Source: Candidatus Micrarchaeota archaeon
GTDB lineage: Archaea > Micrarchaeota > Micrarchaeia > Micrarchaeales > CABMGC01
Reading direction: 5' to 3'
NCBI GenBank assembly: GCA_027315135.1
Contig: DAHUYR010000017.1
Coordinates: 1-41,277 of the forward strand
DNA: 41,277 nt
The translations under genes and the position numbers were made by a program. Numbering within the stretch: position 1 is the stretch's first letter; every line of letters starts with the position of its first letter. Below, piece by piece: positions 1 through 41,277 of this stretch. Under the pieces are notes generated by a model. It was not told where the DNA came from. It did no database searches and saw nothing but the letters and a program-made list of their open reading frames with translations.

Positions 1-848
1 ATATCTACGACTTCAGGTATTTTTCTCTCTCCATCATTTACAGTCAAGTCAACTAACCCGTCATGAACAGAAGCATTCTTTACCCAGGAGTGATTTTTCA
101 TAATCTTTTGAAATTTATCAGAGCTGCTGTTTGCCTGCACAGAAATGACGTCTCCCCCTAGCTTGCCTTTGAGCTTATACGGCGTATCAAGGGCAATGAG
201 CTTCCCATGGTCTACAAATGCAACTCTGTTGCACAGGTAATCTGCCTCTTCTATATAATGTGTAGTTAGTATGACTGTTGTGCCATGCTTTTCATTGAGC
301 TTTTTGATATAATCCCATATCTTCCTTCTTGTTTGTGGGTCAAGCCCTACAGTAGGTTCATCCAGGAAAAGTACGGAAGGCTCATGCACAAGTCCACGTG
401 CAATTTCAAGCCTCCTTTTCATACCTCCAGAATAATCCTTGATAAGGATGTCTTTTTTGTCAAGCAACTCAACAAGTTCTAAAACCTCCTTTATCTTTTC
501 AGTGCGCTTCTTTTTATCTATCCTATACAATATCGCATGAAATTCAAGATTCTCCCACCCTGTCAGTTCATCGTCAAGCGAAGGATCCTGGAATATAATC
601 CCTATCTTCTTCCTTACCTCTTTCTGGCTCTTCAAAATCCCATATCCTGCAACAATTGCGCTTCCTGAGGTGGGTGGGATAAGAGTTGTAAGAATCTTTA
701 TGGTCGTGGTCTTTCCAGCTCCATTCGGTCCCAGCAGGCCAAATATCTCTCCCTCTTTAACATCAAAGGATATTCCATCGACTGCTTTTAAGGTTCCAAA
801 GTGCTTGCTTATCTTCTTTGCACTAATAGCGTTATCAACTCCAACCAA
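1..848 (-). CDS. ABC transporter ATP-binding protein (DrrA/multidrug-type), 3' end runs off the window
   Basis: Manual translation from TTG at 848 (GGTGA just upstream): [48 protein letters not shown] (Walker A), [15 protein letters not shown] (signature), [13 protein letters not shown] (Walker B), TTHYIEEAD. Not in the ORF track because it is truncated. Confidence 0.93.
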   Translation of the reverse strand, partial: [282 protein letters not shown]

Positions 849-852
849 AAAA

Positions 853-1305
853 TCACCTTAGTCTCTTAAGCCTCTCAATTATACTATCTATTCTTTTGGC
901 ATGCCTTTTCAATCCCTTACCTCCTGAAGCTATATCCTCCATATACGATATGTTACTTTCTATATTTGTCATCACATCCTCCATCTCTCCAGTCTCTTTT
1001 CCATCTGCTCTTTTGCCTGCAATCTCATACCTTCCATCACTTCTCTTCTTTACAAGCCCTTCTTTTGTAAGTTCGTCAAGCAATGGATATATCGAACCTG
1101 GGGAAGGTCTCCACCATCCTCTGCTCCTTTCCTCGAGCTTGTCCATTATCTCAACACCTTTCATTGGATTCTCTTCAAGTATTGCAAGAACAGTCGGTCT
1201 TATCCAACCCCTCTGCCCCATCCAGCTTCTCTTGAAAAACGCCTGTTGTTTCATATGCTGTCTTATTAATTCATGCTTAAAAGATTCTTTGCCTTCTTTG
1301 TCCAT
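853..1305 (-). CDS. PadR-family transcriptional regulator
   Basis: ILEENPMKGVEIMDKLEERSRGWWRPSPGSIYPLLDELTKEGLV is the PadR wHTH motif; directly upstream of the ABC ATPase; start at ATG 1305 or GTG 1314. Confidence 0.92.
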   Translation of the reverse strand: MDKEGKESFKHELIRQHMKQQAFFKRSWMGQRGWIRPTVLAILEENPMKGVEIMDKLEERSRGWWRPSPGSIYPLLDELTKEGLVKKRSDGRYEIAGKRADGKETGEMEDVMTNIESNISYMEDIASGGKGLKRHAKRIDSIIERLKRLR

Positions 1306-1321
1306 ACAAATCACTTATCAG

Positions 1322-1339
1322 TTATATGATATCGTATAA
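1322..1339. promoter_or_regulatory. Imperfect palindrome, putative PadR operator
   Basis: TTATATGATATCGTATAA (16/18 symmetric) just upstream of the padR start in the divergent intergenic region. Confidence 0.45.
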
Positions 1340-1400
1340 ACGATACTCTTATATAAACATTCGTATTTTTAAATACTCACAACCAAACAGGACTGTTCCA

Positions 1401-1934
1401 ATGAATGCAACCTCAAATTATACTGGATTTCCAGTAGGCGCAACGCCCACAGGTACTTCCGGAGACATATTCATACTGGCAATAGTGTTGATAATGTCAG
1501 TAAGGGTATTCAGAGGGATGAAAGGGACAAAGTTCAGCATGTACAGAGTAATTGGAATTCCTATACTCTATATGCTGATAACTATCGGGTCCATTGCCTA
1601 TTCAACTATGACCTCTACGGAATATGCGATAGCGATAGTTGCGTTCGCCATAGGCGCACTGCTCGGCACCAGATTCGGCAAGTCTACAAAGTTCTTTGAC
1701 AAGGATGAACAGACGTATTATAAGAGATCAGCAGTGGTGATAACCGTATGGCTTGTCTCATTTGCATTTAGGGACATAATTCCAATGATAGTCACAAATG
1801 TCCCATGGTTGACAGTAGCTGTTAATATGGTGCTTGCACTTACTACAGGTATGATAATTGGCGAATCCATTCATATTTATCGGGAATACAAATCGCCTAT
1901 GGACAGAAGGAATGTGAAAAGAGGGAAAACGTAA
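1401..1934 (+). CDS. Integral membrane protein, CcdC/DUF1453-like
   Basis: About five hydrophobic segments; GTRFGKSTKFFDKDEQTYYKRS...WLVSFAFR pattern resembles the DUF1453/CcdC family; likely ATG at 1401. Confidence 0.65.
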   Translation: MNATSNYTGFPVGATPTGTSGDIFILAIVLIMSVRVFRGMKGTKFSMYRVIGIPILYMLITIGSIAYSTMTSTEYAIAIVAFAIGALLGTRFGKSTKFFDKDEQTYYKRSAVVITVWLVSFAFRDIIPMIVTNVPWLTVAVNMVLALTTGMIIGESIHIYREYKSPMDRRNVKRGKT

Positions 1935-1957
1935 ATATCTCTGTCAAAGGCGACTTA

Positions 1958-2698
1958 ATGATAATAGACTCACATGTGCATATAGGTGCAGACGCTGACG
2001 GATCTGCGCAAAAGCTCCAGAGGCTCAAAAGAAACATGCATGCTTACGGGATAGACAAGTCTGCAATCTTTCCATTCAATGAGAAAAGCGACCTGGTAAA
2101 AGCAAGCATAAAACTCCTTGAGCATAAGGATCAGTCTATGCTTCCATTCCTCAGATTTGACCCCAAGGTAATCGATACAGAACAGCTTGAGCATCTCCTT
2201 GACTACGGCTTCTATGGAGTAAAGCTTCATCCTAGGGCCCAGAACTTTGACCCTATCGATAAAAAATACTATGGACTGTATAAGAAGATTGAGGATTCAG
2301 GCAAGCCTCTGCTTATCCATGCGCGGAAGTATGATACATTTACGAGGATAATGCTTAAGACAAATGGCAAATACTCGGATCCTGACAGGATAGTAGGACT
2401 AGCAAAAATATTCCCAAATATGAATATAATAATAGCTCATTTTGCAAACCTCTCCAGAGATGCCCTAAACGTAATTGCAAAGGAAGACAATCTTTATGTA
2501 GAAACATCTATTTTTGGAACAACATATGTTGTTAAGATGATGTGCAAAAACCTAGGTGCGGACAAAATAATATTCGGATCAGATGCTCCATATTCTGACC
2601 AGGAGATAGAAATGCTCAAAATAAAGAAGGCAGATATAAGCAGATCTGAGAAGGAGAAGATATTCTCTGGAAACATAAAGAAGCTCCTTTCAAGATAA
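1958..2698 (+). CDS. Amidohydrolase-family (TIM-barrel) metal-dependent hydrolase
   Basis: IIDSHVH, GVKLHP, LLIH, IIAHF, YVETS, IFGSDAP motifs. Confidence 0.9.
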   Translation: MIIDSHVHIGADADGSAQKLQRLKRNMHAYGIDKSAIFPFNEKSDLVKASIKLLEHKDQSMLPFLRFDPKVIDTEQLEHLLDYGFYGVKLHPRAQNFDPIDKKYYGLYKKIEDSGKPLLIHARKYDTFTRIMLKTNGKYSDPDRIVGLAKIFPNMNIIIAHFANLSRDALNVIAKEDNLYVETSIFGTTYVVKMMCKNLGADKIIFGSDAPYSDQEIEMLKIKKADISRSEKEKIFSGNIKKLLSR

Positions 2699-2838
2699 AA
2701 ACAACCAAACATTAACTGTAATATTGCCATCTGAAGAATGCAGCTATGCGTATTCTACAGCTAAGCCTATAACTCCATCAAGAAATCCTAATGGCAAATA
2801 ATCAGCATATTGGAATACGCATGCTATTATGTCGTATA

Positions 2839-3450
2839 TCACTGGCTATTGTTCCTGGCATTCTTCATTGCTTTCGCTGTCCAGACTAGATCATTCACAA
2901 AGTCTGCAAGATGGTCAGGGCCCATACCTTTCCTCAAAGGTGCAAAGAGCTCTGCATTAGATATGTCCTTATTTTGCCAGGTCTTCATTATGAAGTCCCA
3001 GTTAATATGTACAGATTTACGTATCGGCGCCATGTTAAGTTCTATCGCTACCTCACGGAGCTGTTCAATTGCCCTTGCTCCAGATGCACTTCCATAGCTG
3101 ACAAATCCGACAGCCTTTCTGGACCATTCAGGAGAAAGCCAGTCCAAAGCATTCTTCAGCACTGAAGAATAACCATGATTGTATTCAGGAGAGATGATTA
3201 TGAAGGCATCTGCATTGTCAACTTTTGCAGACCATTTCTGCACATTCTCATTTTGGTACTTCTTTTCCATCATTGATGGAGAGGTTGGAGAATCAAAGAA
3301 AGGCATAGGGTAATCCTTAAGATCTACAAAGTCAACATCTACTCCTTCCCAAGTCTTCAGTTCTTCATTTATCCATTTTGCAGGTCGCTCTCCAAATCTT
3401 CCGTTCCTTATGCTTCCCAGTATTATACATATCTTTATTTTGTTTTCCAT
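2839..3450 (-). CDS. NADPH-dependent FMN reductase (SsuE/ChrR-like flavodoxin fold)
   Basis: ILGSIRNGRFG, SPEYNHGYSSVLKNALDWL, VSYGSASGARAIEQLR; likely start ATG 3450 (MENKIK). Confidence 0.92.
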   Translation of the reverse strand: MENKIKICIILGSIRNGRFGERPAKWINEELKTWEGVDVDFVDLKDYPMPFFDSPTSPSMMEKKYQNENVQKWSAKVDNADAFIIISPEYNHGYSSVLKNALDWLSPEWSRKAVGFVSYGSASGARAIEQLREVAIELNMAPIRKSVHINWDFIMKTWQNKDISNAELFAPLRKGMGPDHLADFVNDLVWTAKAMKNARNNSQ

Positions 3451-3647
3451 TATTCTCACTACTATTAGTATTTTCCAATTCAAGTATTCTATTATATTTA
3501 ACAGCACAAAGTATATAATATAGTATGTCCTATAGGTGACTTTTTACTACACGTAGATTCGTATAAACTTTTATACCGGTGTCTATGCCAACCCGCACCC
3601 AGATTCACTTGCGGATTTGTTGCCTGCTTTGATGAGAGCTTTCTGAT

Positions 3648-3670
3648 TAAACTCTTTCCCAAAGAGTTTA
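3648..3670. repeat. Perfect 10-bp hairpin immediately 3' of tRNA-Ala(CGC)
   Basis: TAAACTCTTT-CCC-AAAGAGTTTA. Confidence 0.75.
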
Positions 3671-3671
3671 T

Positions 3672-3782
3672 TGGACTCGGCGGGAATCGCACCCGCGGCC
3701 TTTCCGTTTTTCGGAAGTTTCGACGAAACCCTTTCTAAGGGTTTCCTGCGAACGGAACGCTCTGCTCCTGAGCTACGAGCCC
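3672..3782 (-). tRNA. tRNA-Ala(CGC) with a 39-nt intron at position 37/38 (intron 3708-3746)
   Basis: Minus strand GGGCTCG-TA-GCTC AGGAGCA GAGC-G-TTCCG TT CGC A [intron] A CGGAA-AGGCC-GCGGG TGCGATT CCCGC-CGAGTCC-A; G3:U70 Ala identity pair; exon TTCG(32-35) pairs with intron CGAA, giving a bulge-helix-bulge; no encoded CCA. Confidence 0.93.
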
Positions 3783-3822
3783 ATGTAACGCTATATTAAC
3801 CTTTGTTTATATTAATTTGTTT

Positions 3823-5199
3823 ATGGCGCCAACCACAGAAAAAAAGGCAAAGGGTATATTCGATTCTGTGTTAAAAGACATAAAACCTACTCCTAATGAT
3901 GTAAAAGAGATGACTGCAAGCGTCAATCTGCTCATGGACAAGCTCGCCGCGATAACCGGGAAAGGTGTGGAACTAAAGGTTGCAGGTTCGATAGCAAAGG
4001 GAACATACCTGAAAGGCGACGCCGATGTAGACATCTTTATGCTCTTCAAGAAAGGAACAAGCAAGCAGCATCTTGAGAAAAAGGCAATAGAGTACGGCAA
4101 GAAGCTGATAACTGCCAAATCCGATTATTACAGGATAAAATATGCTGAGCATCCATACATAAGGGTATATCTTAACTCAATAAAAGTTAATGCCGACCTT
4201 GTACCAGCAACAAAAATAAGCGATCCAGAAGAACTTGCAACTACTGTTGACCGAACTCCCTTCCATACTAAATTCATACTCTCAAATATGACGGAAAAGC
4301 AGAAAGACGATACAAGAGTGCTGAAAGCACTGCTGAAGGCGCACAACATATACGGGGCAGAGGTAAAAATAAGCGGATTTTCAGGATACCTGTGCGAGCT
4401 TCTCATCCACCACTTTGGCTCTCTACACAATTTGCTCAGGTATATGTCACGCGCACAGGATTACGTGATACTATTTCCCAAAGACAGAACCGAGGGAGAT
4501 ATTGGATATACAAAGCGGTTCCACACCAACTTTATAGTTATAGATCCGGTGGACAAGAACAGGAATGTGGCAGCAGGCGTTTCCCAGGAGTCCTTATCCA
4601 GATTTGTCATTATTTCTAAGAAGTTCATGACAAATCCTTCTATAGAATTCTTCAACAAAGGAAAAGCAAATGCACAAGCGGGGAAAACCTTATCGTCTTT
4701 TATAAAAGAATCTGCTTTAGATGTCCATGCATTGGTTGTAAAGACTGATGACAAAAGCGAAGATGTCGTGTGGCCTCAGCTTCGCAAGGCTGCAAATATA
4801 ATCAGCAACAGGGCGACGCAGCTTGGATTCAGGATATACTTACACTCAGAAACTATAAACAAGAATGAAGGCATAATTGTATTTGTTACTCCTAAAGAGC
4901 AGATAGGATCCAGGATAATAAAAGGTCCGAAGGCAAACCTCGGCGATGCACCACTAAGATTTATCGAAGCACACAGGAAGGCAATTGGTTTTCTGGCTGA
5001 AGGTGATACTATAAACGCAATGGAGAAAAGTGAGTATAAAACCTTCTCCGATTTGCTTGCAGAAGTATCGAAAGGCAGACAGGTGCTTATCAAGAACGGC
5101 GCTTCGGTAAAAGGTGCAAAAGTATTTCTGAATGAAAAAATCCCTGCAAAATACTCTTCAATAATCTATGCTGATCTTTCAAAAAAACTGAGGATCTGA
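3823..5199 (+). CDS. cca: Archaeal (class I) CCA-adding tRNA nucleotidyltransferase
   Basis: GSIAKGTYLKGDADVDIF, YAEHPY, VDRTPFH, YGAEVKISGFSGYLCELL, DPVDKNRNVAA. Confidence 0.96.
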   Translation: MAPTTEKKAKGIFDSVLKDIKPTPNDVKEMTASVNLLMDKLAAITGKGVELKVAGSIAKGTYLKGDADVDIFMLFKKGTSKQHLEKKAIEYGKKLITAKSDYYRIKYAEHPYIRVYLNSIKVNADLVPATKISDPEELATTVDRTPFHTKFILSNMTEKQKDDTRVLKALLKAHNIYGAEVKISGFSGYLCELLIHHFGSLHNLLRYMSRAQDYVILFPKDRTEGDIGYTKRFHTNFIVIDPVDKNRNVAAGVSQESLSRFVIISKKFMTNPSIEFFNKGKANAQAGKTLSSFIKESALDVHALVVKTDDKSEDVVWPQLRKAANIISNRATQLGFRIYLHSETINKNEGIIVFVTPKEQIGSRIIKGPKANLGDAPLRFIEAHRKAIGFLAEGDTINAMEKSEYKTFSDLLAEVSKGRQVLIKNGASVKGAKVFLNEKIPAKYSSIIYADLSKKLRI

Positions 5200-5200
5200 A

Positions 5201-5761
5201 TCACGCAAGGAAATTCTTGTTTTTCTTTATCAGTTTCAGGAGCTCAGGAATTAAGTCTATGCTCTCTCCATTGCGCCTGCCGTATCTTAATACTCTGAGC
5301 GCTTCTGCATTTGCAGTTCTCCCTCCTGCGATTTCATATACTTTCTTGTAATTCTTCCTTGAATTGCTGCCGCAAAGGTCAATCGCCTCACTTATGATAT
5401 TGTCACGCAGTTTATCAAAATGATACTTCCTTTTCTCAAGCCGTTTTATCAGGACTGGAAGATGTTCTCTGATTACTATAACTGCTGCTCCGCCTACTTT
5501 TATCTCGGACAGAAGATGCCCTTCCAATACGAGTGCTTTTTTCTCCCGTGAATATTTCCTTGCAATCCCATTAACTACCTTCTCAAGCCTCTTTATGTCA
5601 ATTATGCTTGTGCCAAACTTGTCCTTTGCAATCACCAGGTTGTGTTTTGTTGCAATCTCGTTAGCTCCAATCACATCTGCGCCAATCTTATCTCCAAGAT
5701 GCTTTGCAAGAGTGCTCTTTCCCGTCCCTGGGGTGCCTGTTATCACAATAAGTCTTTCCAT
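5201..5761 (-). CDS. AK6/Fap7-type adenylate kinase (P-loop NMP kinase)
   Basis: ITGTPGTGKST, VLEGHL, RLEKRKY...KLRDNIISE typical of archaeal AK6. Confidence 0.88.
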   Translation of the reverse strand: MERLIVITGTPGTGKSTLAKHLGDKIGADVIGANEIATKHNLVIAKDKFGTSIIDIKRLEKVVNGIARKYSREKKALVLEGHLLSEIKVGGAAVIVIREHLPVLIKRLEKRKYHFDKLRDNIISEAIDLCGSNSRKNYKKVYEIAGGRTANAEALRVLRYGRRNGESIDLIPELLKLIKKNKNFLA

Positions 5762-5775
5762 AAAAGCATTCTTTG

Positions 5776-6378
5776 TTACTTTACACTGAACTCTGCATAT
5801 ATGCTCTCAAGAACTGCCTTTATCTCGTCCCTCGCCATGTTCATGACTATTATCTCACTTACAGGGGGACGGATACTTATCATATACTTGCTTCTTCCAG
5901 AGAAGAGCCATGAGCCTACTATATAATCTCCATAGCTCGTAGACAGGTCAGCTATGTAATCCGATATATTTATCATTCGGGTAACAAGCTGGTCAATTGA
6001 TGCATCATAACCTTCTATTATTATCTCTTCTCTTTCCGAAACATCCACGAACGCTGGCTTCACAAAAGGTACTTGCGCTATAGATGCCTTTGTTTTTATC
6101 GCCTGCACTATTTTTTTGGAATCCTGATCTATTACAGCAAGATTGTTTTGCAATGCCTTTTCATCATCTCTCCTGCTTGCTATCTGCCCGTCAATAAAGC
6201 TGTCAACATCCTCTTCCATCGACTTTATCTTTTCTGCTATCTTGGGATTGTCGGCGTAGTTGGCAGGCTCCTTCAGCAGCTCCTCAAAATCTATGCTGTA
6301 CTTCTTCCTTATAACTGGCGTTATCCGAGCAACATATCTCAAAGAATCCTCGCCTAGCACATCGCTTAATTCTGCCAT
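5776..6378 (-). CDS. Hypothetical protein
   Basis: 200-aa ORF with ATG, protein-like composition, 14 nt upstream of the AK6 gene on the same strand; no recognised motif. Confidence 0.75.
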   Translation of the reverse strand: MAELSDVLGEDSLRYVARITPVIRKKYSIDFEELLKEPANYADNPKIAEKIKSMEEDVDSFIDGQIASRRDDEKALQNNLAVIDQDSKKIVQAIKTKASIAQVPFVKPAFVDVSEREEIIIEGYDASIDQLVTRMINISDYIADLSTSYGDYIVGSWLFSGRSKYMISIRPPVSEIIVMNMARDEIKAVLESIYAEFSVK

Positions 6379-6467
6379 AAAAATATACCTAATAACAGAA
6401 TGTTTTAAGGTTTATTAAGTCAACGCATCACAGAAAGGATGTTATACATTATTGCACATGTTGTATT

Positions 6468-7394
6468 ATGGACCCAGAAGCTAGAAAACTTGAATTTTCA
6501 TATAAATATCCGTTTTCAAAGACTGCCCTAGACATAATAGGCAGTGCTTCATCATCCATAGAGGAAAAATACCTGAGGCTTGGCAAGCTCAGGCTTGAAG
6601 AGGATCTTCACAAGCGAAATCCTGAATTTGCAGAAGTCAGGCTTAATGAGATTAAAAAATCCATAGTCATAAGCTATGTCTATTCAAGGATGTTGGCAAG
6701 CGCTCTGAATGACAGGTATCTGCTTAACATATACATAAATGCAGAGAGCAATAGAGTAAGGTCTGCATTGTCATCCGAGGATACTTCCAGAATCATGGAA
6801 TTATCAAAAGAGCTGGAAATACCTGTGCTGCATGAAAGCGGAACCCTTGCGATAAAGTTCGAACAGTTCCTAATGAATAAGCGGAAAGGATCCGGCCTAT
6901 CTCTGGTCAACAGAAACCTTGACAGGGGTAACGTTTATCTTTCTCAGGCAGAGCTGTCAGAGATTATTGCAGAGGCAGCGAGGAAGAAGATAGCGATGAA
7001 CCTGCCTATAAATCCAAAAAAGCTGCCAAAAGAGGTAATAGAATATGCCAAGGGCATCAAAAGACCTGTTAGAAAGGTAAAGGTACAGACAGGAGGCAAG
7101 GTCTACAGGTGGATAGAAAAAATACTTGAAACGCCGATACATGACATCAGGCACCGCACCGTAAACCTGATACTTGCCCCGTATCTTATAAACGTGAGGA
7201 ATATGCCTGAAGCAGATGCTGCAAAGATAATTGTCGAGTACATAGAGAAATGCAAAGAGCTCAATCCTGACACGAATGTAAACCAGTCATACATAACCTA
7301 CCAATGCAAATATGCAAAGTCGAAGGGACTGAAGCCTCTTTCTCTGAAGAGAGCCAAAGAGCTGTATGCCGGAACGCTTGATTTAGGTGAGTAA
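6468..7394 (+). CDS. priL: DNA primase large subunit N-terminal domain fused to a PriX-like C-terminal domain
   Basis: KYPFS and LSLVNRNLDRGNVYL (PriL NTD); C-terminus YRWIEKILETPIHDIRHRTVNLILAPYLINV...GLKPLSL resembles PriX; no Fe-S cysteine set or PPC motif. Confidence 0.8.
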   Translation: MDPEARKLEFSYKYPFSKTALDIIGSASSSIEEKYLRLGKLRLEEDLHKRNPEFAEVRLNEIKKSIVISYVYSRMLASALNDRYLLNIYINAESNRVRSALSSEDTSRIMELSKELEIPVLHESGTLAIKFEQFLMNKRKGSGLSLVNRNLDRGNVYLSQAELSEIIAEAARKKIAMNLPINPKKLPKEVIEYAKGIKRPVRKVKVQTGGKVYRWIEKILETPIHDIRHRTVNLILAPYLINVRNMPEADAAKIIVEYIEKCKELNPDTNVNQSYITYQCKYAKSKGLKPLSLKRAKELYAGTLDLGE

Positions 7395-7547
7395 ATGGAT
7401 AAGAGTACACTATGCCATATTTGCGGGAAGATAGCATCACATGTATGTCCATTATGCGGAAAACATGTATGCGGTGCACATTTAGATGATAAACAAGGCG
7501 TATGCACATCATGCATGCATGGTAAAAGAATCGGGTTGAAAAGCTGA
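7395..7547 (+). CDS. 50-aa Cys/His-rich zinc-finger microprotein
   Basis: Manual translation MDKSTLCHICGKIASHVCPLCGKHVCGAHLDDKQGVCTSCMHGKRIGLKS; ATG directly follows the priL TAA, GGTGA upstream. Confidence 0.85.
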   Translation: MDKSTLCHICGKIASHVCPLCGKHVCGAHLDDKQGVCTSCMHGKRIGLKS

Positions 7548-7808
7548 AACCTGGAAATCCCGTGCCGAGGTCCCTTTGGGAAACGACCTTCCGTTCTGGG
7601 CTTTTACAGGCAGGCCAACTTCCTCAGCTATCCTGGTAAGCTCGGAAGCATCTATCAGCCTATCTGTAAACAGTTCATAATACTCGACCTCGCCTGCTTT
7701 CTCCTTCGCAACCGTGAAGGTGAGCTTCTGGTACATCCCGCTCCTAATCACCCTTATCTTTATCTCCCCTGCACTTATTATCCTGGCAGCCTTTTCAGAA
7801 AACGTCAT
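7509..7808 (-). CDS. Hypothetical protein
   Basis: 99-aa ORF with GGAG upstream of ATG, divergent from nuoA; 3' end overlaps the zinc-finger ORF by 39 nt. Confidence 0.7.
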   Translation of the reverse strand: MTFSEKAARIISAGEIKIRVIRSGMYQKLTFTVAKEKAGEVEYYELFTDRLIDASELTRIAEEVGLPVKAQNGRSFPKGTSARDFQVSAFQPDSFTMHA

Positions 7809-7862
7809 TGTCTCCCTAGTTTAACTATAAAATATTAAAGCTATCATAACGATAATATTATT

Positions 7863-8216
7863 ATGTATTCAGTCTATCTCGCGCTTTTAGTATTCATGCT
7901 GTTCGCGCTGGTAGTACCATTTGTCATGATATTCAGCTCTATTATCATAAGGAACAGGAAAAAATCTAACAGGGTAAGAAATGCTTCCTTCGAGAGCGCT
8001 GAGGCAAGCGTCGGGTCAAGGATAAGCATAATGAACGAATACATGCACTATTTCTCAGTATTCGTTGCGTTTGATATACTCATAGCAATAATACTGACAT
8101 GGACATACTCTGCAAGCCTGCTATCCAGCACTACGGACATGCTGATACTGATGCTGCCCGTTGCTGGTTTCATAATGGTCGTTATCACGCTTGCCATGGC
8201 AAAGTTTACGAAGTGA
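7863..8216 (+). CDS. nuoA: Complex I-like subunit A
   Basis: Three TMs, FESAE loop, FVAFDI; first gene of the operon. Confidence 0.88.
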   Translation: MYSVYLALLVFMLFALVVPFVMIFSSIIIRNRKKSNRVRNASFESAEASVGSRISIMNEYMHYFSVFVAFDILIAIILTWTYSASLLSSTTDMLILMLPVAGFIMVVITLAMAKFTK

Positions 8217-8220
8217 ATTG

Positions 8221-8793
8221 ATGACAGAAGAATATACTGAAGAGGAATTTAAGATTGCAAAAAAAGAGATGGACCAGCTGGTCTACGAATCTCTTAAAGA
8301 CAAGGATGTAAAGCCGAATGTGATGTTTGCAAAGACATCTGAAATATTAAGAGCTCTGAAACTCTCAAAAGGAATGATAAAATGGGCCAGGGTAAACTCC
8401 CTATGGCCGATGCAGTTCGGGCTTGCATGCTGCGCTATAGAACTCATGGGCTTCGGCTCAGCGCGGATAGATGCCGAACGTAAGGGATACCTACTTTTCA
8501 GAGGCACGCCCAGGCAGGCTGACGTGATGGTTGTAGCAGGATGGGTAACAAAATCAGCCGTTCCAGAGATAAAAAGACTCTATGAACAGATGACTGAGCC
8601 GAGATATGTGGTTGCATTCGGGGAGTGTGCAACATGCGGAGGTCCATGGTTTGAAAGCTACAACATAGTGCGTGGAATAGACCAGGTCCTCCCTGTAGAC
8701 GTATATGTTGCAGGATGCCCTCCAAAGCCAGAAAACCTTTTCGAGGCACTGATGAAACTACAAGCTAAAATAAGTGGTAAGATTGAAGATTAA
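8221..8793 (+). CDS. nuoB: Complex I-like subunit B (Fe-S cluster N2)
   Basis: FGLACCAIEL, PRQADVMVVAG, GECATCGG, VAGCPPKPE. Confidence 0.96.
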   Translation: MTEEYTEEEFKIAKKEMDQLVYESLKDKDVKPNVMFAKTSEILRALKLSKGMIKWARVNSLWPMQFGLACCAIELMGFGSARIDAERKGYLLFRGTPRQADVMVVAGWVTKSAVPEIKRLYEQMTEPRYVVAFGECATCGGPWFESYNIVRGIDQVLPVDVYVAGCPPKPENLFEALMKLQAKISGKIED

Positions 8794-9148
8794 AAGAGAA
8801 GAATTACTCCAGAAAGTAAGCGAGATGAAGACTGCAGGCTATTCGTATCTGGTAAAGATAACTGCTGTAGATTATGTGGATCATGTTACTGCGCTGTACT
8901 TCCTGAGAGACATAGACAAGCGAAAGGATGAGATACTGGAAGTAGAACTAATGCCTGCGGACTTGTGGGTCCCAACAATAATGAAGGACTATACGTCTGC
9001 AGATTGGTATGAGCGCGAGATGTCAGAGATGTTTGACATAAGTATAAAGGGAAGGAAGGCTTCACGGTTGCTTCTTGAGAAATGGGACGGGCTAAGCGGT
9101 CCGCTAAGAAAGAGCTTTGCATGGGGAGAGGATTACAAATCAATGTGA
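8774..9148 (+). CDS. nuoC: Complex I-like subunit C
   Basis: ITAVDY, SADWYEREMSEMFDI, PLRKSF. Confidence 0.92.
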   Translation: MVRLKIKREELLQKVSEMKTAGYSYLVKITAVDYVDHVTALYFLRDIDKRKDEILEVELMPADLWVPTIMKDYTSADWYEREMSEMFDISIKGRKASRLLLEKWDGLSGPLRKSFAWGEDYKSM

Positions 9149-9152
9149 GTCA

Positions 9153-10247
9153 ATGTCGATAACAAGGATTAATATAGGCCCTATACATCCGAGTACACAC
9201 GGAGTGATGCGCCTTGTCGCAGATATTGACGGGGATACTATAGAACGGATAGAGCCACACATAGGATTCCTCCACAGAGGGGTGGAAAAACTTACCGAGA
9301 CAAGGATGTATATGCAGAATCCTCCATACATGGAGAAGCTTGACTATCTGGCTCCAATGTCCTACGATGAAGCTTACGTGGCAGCTGTCGAGCAGGCGAT
9401 GGGCATAGAGGTAAAGGAGCGCGCAATGTACATCCGCGTAATACTATTAGAGCTGCAGAGAATCGCCAGCCATTTATTCTTTATAGGCACTATAGGAAAT
9501 GACTTGGGACAGATGTTCACATTGTTCATGTGGGCATACATGGACAGAGATAAGGTACTCGATCTGCTGCAGGAAGCAACAGGAAGCAGGATGTTCTATG
9601 TCAACATGCGGCTGGGCGGACTTATAAGCGATCTACCACCGGATTTTGAGGAAAGAGCCCTCAACACGCTTGACTATATAGAAAAAAGGGTACGGGAATA
9701 TGAATTATTCATAGAAAAGAACCCTGTATTCAAAGAGAGGATGAAGAACATTGGCATACTTACTCCTGAGAAGGCGATTGATTTGGGGGTAACTGGCCCT
9801 GTACTGAGGGCCTCAGGAGTGCAGTATGATGTAAGGAAGAACCTTCCATATTACGTATATGACAAATTGCATTTTGAGACAAAGATACTCACCAGAGGCG
9901 ATAACTTCTCAAGATACAAGGTAAGGCTGCTGGAGATGCGTGAAAGCATACGCCTGATAAAAACGGCATTCAAGACCATGCCTACTGGCGATGCGATAGG
10001 AATGCCTGTAAAGTTAAGAAGTCCTCCAACGAAGAACAAGATATCTATAGTGAGCAGGGAGGCGCCGAAGGGGGAGGTGATGATGTATCTGGTTGCAGAT
10101 GACCAGAAACCATACAGGCTCTCTATAAGGTCTCCAAACTTCATAAATCTGACGGCGATAACGCATCTTGCAAAGGGTCTAAGAATGGCAGACCTGTTCG
10201 CGACTCTAGGGACTTTGGATTTGGTGATGGGTTGTGTTGATAGATAA
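9153..10247 (+). CDS. nuoD: Complex I-like subunit D
   Basis: IGPIHPSTHGVMRL, GFLHRGVEK, ELQRIASH, GVTGPVLRASG, C-terminal VDR; no NiFe CxxC motifs. Confidence 0.96.
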   Translation: MSITRINIGPIHPSTHGVMRLVADIDGDTIERIEPHIGFLHRGVEKLTETRMYMQNPPYMEKLDYLAPMSYDEAYVAAVEQAMGIEVKERAMYIRVILLELQRIASHLFFIGTIGNDLGQMFTLFMWAYMDRDKVLDLLQEATGSRMFYVNMRLGGLISDLPPDFEERALNTLDYIEKRVREYELFIEKNPVFKERMKNIGILTPEKAIDLGVTGPVLRASGVQYDVRKNLPYYVYDKLHFETKILTRGDNFSRYKVRLLEMRESIRLIKTAFKTMPTGDAIGMPVKLRSPPTKNKISIVSREAPKGEVMMYLVADDQKPYRLSIRSPNFINLTAITHLAKGLRMADLFATLGTLDLVMGCVDR

Positions 10248-11241
10248 CATAATACAATTATTCAATGGCATGCTGCAATCAGGCAATATACTATACAACG
10301 TAGTGGCTCTGCTAATCTATGCTATACTTATCTTCTTCATGCTTGCGGTTTTCGGATAGATGTTCGGATGGATAGAAAGAAAGATAATTGCAAAAGCGCA
10401 GTACAGACACGGGCCAACCTATGTCGGAAAGTACGGAATATTGCAGAACTTTGCGGATCTGGTGAAGCTTTTTTCAAAAGCAAGCCTTGACCTAGACAAT
10501 GCTGATTCTATACTATATGGGACTGCACTTCCAATACTGATATCCATCACTATATTTACTGTTCTGCTGTTGCCAATATTTCCAAGCCTACAGGCTACTA
10601 ATATCGGTTTTGGTCTCCTACTCGTCTTTGTAGTGATCGCATTTATGCCGATAATGATATTCCTTTCTGGTTTTGCAAGCGGCAACAAGTTTGCAGACAT
10701 CTCCGCTCAAAGGTCCATACTGATGCTGCTCAGCTACGAAATACCATTGATGCTTGTCATAGCTGCCATAGGCCTTATATCAAAAGGATACAATCTGCAG
10801 AACATAATCGCAATGCAGTCAAACGCGTATTACATAGTGCTAATGCCAATCGGCTTCTTCATATTCTTCATAGCGATGCTCGCGGAGATAGAAAGGCCTC
10901 CATTTGACCTTATGGAAGCAGACTCAGAGCTAATAGCAGGATGGATAACTGACATGAGCCCGGCATACTATGCGCTTGTGCTCTTCCTGGATTACTCAAA
11001 GGTATTCATGTCAAGCTTGCTGATATCTATACTGTTCTTGGGAGGATGGCTGGGACCGGCGCCAATACCAGGAGTGGTATGGCTCATAATAAAGGCAATA
11101 ATAATAGCAGTAATAGCTGTGATAATAAGGGCCACAACCTTCCGTATGAGGATAGACAGGATCCTGCGCATGGGGTGGCTTATCCTGATACCTCTTTCAT
11201 TAATAAATCTTATAATAACATATATACTGTTTGTTGGTTGA
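10237..11241 (+). CDS. nuoH: Complex I-like subunit H with an in-frame TAG at 10357-10359
   Basis: WIERKIIAKAQYRHGP, GILQNFADLVKL, AEIERPPFDLMEADSEL; the frame stays open upstream of the TAG and encodes the hydrophobic first TM (start GTG 10234/TTG 10237 after GGTGA, or ATG 10270). Confidence 0.88.
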
Positions 11242-11246
11242 TTTGA

Positions 11247-11609
11247 ATGATATGGCCTATACTAAAGACGATGAAGACGACTATAGGCTCAAAAAGATTC
11301 ACTGTTAACTTTCCGGAAGAGCGGGAGTCAATGCCTGACAATTACAGGGGAATGCTCAGGCTTGATATGAACACATGCATAAGCTGCTCTGCCTGTGCGA
11401 TAATCTGCCCGAACAAGACGATAACCATGGTGGATGTAGTCACCGCGAAGGGCGTAAAGAAGATGCCGCAGATAGGGATAGAGAGATGCCTGTTCTGTGC
11501 GCTTTGCGAGGAGGTATGCCCTCCAAAATGCCTGACCCTGACGAAAAATTATGACTATGAAGTATACGATAAGAGGGAGTTGCTGAAGAACCCGGCAGAC
11601 CTTGAATAA
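11247..11609 (+). CDS. nuoI: Complex I-like subunit I (2x[4Fe-4S])
   Basis: CISCSACAIICP and CLFCALCEEVCP. Confidence 0.95.
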   Translation: MIWPILKTMKTTIGSKRFTVNFPEERESMPDNYRGMLRLDMNTCISCSACAIICPNKTITMVDVVTAKGVKKMPQIGIERCLFCALCEEVCPPKCLTLTKNYDYEVYDKRELLKNPADLE

Positions 11610-11618
11610 AGTGTAACT

Positions 11619-12095
11619 ATGATGGAAATAGACATACTGTATGTGCTGATAAGCGTGCTTGCTATCCTCTCTGCACTTCTTGTATTCATGTTCAAACACC
11701 TGCTGCATGCTGCTCTTGCGCTTACGGTAACATTTCTGGCAAGTGCATTCATCTTCTCGGCGATAGGGCAGAGCTTCATAGGTCTTCTGCAGATCCTGAT
11801 ATTTGTCGGTGGTCTATCTGCATACCTGATAGCAGCAGTTGCAACAGAGACAAAGCTAAAGAACATGCTGAAGCCGGCCAAATTCTTTGCAGCTACGGCT
11901 GCCCTTTCAATAGCTTTTACTGCAATCGCATTCTCTATTCCGCAGAGTGCCTACCTTCCTTCGACCTTCCAGCAGTCAGCATCAGCGACGTTCTCCCAAT
12001 ACTACGCGATATTGTTTATAATAACACTGATGCTTTTCTCAACTGCGATAGGCGGAGTGCTGATAATAAAGAAATTCAAGAGGCTGGTGGTTTAA
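11619..12095 (+). CDS. nuoJ: Complex I-like subunit J
   Basis: LLHAALAL, FIGLLQILIFVGG; position between nuoI and nuoK. Confidence 0.88.
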   Translation: MMEIDILYVLISVLAILSALLVFMFKHLLHAALALTVTFLASAFIFSAIGQSFIGLLQILIFVGGLSAYLIAAVATETKLKNMLKPAKFFAATAALSIAFTAIAFSIPQSAYLPSTFQQSASATFSQYYAILFIITLMLFSTAIGGVLIIKKFKRLVV

Positions 12096-12397
12096 TGTTC
12101 CCTTACCTTATAGAGCTAGCATTCATACTGTTCGCGATAGGGCTCGCAGGGATAGCATCAGACAGGCATTTTGTCGCTCTTCTTCTTGCAGTAGAACTAA
12201 TAATGGTTGCAAGCATAATCGCACTGGTCTCGTTTTTCACATCAAGCACCTCTGCATCGGCAAGTCCGGTAATTATGTTATTATCGATATGGGCAGTAGC
12301 TGCAACAGAGATAATAGTGCTCATAACATTCTATATTTACATGAAATACAATGGAATAAGCTTCGATATAACAACTCTATCGAAGATGAAGTGGTAA
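12095..12397 (+). CDS. nuoK: Complex I-like subunit K
   Basis: LAVELIM and VAATEII conserved glutamates; three TMs. Confidence 0.9.
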   Translation: MFPYLIELAFILFAIGLAGIASDRHFVALLLAVELIMVASIIALVSFFTSSTSASASPVIMLLSIWAVAATEIIVLITFYIYMKYNGISFDITTLSKMKW

Positions 12398-12398
12398 T

Positions 12399-14174
12399 AT
12401 GCAGCCGTTATATCTTCTATTGCCATTGGCCGTTTCAATAATTATTATAGCTCTGCTCAAGAACAGGAAATTTCCCGGCATTATTGCGGTGCTTGGCAGC
12501 TTAGTCTCCCTTGCGATGATGCCTTTTGTCGCTTACGGTACCAAGTCACTGCCTTGGTTCACCGTCGGTACCCTATCATTAACCATAACAACTCTGATAA
12601 CTCCGATAAGCTATATGCTCCTTGCAGTAATACTTTTTGTATCTCCACTTGTATTCGCATATGCGACATGGTATATGGATAATCCAAGCGAACAGCGCAG
12701 GTTCTACATAGAGATGCTTGCATTCGAGTCTGCAATGCTAACATTTGCATTCAGCGGGAGCTTCATAACGTTTGCCATTGCATGGGGATTCCTAAGCCTT
12801 ACAAGCTATCTGCTAATAGGTTTCTGGAACACTAAACACGGTCCAATAGTGGCTTCGAGGAAGGCCTTGACAATGGTGCTTATAGGTGACATTGCAATAC
12901 TAGCAGCGATAGGGGTGATGGGGAGCACCTTCGGCACACTGGATTTCGCCACCATAATAAACGGTCTGTCATCAGCACCCAGAGGAGCAGTACTACTCAG
13001 TGCAGTCCTCATTGCCATAGCTGTATTCACCAAATCAGCCCAGTTCCCATTCCATGAATGGCTGATAGACGCAATGGAAGGACCTACTCCTGTATCAGCA
13101 TATCTACACTCGACAACCATGGTAAAGGCAGGAGTATTCTCGATTCTTGTACTGCTTCCACTGTTTCAATATACTGGGCTAACCTATGTGATATTAATTA
13201 TAGGTATACTTACCGCAGCGATTGCTACACTGAACGCGATGCGGGAATTCCATATAAAGAAGATAATCGCATATTCTACGATACAGGAACTTTCCCTAAT
13301 GATGGTTGCAATAGCTGCCGGAGCGGTGACTGCAGGCATATACTTCTTCTTCGTTCAGAGCTTCTACAAGGCTCTGCTGTTCTTCAGTTCAGGGTCTGCG
13401 ATGAAGGCTACTGGCGAGGAAGACATAAGAAAGGCAAACGGCCTGCACTCAAACAAACTGCTCTTCTATTCTACATTGTTCGGAGTGCTATCCCTTGCAG
13501 GCTTCATACCATTTTCAGGGTTCTTCTCGAGCATGGGGATAAGTTCATCCTTGACTGGAAATCTGCCAGTATATATCATATTGTCGGCGATAAGCTTCGG
13601 TACGAGCTTTTACATTATGAGATGGTTCCTATACATCGCAATGCCAACGACCAGTGATGAAGCAAAGATTGCATATAAAACGCAACCAAAGCGCATGATG
13701 GTTCCAATAGCAATACTTGCCATCGCGACACTTGCAGCATCCTTGCTGTTCACAAGATTCCAATCGCTGATGACAAATGGCCCATATTATACTTATGCAG
13801 TTTCAGGGATCCCGCTAAGCTTCAGCATAACTGATGCAGTATCATTCATACTCCTGATAAGCATAGCTGCAATATCTGCTTACCTGATTTATGTAAAGAA
13901 AAGAGTGGTAACCTCTTCAAAACTATCTGGTTTCGGATATACTGCTCCGGCGATGAATTCTTTCTATATGCATTTCTCATATTTCACTATGGACATAGCA
14001 GAAGGAGTCGCAGTATTTGACACATTCCTCAGTGACTTCTTCGACGGCATCGGCAGATTTGTCATAAGATCCGGCTACTTAATAAGAAGAACATCCACAG
14101 GACAGATAAACTACTATGCTGCAATATTTGTTGTTGCATTGGTGGTTCTTGCTGCATATGCATACTTGATGTGA
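12399..14174 (+). CDS. nuoL: Complex I-like antiporter-type subunit L
   Basis: SYLLIGFW, KSAQFPFHEWLIDAMEGPTPVSAYLHSTTMVKAG, IKKIIAYST, C-terminal lateral helix ending STGQINYY plus final TM. Confidence 0.93.
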   Translation: MQPLYLLLPLAVSIIIIALLKNRKFPGIIAVLGSLVSLAMMPFVAYGTKSLPWFTVGTLSLTITTLITPISYMLLAVILFVSPLVFAYATWYMDNPSEQRRFYIEMLAFESAMLTFAFSGSFITFAIAWGFLSLTSYLLIGFWNTKHGPIVASRKALTMVLIGDIAILAAIGVMGSTFGTLDFATIINGLSSAPRGAVLLSAVLIAIAVFTKSAQFPFHEWLIDAMEGPTPVSAYLHSTTMVKAGVFSILVLLPLFQYTGLTYVILIIGILTAAIATLNAMREFHIKKIIAYSTIQELSLMMVAIAAGAVTAGIYFFFVQSFYKALLFFSSGSAMKATGEEDIRKANGLHSNKLLFYSTLFGVLSLAGFIPFSGFFSSMGISSSLTGNLPVYIILSAISFGTSFYIMRWFLYIAMPTTSDEAKIAYKTQPKRMMVPIAILAIATLAASLLFTRFQSLMTNGPYYTYAVSGIPLSFSITDAVSFILLISIAAISAYLIYVKKRVVTSSKLSGFGYTAPAMNSFYMHFSYFTMDIAEGVAVFDTFLSDFFDGIGRFVIRSGYLIRRTSTGQINYYAAIFVVALVVLAAYAYLM

Positions 14175-14180
14175 ATAACC

Positions 14181-15563
14181 ATGCAATACTACCAACTAAT
14201 CTCTTTCCTGCTTCCCGTAATCCTTGTAGTTGGAAATATGTTCCTGCGACTGCTAAACAACAAAAAGACACAGCTCCTGTTCAACATAATCCTGCTTGCC
14301 ACGACTGCGGCATATGCGATATTTGGCGCAATAACCGGATATAACTTTGCAGTGCTAAACACTTACCTTATAAATCCATATTCGCTCTTCTTTACAATCC
14401 TGTTCGCAATAGGCATGATGCTTGTGAATGCACTTGCATTCACTTATTCTGAAGATTACTGCGATTTTGCCCTGATAAGCAGCTTCGCATTTTTGGGAAT
14501 GCTGCTCGTAGCAGCTTCAACCTCTATAATAACGATATTTCTAGGGCTTGAACTTGCAAGCATACCATCAGTCTTCATAATAATGCTATCAAAGAAAGGA
14601 AGCATAGAGTCGGCTGCAAAATTCTTCATAATGGCGTCAATATCAATAGCTGTTTTCTCATTTGCGGCTGTTCTGCTGTATGGAAGCACAGGCAGCTTTG
14701 CCCTGACAAATTACTCCTCGTCAACGCTGGTGACATTTGCGGCCGTATTGTTCATAGCATCGCTGGGCATGGACGCATCGATATTCCCATTCAACGTGCT
14801 TATACCTGACGTGTACCAAGGAGCATCTGCTTATGCCACATCTATGCTCGGAGGGATAAACAAAAAAATGGGCTTTGCAGCTCTGATACAGATTATGATA
14901 CTTGTATTCATAACAAATTCTCAGGCATTCTTGCTACTTATCGTACTTGCAGTGCTTACAATGTTCTACGGTAACATAACTGCGATACTGCAAAAGGATA
15001 TGAAACGCATGCTTGCATATTCATCAATCTCCCAGGCAGGATACATACTCATAGGGATAGTGGTTTCAACATCAGCAGGAATCGCTGCAAGCTTGTTCCA
15101 GATATTTGCTCACATGTTCATGTTTATAGGCACACTGGCAATAATTGCATGGCTGGAGAGGATGCACAGGTACAAGATAGATGATATTATAGGGTTGCAT
15201 GAGGATAACAAGTTTGCGGCGTTTGCGCTGAGCCTGATGCTTCTATCTATGATAGGCCTTCCGTTCACCACCGGCTTCGTAGGTAAGTTCCTAATATTCC
15301 TAAGCGCCGTCAGCGCAGGAATGGCATGGCTGGCGATAATAGGCATAATAAACAGCGTGATATCAGTTTTCTATTATGCAAAGGTGATAATAGCTGCTTA
15401 TACGTCTAAAGCTGTGCCGAAGAAAGCAAGCATGGACAGGTATACTACGGCAGTGATAGTAGTATGCATTGCAGCTACTCTGCTTTTTGGGATATACCCA
15501 CAACCGATAATAACAATTGCCAACAATGCAGCAGCGTACCTACTGTCTGTACCCAAAATCTAA
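14181..15563 (+). CDS. nuoN: Complex I-like antiporter-type subunit N
   Basis: LGLELASI, ESAAKFFI, PDVYQGA, KRMLAYSSISQAGY, GLPFTTGFVGKF, NSVISVFYY are NuoN-specific. Confidence 0.92.
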   Translation: MQYYQLISFLLPVILVVGNMFLRLLNNKKTQLLFNIILLATTAAYAIFGAITGYNFAVLNTYLINPYSLFFTILFAIGMMLVNALAFTYSEDYCDFALISSFAFLGMLLVAASTSIITIFLGLELASIPSVFIIMLSKKGSIESAAKFFIMASISIAVFSFAAVLLYGSTGSFALTNYSSSTLVTFAAVLFIASLGMDASIFPFNVLIPDVYQGASAYATSMLGGINKKMGFAALIQIMILVFITNSQAFLLLIVLAVLTMFYGNITAILQKDMKRMLAYSSISQAGYILIGIVVSTSAGIAASLFQIFAHMFMFIGTLAIIAWLERMHRYKIDDIIGLHEDNKFAAFALSLMLLSMIGLPFTTGFVGKFLIFLSAVSAGMAWLAIIGIINSVISVFYYAKVIIAAYTSKAVPKKASMDRYTTAVIVVCIAATLLFGIYPQPIITIANNAAAYLLSVPKI

Positions 15564-15911
15564 TTTAAAGTTGAGGCTCGGACGTAGTCCCTGTTATTTA
15601 CACTCTGCGAATTGCTGCACCGTCTTCTTTCCCATAAAAATAATAGGTAGTTCACCTCCGATGAGGTTGGGGAATGCGTTTGGTATTCAATCCTGGAATA
15701 TAAATGGCGTCGAGGTTCGTTGCCATACTGGAATAACCTCCCTCGTGTTCGGGAGCAGGTTCTTGCACTCAATCTTGAGTCCCTCAACCATGATATAATC
15801 ATATTCTGCTGGATCGCAATACTGGTAATTATGCTCATTCTTATGAAGTACGATCTCGGCTCCTAGTCACAAGTAAGGATAAGTAGATAGAAATGCCTAA
15901 GCAGCGATATA

Positions 15912-16214
15912 TCATTTGGTCTTTGAGGTTGCTAGAGCTTCCTCAAGTTGCTTTGCGTGCTCTATTACTTTTCTGCCCTTTTCCGTGGTCCTATAAGCTA
16001 TTACTCTCCTTCCGCTCTTGGATTTGGTTATTACCTCCTCAAGGGTCTTTGCGGCCAGCAGCTCGGAGATCCTCTTTGAGACAGTGGCAGAGCTGAGGTG
16101 CCTGTTCTTTATAGTTATCTTTGTGAAGTCGTTGAAAGATTTTGGACCATGGCCGTCAGCAAGCTGCAGCAGCTCCAAGATTCCTCTTATTATTACCATA
16201 TTAGTCGCCGGCAC
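15912..16214 (-). CDS. Winged-helix transcriptional regulator (HxlR-like)
   Basis: SSATVSKRISELLAAKTLEE...YRTTEKGRKV; start GTG 16214 or ATG 16199; divergent from the VOC gene. Confidence 0.82.
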   Translation of the reverse strand: MPATNMVIIRGILELLQLADGHGPKSFNDFTKITIKNRHLSSATVSKRISELLAAKTLEEVITKSKSGRRVIAYRTTEKGRKVIEHAKQLEEALATSKTK

Positions 16215-16265
16215 TCCTTTACAGACTATTAGTTAAACACCGAAGTATATAACACTTTGTATCAA

Positions 16266-16286
16266 ATACTTTAGATTCTAAAGTAT
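16266..16286. promoter_or_regulatory. Perfect 9-bp inverted repeat, putative operator of the adjacent wHTH regulator
   Basis: ATACTTTAG-ATT-CTAAAGTAT between the divergent regulator and VOC genes. Confidence 0.6.
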
Positions 16287-16352
16287 AATATAAAATAGCA
16301 AAGTTTTATATACCAGAGTAAAGAAGTATATATTATCTTAAGGGGTAATAAT

Positions 16353-16820
16353 ATGAAACAAGCAACACATGAAATATCTCATTTTGAGATTCCGGCAAGA
16401 GACCCGGAAAGGCTGAGGAACTTCTACACCAACGTATTCGGATGGAAATTCAAGAATGCAGCAGCGCAGAACATGCAGTATTGGAACATAGTCACCGGAA
16501 CCAAGCACATCCCTGGAGTCAACGGCGGATTGTACAAGAAGGGTAGCCGGAACCAGACGCCTGTAAACTACGTCAGCACGCCTGACCTTAATGCGTCGAT
16601 TGCAGAGATAGAAAAGTATGGCGGTCACATAACCGTAGGCAAGAAGGAAGTAATGGGCCATGGGTTTACTGCAATAGGAACAGACCCGGAGGGCAATTCA
16701 ATAGGATTGTTCGAATCGAAAAACAGGGGCATGTTCAGGGCAAGGGGAACCCAAAGTCAGAGCGGCGCAAACAGAGTGAAGTCCAAGCTCAGGCAGAACA
16801 AGAGAGCAGACAGCAAGTAA
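16353..16820 (+). CDS. VOC (glyoxalase/bleomycin-resistance) family protein
   Basis: ISHFEIPARDPERLRNFYTNVFGWKF, GVNGGL, TDPEGNSIGLFE; basic C-terminal tail. Confidence 0.93.
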   Translation: MKQATHEISHFEIPARDPERLRNFYTNVFGWKFKNAAAQNMQYWNIVTGTKHIPGVNGGLYKKGSRNQTPVNYVSTPDLNASIAEIEKYGGHITVGKKEVMGHGFTAIGTDPEGNSIGLFESKNRGMFRARGTQSQSGANRVKSKLRQNKRADSK

Positions 16821-16968
16821 CCATAGAGGGTGGGATGGGATATCATACTGGTTTGGGAAAGGCTAGAGGGAGCATAATTACTCCAATCATTTAAGCATCC
16901 AAGCCGGCATGGGTCCTAAGAAGAAAGAGATTCGGAATGGTAGGCAGTGTATATATTGAAGTGATTAA

Positions 16969-17001
16969 TTGAGCGCAAATGCAGGACATGGTATAGGGTT
17001 A
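16969..17001 (+). pseudogene. Detached 5' end of the BofA-like gene interrupted by the IS
   Basis: TTG AGC GCA AAT GCA GGA CAT GGT ATA GGG TTA (after GTGA) joins in frame to GTA TTA ACA at 18830 when the IS is removed. Confidence 0.65.
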
Positions 17002-17119
17002 CAAGAATACATAGCAGAAAGCCCACGATTTTCAATCGTGGGATGAATGCGAATGTATTGCGATTTGATAGAAGTATATGTATATAAATTAGAAGGAATA
17101 TATAGTATCTAATGAGTAA

Positions 17120-17512
17120 ATGGAATACAAACATAACAGAACAAGTGTAACAATGGTAAACTACCACATAGTATTCTGTCCAAAATACAGAAGAAAGTTA
17201 TTGGTAGGAGACATTAAGAAAAGACTCGAAGAAATCATGTTTGATGTCGCACTTGAAAACGGATGGGAAATTATTTCAAAAGAAGTCATGCCAGACCATG
17301 TCCATCTCTTCATTTCTGCTGACGTAAGGTCAAGACCAGAAATAGTAGTCAAGAGATTCAAGGGCAGAAGTTCAAGATATTTAAGGAATGAATTCCCAGA
17401 ACTCCTAAAGATGCCTACTCTTTGGACTCGTTCGTACTTCCTTTCAACAGCAGGAAACGTAAGTGCTTCAACGATAAAGAAATATATAGAACAACAATGG
17501 GATAAGGTATGA
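17120..17512 (+). CDS. tnpA: IS200/IS605 Y1 (HUH) transposase
   Basis: YHIVFCPKYRRK, MPDHVHLF (HUH), LWTRSYF, IKKYIEQQ (catalytic Tyr). Confidence 0.97.
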   Translation: MEYKHNRTSVTMVNYHIVFCPKYRRKLLVGDIKKRLEEIMFDVALENGWEIISKEVMPDHVHLFISADVRSRPEIVVKRFKGRSSRYLRNEFPELLKMPTLWTRSYFLSTAGNVSASTIKKYIEQQWDKV

Positions 17513-17748
17513 ATAGAAAATTGGCTTTAGTGCTCAGTATAATCTCAATACTCTTAGGCTTGACATTCTCTATAAGTAGTACTGTCTCTTATTATGGTAG
17601 AATGTGTTCCTGCCCAGCGGAAATCATAGGAACACCTCCAATACCGTGCTGCACTGACCCCTCTGCAATCCTTCTTCTATCATTAGGAATAATTCTTGTA
17701 GTTATAGGTCTAATTGCATTCATTAAACTCATACCAAATAAAAAATGA
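17509..17748 (+). CDS. 79-aa two-TM cargo protein with Cys-rich loop
   Basis: ATGA overlap with the tnpA stop; two hydrophobic helices flanking RMCSCPAEIIGTPPIPCCTDP; positive-inside termini. Confidence 0.8.
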   Translation: MNRKLALVLSIISILLGLTFSISSTVSYYGRMCSCPAEIIGTPPIPCCTDPSAILLLSLGIILVVIGLIAFIKLIPNKK

Positions 17749-17752
17749 TTCT

Positions 17753-18772
17753 ATGATTCTAACCTTCAAGATAAAACACAACAGGGACTTCTCCTCAGAG
17801 TTAGGAAAGGCAAAACAGATTGCCGAGTATGTTCTGACTCACAAAACAAGGTCTTCAAAGGATGTGAAACAGTTCGGTCTGAAGTCGGCAATCGCAAACC
17901 AGATACTCAGGAAGTATGGGAATAATGAGACAATAAAGAATGTCAATAGGATAAAACTGACCATTCCCTCTCAATCTGTCCATGCAGATAAGGAGAAGAG
18001 AACAATAGAAATTCCATGCCTAAAGTTCAATGTGTCATACAATTTCAGGAATGACTATGAGAAGATAAACCAGATAGAATTGGACAACGAATATGTTTAT
18101 GTCTCAGTCAATATAAAGGAAGAACCACAAATAACTCCAGAGACATGGATGGGGGTAGATAGAAACACGACAGGACATATCGCAGTAGTCGGAAACCCAG
18201 ACACAGGAAAGATTCTAAAACTTGGAAAAGAGGCTCTGCACATTCACACAAAATACAGGAATATAAGAAAGAAGATGCAGAGACAGGGGAAGTATGGAGT
18301 AGTCAAAATGATAAGGAACAGGGAGTCAAGGATAATCAAGAACATCAACCACAACATCTCAAAGGCAATAGTAGAAACTGCAAAGGAGAACAATGCAGGA
18401 ATCAAACTTGAAAAATTGGAAGGCATAAGAAAGAATAGGAAACATTTAAGGAACTTCAATTATAGTCTGCATAGCTGGTCTTTCTACCAGTTGCAGACAT
18501 TTATCGAATACAAGGCAAAATTATGTGGAATACCTCTAACCTACGTGGAGCCTAAAAACACGTCCAAGGACTGTTCAAGGTGTGGAAACGAAGGAATTAG
18601 GGATTCAAAGAAATTCGTGTGCCAGTCGTGTGGACACGTAGACCATGCCGACGCAAATGCATCGTTCAACATATCGCAGCGTCCTCCAATAGGAGAAGGC
18701 AGAAGTCAATTGCACACAGACAGGGATGTGTGCAAGGGCAGCACTGATACGCCCCAAGGTGCAACTCTATGA
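17753..18772 (+). CDS. tnpB: RNA-guided endonuclease TnpB, 339 aa
   Basis: RuvC-I WMGVDRN, RuvC-II IKLEKL, WSFYQLQTFIEYKA, zinc ribbon CSRC/CQSC, RuvC-III HADANASFNI; likely ATG 17753. Confidence 0.96.
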   Translation: MILTFKIKHNRDFSSELGKAKQIAEYVLTHKTRSSKDVKQFGLKSAIANQILRKYGNNETIKNVNRIKLTIPSQSVHADKEKRTIEIPCLKFNVSYNFRNDYEKINQIELDNEYVYVSVNIKEEPQITPETWMGVDRNTTGHIAVVGNPDTGKILKLGKEALHIHTKYRNIRKKMQRQGKYGVVKMIRNRESRIIKNINHNISKAIVETAKENNAGIKLEKLEGIRKNRKHLRNFNYSLHSWSFYQLQTFIEYKAKLCGIPLTYVEPKNTSKDCSRCGNEGIRDSKKFVCQSCGHVDHADANASFNISQRPPIGEGRSQLHTDRDVCKGSTDTPQGATL

Positions 18773-18849
18773 ACGCCAGAGACGCCGAACCAAGAGGAAC
18801 CCCACGAATTTATTCGTGGGAGGATGTCAGTATTAACAGTAGTGCTAAT
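18640..18849 (+). ncRNA. Predicted TnpB omega/reRNA (scaffold to 18829, guide from flanking DNA)
   Basis: Established architecture of IS200/IS605 right ends; the 5' boundary is a guess, the 3' scaffold boundary is the element end. Confidence 0.55.
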
Positions 18850-19093
18850 TGCGCTAATATTCGTCTTGGTGCTCCCGCTCACGGGAGGACTGCTCTACTC
18901 GCTGCTCTTGAATACCATCGTAGGATTCATAGTGATATTCCTTGTAAATGCCATTTTCGGCCTTGGGATAAGGTATGATTTGTTGGTATTGATCTTTGTA
19001 GCGATATTCGGGCTGCTTGCAGTGGCAATACTGATAATACTCAACCTGTTTGGGGTAGGTTCAGGAAACAGACCATACAGGAATCGTGGATAA
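18824..19093 (+). CDS. BofA-like (pro-sigmaK processing inhibitor family) small membrane protein; current ATG lies inside the IS right end
   Basis: LLNTIVGFIVIFLVNAIFGLGIRYDLLVLIFVAIFGLLAVAILIIL matches the BofA-type pattern. Confidence 0.7.
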   Translation: MSVLTVVLIALIFVLVLPLTGGLLYSLLLNTIVGFIVIFLVNAIFGLGIRYDLLVLIFVAIFGLLAVAILIILNLFGVGSGNRPYRNRG

Positions 19094-19102
19094 TGGGATA
19101 TT

Positions 19103-19378
19103 ATGTTTTTAGGAGATATTTTTGTCGGGGAACTGGTCGCAGAGCTGTTGCTGATAGCAGCAATAGCGCTGGTGCTATTCATCGTCTTCAAGTTCAGGAA
19201 CTTTATTCTCGGGATCATACTTAACAGCATCCTGGGCTTGATTGCGATATGGCTTGCAAACAGCTTCTTCATGCTTGGAATAACATACGACTGGATCACA
19301 TGGATCGTGGTAGCGGTATTCGGACTGCCTGCTGTTGCGATTATAATAATCCTAAAGCTGATCGGCATTTCTATCTGA
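19103..19378 (+). CDS. BofA-like small membrane protein (tandem paralog)
   Basis: ILNSILGLIAIWLAN...GITYDWITWIVVAVFGLPAVAIIIIL; visibly similar to the upstream ORF. Confidence 0.8.
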   Translation: MFLGDIFVGELVAELLLIAAIALVLFIVFKFRNFILGIILNSILGLIAIWLANSFFMLGITYDWITWIVVAVFGLPAVAIIIILKLIGISI

Positions 19379-19400
19379 TTTACGCTTAATTGGTGAAACA

Positions 19401-19985
19401 ATGAATCAACAAAAAACAGAGAAATTTTATACAATATCTGCAAGATTGGCATTTTCCGCAATAATTGTGGTGCTTGTAGTAGTTCTGATATTAGGTCTTT
19501 CGATAGCCATCAACCATGGCCCAATAATACCTTTGTTAGGCGTATTTGGAACAGCCACAGCACCATACACTGTCGCCGCTACATCAGCGCCGTCGATAGT
19601 GATAAGTGTGGGATGCTCTCCTACATCGACAAGTTACAAGTGCCTGAATCCTGTGTATAATTACACTACCGGAGTACTGGCCATCGCACTGAGCCAGGAT
19701 ACGGGATACAACTGGACCAGCGTGACAGTAAGGTTTGTGACCGCAAACGCTGTCTACTCTAATGGAGTGCCTGTGCTCTCATGGTCGCCTCCGGAAGCTG
19801 TCAACTTGACAGGCGGACTGCTCTCAAACCAGACTAAGTACGTTAACATACCTATAACTTCGGGGCCTATAGCAGTTGGTAGTAATATAACTGGCTCGAT
19901 CTGGGCAAAGTACCAGCTGCAGATAGGAGAACAGGTATCGTATGCGAACATGTCTTCAGCAGTTATAGTGATCAAAAGGGGTTGA
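19401..19985 (+). CDS. Membrane-anchored surface protein
   Basis: N-terminal TM, Ser/Thr-rich extracellular region, Cys pair, multiple N-x-S/T sequons (NYT, NWT, NLT, NQT, NIT, NMS); GGTGA upstream. Confidence 0.8.
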   Translation: MNQQKTEKFYTISARLAFSAIIVVLVVVLILGLSIAINHGPIIPLLGVFGTATAPYTVAATSAPSIVISVGCSPTSTSYKCLNPVYNYTTGVLAIALSQDTGYNWTSVTVRFVTANAVYSNGVPVLSWSPPEAVNLTGGLLSNQTKYVNIPITSGPIAVGSNITGSIWAKYQLQIGEQVSYANMSSAVIVIKRG

Positions 19986-20018
19986 TCATTACACTGCATT
20001 GGATTAGAGGTGAACAAC

Positions 20019-20165
20019 ATGGCGAAAAGAAGCCGAGGCGGAAGGACTGAGCAGCTAAGAAACGTGCTGCGCGATACGGCAAGGGCAACAAGAACAGGCA
20101 TGCTCGCAGAATCAGAATACTTCCGGCCTTGGCCATTCAACGTGCCTATACTCTTCATCAACTAA
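20019..20165 (+). CDS. Possible small basic protein (48 aa), perhaps frameshifted
   Basis: Strong GAGGTGA SD then ATG GCG AAA AGA AGC CGA GGC GGA AGG (MAKRSRGGRT); 3' end overlaps the opposite-strand gene. Confidence 0.4.
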   Translation: MAKRSRGGRTEQLRNVLRDTARATRTGMLAESEYFRPWPFNVPILFIN

Positions 20166-20885
20166 GCTATTTGCTGCTCTCACTGCGCTCATGTTTCCAA
20201 GCACCAGAAGCACCATCGATATGAATGACAACGCCATCGGGAGAATAAGGTAATTGACACCGCTGCTGTTCATAAATTCATAGCTTATAAGCATGAAGAC
20301 TATAAGACCTACAACTATTCCTATGCGCCTCCTACCACTTGACATTGCCATGAGCCCTGCAATCAATGATACTATTATCGCAACAAAGTTTGCAAGGGTA
20401 GGGTAATAATAGCTTGCAAGCAGCTTTGCAATGCCGTTTATTGTAAGCGACACCAATATATTGCCGTACAGTACACTTGCCTGCGGATAAAATAGATATA
20501 ACAAATAAGCTCCGTTGAATATCAGAAACACTCCGCCTATGCCTGTGAAGAGATTATTCTTGGACGCATTTTTTTCAATGTCCTCGGTTTCAACAACTGC
20601 TATGTCGTCCAAGCAGACAAACCTGCCTTTTTTCTTGATTATATCTACATAGCAGAACGGTAAACCGCACTTGCTACATACTGCGTAAGCATCTCTCCAC
20701 GGATGCACGGAACATTTCAGACCTTTGGCTGAAACTATTACATCCGGATTGGGTTCAGTTACTTCTTCAGGAAAATCTTCGGCTGAAGATTCTGCAGAAA
20801 CTGGCGCAGCTTCATCTGTGCTTTCTTCAAGGTCTACATCTCCTCGCAGCTTGAATATCAGCAGGTCAGAAGACTCATCGCCCAA
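20112..20885 (-). CDS. Membrane protein with N-terminal acidic stretch, B-box-like zinc finger and about four TMs
   Basis: CSVHPWRDAYAVCSKCGLPFCYVD...VCLDD followed by hydrophobic helices; TTG start 9 nt after the eS26 stop. Confidence 0.78.
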   Translation of the reverse strand: MGDESSDLLIFKLRGDVDLEESTDEAAPVSAESSAEDFPEEVTEPNPDVIVSAKGLKCSVHPWRDAYAVCSKCGLPFCYVDIIKKKGRFVCLDDIAVVETEDIEKNASKNNLFTGIGGVFLIFNGAYLLYLFYPQASVLYGNILVSLTINGIAKLLASYYYPTLANFVAIIVSLIAGLMAMSSGRRRIGIVVGLIVFMLISYEFMNSSGVNYLILPMALSFISMVLLVLGNMSAVRAANSLVDEEYRHVEWPRPEVF

Positions 20886-20894
20886 ACCCTACAC

Positions 20895-21128
20895 CTATCT
20901 ATCATATCTGCTTGCAGCGCGCTGAGCCTGTTCCTTCTTCTTTTCAAAGATGCCTTTATGTTTCGCGCAGCTTATGCAGTAGTAAACCTTCCTTCTTGTC
21001 ATATAACTTACACTATCTGCTCTAACATCGGTGCTGAACCGTATAACTTTTTCATCAGCTACGGCCTTGTTCCTCGGGACCGACCTGCCACAATTGGAGC
21101 AGTTCACTAGTTGCTCTTTGCCTCTCAG
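20895..21128 (-). CDS. rps26e: 30S ribosomal protein S26e
   Basis: LVNCSNCGRSVPRNKAV and KVYYCISCAKHKGI; start uncertain (CTG 21128 after GGTGA, or ATG 21179). Confidence 0.9.
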   Translation of the reverse strand: MRGKEQLVNCSNCGRSVPRNKAVADEKVIRFSTDVRADSVSYMTRRKVYYCISCAKHKGIFEKKKEQAQRAASRYDR

Positions 21129-21225
21129 AAAATCACCTTTTAAACATAATTGCGTTAAATCTACAGATATATTATACATACGATATAATATAAATACTAA
21201 CGGACATATTGCAATAGGTGTTTAA

Positions 21226-21750
21226 ATAAAGATTCTGCTCGCTTCAAACGTGCCTGGAGCTGTTGAGGAGCTGTTTAATAACATACCTGATGCTTCTGGG
21301 GTCATAGCAAAGGAGATTACGGCAAACACTGACAAATTTGTAGAATCTGTGAGAAAAGCAGCCAGCGATAAGGCATATTCAATTTGCATTGTTATACCTG
21401 AGGATTACATAAAAGCATCAATAATGCTGAACAGGAATGGGAACATAAACGCAGCAATATGTTCGTCAGAAGCAGACATGCGTTATGCAAAAGAGAATAA
21501 TGCAAATGTTATAATAATAAAACAGGGCGACATGAGCGGTACGGCTAAATTGCTTGACGAATTTTTCAAAGCATCTGCTCAGCCCGTAGCTGAAAACGTT
21601 GCATATTCCACTCCAGCAAAGTCTGAAAAGCAGCAGAGAATAACGCAGCAAGCTATACAGGAAATAAAGCAGGAAGCCAAGCCAAGTGCAGTACAAGAGA
21701 GCAGGGGCATGCTAAAGAAGTTGAAATACTCCTTAGGGATAGAAGATTAG
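21226..21750 (+). CDS. Degenerate RpiB/LacAB-fold protein
   Basis: IKASIMLNRNGNINAAIC...AKENNANVIII aligns by eye with RpiB GMSIAANKVKGIRAALC...AREHNNANVL; start ATA 21226 or GTG 21250. Confidence 0.6.
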   Translation: MKILLASNVPGAVEELFNNIPDASGVIAKEITANTDKFVESVRKAASDKAYSICIVIPEDYIKASIMLNRNGNINAAICSSEADMRYAKENNANVIIIKQGDMSGTAKLLDEFFKASAQPVAENVAYSTPAKSEKQQRITQQAIQEIKQEAKPSAVQESRGMLKKLKYSLGIED

Positions 21751-21758
21751 GTATCAAA

Positions 21759-22118
21759 ATGGCAATAAAAAGCGAATCAATAATGGAAAAGACAAAGAAG
21801 CACGGCCAATTAAATTGTATGCACATAACAAATCTAATGATGCCAGCTGTAAGGGCTTCGGTAACCGAGAAGCTTTTAAGCATGGGTTACGGGCAGGAGA
21901 GCATAGCAAAGGAATTGGGGATAGTGCAGGCAGCTGTTAGTAAGTATATGAACGGCAGATATTCAGAACATGTGGGTGCCATAAAAAAGCACATAGAGGA
22001 TGGTAATCTATGCGATTGCATTATCGAGAGCATAGTTAAGAAAAAAGGCAAAACTGTCGTGGAAAAAGATATAAGCCGACTCTGTGAGAACCTTATAGAT
22101 TATTATAATTCCCAATAA
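21759..22118 (+). CDS. Archaeal HTH transcriptional regulator (COG2522-like)
   Basis: C...MPAVRASVTEKL..GYGQESIAKELGIVQAAVSKYM. Confidence 0.82.
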   Translation: MAIKSESIMEKTKKHGQLNCMHITNLMMPAVRASVTEKLLSMGYGQESIAKELGIVQAAVSKYMNGRYSEHVGAIKKHIEDGNLCDCIIESIVKKKGKTVVEKDISRLCENLIDYYNSQ

Positions 22119-22162
22119 AATCTGACTGATGTTTACAACATTTTGATATTTTACGTGATAAT

Positions 22163-23431
22163 ATGGTAGAAGAACTAAATCCTTTCAAGATTTCACAGCT
22201 ACAGTTGGACAAAGCAGCGGATAAGATGCAGCTTGATAAGACCGCCCATGCGATACTTAGAGAACCTATGAACATTCTAGAGACGAACACACCTGTAAGG
22301 ATGGACGACGGATCCGTCGAAGTATTTAATGGCTTCAGAGTAAGATACAACACCGCACGCGGACCTGCAAAGGGCGGCGTGCGATACCATCCGCAGGAAA
22401 ACCTGGACACCGTAAAGGCGCTTTCGGCATGGATGACTTGGAAATGTTCTCTTGCAAATCTTCCTTTCGGAGGTGGCAAAGGCGGCATAATCTGCGACAC
22501 GAAGAAAATGAGTGATTCGGAAGTGGAAAGAATGTCGCGTGGATATATACGATCTGTACAGCGAGAGATAGGTCCTGAAACCGACATACTTGCACCAGAC
22601 GTCTATACAAACCCGCAGATAATGGCTTGGATGATGGATGAGTATAGTGCTATTAAGGGATACAATTCCTTCGGAGTGCTTACCGGGAAGCCGCTTGAGG
22701 TATGGGGCTCGGAAGGAAGGTTCGACTCTACCGCAATGGGTGGGATGTATGTCATGCGTGAAGCTGCAAATAAGCTGAAGATAGACTTAAAGGGCGCGAA
22801 GGTGGTAATCCAGGGATTCGGAAATGCGGGGAAATTCGCTTTCGAACTTGCGCAAAATATAGGTGCAAAGGTGATAGCCATAAGCGACTCTCAGGGTGGA
22901 GTATACTCGGAGGAGGGGCTTGACCTTGCCAAACTCGACGCTGCAAAGACTAAGACAGGAAGTGTGCAGGGATATACTGACAAAGGCGCAAAGAAGATAT
23001 CGAATGACAAACTGCTGGAACTGAAAGCTGATGTGCTGATACCTGCCGCTATGGAGAACCAGATAACCGGACGCAATGCCGACAAGATCAACGTTCCATT
23101 GCTGCTTGAGCTGGCAAACGGTCCAGTAACTCCAGAGGCAGATGAGATACTGTTCGAAAGAGGGATCGTCGACCTACCTGACTTTCTTGTAAATTCAGGA
23201 GGAGTCATTGTCTCATATTTCGAATGGGTGCAGAATCAGCAGGGCTATTATTGGGACATAGACGAGGTGTATTCAAAGCTTGATAAAATAGTTACAAAAT
23301 CCTTCCAAGATGTAATGAAGACACAGGCCGACTATGCTTCAAAACGAAAGAAGATAACTCCAAGGGAATCTGCATACATAATAGCAGTAAGCAGGGTCGC
23401 ATCTGCAATGAAGGCGCGCGGATGGTACTGA
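22163..23431 (+). CDS. gdhA: Glutamate dehydrogenase (Glu/Leu/Phe/Val dehydrogenase family)
   Basis: RGPAKGGVRYHP, MTWKC, GGGKGG, APDVYT, TGKP, IQGFGNAG, ELANGP, SYFEWVQN. Confidence 0.96.
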   Translation: MVEELNPFKISQLQLDKAADKMQLDKTAHAILREPMNILETNTPVRMDDGSVEVFNGFRVRYNTARGPAKGGVRYHPQENLDTVKALSAWMTWKCSLANLPFGGGKGGIICDTKKMSDSEVERMSRGYIRSVQREIGPETDILAPDVYTNPQIMAWMMDEYSAIKGYNSFGVLTGKPLEVWGSEGRFDSTAMGGMYVMREAANKLKIDLKGAKVVIQGFGNAGKFAFELAQNIGAKVIAISDSQGGVYSEEGLDLAKLDAAKTKTGSVQGYTDKGAKKISNDKLLELKADVLIPAAMENQITGRNADKINVPLLLELANGPVTPEADEILFERGIVDLPDFLVNSGGVIVSYFEWVQNQQGYYWDIDEVYSKLDKIVTKSFQDVMKTQADYASKRKKITPRESAYIIAVSRVASAMKARGWY

Positions 23432-25159
23432 TCAGAAGCTCTTGAAGTGCTTCATCAGCCTGTCCAGAGGAAGTGTGTTTACCACTTCTTCCTTAGATAG
23501 CCACCCCCTTCTAGCGGTTCCTATGCCATACTTGAGAACATTGAAGTGATCGACGCCATGCGCATCCGTATCCACTGCAAACTTCAGGCCATACTCCTTT
23601 GCCTTGATTATGTTTTCATCACCAAGGTCTAATCTTTCAGGGAAGGAATCTATTTCCATTATTACGTTGTTATCTGCTGCAACCTCGAATACTTTGTCAA
23701 GATCCATATTTATCGGATCTCTGCTTCCTATCAGCCTGTCTGTCGGATGGCCCATTATATCTACATAGCCGCTTGAAAGCGCCTTTACCACTCTCCCAGT
23801 CATTTCCTCCCTTGACATCTTAAGGTTTGTATGTATGCTTGCTAACCTGTAATCCATCATCTCAAGAGTCTTCCTCTTCAGATCAAGGCTTCCGTCCTTA
23901 AGTATGTCTATCTCGGCGCTTTTCAATATCCTTATCTTACTAATATTCTCATTAACATCGTCTATGTCCTTCAGATGCTTAACAAATTTCACATCATCCA
24001 TCCCGTTTGCAATCCTCTCATTCTTAGTATGGTCTGTTATTCCCAGATAACTCAAGCCTTTCCTCTCTGCTGCCTCTGCCATCTCCAATATGCTGAACGT
24101 TCCGTCGCTATGGTTTGTATGGGCGTGCAGTTCTCCTTTTATGTCTGCCAACTCAATTATATCAGGTATCTTCCCTTTAAGGCTTAACTCTATCTCTCCC
24201 CTATTCTCCCTCATCTCCGGAGGCATATACTGCATCCTGAGCTTTGTATATACATCCTTCTCATCTTCAGCAGCAATGCTCTTCCCGTTTTTATCGAACA
24301 AGCCATACTCATTCAGTTTATATCCTCTCTTTATCGCTATCTCTCTAACTTTTACATTATGGTCTTTGTTCCCTATGAAGTACTGCATAGCAGCACCGAA
24401 GCTTTCCGTCCCAACAACTCTTAGATCGCAAGTTATCCCTATCTTAAGCATAACTGTTGTCTTAGTCGGACCTGTCAACAGCACTCTTTCAACCTGATTA
24501 AGAGATGAAAAGCTCTCAGTCATCTCATCCGGGTGTTTTGTGGTCACAAGAATGTCAAGATCCCCGACCGTCTCCCGCATCCTTCTGGCAGATCCTGCAA
24601 GCTCTACTCTGTCAGCAAGCCCCGATTTCCTAAGTTCATCTATTATCTTCTCAGCTTCCGGGAGTGCCCTTCCAAGCAACATCCTGCCGCCGCTCCTCTC
24701 CAAACGCTCAATGCCATTTGCTATCTCAAGTTCGCTCTTCTCCCCGAAGCCGTCGAGAGCCATTATCTTATGCTTCCGTATCGCCTCTTTCAGTTCCTCA
24801 ATGTTCTTTATGTCAAGTTCCTTATACAGCCTGTAGACCTTTTTAGCCCCAAGACCCTGTATCTTTGTCAGGGAGTTGAAGTCTACAGGAAAGCTCTTTT
24901 TCAAAGAGTCATACTTCTTCATATGCCCTGTATCAAGGAGTTCGGCTATGCTGCCTGCAATACCCTTGCCTATCCCCTGCAGTTCCATCAGTCCGTCAAT
25001 GCCCTTTCGTTCATATATGTTCTCTATCCTCTCCTGCAGCGTCTCTATTGTGGTCGCGGCTTTCCTGTATGCAAGGACCTCGAACCTGCTCCTCTTTCCC
25101 TCTACCTCTAATATGTCTCCTATCTCCTTAAGCATCTCAGAGATTCCCTTATTGTCCAC
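23432..25159 (-). CDS. polX: DNA polymerase/3'-5' exonuclease PolX (PolX-PHP)
   Basis: GSARRMRETVGDLDIL, CDLRVV, LNEYGLF, PPEMREN; PHP motifs HAHTNHSDG, ITDH, GHPT, DTDAH. Confidence 0.96.
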   Translation of the reverse strand: MDNKGISEMLKEIGDILEVEGKRSRFEVLAYRKAATTIETLQERIENIYERKGIDGLMELQGIGKGIAGSIAELLDTGHMKKYDSLKKSFPVDFNSLTKIQGLGAKKVYRLYKELDIKNIEELKEAIRKHKIMALDGFGEKSELEIANGIERLERSGGRMLLGRALPEAEKIIDELRKSGLADRVELAGSARRMRETVGDLDILVTTKHPDEMTESFSSLNQVERVLLTGPTKTTVMLKIGITCDLRVVGTESFGAAMQYFIGNKDHNVKVREIAIKRGYKLNEYGLFDKNGKSIAAEDEKDVYTKLRMQYMPPEMRENRGEIELSLKGKIPDIIELADIKGELHAHTNHSDGTFSILEMAEAAERKGLSYLGITDHTKNERIANGMDDVKFVKHLKDIDDVNENISKIRILKSAEIDILKDGSLDLKRKTLEMMDYRLASIHTNLKMSREEMTGRVVKALSSGYVDIMGHPTDRLIGSRDPINMDLDKVFEVAADNNVIMEIDSFPERLDLGDENIIKAKEYGLKFAVDTDAHGVDHFNVLKYGIGTARRGWLSKEEVVNTLPLDRLMKHFKSF

Positions 25160-25299
25160 AATCTCATTATCTTTACAAAGCTAATAAACCTTATACAAAA
25201 CGGAACTCCAAAGCGAAATATCCAAGCCTGCTTATAAAGCTGCACAAGCGCTCCCTTCTCTAAATGCAAAGGAAAGCTATTTATTCTTAGATATGGATT

Positions 25300-26355
25300 A
25301 TGAATAAAGGTAATGTTATGTTTGAATACGATGTAGAAAAGCAGAAACAGGAAATGATGTCTGATTATGAAATGTTTAAGCCAAGGATATGCGTGGTCGG
25401 AGTTGGAGGAGGAGGAAATAACACCGTGCACAGAATAAGCAGCATGGATATAAAAGGGGCAAGCTTATTTGCATTCAACACCGACGGAAAACAGCTCAGC
25501 ACAATGAAGACGAACATAAAGACGCTTATGCTTGGAAAGTCACTCACCCACGGGTTAGGAGCCGGAGGATATCCGGACGTGGGAGAAAAAGCTGCAGAGA
25601 TGTCTCGCATGGATATAGAGCTTCTGCTCAGGGACATGAATCTGACCTTCCTGTGCGCAGGTATGGGAGGAGGAACCGGAACAGGTGCTGCACCTATAGT
25701 TGGAAGAGTAGCAAAAGACAGCGGTTCCATAGTTGTCGGAGTAGTGACGATACCGTTCTCGCTTGAGAGAGTAAGGCTTGACACTGCAAGAAAGGGGATA
25801 GACAAACTGAAGAACAATGTTGATACTTTGATAGTGATAGACAACCAGAGGTTAGTACAGCTCTATCCAAATCTTCCTATAGAAAAGACCTTTGCTCTTG
25901 CAGACGAGATAACAGCAAAGGCCGTGCGTGGAATAACAGAGGCAATAACTCAGCCAAGCTTGATAAATACGGACTATGCAGACGTTAGAACTATAATGAC
26001 AAGCGGAGGCATGGCTGTAATAAGCGTAGGGTCGGCATCAGGGGCCCACCGCGTAGAGGAGGTAGTGCACAACACGCTGAAGAACAAGCTGCTTGATGTT
26101 GACTACAGCGATGCAACTGGAGTGCTTCTCCACATAACCGGAGGGAAGAGCCTGACATTAGGCGAGGCAAATCAGATAGGCACAAAGCTTACGGAGAGGT
26201 CAGCGCCTAACGCAAATGTGATCTGGGGAGCAAGACTTGACCCTGAATACGGAGACATGATAGAGGTCATTGCAATATTTACTGGAGTAAGAGGATCATC
26301 GGTTGTTGGAAAGGATGAGCCTCAACAGAATGATACAGGACTTGACTTAATCTAG
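25300..26355 (+). CDS. ftsZ: Cell division GTPase FtsZ (FtsZ2-type)
   Basis: GVGGGGNN, AGMGGGTGTGAAP, PSLINTDYADV (archaeal FtsZ2-like T7 loop), VIWGAR. Confidence 0.96.
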   Translation: MNKGNVMFEYDVEKQKQEMMSDYEMFKPRICVVGVGGGGNNTVHRISSMDIKGASLFAFNTDGKQLSTMKTNIKTLMLGKSLTHGLGAGGYPDVGEKAAEMSRMDIELLLRDMNLTFLCAGMGGGTGTGAAPIVGRVAKDSGSIVVGVVTIPFSLERVRLDTARKGIDKLKNNVDTLIVIDNQRLVQLYPNLPIEKTFALADEITAKAVRGITEAITQPSLINTDYADVRTIMTSGGMAVISVGSASGAHRVEEVVHNTLKNKLLDVDYSDATGVLLHITGGKSLTLGEANQIGTKLTERSAPNANVIWGARLDPEYGDMIEVIAIFTGVRGSSVVGKDEPQQNDTGLDLI

Positions 26356-27365
26356 ATTGCAGCTATTCCCTTGAATCTTACGAGCTGCATTCCTGCATCG
26401 TCTCCAGAGTTGAATATCTCTATCTTCACCCCCTTAGAATCGGCAAGGTCAAGAGTCTTCTTGACACCTTGGTCATTGAGCACGTTGTCATTGACCATAA
26501 CTAGTTTTAGATCATCTATCTTATCCTTTATGTTTTCTGCCCCATATACTGCCCTTCCAGAGACAAGGCCGCTGAGGAACATATTAAGATACCAGAACTC
26601 CTTCTTAACGCGCTCATTCTCAAGAAGCTTTGCAACAGCCTCGCTCTGCATTATTTCTCTTATTCCTGATCTCTCAGCATCGCTTGCCTGTACATAAGAT
26701 ACTCTCTTCTCAATGCTCTTCCTCACACCATCCATATACTTCTTCATATCCTCCTTAGTGAATCCCGGACCTCCTATAACGACGACATCCACAGGCATAT
26801 TGCCCACAGTGCTTATTACAGAATCAAAGAACGACTCCTTCTGCTTCTTGTACTCCTTCTCATTCATTTTCTTGCTTAACTTGCTGTATATCTCAGAAAA
26901 GATGTCTATCCCATAGCCTTTTATATATGCAAAAGAGGCCTTTTCCTCGTCAATCGCGACTATTCCCAGCCTTGGCTTCTTCGCTTCCGCAACAGCCTCC
27001 TTCAGCCTGCGCATTATGTATCCTTTCCATTCATCTTTATGCACTGATATTATATCGCGCGGCTCCACATTCAGCGTGTGGTAACTACCCATACTTATAA
27101 ATTCCAAAGGACTGCCGTCTACTATCTTTCCAGATACTCTCAATCTGAAGGCGCTCCTGTCAACTTCTGCCTTTTCAACAGAAAGCTTTACGCGTATGTC
27201 CTTTTGTTCCCCCCTATCTCCTTCGCTGGGTTTGAACCTGCGCGTGCTCTTGCCCTCAATGGTGTCACCTGCGTTTATAACCACTGCAAGCAGGTAAAGA
27301 TCATCAAAGCTCTCCGGCTCAAGGCGCATCTCATTTGATATCTGATTGAATCCAAGTATCTTCAT
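26352..27365 (-). CDS. pelA: Pelota (aDom34) ribosome rescue factor
   Basis: PESFDDLYLL, RLRVSGKI, GSYHTLN, GPGFTKE, terminal GIAAI. Confidence 0.95.
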   Translation of the reverse strand: MKILGFNQISNEMRLEPESFDDLYLLAVVINAGDTIEGKSTRRFKPSEGDRGEQKDIRVKLSVEKAEVDRSAFRLRVSGKIVDGSPLEFISMGSYHTLNVEPRDIISVHKDEWKGYIMRRLKEAVAEAKKPRLGIVAIDEEKASFAYIKGYGIDIFSEIYSKLSKKMNEKEYKKQKESFFDSVISTVGNMPVDVVVIGGPGFTKEDMKKYMDGVRKSIEKRVSYVQASDAERSGIREIMQSEAVAKLLENERVKKEFWYLNMFLSGLVSGRAVYGAENIKDKIDDLKLVMVNDNVLNDQGVKKTLDLADSKGVKIEIFNSGDDAGMQLVRFKGIAAI

Positions 27366-27403
27366 ACAATATCAAAAAGAGTTGAATCCAAATTTATAAT
27401 AAT

Positions 27404-28465
27404 TCATACCTGTTCCAAAAGTTCCTGCAGCTGCTTTATGTTGGAAAAACTTCTATGGCTTGATGCCTTTCTCAGCCTGTTCATCGCCGCATAACCAAGA
27501 CCCTTTGCCGGAAATGCCTCTATGACTCCAAAGTCAACTCCGAAGGAGTCAAGCTCTATAAGTTTGTCAAACAGCCTATGCACGCGCTCCTGCGCATTAT
27601 CAGATGGGCCGAGTGAGAGCAGCCTTAAACCTGTGCCTTTCAGAAGGCTGCAGCTCTCAGTAGAGCCTATGAACGCAGCTTTACTGCCGAAAGTTTCAAG
27701 CATGCTGCGCATATCCTTCATGTCCCCGGCATATACAAAAAGCGGCGTCTCAGGAGAGTAATGCTTATACTTTGTGCCAGGGCTTATCACGTGCCCTGCG
27801 CTTGCAGTGCCTTCAGCCAGCTTCCCAAGAATTGGTCTTTTCCCGAACGCTTTTTCTATCTGTTCGGGAGTGAATGCACCCGGCCGCAGAATCCTCAAGC
27901 TTCTCAGATCGAATATAGTAGACTCTATGCCATAATAAGATTCTCCACCATCAATTATCACGTCTACCTTTCCTTTGAAATATCCTATCGCATGCTCCCC
28001 CTTTGTGGACGACGGTTTGGCAGATATGTTTGCGCTTGGTGCAGCTATGGGCAAGCCTGTTCTTTTAAGGAGCTCTTGTATGAACTTGCCTTCCGGGCAT
28101 CTTATCGCCACGCTTCTAAGTCCAGCAGTAACGGTTCCAGGCAAGATTCCCCTGCTCTTAACTATCACAGTCAAAGGACCCGGCCATATATGCTCAAGAA
28201 CTGCTACGTGTTCTTTGCTAATCCTTCCAAGCTTAAGCGCATCATCTACATTCTGCACATGCACTATCAAGGGATTGTCCGAGGCCCTACCCTTAACCTC
28301 GTATATCTTTCTGCATGCGTCTTCGTCAAAAGCATTCGCCCCTATGCCATATACTGTCTCGGTGGGGAAGACAACGAGTCTGCCATTCATTATGGCATCT
28401 GCTGCAGCATCCACTGCCTTTGCAGAAGGCTTTCTCGGATCAGTCCTGCAGACCAGCGTCCTCAT
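27404..28465 (-). CDS. sua5: Threonylcarbamoyl-AMP synthase Sua5
   Basis: FPTETVYGIGA, KGRASDNPLIVH, WPGPLT, AAPSANIS, SPGTKYKHYSP, MNRLRKAS. Confidence 0.96.
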   Translation of the reverse strand: MRTLVCRTDPRKPSAKAVDAAADAIMNGRLVVFPTETVYGIGANAFDEDACRKIYEVKGRASDNPLIVHVQNVDDALKLGRISKEHVAVLEHIWPGPLTVIVKSRGILPGTVTAGLRSVAIRCPEGKFIQELLKRTGLPIAAPSANISAKPSSTKGEHAIGYFKGKVDVIIDGGESYYGIESTIFDLRSLRILRPGAFTPEQIEKAFGKRPILGKLAEGTASAGHVISPGTKYKHYSPETPLFVYAGDMKDMRSMLETFGSKAAFIGSTESCSLLKGTGLRLLSLGPSDNAQERVHRLFDKLIELDSFGVDFGVIEAFPAKGLGYAAMNRLRKASSHRSFSNIKQLQELLEQV

Positions 28466-28469
28466 TGAG

Positions 28470-29219
28470 TCATCCTTTGAACAGCCTATCGTTTATGAAA
28501 TTTCCTGCTATTGTAGATGGGTTTATGACCACGGCCCTGTTCCCTGCAACTATCTTAAGATGGTGTTCAGCATCCTTGTTCGGTGCCACCACTATTATCT
28601 CCGCATTGACTGCCAGCTCCTTTACGCTTACTAGAGCATATACTGAAGTGGAGCTGTCGGCCACGTCTATCACAACTGCTTTGGCCTTGTCCAGGTTCAT
28701 CTCTTTCATGTCTCCATCAGACGCAAGATCTGCCTGGAACGCAAGGTAACCATATTTCTTGAGCCTATCAAGACTATCTGCCGCCTTGACTATCATGATG
28801 AACCTTTCTCCTATCTCAGAGAGCTTGTTTGCTATGTAAAGGTTTGTCGGCCCGTCTCCTATAAGGACCATGTGCTTGTTCAATGCTCTTCTCTCAAAAG
28901 ACGATATTCTGCCGCTTATTCTCTCTATTCTTCTGTTCACGAATTCACCTGAAAACGCCGTAATGGCAGACACGAACGTGCCAAGCCCTACGACCACTAA
29001 TATTATCACGAAAATCTTTGCAATCGGCGTCACTGGATAGACATCGCCGTACCCTATCGTTGCCAGCGTTATCACTGTAAAGTAAAGCGCATCAAGCGGA
29101 TTACTTATTGGCTGGTTGAATCCGCCGCTGCTTCCGATTACATAGCTCCCCACGATGCCGAATGCGAGAACTGCTGAAAGCACAAGGACATATGCGAATA
29201 CCTTTATGTTGAATCTCAT
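28470..29219 (-). CDS. Two-TM potassium channel with RCK/TrkA-N domain
   Basis: DALYFTVITLATIGYGDVYP selectivity filter followed by a Rossmann-like RCK domain. Confidence 0.92.
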   Translation of the reverse strand: MRFNIKVFAYVLVLSAVLAFGIVGSYVIGSSGGFNQPISNPLDALYFTVITLATIGYGDVYPVTPIAKIFVIILVVVGLGTFVSAITAFSGEFVNRRIERISGRISSFERRALNKHMVLIGDGPTNLYIANKLSEIGERFIMIVKAADSLDRLKKYGYLAFQADLASDGDMKEMNLDKAKAVVIDVADSSTSVYALVSVKELAVNAEIIVVAPNKDAEHHLKIVAGNRAVVINPSTIAGNFINDRLFKG

Positions 29220-29287
29220 TAAGACCAGTTTTGATAATTAGTTGGATAAAGAGAGATACTGCATATTATATAATAAATACCTTATGT

Positions 29288-30199
29288 TCAACTCTTGGGT
29301 TTCTGCCTCATCCTTTCCCTGAATGAGACCAGCTTTCCAAGAAATGCTGAGTTGCCCTTTGCAATCTCCTTCCCAAACTCGACAAAGGTCCGGCTCACGT
29401 AATCAGAAAAAAAATCTTCCAGATCCTTTATATCCTTCCTCTCAAGCATGAAATCCAGTGCCTTTGCATTCTCGCGCACATGCTCCAGGTTTCCTGCCTT
29501 TGGTATAGCGACGGTATTGTCCTTCGAGACTACCCAGTTAAGGGCCACCTGCGCTGCGCTCTTTCCATGCCTCTCTCCAACCATCTTCAACACATCTGTC
29601 GCTTCGTGGCGTCTTTCAAGAAGACCTCCACGTGCAAGCGGGCTGTATGCTATTACAGTTATCTTTTCTTTTTTGCAGAATTTTGCAAGCTCCTTTTCAA
29701 TCTCCCTTGCAGTCAGGCTGTACTGTACCTGGTTCGACGCTATCTCGTTTTTCTTTAGGCATGCGTTTGCCTCATTTATGTCCTCTACGCTGAAGTTGCT
29801 TACTCCTATGTGGCGTATCTTCCCCTCTTTAACAAGCTCCTCCATCGCCTTCATGGTCTCGCTTATAGGGACCCGTCGGTTTGGCCAGTGCAGCTGGTAC
29901 AGGTCTATCTGTTTTACACCAAGGCGCTTAAGGCTTGCATTGCATGATGCCTTAACCTCCTCATATCTGAAATGCTCCGGCGAGACCTTTGTTGCTATGA
30001 ACACCTCCTCGCCTTTTATTGCCTGACCGACTATGTCCTCAGTGTGATACATTTCCGCCGTATCTACGAAGCGCATGTCGAGTTTAAGCCCCTCCTTTAT
30101 CGATTCTATTGCAGTGCCATGGTCGCTGCCAAGCTTCCATGTACCCATCCCAAGTGCAGGTATCCTTTCTCCAGTCTTTCCAAGCTCTACAAGTCTCAT
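29288..30199 (-). CDS. Aldo/keto reductase
   Basis: LGMGTW, VDTAEMY, IATKV, DLYQLHWP, IGVSNF, AYSPLARG, AIPKA. Confidence 0.95.
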   Translation of the reverse strand: MRLVELGKTGERIPALGMGTWKLGSDHGTAIESIKEGLKLDMRFVDTAEMYHTEDIVGQAIKGEEVFIATKVSPEHFRYEEVKASCNASLKRLGVKQIDLYQLHWPNRRVPISETMKAMEELVKEGKIRHIGVSNFSVEDINEANACLKKNEIASNQVQYSLTAREIEKELAKFCKKEKITVIAYSPLARGGLLERRHEATDVLKMVGERHGKSAAQVALNWVVSKDNTVAIPKAGNLEHVRENAKALDFMLERKDIKDLEDFFSDYVSRTFVEFGKEIAKGNSAFLGKLVSFRERMRQKPKS

Positions 30200-30248
30200 T
30201 CTGCTCAAAGAATAATAAGAATTAAAAGTTTTATAACTATGCTTAATA

Positions 30249-30992
30249 ATGGAACATATGCTTATGAAAGACCGATATTTCAGCTCAAGCGTCGGAAGGC
30301 TGCATTACAGGTATTCCGATGGTAATTCTGCACAAACTATCGTGCTCCTGCATGGCTTCGCGTCGAGTTCACTGTCATGGGCAAGGTTCATAGAAAAGCT
30401 TCCTGATACGATGGATGTTGTCGCACCAGACCTTCTCGGCCACGGCCTTTCCGAAGCGCCAGAAATAGAATTCAACATATCTAATCAGGCAAAAGCTGTA
30501 GAGGAACTTATTGCAAGCCTCAATGCAAGGAACATCACCATAATGGGGCATTCATATGGGGGATGGATAGCAGCTACAATCGCGCAGAAAGGCCTGTGTA
30601 ATTACCTTATACTGGAAGATTCTGCAGGACTTGACATCATGGATGATGAAAGGCTTTCCTCAGACCCTGATTTCATGGAGAAGTTCATAAAACAAGCGTT
30701 GGCAACAAATCCGAATGAACGTGTATTGAGGAGCATCATGTACTCAAGAAAACAGTCTGATTATCTTACACCTGGCACACTATCATCGATAAGCATGCCA
30801 ACACTCATAGTGTGGGGCAATCAGGATCTCATCGTTCCAGTCAAATTTGCATATGCGTTCAACAGCCGCATAAAAAACAGCGAACTGTTCGTATTGCACG
30901 ATGCGAAGCACACTCCGCATTATACGAACCCTAAAGAAGTAGCGGACAAGGTCATCTCCTTCCTTGTCCAAAGCAAAAAGATATTAAAATAA
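30249..30992 (+). CDS. Alpha/beta-fold hydrolase
   Basis: LLHGF, DLLGHGLS, GHSYGG nucleophile elbow, WGNQD, AKHTPH. Confidence 0.93.
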   Translation: MEHMLMKDRYFSSSVGRLHYRYSDGNSAQTIVLLHGFASSSLSWARFIEKLPDTMDVVAPDLLGHGLSEAPEIEFNISNQAKAVEELIASLNARNITIMGHSYGGWIAATIAQKGLCNYLILEDSAGLDIMDDERLSSDPDFMEKFIKQALATNPNERVLRSIMYSRKQSDYLTPGTLSSISMPTLIVWGNQDLIVPVKFAYAFNSRIKNSELFVLHDAKHTPHYTNPKEVADKVISFLVQSKKILK

Positions 30993-31019
30993 AACAAAAT
31001 AACTTTCCTGATGGCAGGT

Positions 31020-31130
31020 TCACTCGTCGAAATCTGAATCGTCGTCGAACTCCTCGTCATCGAAGTCTTCGCTATCCTCTTCTTCGTCTTCTTCGTCAAG
31101 TTCCTCTTCTTCGTCTTCTTTCTTTGCCAT
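31020..31130 (-). CDS. 36-aa hyperacidic microprotein
   Basis: MAKKEDEEEELDEEDEEEDSEDFDDEEFDDDSDFDE; AGGTGA SD upstream of ATG, TTTAAATA box near 31169-31176; mixed synonymous codons. Confidence 0.8.
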   Translation of the reverse strand: MAKKEDEEEELDEEDEEEDSEDFDDEEFDDDSDFDE

Positions 31131-31280
31131 AGCTGTCACCTTTTCAGTTCCATGTATAATGATAACTTATTTAAACGTATCTACCATACGTAGACTTTAT
31201 CTGAATTAAACATATGGGCAGCACTGCCATCTAACCCTTGCGCCACCTTTTTAAGCTCTACTAATTTATATAAAAACAAT

Positions 31281-31352
31281 GGGCTCGTAGCGCAGTGGTA
31301 GCGCGCCCGCTTTGCAAGCGGAAGGTCGCGGGTTCGAATCCCGCCGAGTCCA
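31281..31352 (+). tRNA. tRNA-Ala(TGC), intronless
   Basis: GGGCTCG...CCCGC TT TGC AA GCGGA...GGTTCGAATCC...CGAGTCCA; G3:U70; no encoded CCA. Confidence 0.96.
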
Positions 31353-31372
31353 CTCAGTTCTAAAGGATTAAC

Positions 31373-31945
31373 ATGGTATACAAAGAGCCTGCCAGATGCC
31401 CATGGTCTACGACCGACCCTTTATACGTGAGGTATCATGATGAAGAGTGGGGCGTTCCAGTGCATCATGACAAAAAACTATTCGAATTCATCATGCTGGA
31501 AGGTGCGCAGGCAGGCCTCAGCTGGATAACCGTACTTAAGAAAAGAGAGAATTACAGAAAGGCATTTGATGGATTTAATCCTGAGAAGATCGCAAGGTAC
31601 GATATAACGAAAACGGATTCCTTGATGCAGAACCCTGGCATAATACGGAACAGGCTAAAGATAAATTCAGCGGTTACCAATGCAAAGGCCTTTCTTAAAG
31701 TACAGGAAGAATTTGGCAGCTTTGATTCATACATATGGCAGTTTGTAAAGAATAAACCCATAAGGAACAGGTGGGCGGATCTGAAGCAGATACCTGCGCG
31801 CACAAGAGAATCAGATCTTGTGAGCAAAGACCTTCTAAAAAGAGGCTTCAGATTCGTCGGCAGCACCATCTGCTATTCGCATATGCAGGCAACGGGTATG
31901 GTAAATGACCATATAATATCCTGCTTTAGATATAAACAACTGTGA
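31373..31945 (+). CDS. tag: DNA-3-methyladenine glycosylase I
   Basis: RCPW, YHDEEWG, LEGAQAGLSW, IIRNRLKI, GMVNDHIISC. Confidence 0.96.
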   Translation: MVYKEPARCPWSTTDPLYVRYHDEEWGVPVHHDKKLFEFIMLEGAQAGLSWITVLKKRENYRKAFDGFNPEKIARYDITKTDSLMQNPGIIRNRLKINSAVTNAKAFLKVQEEFGSFDSYIWQFVKNKPIRNRWADLKQIPARTRESDLVSKDLLKRGFRFVGSTICYSHMQATGMVNDHIISCFRYKQL

Positions 31946-32171
31946 CCGTAACGACAAAGCAAAATATGGCTAAATAAGAACATGCTGCTAATAAACATAC
32001 GTCTGGTACTCTATGTGCGCAAATCAATAATCTCTGCATTAATACTATAGCTGTTTCATCTGTGCGGTTGCTATTCTATCGTATTTTTGGAGGGCTTTTT
32101 CATAAAACAGACCAAACCGCTACAAAACAACATATTTTATAATACAATGTGATATAATCTCTGGAGATAAT

Positions 32172-32312
32172 ATGGAAGCATATTGTGTTAAGTGCAAAGA
32201 AAAGCGCGAAATGAAGAGTGCAAAGGAAGTAACAATGAAGAACGGCAAGAAAGCCATGTCTGGACAGTGCCCTGAGTGCGGTACAAAGATGTTCAAGATA
32301 GGCGGCAAATAA
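32172..32312 (+). CDS. 46-aa basic zinc-ribbon protein (DUF5679-like)
   Basis: MEAYCVKCKEKREMKSAKEVTMKNGKKAMSGQCPECGTKMFKIGGK; GGAG upstream; missed by the ORF track. Confidence 0.9.
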   Translation: MEAYCVKCKEKREMKSAKEVTMKNGKKAMSGQCPECGTKMFKIGGK

Positions 32313-32321
32313 CCAAGTTTC

Positions 32322-32353
32322 GCGTACGCTGCATCTTTCAGATGCAGCGTCGC
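32322..32353. terminator. Strong hairpin between convergent genes
   Basis: ACGCTGCATCT-TTC-AGATGCAGCGT (11-bp perfect stem, extendable by GCG/CGC). Confidence 0.5.
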
Positions 32354-32360
32354 ACTAATC

Positions 32361-32476
32361 CTATTTATTTACAGAACCTGAAAGAATACGGTCACTTATC
32401 TGCTAAAACTCCTTCTATTTATTTACAGAACCTGAAATAATGCAGATGCTTTTACCTGCTAAAACTCCTCCTATTT
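32361..32476. repeat. Imperfect tandem duplication of about 55 bp at the 3' end of the DEAD-box gene
   Basis: CTATTTATTTACAGAACCTGAAA at 32361 and 32415; TGCTAAAACTCCT at 32401 and 32457. Confidence 0.85.
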
Positions 32477-33816
32477 TTATTGCTTCTGTAATTGCCACTG
32501 CCATGGTGGCTGGTATTGCTATGATGACTGGAACTTCCTTGACGGCTGCTATTCCCATGATAGCTGCTGCTTCCATGCTGATTGCTGTTTTCATGATTAC
32601 CGCTGCCGCTTCTATGCTGATTATTGGCTCTGTTTCCGCGGAAGCCACCTCTGCTTCTGAACCTGCCTGGCTCATCTATAGGAAGCTTCAAGGTTCTATA
32701 AGGTTCAAGATCCAGTTCTATCTTCTTCATCTCCACATTTGCATAATCCCTTATGTTGTCAAGATCTCTTTTTTCAAGAGGTTCTGCAATTATCATGGCT
32801 CTGCCCTCCTTTCCCATACGGGCTGATCTGCCAACTCTGTGGACATAGACATTCGGATCCTCAGGAACGCTAAAGTTTATAACGTCTGTTACCCCTGCAA
32901 TGTCAAGTCCTCGTGCAGCTACATTTGTCGCTATGAGGAATTGCGCCCCGCTCCTAAAGCCACTCAACGATTTTTCACGCATGGCCTGCGTCAATCCTCC
33001 ATGCATCAGTATGGCATTGTACTTCTGGCTGAGAAGCACTCTATGCAATGCATCAGCTTGGTACTTGGTCCTAGCAAAGATTATTGCCTTCTTAGGAGAA
33101 TAAGTCTTTATGTATGCGAGCAACGCTGAGAACTTCAGCCTTGCTGGCACTATCGCATAATAATGCTTTATCGTGCTTACTGTAAGGTCTTCTTCCTCTC
33201 CTACAGTTATGGTTGTAACATGCCCTGGCGCCGAGTGCCTCTCTGCTATCTTCACTATCTCCTTCGGCATAGTTGCAGAGAATAGCATTATCTGCTTTTC
33301 CTTAGGTGTGTATGACATTATCTCTTCTACGTCATCTATGAAGCCCATATCAAGCATTATGTCCGCTTCGTCAAGTACAAGGTACTTTATATCGTCAAGG
33401 TCAAGTGCTCCATGCTTTATAAGGTCAAGAAGTCTTCCAGGCGTGCCTACCACTATGTTCGGCCTGGATCTCAGGGCCTGCATCTGAACGTTTATCGAAG
33501 CTCCGCCATATACTGTAGTAGTATAAATATGCAGATGATTTCCAAGCTTCTGTGCAAATGTTGATACTTGCGATGCCAGCTCTCTCGTAGGCACTACTAT
33601 CAAGGCTTCTATCTTCCGAGATCCGCTCATCATCTCCATTATAGGCACGATGAACGCGCCCGTTTTTCCAGTTCCCGTCTTTGCCCTTGCTATTACGCTC
33701 TTTCTCTGAAGAAGTATCGGTATGGCTGCGCTCTGCACCTCTGTAGCATTAACAAAGCCTACTCTACGCAACGCTTCTACCAATTCAGGCTTTAACTGCA
33801 TTTCTTTGAATTCCAA
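32452..33816 (-). CDS. DEAD-box RNA helicase with low-complexity C-terminal tail
   Basis: AKTGTGKT, PTRELA, TPGRL, LDEAD, SAT, ARGLD, HRVGRSAR; TTG start after GGTGA. Confidence 0.96.
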   Translation of the reverse strand: MEFKEMQLKPELVEALRRVGFVNATEVQSAAIPILLQRKSVIARAKTGTGKTGAFIVPIMEMMSGSRKIEALIVVPTRELASQVSTFAQKLGNHLHIYTTTVYGGASINVQMQALRSRPNIVVGTPGRLLDLIKHGALDLDDIKYLVLDEADIMLDMGFIDDVEEIMSYTPKEKQIMLFSATMPKEIVKIAERHSAPGHVTTITVGEEEDLTVSTIKHYYAIVPARLKFSALLAYIKTYSPKKAIIFARTKYQADALHRVLLSQKYNAILMHGGLTQAMREKSLSGFRSGAQFLIATNVAARGLDIAGVTDVINFSVPEDPNVYVHRVGRSARMGKEGRAMIIAEPLEKRDLDNIRDYANVEMKKIELDLEPYRTLKLPIDEPGRFRSRGGFRGNRANNQHRSGSGNHENSNQHGSSSYHGNSSRQGSSSHHSNTSHHGSGNYRSNKNRRSFSR

Positions 33817-33972
33817 TCTTTCACCGTAGGTTAAGAAAGCATACGTGAGTACGCCTATCTTATTTCTAATATATTCTCAATACTATGTTATAAAGAGCTT
33901 TGTGTTTGCCACCATTTGTTGCCATGCTACCTATCACAAGCCTCCAAACGCATACTGGGCGGCGTTTCAGCT

Positions 33973-34653
33973 TTATCTACCGTTGCGACTCTTCCAATAC
34001 TCTTGGAGCATATGCGTAACTTCTTTATCGTCTACCTGCTCAAATATCTTGTAGAACTGCCCTATCGCATAGAAAAATTCAGGGGCCTCTATGAAAACCA
34101 CATGGTTCACACGCTCTCTTAGCCTTGCCAAGATGCTTGCAGGTATCACAGGTATTGCTACAATCAATCTGTCTGGATTCTGCTCTTTAGCCCACTTTAT
34201 GGCCACTTCCATGGTCGCTCCTGTCGCTATTCCATCATCTACGAGTATTGCGGTTCTGCCTTTCAATACGACCGGCGCCCTGCTGCCTCTATATGCAGCG
34301 AGCCTCCTTGCAGATTCATTTATCGCACTCTCCTTTTTCGTTTCTATATAAACCGGAGAGGCATTGCTTGCAGATATGGCCTCCTGATTGAGAAAGGTAC
34401 TTCCATCATGCATGGCTGCCCCGAGGGCAAGCTCTGGATTCTGCGGCGCGGGAATCTTCCTTGGCGTTACGATGTCAAGATCCGCGTCTATCCGCTTTGC
34501 TACTTCACAGCCTATTACAACACCGCCTCTAGGGATGGCGATTACTATGGGCCTGTTAAGCTCGAGAAGCTGAAGTTTCTCAGCAAGAAGCATCCCTGTC
34601 TCCTCCCTGCTATTAAAAAAAATCTGGTTCCCGTCCACAAGATCAGTATACAT
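33973..34653 (-). CDS. Type I phosphoribosyltransferase-family protein (COG1926-like)
   Basis: AIPRGGV, RKIPAPQNPELALGA, LVDDGIATGAT, AIGQFY. Confidence 0.9.
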   Translation of the reverse strand: MYTDLVDGNQIFFNSREETGMLLAEKLQLLELNRPIVIAIPRGGVVIGCEVAKRIDADLDIVTPRKIPAPQNPELALGAAMHDGSTFLNQEAISASNASPVYIETKKESAINESARRLAAYRGSRAPVVLKGRTAILVDDGIATGATMEVAIKWAKEQNPDRLIVAIPVIPASILARLRERVNHVVFIEAPEFFYAIGQFYKIFEQVDDKEVTHMLQEYWKSRNGR

Positions 34654-36163
34654 CAGCGTTCTTTGGAAGAGCGTTTGTTATATTCATTGCATTTGCTATC
34701 CCTGTCCCTACTAATACTACTGCTATGTTGATTGCAAGAGCTATCATGCCTATGAACACTGGTCCAAGTCCAGTGCCTACGAGCGTTGTTGTCCATGTTG
34801 CATAACTGTTTGCAGCCTCCATTATGTACACTCCCGAGGCAACGCCTGCAACAAGTCCTAAGAAGAGCGCTCTCCTGTTGAGATTCTTTGTTATCATGCC
34901 GAAGATGAATGAAGGGAGCACCTGAAGTATAAGTATGCCTCCGAAGAGCTGCAACTGAATTGCATAAGTCGCAGGTATCAGGAATACGAAGCCAAGCGCA
35001 AGGAACTTGAACACAACTGCAAACACCTGTGCTATCTTGGTCTCTCCTTTAGGCGTTATATTTGGCTTTATCTCCTTTGCAATATTTCTTGTAAACAGGT
35101 TAGCTGCTGCTATTGCCATTATTGCTGCAGGGACTAATCCACCTATGAATATTCCAAGAAGCGCTGCGCCAGACAGCCATGAAGGCAACAGGGTAAGTAT
35201 CAATCCGGGAACCACCTGTGTTCCCTGCACAGCCGCAGGGAAGGAGTTTACATACTTTAATGCTGCAGGGACTCCGTATACTACGAAGCCGAACATGGCA
35301 AGCAGTCCTAATCCTATGCTGTAAAGAGGTAATAATGAAGCCGTCCTCCTAACTGATTTTGCGCTCTTCTGTGCCAGAGTACCATTCACCACATGCGGAT
35401 ACAGATACAGTGCAAGTGCGCTGAATACGAACAGACTCCAATATGCGTTATACAAACTGGAAGGAAGGGTAAAGTAATGTATATTTGTTGCAGAGGCATT
35501 TACAAATGCATTATGGAAACCTCCAAGAGTTATCACTGCGACCACTACTGCAACCACGCTGACTAATATCAATGCATCTTTGAGCACTCCTGCAAGTGTT
35601 GCCCCTCGCAATCCGCTCGTCCAGGTAAACGCTGCTAATATCACGAACGATATTATCAATGAAAACTCTATTATCGTGTTAACCGCTCCGAAGCTGCTGA
35701 GAAGCGCTATCAGTACTGCCTGCATACCAACTATCTGTAGTGCTATGTACGGAAGCTCTGCCACTATCCCTACAAGTGCTATGGACACTGCAAGGAGCCT
35801 GCTGTTGAACACTCCTTTTACGAAATCAGCCATTGTGATGTAGCCGTGCTTGTTCGCAATCTTCCAGAACCTTGGCATGGCCCACATTGCAAATGCATAA
35901 GTAATTATTACATAAGGCGCAGCAAAGAAGTATATCGCTCCTTTGGCAAACAAGGAAGAAGGAACTGCTATGAAGGTATACGCAGTGTAAATATCAGCAC
36001 CGAGAAGGAACCATCCCAGGAAGGTTCCAAGCCTGCCTCCTGCAAGGCCCCACTCCTTGAGCTTCGTAAGGTCTCCCTTTCTCCATCTCGCTCCCCAGAA
36101 GCCTAGGAACACGAAGAATATGAATAGGGCAATGAAAACAGCTATTGATAATAGGTCAATCAT
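34643..36163 (-). CDS. Sodium:solute symporter (MctP/monocarboxylate-type)
   Basis: EWGLAGGRLG, WFLLGADIYTAYTFIAVP, PYIALQIVG, SGLRG, YPH, AANLFTRNI; about 13 TMs. Confidence 0.92.
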   Translation of the reverse strand: MIDLLSIAVFIALFIFFVFLGFWGARWRKGDLTKLKEWGLAGGRLGTFLGWFLLGADIYTAYTFIAVPSSLFAKGAIYFFAAPYVIITYAFAMWAMPRFWKIANKHGYITMADFVKGVFNSRLLAVSIALVGIVAELPYIALQIVGMQAVLIALLSSFGAVNTIIEFSLIISFVILAAFTWTSGLRGATLAGVLKDALILVSVVAVVVAVITLGGFHNAFVNASATNIHYFTLPSSLYNAYWSLFVFSALALYLYPHVVNGTLAQKSAKSVRRTASLLPLYSIGLGLLAMFGFVVYGVPAALKYVNSFPAAVQGTQVVPGLILTLLPSWLSGAALLGIFIGGLVPAAIMAIAAANLFTRNIAKEIKPNITPKGETKIAQVFAVVFKFLALGFVFLIPATYAIQLQLFGGILILQVLPSFIFGMITKNLNRRALFLGLVAGVASGVYIMEAANSYATWTTTLVGTGLGPVFIGMIALAINIAVVLVGTGIANAMNITNALPKNADVY

Positions 36164-36166
36164 TCA

Positions 36167-36430
36167 TCATCTCCTCTTTCTCCTAGCTCCGGATTTTGAC
36201 CTAGACGCAGCTCTTGCTGCCTTCTCAACTCTCATGTCTCTCTTCTCCCATAACAAGGCTGCTATGAAATACAGCAGTGCACCTAAGGGCATCCATAATA
36301 TCTGATACCAATAGAAGAATGCGACTCCTCCAAGAGTAGGATTAACCATATTGTATGTAGGTATGGCAAGCAATGCGATTAGCGGTACCAAAAGAAGAAC
36401 TGCAATTGAAACATCGATAGCTTCAACCAT
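36167..36430 (-). CDS. DUF3311-like small membrane partner of the symporter
   Basis: PTYNMVNPTLGGVAFFYWYQILW directly upstream of the SSS gene. Confidence 0.88.
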   Translation of the reverse strand: MVEAIDVSIAVLLLVPLIALLAIPTYNMVNPTLGGVAFFYWYQILWMPLGALLYFIAALLWEKRDMRVEKAARAASRSKSGARRKRR

Positions 36431-36534
36431 TCAGCATTCCCAACCTACTGTAGTACTGCTTGCTAGAAAAGCATTTAAAAGTGATGCATAATGTACGAGC
36501 AATATGGTAAAGAGGCAGGTAAAAGAAATGGACT

Positions 36535-37644
36535 CTATTCCAAGTTAATTCCTCTTAATATGAAAGCATCTATCTCATTCTGCCCTTTCTCTATATGTAT
36601 TCCCTTAGCTATCTCCTGGTACTTCCACTGCGGATCAAACAGCAGGTTTATTTCCTTTATAGTAAGTCCCGTGTTCTTGCCTTTGCACAGGTCTATTATC
36701 TGGCTAACAAATACCTCTGAGTTATTCAGACCGCCAGGGTTTCCAGATGCAATCAAAGATCCGTCCTCATAGAGTGACCAGCCGCCTCTCCTGTCAGAAT
36801 TATACTCTATATCGGAATGCAGGTATGACAGATCAAGATAAGCGCCACTCTCGAAATAGAACCTCGCAGAGCGTGACTCTTTTGGAGAGCCCTTGGCTAT
36901 CCTGATTGTCCCACGCGCCCCGTCACTGAAGAACTTTCCAGAAACACTTACGTTTGCCTCTACTCCAGTTGCATTATCCTGTCCGTATTCCTTCTTAACT
37001 GCAAATACCTTAGCATCTTCAAGTTCAACCTTATCTGCCTTAGCCCCGGCGATTATTATCTCAAACATGTGTATTCCGGTATCCATGAAGAGCCCGCCGC
37101 TCCTGTTTGAGAATAGCCAGCTACTCCTCCTCAGATCCTCATCGCTTTCAGCCTCGAACAAAGTGGCAGCAACCCTTACTACCTTGCCATATTTATCTGT
37201 ATATTCTGACAGCATGCCTTCGAGATCAAATGTCAGCTGCTTGTGCAGATAATGCAGGTGCAGGTATGCTTTAGATTCCATATTGTTTATTTTTATGAAA
37301 TTTGCAACCCTGTCAAATTCTTCCTTGTTGACTCCCCACGTCTTTTCCGTAACTGTGAATTTGCCGTGCTGCAGCGATTCTATCGTCTGCTGTGCATGAT
37401 ACTCATTAGGATCTGATATATGGACAAGGTCAAGACCGTCATAGAACTCTTCTGGAAGCTTCCCATCAGATACTCTGTAATAATCCTCTTCAGTTAAGCC
37501 TATCTCCTTGAGTTTCTCTATCTTGTTTGATACGTCGCTTACTCCCACTACTTTTGCTATCCTGAATTCATTGCTGTTTCTAAGCCCTGCATAAAGTCTG
37601 TTGAACCAGTGGCCAAAGCCAACTGCGCCAAGATTAAATGCCAT
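36535..37644 (-). CDS. Gfo/Idh/MocA-like NAD(P)-dependent oxidoreductase with Zwf-like motifs
   Basis: GAVGFGHW, ISDPNEYH, TEKTWG, HYLHK, GGLFMDTGIH; ATG directly follows the gnd TAG. Confidence 0.8.
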   Translation of the reverse strand: MAFNLGAVGFGHWFNRLYAGLRNSNEFRIAKVVGVSDVSNKIEKLKEIGLTEEDYYRVSDGKLPEEFYDGLDLVHISDPNEYHAQQTIESLQHGKFTVTEKTWGVNKEEFDRVANFIKINNMESKAYLHLHYLHKQLTFDLEGMLSEYTDKYGKVVRVAATLFEAESDEDLRRSSWLFSNRSGGLFMDTGIHMFEIIIAGAKADKVELEDAKVFAVKKEYGQDNATGVEANVSVSGKFFSDGARGTIRIAKGSPKESRSARFYFESGAYLDLSYLHSDIEYNSDRRGGWSLYEDGSLIASGNPGGLNNSEVFVSQIIDLCKGKNTGLTIKEINLLFDPQWKYQEIAKGIHIEKGQNEIDAFILRGINLE

Positions 37645-38562
37645 CTATTTCTCCTCTGTTTTCACGTCATGGCCTCCGAATTCATGCCTTAGTGCAGCAA
37701 GCATCCTTCTCTGGAACTTCTTGTCGGAGCGTGATTCAAATCTGGTATACAATGAGTTTGTTATTATGCCAAGCGGAACATCATAGTCTATTGCGGTATG
37801 CACTGCGTACCTGCCCTCACCATTATCTTGTACGTATGGCACTATGGAAGAAAGATGCTTGTCCTTCGCCAGAGCCCTTTCAGCAAGCTCCATTAGATAT
37901 CCTCTTATAACTGATCCGTTGTTCCACAGCTTGCAAACCTTTACAAGATCGGTATCTCCTTTATAAGGCCCTTCCTCTATCAGCTCTAATCCCTCTCCGA
38001 TAGCCTGCATCATCCCATACTCTATCGCGTTATGGGCCATCTTTACAAAATGGCCTGATCCTGCCTTCCCTGTGTATAAATATCCTTCTTTAACGCTGAG
38101 ATCCTTGAATAATTCCTCATATCTGTCAAAAACCTCTCTGTCCCCGCCTACCATTATCGACATTCCGTTAAGGGCGCCGCTCGGTCCTCCACTGCATCCT
38201 GCATCAAGGTACTCTATGCCATTCTCTTTTGCCTTGCTATGAAGCATCGACGACTCCTTGTAAAACGAATTCGACCCGTCTATTATAGTGTCTCCCTTCT
38301 GCATAATTTTTATTAAATCTGTTACAAACTCTACGGTCACATCCCCTGAAGGCAGCATGACCCAGATGGTTCTGTTGCCTTTTAATGTCTCTACCATCTG
38401 CTTTACCGTCTCCGTGCTCCTTATCCCTGATTTTTCCAGTTCTCGGACAGGATCCTTAGACCTGTTCCATACCACGACATCATATTTCTTATTATGCATC
38501 TGTATGGCTATGTTTTTTCCCATCTTTCCTAATCCAATCAGTCCTATCTCTCTGCCTTGCAT
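37645..38562 (-). CDS. gnd: 6-phosphogluconate dehydrogenase (decarboxylating), short-chain type
   Basis: IGLGKMG, WVMLPSG, IDGSNS, SGGPSGA, GHFVKMAHNAIEYGMMQ, GEGR, ALRHEFGGH. Confidence 0.95.
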   Translation of the reverse strand: MQGREIGLIGLGKMGKNIAIQMHNKKYDVVVWNRSKDPVRELEKSGIRSTETVKQMVETLKGNRTIWVMLPSGDVTVEFVTDLIKIMQKGDTIIDGSNSFYKESSMLHSKAKENGIEYLDAGCSGGPSGALNGMSIMVGGDREVFDRYEELFKDLSVKEGYLYTGKAGSGHFVKMAHNAIEYGMMQAIGEGLELIEEGPYKGDTDLVKVCKLWNNGSVIRGYLMELAERALAKDKHLSSIVPYVQDNGEGRYAVHTAIDYDVPLGIITNSLYTRFESRSDKKFQRRMLAALRHEFGGHDVKTEEK

Positions 38563-38631
38563 ATGAACCATCCACATTTCGTAGGTGCATTGTCAAGAAA
38601 TGTTATTAAGCATATACTAAGAAAATCAGGC

Positions 38632-39117
38632 ATGCGTTACCTGTCAGACTCTGAGGAAGCGGAAGCAACGACATACATGGGCCAAGCGGCAAATATTGCA
38701 AAGAGCGCTTCATGTGACAGACACAAGTGCGGCAGTGTGATTGTAAACAATGGAAAAATCATAGGCAGAGGTTTCAACTCTCCTCCTGCAGGGCTGGAAG
38801 AACAGCGGAGATGCTCATATCCAAAGGAATCATACAACAAAAAGGTTACAGACAAAACCTGTTGCATGCATGCAGAGCAAAGGGCTATAATGGATGCATT
38901 AAGGAATAATCCGGACAAACTCCGTGGTTCAAGCATATACTTCACAAGGCTGGGCAAAGACGGCAGTACTGCAAGATCAGGAAAGCCATACTGTACGATA
39001 TGCAGTAAAATGTCCTTAGATGCAGGAATCAAGGAATTCATACTATGGCATGAAGAAGGCATCTGCGCATACGCTGCAGATGAGTACAATACGCTCTCTT
39101 ACCAATACAAAGAATAG
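38632..39117 (+). CDS. Zinc-dependent deaminase (dCMP/cytidine deaminase fold)
   Basis: CGSVIV, GFNSPP, HAEQRAI, PYCTIC. Confidence 0.85.
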   Translation: MRYLSDSEEAEATTYMGQAANIAKSASCDRHKCGSVIVNNGKIIGRGFNSPPAGLEEQRRCSYPKESYNKKVTDKTCCMHAEQRAIMDALRNNPDKLRGSSIYFTRLGKDGSTARSGKPYCTICSKMSLDAGIKEFILWHEEGICAYAADEYNTLSYQYKE

Positions 39118-39187
39118 AAGAATAAGCAATATGCCATTCTCTCTTATCATTGAATATCGGCAGCAAGAGAAAATATAAGAACTAAGA

Positions 39188-41254
39188 TTACGCCTTAAAC
39201 CTTGCCAACAACAAAGAGTTCGATACAACTGTAACCGAGCTGAAGGCCATTGCAAATCCTGCAAGCATGGGCAGTATCCCATAAATGCTTATTGTAAAAA
39301 TAGGTATCAGCGCACCTGCAGCTATTGGTATAAGGACTATGTTATATCCGAACGCCCAGAAAAGGTTCTGTCTTATCTTTGACATGGTCTTATCTCCAAG
39401 TCTCAGTGCCACATAAACGTCATATACGCTGCTTCTCATCAATACTATTCCACCTGCCTGCACTGCCACTTCGGTACCTGCGCCTATGGCTATTCCAAGG
39501 TCTGCTTTCGTAAGTGCAGGCGCATCATTGATCCCATCGCCTACCATCGCCACTACCTTGCCTGCTTTCTGCAGTTCTGCTATCTTGTTCATCTTCTGGT
39601 CTGGTTTTGCCTGAGAAACTACATTCTTTATTCCAAGCTGCTTTGCTACAGCATCGGCAACGGAAGCATTGTCTCCTGTGACGAGCCATACTTCCTTCCC
39701 TATTTTCTGAAGAGCCTCAACCGCTCTTTTGCTATCAGCCTTCAACACGTCTGCAAGTGCGATGAGCCCTACAGCCTCACCGTCAATACTTACTATAAGT
39801 GTGGTCTTTCCATCTGATTCAAGCTTCTGGATATGCATCTCAGCCTCTTCAGGCATGTGCCTGCCAAACAGCTCCCTGTTGCCCACCATTATCTCTTTGC
39901 CATTCTTATCGAAAGCCGTAATGCCGAATCCCTGTCTATAACCGAATTTCTTAGGGATATCTATCCTTATCTGTTCATGTTCTGCCCTTGAAACTATGGC
40001 TTTGCCAAGGATATGCTCTGAGCTTGCCTCTGCAGTAGCGGCGAATTCAAGTATCTGCGCCGCATTATAACTGGATAACGGTACAATATCGGTAACTGCC
40101 GGTCTTCCTTCTGTCAGCGTGCCTGTCTTGTCAAAGACGACGGCATTAACCTTGCTTGCAATCTGAAGACTCTCTCCATTCTTGACCAATATTCCCTTTT
40201 CTGCTGCTCTTCCAGACGCGACCAATAAGGCTGCCGGTGTCGCTATCCCAAGCGCACATGGGCAAGCTATTATCAGCACGCTTACAAATATCAGTACAGC
40301 TGCACTAAGGCCGACCCCTGCAAAATACCAGGCCAGCGCAGCAGTTATCCCTATAAAAACCACCAAAGGTACGAAATAAGATGACACTCTATCTGCAAGT
40401 CTTTGCACAGGAACCTTGCTTGAAGCTGCCTCTCTCACTATTCTTATTATCTGAGCAAGCGTCGTATCACTGCCTGTCCTCACCACCTTTATCTTTAACG
40501 GACTATCAGAGTTTACAGTCCCTCCCACAACGCTATCCCCAATCCTTTTCATTACTGGCATGCTCTCTCCAGTAATAGCTGATTCATAAATTGCACTACT
40601 GCCATCTACAATTGTTGCGTCTGCAGGTATTCTCTCTCCAGGCTTGACAAGAAGCACATCTTTCTCCTGAATCTGTTCTATTGGGATATCCTTGAAACTG
40701 TTTCCTTCTATTAAATGGGCTGTTTTAGGTTGCAGCGAAACAAGTGCAGATACTGCATTAGACGCTTTTGCTTCAGTCAACCTCTGCAGGTATGTTCCAG
40801 TAAGTATGAGCGTTATTATTATCGTAGACGTATCGAAGAACACACCGCCTGAAAAAAAGACATAAGGAAACAAGGTCACTGCGCAACTATAAGCCCATGC
40901 GACTGTAGTGCCTATGGCTATGAGCGTATCCATATTTGCAGATCTGTTCTTTACTGCATCGATTATGCCGGCATAAAATCTTCTACCTGCATAAAACTGC
41001 ACTATACTTGCAAGTATGAGCATTATGTAGTTTCCATAACCTACTCTTAAGACATATGTGAGCAAAGCTACAATTATTGTCAGCGGCCAAGATACCATGA
41101 GCGCCTTCCTAAGGATTCTCATCTCAAGTTCAGGTCTATCGAACTGCAGTTTGCAAGTAGCGCTGCAGAAGTAGTACTTCTGCCCATCCTTATCACTAAT
41201 AAGTTTGGTATCTTTCTCATCCACATACATTCCGCATATCGGATCGTTTGCCAT
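39188..41254 (-). CDS. copA: P1B-type heavy-metal (Cu+) ATPase with N-terminal YHS/TRASH domain
   Basis: DPICGM...YYFCSATC, TGES, ACPCALG, DKTGT, GDGINDAP, GYN and MAFSS Cu(I) ligands; start ATG 41254 or slightly upstream. Confidence 0.94.
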   Translation of the reverse strand: MANDPICGMYVDEKDTKLISDKDGQKYYFCSATCKLQFDRPELEMRILRKALMVSWPLTIIVALLTYVLRVGYGNYIMLILASIVQFYAGRRFYAGIIDAVKNRSANMDTLIAIGTTVAWAYSCAVTLFPYVFFSGGVFFDTSTIIITLILTGTYLQRLTEAKASNAVSALVSLQPKTAHLIEGNSFKDIPIEQIQEKDVLLVKPGERIPADATIVDGSSAIYESAITGESMPVMKRIGDSVVGGTVNSDSPLKIKVVRTGSDTTLAQIIRIVREAASSKVPVQRLADRVSSYFVPLVVFIGITAALAWYFAGVGLSAAVLIFVSVLIIACPCALGIATPAALLVASGRAAEKGILVKNGESLQIASKVNAVVFDKTGTLTEGRPAVTDIVPLSSYNAAQILEFAATAEASSEHILGKAIVSRAEHEQIRIDIPKKFGYRQGFGITAFDKNGKEIMVGNRELFGRHMPEEAEMHIQKLESDGKTTLIVSIDGEAVGLIALADVLKADSKRAVEALQKIGKEVWLVTGDNASVADAVAKQLGIKNVVSQAKPDQKMNKIAELQKAGKVVAMVGDGINDAPALTKADLGIAIGAGTEVAVQAGGIVLMRSSVYDVYVALRLGDKTMSKIRQNLFWAFGYNIVLIPIAAGALIPIFTISIYGILPMLAGFAMAFSSVTVVSNSLLLARFKA

Positions 41255-41277
41255 AACTTGCCTCATCACTTACTTCT

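Follow-up and report, generated by a model that had tools for sequence, protein, structure and literature searches.

In Thermus thermophilus and Paracoccus, complex I contains an NADH-oxidising module (NuoE/F/G) and is encoded by a single operon. NuoE/F/G are absent from the cyanobacterial and chloroplast NDH-1, a relative of complex I that uses ferredoxin; its ndhD genes (ndhD being the homologue of nuoM) are found apart from the other ndh genes, as nuoM is in the present genome, and it has extra subunits of oxygenic phototrophs as well as multiple ndhD/ndhF paralogues. Homologous NuoB/C/D/H/I-like and antiporter-like subunits are present in the group 4 membrane-bound [NiFe] hydrogenases (Mbh, Ech and Hyc types), some of which have fewer antiporter modules. 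For the phylum Micrarchaeota itself an enzyme without nuoEFG is already known: the available text of one genome study describes an 11-subunit complex I of this kind in Micrarchaeota, Parvarchaeota and Thermoplasmatales (Chen et al. 2018, ISME J 12:756, PMC5864196). A fourth antiporter-like subunit is found in the '2M' complex I (Chadwick et al. 2018, as cited in the part of PMC9040806 available to us). Our literature search returned no paper naming both Micrarchaeota and nuoM.

The window analyzed here is a whole stretch of 41,277 nucleotides from a Candidatus Micrarchaeota archaeon (GCA_027315135.1, DAHUYR010000017.1:1-41277), which would carry the main complex I operon of a small-genome DPANN archaeon. 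The phylum and the subunit set (A, B, C, D, H, I, J, K, L, M, N) are shared with the enzyme of PMC5864196, in whose available text neither the gene order nor a displaced nuoM is mentioned. Genes for all eleven core subunits were found in the genome, ten of them in the window and nuoM on another contig (C36). The best explanation, with a probability of about 0.9, is an ordinary 11-subunit complex I without NuoE/F/G in a lineage-specific split arrangement, in which nuoM is located at a second locus and is not missing.

Structure of the Complex I Operon

Based on Pfam and NCBIfam models, ten co-directional genes were identified on the plus strand at positions 7863-15563, in the order nuoA-B-C-D-H-I-J-K-L-N:

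7863..8216, plus strand: nuoA, 117 aa; Pfam Oxidored_q4, 32.9 bits, above the cutoff; NCBIfam NuoA match weak
8191..8793, plus strand: nuoB, longest ORF 200 aa from TTG; NF005012, 204.7 bits against a cutoff of 116
8774..9148, plus strand: nuoC, 124 aa, short form; Pfam Complex1_30kDa, 72.2 bits, above the cutoff
9117..10247, plus strand: nuoD, 364 aa from ATG 9153; NF004739 NuoD, 410 bits against a cutoff of 360
10234..10359, plus strand: 5' part of nuoH (first TM helix), in the nuoH frame, ending in TAG 10357-10359
10360..11241, plus strand: nuoH, 293 aa from the ATG right after the TAG; Pfam NADHdh, 279.7 bits
11247..11609, plus strand: nuoI, 120 aa; TIGR01971 NuoI, 95.1 bits, below the cutoff
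11619..12095, plus strand: nuoJ, 158 aa; Pfam Oxidored_q3, 46.8 bits, above the cutoff
12095..12397, plus strand: nuoK, 100 aa; Pfam Oxidored_q2, 34.2 bits, above the cutoff
12399..14174, plus strand: nuoL, 591 aa; Proton_antipo_N and Proton_antipo_M
14181..15563, plus strand: nuoN, 460 aa; best NCBIfam match TIGR01770 NuoN, 254.1 bits against a cutoff of 332.6

By reading of the sequence, the likely starts of nuoB and nuoD were placed at ATG 8221 and ATG 9153, both downstream of the longest-ORF start. The short nuoC was of equal length in the relatives. Most subunit scores lay below the NCBIfam curated cutoffs (nuoH, for example, scored 264.8 bits with NF004741, with a cutoff of 305), and the proteins are therefore divergent. 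The last gene of the operon scored lower with TIGR01972 NuoM (146 bits) than with the NuoN model, both scores being below the curated cutoffs; it was 83% identical to the orthologue of a genome of the same genus (G005), with a dN/dS of 0.07.

Between the end of nuoL (14174) and the start of nuoN (14181) there are 6 nt. When the NuoM of the same genome was used as a tblastn query, no nuoM remnant was found in the whole window; the matches obtained were paralogous ones within nuoN and nuoL, plus two chance matches at E > 4. The gene order, the 6-nt gap and the lack of an M remnant, all of them given in the initial annotation, were thus reproduced by the profile models and tblastn.

The translated NuoB contains the motifs CCAIE, GECATCGG and GCPPKP, which we take to be the ligands of cluster N2. 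NuoI was matched by Fer4 families and contains two CxxCxxCxxxCP motifs, presumably for two 4Fe-4S clusters, and two membrane Glu were seen in NuoK, within AVELIM and AATEII.

NuoD Is Not of the Hydrogenase Type

The NuoD protein read from ATG 9153 keeps HPSTHG and EKLDY, residues to which we assign quinone-reducing-type roles, and shows no NiFe motifs. The only Cys of the whole protein lies in the C-terminal DLVMGCVDR, and the N-terminal GPIHPSTHG region has no Cys; with one Cys, a four-Cys NiFe site is impossible. Unlike the group 4 [NiFe] hydrogenases, NuoD has no paired CxxC ligand motifs, and hydrogenase models were marginal on it (frhA, 24.9 bits, versus the 410 bits of the NuoD model). 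The earlier view that NuoD lacks NiFe ligands and that the complex is not a hydrogenase was therefore borne out. The lone C-terminal Cys was also considered as a leftover hydrogenase ligand and rejected, given that it occurs only in the own genus (the window and G005), with Asp at this position in five other genera.

Electron Input and Sink

The operon had been described as lacking nuoEFG. For nuoE and nuoF, the two families covered by the profile search, this stood, with 0 matches to NuoE (PF01257) and NuoF (PF01512) in the 88%-complete genome. Electrons would pass via NuoI and NuoB to the quinone site in NuoD/NuoH, and protons would be pumped. Reduced ferredoxin is the presumed donor, as proposed for the nuoEFG-less enzyme in the available text of PMC5864196, and POR_N, marking a 2-oxoacid:ferredoxin oxidoreductase gene, is present in the genome. 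A gene for an SdhA/FrdA-type flavoprotein is present as well. Neither cytochrome bd nor heme-copper oxidase (COX1) was found in this 88%-complete MAG, which is not proof of absence. Across the genus, cytochrome bd was found in 0/7 genomes; by contrast, according to the available text of PMC5864196 many genomes have a cytochrome bd-II oxidase, with some Micrarchaeota lacking it. This raises the side question of how quinol is reoxidised in a genus with complex I and without a detectable terminal oxidase.

An Intact nuoM Is Located at a Second Locus

A search of the full genome with the NuoM model, as the initial annotation had proposed, detected an intact nuoM at positions 1209-2624 of contig C36 of the same genome (G000). 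It encodes 471 aa and scored 333.2 bits with TIGR01972, above the curated cutoff of 263.8. Of the explanations offered in the initial annotation, a nuoM encoded elsewhere is the one that was found, and an intact gene outside the operon is just the result that this annotation had named as refuting a complex without M. Exactly three Proton_antipo_M (PF00361) genes were present in the genome, namely one L, one M and one N, in contrast to the multiple paralogues of NDH-1, so that the suggestion of a second N or L filling the M slot is not supported.

The dN/dS of nuoM was 0.07-0.10 against five copies from the same genus (nuoN, 0.07; nuoL, 0.09), which shows that purifying selection acts on nuoM as it does on the other two genes. 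The best solved-structure match of NuoM was Paracoccus 8qby_M (211 bits). The TM5 Glu, the TM7 Lys, the TM8 Lys and the WLPDAH motif align with those of Paracoccus NuoM (8QBY), whereas the acidic residue of TM12 is Asp in 43/43 Micrarchaeota sequences and Glu in the aligned Paracoccus chain; a TM12 Glu is described as conserved in the part of PMC9271201 available to us. With an acidic residue in TM12 as well, NuoM retains the charged positions of the central axis. NuoL, NuoM and NuoN together comprise 1522 residues.

NuoL Retains a Full-Length Lateral Helix

The lateral helix of NuoL was located at residues 516-567, at full length, followed by a terminal TM helix at 570-590. From the end of the last core TM helix (residue 499) to the S-T-G motif (566-568) the distance is 67 residues, close to the roughly normal 70 or so estimated previously. 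As shown by the alignment of lateral helices, the core segment Y523-G568 had 46 residues in 21/21 orthologues, including 8 from L-M-N operons, and its length was thus equal in genomes with L-M-N and with L-N operons. NuoL residues 52-584 aligned with residues 58-600 of the 606 of T. thermophilus Nqo12 (Nqo12/13/14, PDB 4HE8), that is, from end to end including the lateral helix and the last TM helix. The AlphaFold2 model of NuoL had a pLDDT of 80.7 and TM-scores of 0.84 and 0.83 to 4he8. NuoL is thus not shortened: its lateral helix and terminal TM helix are long enough for two further antiporter modules, and the predicted structure matches NuoL chains of three-pump enzymes. The structure of the Fd-NDH-1L complex, 6l7o, was also among the NuoL structure matches.

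Counting modules by how long the lateral helix of NuoL is has a precedent in the '2M' complex I: according to the available text of PMC9040806, that form has a second nuoM together with a helix insertion of ~26 residues, whereas a single nuoM and an unchanged helix length were found here. The membrane arm would accordingly be expected to have the usual composition of H, A, J, K, N, M and L, with the lateral helix of NuoL clamping M and N, and we infer that NuoM is physically assembled into the complex.

Gene Order in Related Genomes

The relatives were Candidatus Micrarchaeota MAGs. Of the 31 related genomes, 29 had a NuoM orthologue; neither of the other two gave any L, M or N match. Among 37 nuoM-centred loci with tblastn-checked order, six were L-M-N, two were L-N-M and four had M tail-to-tail with N; one further locus had N about 5 kb off, and the remaining 24 had no nuo neighbour in the available DNA. 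Gene order was also checked by tblastn in 12 loci. In the NuoM tree of 43 rows, rooted by assumption on the order-level family f3, nine L-M-N rows were basal and all other arrangements formed one 34-row clade (SH-aLRT 99); the six named outgroup rows were not one side of any tree branch, with one row on the wrong side of the best branch. Read as a series, the arrangements start from the canonical L-M-N, pass through L-N-M and an inverted M, and end with a separate AAA+-nuoM locus. The nuoM gene would have departed from the L-N slot once, in an ancestor of this clade, a neat case of operon break-up in reduced DPANN genomes.

An AAA+ ATPase Gene Adjoins nuoM

A gene for a membrane-anchored tandem AAA+ ATPase was found directly upstream of nuoM in 19 of the 37 loci. 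In the genome of the window, the stop codon of the AAA+ gene and the start codon of nuoM overlap as TAATG, and judging from this arrangement nuoM is probably translationally coupled to the gene that it follows. The AAA+ protein of this genome has an N-terminal region of ~350 residues with multiple hydrophobic segments. Whether the pairing is functional is quite doubtful; the AAA+ protein might insert, extract or proof-read NuoM, so that cells could fit or withdraw the middle pump of the enzyme as required, or NuoM might have a second role with it. If so, the clade would be a natural system for the modular assembly of the membrane arm. The conserved AAA+-nuoM pair could be tested once Micrarchaeota co-cultures permit.

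Alternative Explanations

The assignment of C36 and the window to one genome is based on binning and on the relatives, which show the same pattern. Since the assembly is a 50-contig MAG (88% complete), C36 is just 10.4 kb long, and strain mixing occurs in such bins (the relative G002 has two nuoM copies), C36 might have been mis-binned from another organism, this one being truly without nuoM. This is barely credible: the AAA+-nuoM locus is common to all six other genomes of the genus and lies on a 252-kb contig in G005, M is 86% identical between G000 and G005, which fits the values for N (83%) and L (78%), and the GC content of C36 (0.448, versus 0.436 for the window contig) is within the range of the other contigs. 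It is also very improbable that the operon makes a shortened complex with L and N only, as the initial annotation had allowed, and that the unlinked NuoM acts elsewhere, for example with the AAA+ protein with whose gene it is stably paired. The position of nuoM outside the operon and the mere 6 nt between nuoL and nuoN would suit such a complex. However, an added module is accompanied elsewhere by an insertion of ~26 residues (PMC9040806, available text), so that the loss of one would be expected to shorten the helix by about as much, and the NuoL core segment was constant whether or not nuoM was in the operon. Moreover, the rate of nuoM is as constrained as those of nuoL and nuoN; among the related genomes, all that have L and N also have nuoM, and those without them have none; and in the intermediate genomes it still adjoins nuoN. 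The split 11-subunit enzyme is therefore preferred, and the two-antiporter complex is not supported, given the presence of nuoM and the unchanged NuoL helix. The lack of nuoM from an operon of this kind is no sign of a two-pump complex I, which removes a tempting false lead; a whole-genome check combined with the NuoL helix length settles the pump number quickly.

A different doubt concerns nuoH. What looks like a spacer between nuoD and nuoH is coding sequence, as positions 10234-10356 are in the nuoH frame and encode the first TM helix, which is cut off by the in-frame TAG. At this codon, Tyr and no stop was found in 10/10 relatives examined (TAC in G005). The strain might thus be losing complex I through a real nonsense codon, with the operon decaying or with NuoH made as two pieces, a first-helix peptide and a 293-aa protein for which translation begins anew at the neighbouring ATG. 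In favour of this reading, the genome uses TAG as a regular stop codon (90 of 563 long frames end in it), and the ATG comes directly after the one in nuoH. Against it, position 10359 was T (codon TAT) in contigs from 4/4 public runs, one of which differed from the window at just 2 of 694 bases; these were not raw reads but contigs, in which depth and minor variants are not visible, and the uncovered parts of the nuoH stretch in runs X1 and X7 carry no meaning. The TAG was, furthermore, the sole defect seen across the ten genes, and a consensus error of the MAG accounts for it equally well. Loss of the enzyme is on these grounds unlikely; if the TAG base is real, complex I in this particular strain could be impaired. 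A reassignment of TAG was rejected as an explanation of the nuoH stop, given its regular use as a terminator and the TAT of the near-identical contigs.

The nuo operon in the window

Genome G000 (806,683 bases in 50 contigs, rated 88% complete), in which the window is contig C31, carries ten co-directional genes at 7863-15563 that were assigned with Pfam and NCBIfam models to NuoA, B, C, D, H, I, J, K, L and N, in that order. The gap between the end of nuoL (14174) and the start of nuoN (14181) is only 6 nt, and the last gene of the operon scored 254 bits against the NuoN model versus 146 bits against the NuoM model. The proteins are divergent, most subunits scoring below the curated NCBIfam cutoffs, yet their assignment is unambiguous. 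When the whole window was searched by tblastn with the genome's own NuoM, the matches were paralogous ones inside nuoN and nuoL, plus two chance matches (E above 4), and thus no nuoM remnant was found. The initial annotation had described an operon without nuoM, and the gene order, the 6-nt gap and the tblastn search bear this out. The operon is real and has no nuoM, while the genome has one.

The remaining genes of the window are archaeal housekeeping genes, among them those for PriX, the CCA-adding enzyme, ribosomal protein S26e, FtsZ, an eRF1-like protein and Sua5. An IS200/IS605-type element (17120-18772) lies ∼1.5 kb downstream of nuoN, on the ancestral nuoM side:

17120-17512, Y1 transposase
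17509-17748, 79-aa ORF between the transposase and the TnpB-like gene
17714-18772, TnpB-like gene

An intact nuoM on a second contig

Exactly three Proton_antipo_M genes were found in G000, namely nuoL and nuoN of the window and one gene on contig C36 (10.4 kb), where it is complete and interior to the contig. The locus comprises:

C36:258-1208, plus strand, polytopic membrane protein of 316 aa, convergent behind nuoM
C36:1209-2624, minus strand, nuoM, 471 aa
C36:2624-5413, minus strand, tandem-AAA protein of 929 aa, directly preceding nuoM

The nuoM of C36 scored 333.2 bits against the NuoM model TIGR01972 (cutoff 263.8). The initial annotation had named the finding of an intact nuoM at another place in the genome as what would refute its more striking reading; that reading therefore fell away, and its alternative, that nuoM is encoded elsewhere, proved right. 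The best solved relative of the C36 protein was the Paracoccus NuoM (8qby_M, 211 bits), and the alignment of the two recovered the TM5 Glu, the TM7 and TM8 Lys and the WLPDAH motif. The acidic residue of TM12 (residue 389) is Asp, and the aligned Paracoccus chain has the Glu that PMC9271201 terms conserved in NuoM; the Asp is a trait of the lineage, as every one of the 43 compared NuoM sequences from Micrarchaeota has it. Comparison of nuoM with five copies from the genus gave dN values of 0.094-0.157 and dS values of 1.1-1.6, with ratios of 0.07-0.10 (nuoN, 0.07; nuoL, 0.09); these ratios are rough, given that dS is near saturation, although they point to clear constraint on nuoM.

The lateral helix of NuoL

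The initial annotation had also offered a shortened complex with two antiporters, which the lateral helix of NuoL does not bear out. Residues 52-584 of NuoL align to residues 58-600 (of 606) of T. thermophilus Nqo12, with the C-terminal helix and the last TM included. Across 21 aligned NuoL proteins from Micrarchaeota, 8 of them from L-M-N operons, the segment from Tyr523 to Gly568 is 46 residues long in every protein, and both end residues are invariant. Complexes with an additional pump have ∼26 residues inserted in this helix (Chadwick et al. 2018, as cited in PMC9040806); no deletion comparable to that size was found among the 21 proteins. In the AlphaFold2 model of NuoL (mean pLDDT 80.7), residues 516-567 form a single unbroken helix and residues 570-590 a second one. 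The model superposes on NuoL/Nqo12/ND5 chains from enzymes with three pumps (TM-scores of 0.84 and 0.83 to 4he8). In its dimensions, the lateral helix is made for two partners.

Gene order and displacement of nuoM

Of 31 related genomes, 29 have a NuoM orthologue; the other two gave no match to L, M or N. The orders of the nuo genes in the genomes concerned are as follows.

Gene orders in related Micrarchaeota genomes, verified by tblastn with the window's proteins
G007: A-B-C-D-H-I-J-K-L-M-N
G023, G025 (order-level family f3): H-I-J-K-L-M-N
G010, G011: A-H-J-K-L-N-M
G009: M convergent with N
G008: M ∼4 kb beyond N, on the other strand
G013, G017 and same-genus G005: A-B-C-D-H-I-J-K-L-N, with M on another contig

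In the genus of G000, M lies on a contig other than that of L-N in five of the six other genomes. G002, the sixth, holds M twice and a third paralogue only as a fragment. Its two AAA+-nuoM loci (on C2 and C22; also L032 and L034) are 84-86% identical to the G000 nuoM, and the double nuoM likely reflects two strains in one bin.

Among 37 nuoM-centred Micrarchaeota loci, a set in which some loci come from the genomes already named, so that the counts are not independent, 6 were L-M-N, 2 were L-N-M, 4 had M tail-to-tail with N and 1 had N ∼5 kb off. The remaining 24 had no nuo neighbour within the flanking DNA examined, some of these flanks being short.

The 43 NuoM proteins were placed in a maximum-likelihood tree (IQ-TREE quick search, LG+G4), whose root was set on family f3 by assumption; the six rows named as outgroup do not make up one side of any branch (the best branch misplaces 1 row). 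A single branch (SH-aLRT 99) set apart all 9 L-M-N rows, and the other arrangements all fell into one clade of 34 rows (SH-aLRT 99). The G000 protein was placed in a subclade of 14 rows, all from AAA+-nuoM loci (SH-aLRT 86), and inside that subclade in a group of 8 rows (SH-aLRT 100). Because the displaced orders form a single clade, nuoM left the slot between L and N once and then moved further; with the root assumed on f3, the tree argues for a single ancestral displacement. Judged from gene content and gene order, the G000 enzyme is very probably an ordinary 11-subunit complex I without NuoEFG, encoded at two loci after that displacement. The displaced nuoM is a rearrangement and not a new machine. 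Since no paper naming both 'Micrarchaeota' and 'nuoM' was found among the papers searched, this detail of gene order may be unreported so far.

Other clusters also depart from the full operon. The A-H-J-K-L-N-M clusters of two related genera (L020, G010:C31; L021, G011:C22) hold membrane-arm genes only, with B, C, D and I not in the cluster, pointing to a second type of operon split within this family. The clusters of family f3 (L024, G023:C9; L025, G025:C6) begin at nuoH, and the ∼8 kb upstream of it yielded no A, B, C or D genes.

The AAA+ neighbour of nuoM

The 929-aa protein encoded before nuoM carries two AAA domains behind an N-terminal part of ∼350 residues that contains multiple hydrophobic segments, and the stop of its gene overlaps the start of nuoM (TAATG). 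The AAA+ gene was directly upstream of nuoM in 19 of the 37 loci, including loci whose AAA proteins are only 49-53% identical to the G000 copy. A functional link between this protein and NuoM, supported solely by their conserved adjacency, would be the one reading with real novelty and is unlikely. In two genomes with the canonical L-M-N order (L019 and L056), the same AAA+ gene is convergent and just downstream of nuoN, so it was already a neighbour before the rearrangement, and its pairing with nuoM may be an accident of that history. The 316-aa protein gene, for which no Pfam family was matched, is kept behind nuoM in 15 of the 37 loci.

Electron input and output

A search of the 88%-complete genome for nuoE and nuoF found neither gene. 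An NADH dehydrogenase without nuoEFG was described in Micrarchaeota and Parvarchaeota by Chen et al. (2018; PMC5864196), where reduced ferredoxin is suggested as the donor, and the G000 enzyme is of this already published kind. Genes for a 2-oxoacid:ferredoxin oxidoreductase and for an SdhA/FrdA-type protein occur in G000. Searches of this genome for cytochrome bd and for heme-copper oxidase gave no match. Cytochrome bd was likewise not detected in any of the genus's 7 genomes and turned up in 7 of the 31 that were searched. Quinol:fumarate reduction could be one option for the electron sink.

NuoD and the start of nuoH

The initial annotation had seen no NiFe ligands in NuoD, correctly so: the protein, read from its likely ATG (9153), contains just one cysteine and hence no four-Cys NiFe site. 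This cysteine is specific to the genus, the C-terminus (10230-10244) reading GCVDR in the window and G005 and ADVDR or GDADR in five other genera, with Asp at the same position.

The stretch of 112 nt from nuoD to the nuoH ATG is coding sequence rather than spacer: from about 10234 the DNA is in the nuoH frame and encodes the first TM helix. At the end of this helix an in-frame TAG (10357-10359), a normal stop in G000, directly precedes the ATG at 10360. The codon is Tyr in 10 of 10 relatives examined (TAC in G005), and position 10359 is T (codon TAT) in contigs from all four public runs; the stop is therefore private to this G000 assembly. It reflects a rare variant of the strain or an error in the consensus, which contig-level runs do not distinguish; one of the public-run contigs that read TAT matches the window at all but 2 of 694 bases. 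The related loci come from Candidatus Micrarchaeota MAGs, and the public runs with near-identical DNA are labelled as mine drainage, soil and wastewater metagenomes.

Follow-up and report, generated by a model that had tools for sequence, protein, structure and literature searches.

The window, meaning the whole stretch of 41,277 nucleotides that was analysed, probably carries the genes for the membrane arm of a functional complex I without NuoEFG, from an acid-mine Micrarchaeales archaeon, in which the hydrophilic axis appears to have been rewired under selection. The residues lost from NuoL are, by alignment, those that define the canonical output half of this subunit, and their loss is real, old, clade-wide and exceptional among the NuoL proteins sampled. 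On the basis of these sequences, it is reasonable to hypothesise that the proton route has changed or that the stoichiometry is lower. A literature search over openly accessible main texts found no description of these substitutions in Micrarchaeota.

Gene content and genomic context of complex I

The following complex I genes were found in the window and elsewhere in the same genome:

7863-15563, forward strand: nuoA-B-C-D-H-I-J-K-L-N operon, the ten complex I genes in the window
7863..8216, forward strand: nuoA, 117 aa (PF00507, E 7e-08)
8191..8793, forward strand: nuoB, 200 aa, with the N2 cluster cysteines (PF01058, E 3e-26; CCAIE, GECATCGG and GCPP motifs in the translation)
8774..9148, forward strand: nuoC, 124 aa (PF00329, E 7e-20)
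9117..10247, forward strand: nuoD, 376 aa (PF00346, E 2e-77)
10234..11241, forward strand: nuoH, with an in-frame TAG at 10357-10359 in the assembly (PF00146, E 4e-83)
11247..11609, forward strand: nuoI, 120 aa, with two 4Fe-4S motifs (Fer4 families; two CxxCxxCxxxCP in the translation)
11619..12095, forward strand: nuoJ, 158 aa, with Y59 replaced by F (PF00499)
12095..12397, forward strand: nuoK, 100 aa, with E36 and E72 kept (PF00420)
12399..14174, forward strand: nuoL, 591 aa, with the canonical uptake half and central axis and without the output residues (PF00662 and PF00361)
14181..15563, forward strand: nuoN, 460 aa, with the TM7 Lys replaced by Asp and the TM5 Glu, TM8 Lys and TM12 Lys kept (PF00361)
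1209-2624 of contig C36, reverse strand: nuoM, the third PF00361 gene, with NuoM as its best profile match

NuoM, which the initial annotation had considered missing, is thus encoded on another contig, and together with the ten genes of the window it completes the gene set of an 11-subunit, NuoEFG-less complex I. No NuoF was found in the source genome, which is 88% complete, and one L, one M and one N per genome were counted in 39 of 41 Micrarchaeales genomes. A complex I without NuoEFG has already been reported in Micrarchaeota (Chen et al., ISME J 2018, PMC5864196). The enzyme described here resembles the 11-subunit complex I-like enzymes of Thermoplasmatales and cyanobacteria in its nuoA-D and nuoH-N genes, in that no NuoF was found, and in the presence of OFOR as a possible ferredoxin source.

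The source genome also encodes an A-type ATPase, an SdhA-like protein and OFOR, as well as three matches to the UbiA family, which are not in themselves a sign of quinone synthesis. Neither this genome nor those of six congeners (completeness 64-89%) yielded a terminal oxidase. The gene cydA was present in four of 24 genomes of the window's family versus seven of 15 of the sister family; a tie between its absence and the loss of K399 was considered and dropped, as the trend is weak, the genomes are related and four K399-less genomes have cydA. The mine-drainage sequencing runs that contain the sequence are the sole evidence of habitat, and no RNA run containing it was found among the runs listed. 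A co-culture of Micrarchaeum with a member of the Thermoplasmatales has reportedly been published.

In the assembly, the open frame of nuoH listed from position 10360 is 293 aa long. The position of the stop in nuoH is Tyr in six of six relatives, and a T at window position 10359, giving TAT, was found in the contigs of all four runs. The in-frame stop therefore lacks support from other assemblies, and the idea of a split nuoH was rejected.

Outside the antiporter-like subunits, the E-channel carboxylates and the Fe-S ligands of NuoB and NuoI are present, apart from changes at NuoA E81 and NuoH E218 and E228. In a pairwise alignment to E. coli, NuoA D79 was kept and E81 was replaced by L; in NuoH, likewise compared by pairwise alignments only, E157, D213, E216 and E220 were kept, and E218 and E228 were replaced by D. 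The Fe-S ligands had been described as kept, and the NuoB CC...C...C pattern and both NuoI motifs are visible in the translations. The proposed loss of NuoJ Y59 was also confirmed, this position being F, L, M or I, and never Tyr, in 28 of 28 relatives. NuoK E36 was found in all 28 relatives, and position 72 is Glu in 25 and Asp in three of them.

Residues lost, kept and gained in NuoL, NuoN and NuoM

NuoL residues are numbered as in E. coli, and the protein of the window was aligned to T. thermophilus Nqo12 and to E. coli NuoL. It aligns to Nqo12 residues 58-600 of 606, reaching by sequence alignment the C-terminal region, and its best NCBIfam match is NuoL, with 305 bits against a cut-off of 556. 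It shares with canonical NuoL/ND5 (E. coli NuoL, Nqo12) the PF00662 and PF00361 domains, the position after nuoK and the length class. An identity as MrpA was rejected: no match to an MrpA-type MrpB-like fusion was obtained, MrpA models match NuoL over N-terminal parts only (e.g. residues 31-525 of 773), with scores well short of their cut-offs, and the gene sits between nuoK and nuoN rather than in an mrp operon. The stretches that matter in this subunit, all assigned by alignment, are:

12786..12788, forward strand: Gly130 codon GGA, replacing the TM5 Glu (E. coli E144)
13101..13133, forward strand: TM8 stretch, with the junction His237 and an extra Lys243 (E. coli T260)
13275..13295, forward strand: TM10 stretch, with Glu297 (E. 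coli Q315) in the same column as NuoM H322 and NuoN H305
13338..13382, forward strand: TM11 stretch, with H334 replaced by F316, H338 by Q320, and K342 kept (K324)
13518..13541, forward strand: TM12 stretch, with K399 replaced by S378 and D400 by M379, a helix without a titratable residue in the translation

The initial annotation had read WE(144) as WG, both TM11 histidines as lost and the K399/D400 motif as GFFSSM, and each of these readings was borne out by the alignments. The same or equivalent residues recur in as many as 30 relatives and across 120 protein clusters, and the substitutions are, as had been argued, not sequencing noise. Compared with the canonical subunit, the NuoL of the window lacks H334, H338, K399, D400 and R175, plus E144 in this species, and carries Lys in place of T260 and Glu in place of Q315. 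Indeed, H334, H338, D400 and R175 were replaced in 30 of 30 full-length Micrarchaeales NuoL, R175 by L, F or I in every case. K399 was replaced in 22 of 22 members of the window's family, kept in eight of eight of the sister family, and absent from all 120 NuoL protein clusters. In the window's family, every titratable residue on the canonical path that leads outwards from K342 is, as judged by alignment, missing from NuoL. In the NuoL tree (FastTree, with SH-like support only and a midpoint root), all 27 K399-less rows are set apart from the others by one branch (support 94), consistent with a single loss of this residue. The tree gives no resolved sister group of the Micrarchaeales genes, and no transfer from Thermoplasmata is claimed.

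These residues were compared with those of an outgroup of 59 bacterial and archaeal NuoL proteins, which is not a random sample, having been drawn by two peptide patterns and the best tblastn score, and which was aligned with a faster MAFFT mode. K399, D400 and H338 were present in all 59, H334 and E144 in 58, and position 175 was R in 55 and K in three. Thus, the lost residues are not common losses in fully pumping archaeal complexes, a point on which the initial annotation had asked for an alignment. Unlike the Micrarchaeales proteins, the NuoL of four Thermoplasmata and three Nitrosopumilales keep K399, D400, H334, H338 and R/K175. One Gaiellaceae NuoL was found without both E144 and R175.

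The N-side uptake triad K305-S250-H254 and the K229-D178 ion pair are complete in the NuoL of the window and, with K342, identical to those of the canonical subunit; K229, H254 and K342 correspond to K212, H237 and K324. D178, K229, S250, H254, T257, M258, V259, K305, K342 and F346 were the same in all 30 relatives and, where tested, in all 120 clusters. The invariance of these ten residues, together with a nuoL dN/dS of 0.04-0.14, speaks against the earlier suggestion that L is inert. Alignment agreed with the described retention of the NuoL TM7 Lys, the NuoN TM5 Glu and later lysines, and both NuoK glutamates. The HSTTMVK motif had likewise been called retained, which holds for the invariant H254, T257, M258 and V259 but not for its Lys, a non-consensus residue at position 260, where the outgroup has T in 45, A in eight and K in four of 59 proteins.

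This Lys was found in all 30 relatives and all 120 clusters. Position 315 is E in 22 of 22 family members and in 120 of 120 clusters, D in eight of eight proteins of the sister family, and Q in 58 of 59 of the outgroup. The Lys at T260 and the Glu or Asp at Q315 are therefore candidates for compensation. Both are invariant in the order, but the Lys at T260, like a Glu at T237, also occurs in Nitrosopumilales NuoL that retain K399/D400, so that neither of these two is a specific compensation. The idea that T260 Lys, T237 Glu and NuoN K248, H333 and Q305 are Micrarchaeales inventions was rejected, since other archaea have them. The acid at Q315 is the only candidate charge unique to Micrarchaeales in this sample.

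The NuoN of the window was aligned to those of M. smegmatis and E. coli, and scored 254 bits against TIGR01770 (cut-off 332.6). Its altered stretch is:

14760..14825, forward strand: NuoN TM7 stretch, with K217 replaced by D198 and H224 by N205 (alignment)

The GMD...PFN reading of TM7 was thus correct, although the proposed loss of proton residues from NuoN stood only in part: K217 is gone, but it is replaced by a conserved acid and not lost at random, this position being Asp or Glu in 30 of 31 Micrarchaeales sequences and K217 being present in 65 of 66 outgroup NuoN. The window protein keeps E133 (E124), K247 (K228) and K395 (K369), and across Micrarchaeales K247 was found in all but one of 31 sequences and K395 in all 31. 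Unlike in canonical NuoN/ND2, the ion pair between the TM5 Glu and the TM7 Lys is broken, and like it, K247 and K395, which are essential lysines in E. coli NuoN, are kept. An acid at 217 was accompanied by Lys at 248 in 13 of 18 proteins, versus 16 of 127 proteins with K217, counts that come from kin sequences and are not independent. The archaeal-type K248, Q305 and H333 are held in common with the NuoN of Thermoplasmata and Nitrosopumilales, whereas E217 was found in only one of four sampled Thermoplasmata. Thermoplasmata with this residue include a protein cluster to which one source gives the name Candidatus Sysuiplasma acidicola. In E. coli, the K217A variant is reported to retain pumping with about 50% oxidase activity (PMC13073174); the Lys to Asp change might be more disruptive than these data suggest.

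The NuoM protein of contig C36 is near-canonical. Like canonical NuoM/ND4, it has E144, K234, K265, an acidic TM12 residue and the uptake triad (H248, S256, K312); E407 is replaced by Asp and H322 by an acid (D/E), which is Asp in this protein. A second Glu one turn past E144 was found in 20 of 23 family members.

Selection and alternative readings

The dN/dS of nuoL was 0.04-0.14, that of nuoN 0.06-0.12 and that of nuoM 0.02-0.10, with dS saturated (1.1-2.4) for the pairs that include the source genome (G000); in the least saturated pairs (dS 0.6-0.8), the omega of nuoL was 0.04-0.06. Values of 0.02-0.14 for the three genes are far from 1, which answers the call in the initial annotation for a check on pseudogenisation and argues for selected rewiring and not decay. 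The terminal branch of G000 (0.14) was not above that of G006 (0.16). A truly decaying complex was found in a single lineage, G023, where NuoL is truncated and losses are scattered over M and N.

That the complex I of the source genome is itself starting to decay, with NuoL E144G and the nuoH stop as its first lesions, is scarcely credible. E144G is a species-level change, unique in the genus, since five congeners have Glu (GAG or GAA), and in the assembly the TAG of nuoH takes the place of a conserved Tyr. However, the contigs of all four runs have TAT there, the Gly130 codon has not changed in the contigs of three runs from two studies (X1, X4 and X5) and is hence fixed in strains about 1% apart, neither omega nor branch length is elevated, and R175, the partner of E144, was lost long before. 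According to the tree, E144 was lost at least three times in the family, after the order-wide loss of R175. These repeated losses of the TM5 Glu, and the disappearance of all canonical NuoL output residues, would also be expected if NuoL, and maybe NuoN too, were a non-pumping structural remnant, in a complex I that is low-gear or uncoupled and persists only to reduce quinone and balance redox state. Half of the pumping is reportedly preserved in a Y. lipolytica subcomplex that lacks the distal module (PMC3160329), and natural two-proton enzymes have been proposed (bioRxiv 10.64898/2026.10.08.757549). This reading is nonetheless unlikely, given that NuoM is present, that the NuoL triad, ion pair and K342 show the invariance described above, that the omega of nuoL is as low as those of nuoM and nuoN, and that the pattern of the decaying G023 is unlike that of the window. 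Moreover, in the models of the preprint ND5 is the exit for all pumped protons, so that an inert L would mean zero pumping, which is difficult to reconcile with a fully conserved axis.

The richness of the axis in acids might instead reflect a change of job and not of gear, the enzyme handling another cation or routinely running in reverse, with the acid-mine gradient driving electrons from quinol to ferredoxin. Consistent with this are the two carboxylates of NuoN (E133 and D/E217) versus an ion pair in others, the extra Glu of NuoM past E144, the acid at the TM10 bridging position of both NuoL and NuoM, the terminal oxidase not found in the genus, and the presence of the organism in mine-drainage runs. 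The proposal is purely inferential and quite improbable: reverse operation also needs a path on the P side, and the four family genomes with cytochrome bd belong to relatives with the same substitutions.

Candidate proton routes and implications

The proton route of complex I, the number of protons moved and their exit are still disputed. In competing models, K399/D400 is the terminal release site (PMC9271201). A preprint, the newest of these proposals, reports the ND5 uptake triad as universally conserved and proposes ND5 as the single output, with all pumped protons released at this site, and that natural stoichiometries differ (bioRxiv 10.64898/2026.10.08.757549). Against this background, our tentative proposal, put forward as a possibility, is that the Micrarchaeaceae complex I would be a working redox pump with ordinary ND5-type uptake and with release that does without the TM12 Lys/Asp exit, via a cluster of the TM8 Lys, the TM10 Glu and K342 or via another subunit. 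Electron transfer would still be coupled to proton movement, the likely donor being ferredoxin from 2-oxoacid:ferredoxin oxidoreductase and the acceptor a quinone. NuoL would take up protons, to which the TM12 Lys/Asp exit would be closed. Since the canonical NuoL exit is gone, either another exit route would be used or fewer protons would be pumped. A substitute route could run via conserved extra charges, namely T260 Lys (TM8), Q315 Glu (TM10) and K342; alternatively, the distal module would give fewer protons and H+/2e- would lie below that of the canonical enzyme. If the enzyme pumps at all, a changed proton route is judged to be certain, whereas a lowered stoichiometry, although credible, falls somewhat short of an even chance. 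Stoichiometry is not readable from sequence, by which the initial terms "uncoupled" and "far fewer H+" are undecidable.

The idea of a stoichiometry tuned by silencing parts of the antiporter-like modules is shared with the geared-down complex I of E. coli, described as a two-proton enzyme, and of M. smegmatis, in which the ND4 uptake path is silenced (bioRxiv 10.64898/2026.10.08.757549). In those enzymes, N-side uptake of ND4/ND2 is silenced and ND5 is untouched, whereas in Micrarchaeales L and M retain their uptake triads and it is the output path of ND5 that is missing. The Micrarchaeales pattern thus runs opposite to the gearing-down recently reported in E. coli and mycobacteria. The positions altered are those of E. 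coli point variants (NuoN K217A/R, NuoM E407K, NuoL E144Q/K229A), of which NuoM E407K is reported still to pump (PMC9271201) and NuoL E144Q and K229A to be severely impaired (work cited in PMC4938563). However, these are single changes with partial loss, and those of Micrarchaeales are multiple and fixed, and come with new charges that are conserved.

Micrarchaeales thus provide a large natural clade without the ND5 release site and the His bridge, yet with the uptake path and the rest of the axis under strong purifying selection. If release without the TM12 exit is true, the "single, universal ND5 output pathway" of current models would not hold everywhere, and this enzyme would pump with a stoichiometry of its own. 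As a multi-residue variant made by evolution, it offers a natural test of pumping that may be copied into model enzymes or studied directly, and it bears on energy conservation in the ultra-small, host-associated archaea of acid mine drainage.

Complex I genes and substituted residues in the window

The window is contig C31 of genome G000 (806,683 bases, 50 contigs, 88% complete). Its closest proteins and loci carry the source labels Micrarchaeota, Micrarchaeaceae or Micrarchaeales, and at least half of its sampled words were present in eight sequencing runs labelled as mine-drainage or soil metagenomes. The complex I genes of this genome are the following:

Window, 7863-15563, + strand: nuoA, B, C, D, H, I, J, K, L and N
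Contig C36 of G000, 1209-2624, - strand: nuoM (locus L001), a PF00361 gene that groups with NuoM

The best NCBIfam match of NuoL and of NuoN was in each case its own model, at 305 bits against a curated cut-off of 556 and at 254 bits against 332.6, respectively; judged by these scores, both are divergent members of their families. An IS200/IS605-type pair, consisting of a Y1 transposase (PF01797) and a TnpB/Cas12f-like protein (PF07282), lies approximately 1.5 kb downstream of nuoN (17120-18772).

Alignment with Thermus thermophilus Nqo12, Mycobacterium smegmatis NuoN and the Escherichia coli K-12 proteins bore out all the substitutions listed by the initial annotation. In E. coli numbering, with the window residue after the arrow, these are E144 -> G130, H334 -> F316, H338 -> Q320, K399 -> S378 and D400 -> M379 in NuoL, K217 -> D198 and H224 -> N205 in NuoN, and Y59 -> F in NuoJ. 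Unchanged residues include K229, H254 and K342 of NuoL, E133, K247 and K395 of NuoN, and, as had been proposed, both NuoK glutamates. The residue changes therefore stood, but the accompanying claim that NuoM is missing was wrong, since a third PF00361 gene was found on contig C36. This NuoM has E144, K234, H241, K265 and H348, and its gene stands by itself, flanked by an unannotated 316-aa membrane ORF on one side and a Cdc48-like AAA ATPase gene on the other.

The assembly was assessed at key sites by comparing window positions 10200-13000 with Logan contigs of four public runs from two studies. All differences from the window were listed in X4 (30), X5 record 18 (14) and X1 record 2 (2), and none falls in codon 12786-12788; this shows Gly130 to be genuine and fixed among strains that differ by about 1%. 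Within 10234-10362, an in-frame TAG of nuoH (10357-10359), directly followed by ATG, splits off a 41-aa TM1 peptide. Since this site is TAT in the contigs of all four runs and Tyr in 6/6 relatives, the comparison identifies the stop in the G000 assembly as either erroneous or a rare allele.

Distribution of the substitutions within and outside Micrarchaeales

In a sample of 201 genomes of the phylum, the complex was confined to this order, being found in 35/35 genomes of the window's family, 48/56 of the sister family and 0/109 of other families. Among the 41 order genomes searched, the window's included, 39 contain one NuoL, one NuoM and one NuoN. The L-M-N gene order is kept in three genera of the window's family (G007, G019, G022) and in the sister family, and nuoM lies outside the operon in most genera of the window's family; in genera of this family other than that of G000, it may also be divergent beside nuoN or follow it. 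Residues were tabulated for 31 NuoL, 33 NuoM and 31 NuoN sequences from fetched loci; one row of each sister-family count is an unpublished genome (G038), on which no result rests alone.

In all 30 full-length NuoL sequences of the order, H334 is replaced by F, L or I, H338 by Q, and D400 by a non-acidic residue. K399 is changed in 22/22 members of the window's family (N in 12, S in 9, A in 1) and kept in 8/8 of the sister family. In a FastTree tree, a branch with 94 SH-like support has all 27 rows without K399 on the same side, which fits a single loss. K399 was also absent from all of the best 120 NuoL clusters of a large protein database, every one of which has K229, S250, H254, K305, K342, Lys at T260 and Glu at Q315. 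E144 needs at least three changes on the tree: the codon is GAG or GAA in five congeners versus GGA in the window, and the residue is also gone in G010 (G), G011 (S) and G018 (S). Position 217 of NuoN is Asp or Glu in 30/31 sequences, the exception being G023, and NuoM shows E407 -> D and H322 -> D/E in 32/33, with additional E144 -> D (9/9) and K234 -> N (6/9) in the sister family. A contig labelled Methanothrix sp. (L102) carries Micrarchaeales-type nuoL-M-N, and its NuoL pairs with that of G031 in the tree; misbinning in that record is the probable cause.

The outgroup comprised 71 bacterial and archaeal loci from outside the Micrarchaeota, taken from one scan of species-representative genomes with two peptide patterns that lack the residues in question. 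In its 59 full-length NuoL sequences (five short fragments left out), K399, D400 and H338 were present in 59, and H334, E144, and R or K at 175 in 58; the sole NuoL without E144, from a Gaiellaceae MAG (L150), has Gly there and Ala at 175, so that this ion pair has lost both its members. NuoN K217 was found in 65/66 sequences (seven loci with frames above 700 aa left out), the exception being a Thermoplasmata MAG locus (L106) with Glu at this TM7 position and a canonical NuoL. The refutation that the initial annotation had proposed for itself, frequent occurrence of such changes among pumping archaeal complexes, thus fails, the outgroup keeping the residues almost throughout. Among the 148 nearest NuoN cluster representatives (two proteins above 700 aa left out), 127 have K at position 217, and the others have E (13), D (5), G (2) or a gap (1). 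Beyond the top rows, which have Micrarchaeales-type residues, E217 occurs in four further representatives; the cluster of protein P0245, in which a source names one protein Candidatus Sysuiplasma acidicola, combines it with E133 -> A. Together with L106, this places Glu at the TM7 Lys site in a few NuoN of Thermoplasmata. NuoM shows natural departures too: Gly replaces the central TM8 Lys in 3/3 Nitrosopumilales-type loci (L112, L114, L124), and Leu replaces the TM7 Lys in Moorella, Dichloromethanomonas and a second Chloroflexi NuoM (L105, L111, L116).

Selection and candidate compensating charges

Pseudogenisation, for which a dN/dS near 1 had been proposed as the sign, does not describe these genes. 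Pairwise values within the genus (NG86) were 0.04-0.14 for nuoL, 0.06-0.12 for nuoN and 0.02-0.10 for nuoM, with pairs including G000 saturated (dS >1) and nuoL at 0.04-0.06 in the least saturated pairs (dS 0.6-0.8). The G000 terminal branch is no longer than its neighbour's (0.14 vs 0.16, FastTree), and the K305-S250-H254 triad, T257-M258-V259, F346, D178, K229 and K342 are invariant in 30/30 NuoL sequences of the order. Real decay within the family is illustrated by G023, a single-contig relative (L056, L082) seemingly losing complex I, with a NuoL frame of 309 aa, K217G, E154G and K247N in NuoN, and H322G, H348Q and E407Y in NuoM.

A column-by-column comparison of 22 sequences of the window's family, 8 of the sister family and 59-66 of the outgroup revealed further NuoL losses at R175 (L, F or I, order-wide), D82 and R268. 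E144 is partnerless because R175 is gone in the whole order, and this order-wide loss fits both the repeated later loss of E144 and the unchanged K229-D178 pair. Conserved NuoL charges that are mostly absent from the outgroup comprise a Lys at T260 in TM8 (30/30 in the order), Glu/Asp at Q315 in TM10 (30/30 versus Q in 58/59 outgroup sequences), and Glu at T237 and Y119. Lys(T260) and Glu(T237) were rejected as specific repairs, since they also occur in Nitrosopumilales NuoL that retain the canonical exit and represent archaeal background. The Q315 column corresponds to that of NuoM H322 and NuoN H305, named as bridging residues of the axis in a preprint (bioRxiv 10.64898/2026.01.27.702182), and NuoM is acidic there too. 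In NuoN, K248, Q305 and H333 are shared with Thermoplasmata, Nitrosopumilales and others. An acid at 217 accompanies Lys at 248 in 13/18 representatives versus 16/127 K217 proteins, relatives not being independent, a pairing that suggests a swapped ion pair.

Proposed rewiring of the complex and its functional reading

Purified E. coli enzyme with NuoN E133A is wild-type-like, K217A retains about 50% oxidase activity and normal pumping in proteoliposomes, and the K247A and K395A variants are almost inactive (PMC13073174). The wave model places terminal release at NuoL K399/D400, which in the ND5-only model is the sole exit (PMC9271201), and severe impairment by NuoL E144Q and K229A is reported in work cited by PMC4938563. 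An October 2026 preprint (10.64898/2026.10.08.757549) reports that active uptake paths set the stoichiometry, that E. coli complex I pumps two protons, that every solved structure has the ND5 uptake triad and that the ND4 triad is lost in M. smegmatis; all three of its models have one ND5 output path. The Micrarchaeales enzyme differs in having both the NuoL triad and the NuoM triad (H248, S256, K312) without the canonical output, a combination absent from the available text of that preprint.

A NADH dehydrogenase lacking nuoEFG has already been reported in Micrarchaeota, with ferredoxin proposed as donor and some members without cytochrome bd-II (Chen et al., PMC5864196); no discussion of the pump residues was found in the literature searched, the available text of that paper included. 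In the window's genome (88% complete), NuoF, CydA, COX2 and cytochrome b were not found, and COX1 gave only a 13-bit match; A-type ATPase A and B subunits, an SdhA-like flavoprotein and 2-oxoacid:ferredoxin oxidoreductase are present. Searches across G000 and six congeners (completeness 64-89%) yielded neither cytochrome bd nor a haem-copper oxidase nor cytochrome b, cydA being found in 0/6 congeners.

On the residue patterns, the enzyme is best read as a functional complex I rewired clade-wide under selection, with loss of the canonical NuoL exit and an altered ion pair in NuoN, and the extra loss of the unpartnered NuoL TM5 Glu in the window species is probably tolerated. This rewiring may have given the enzyme a lower gear, another proton exit or a different task.
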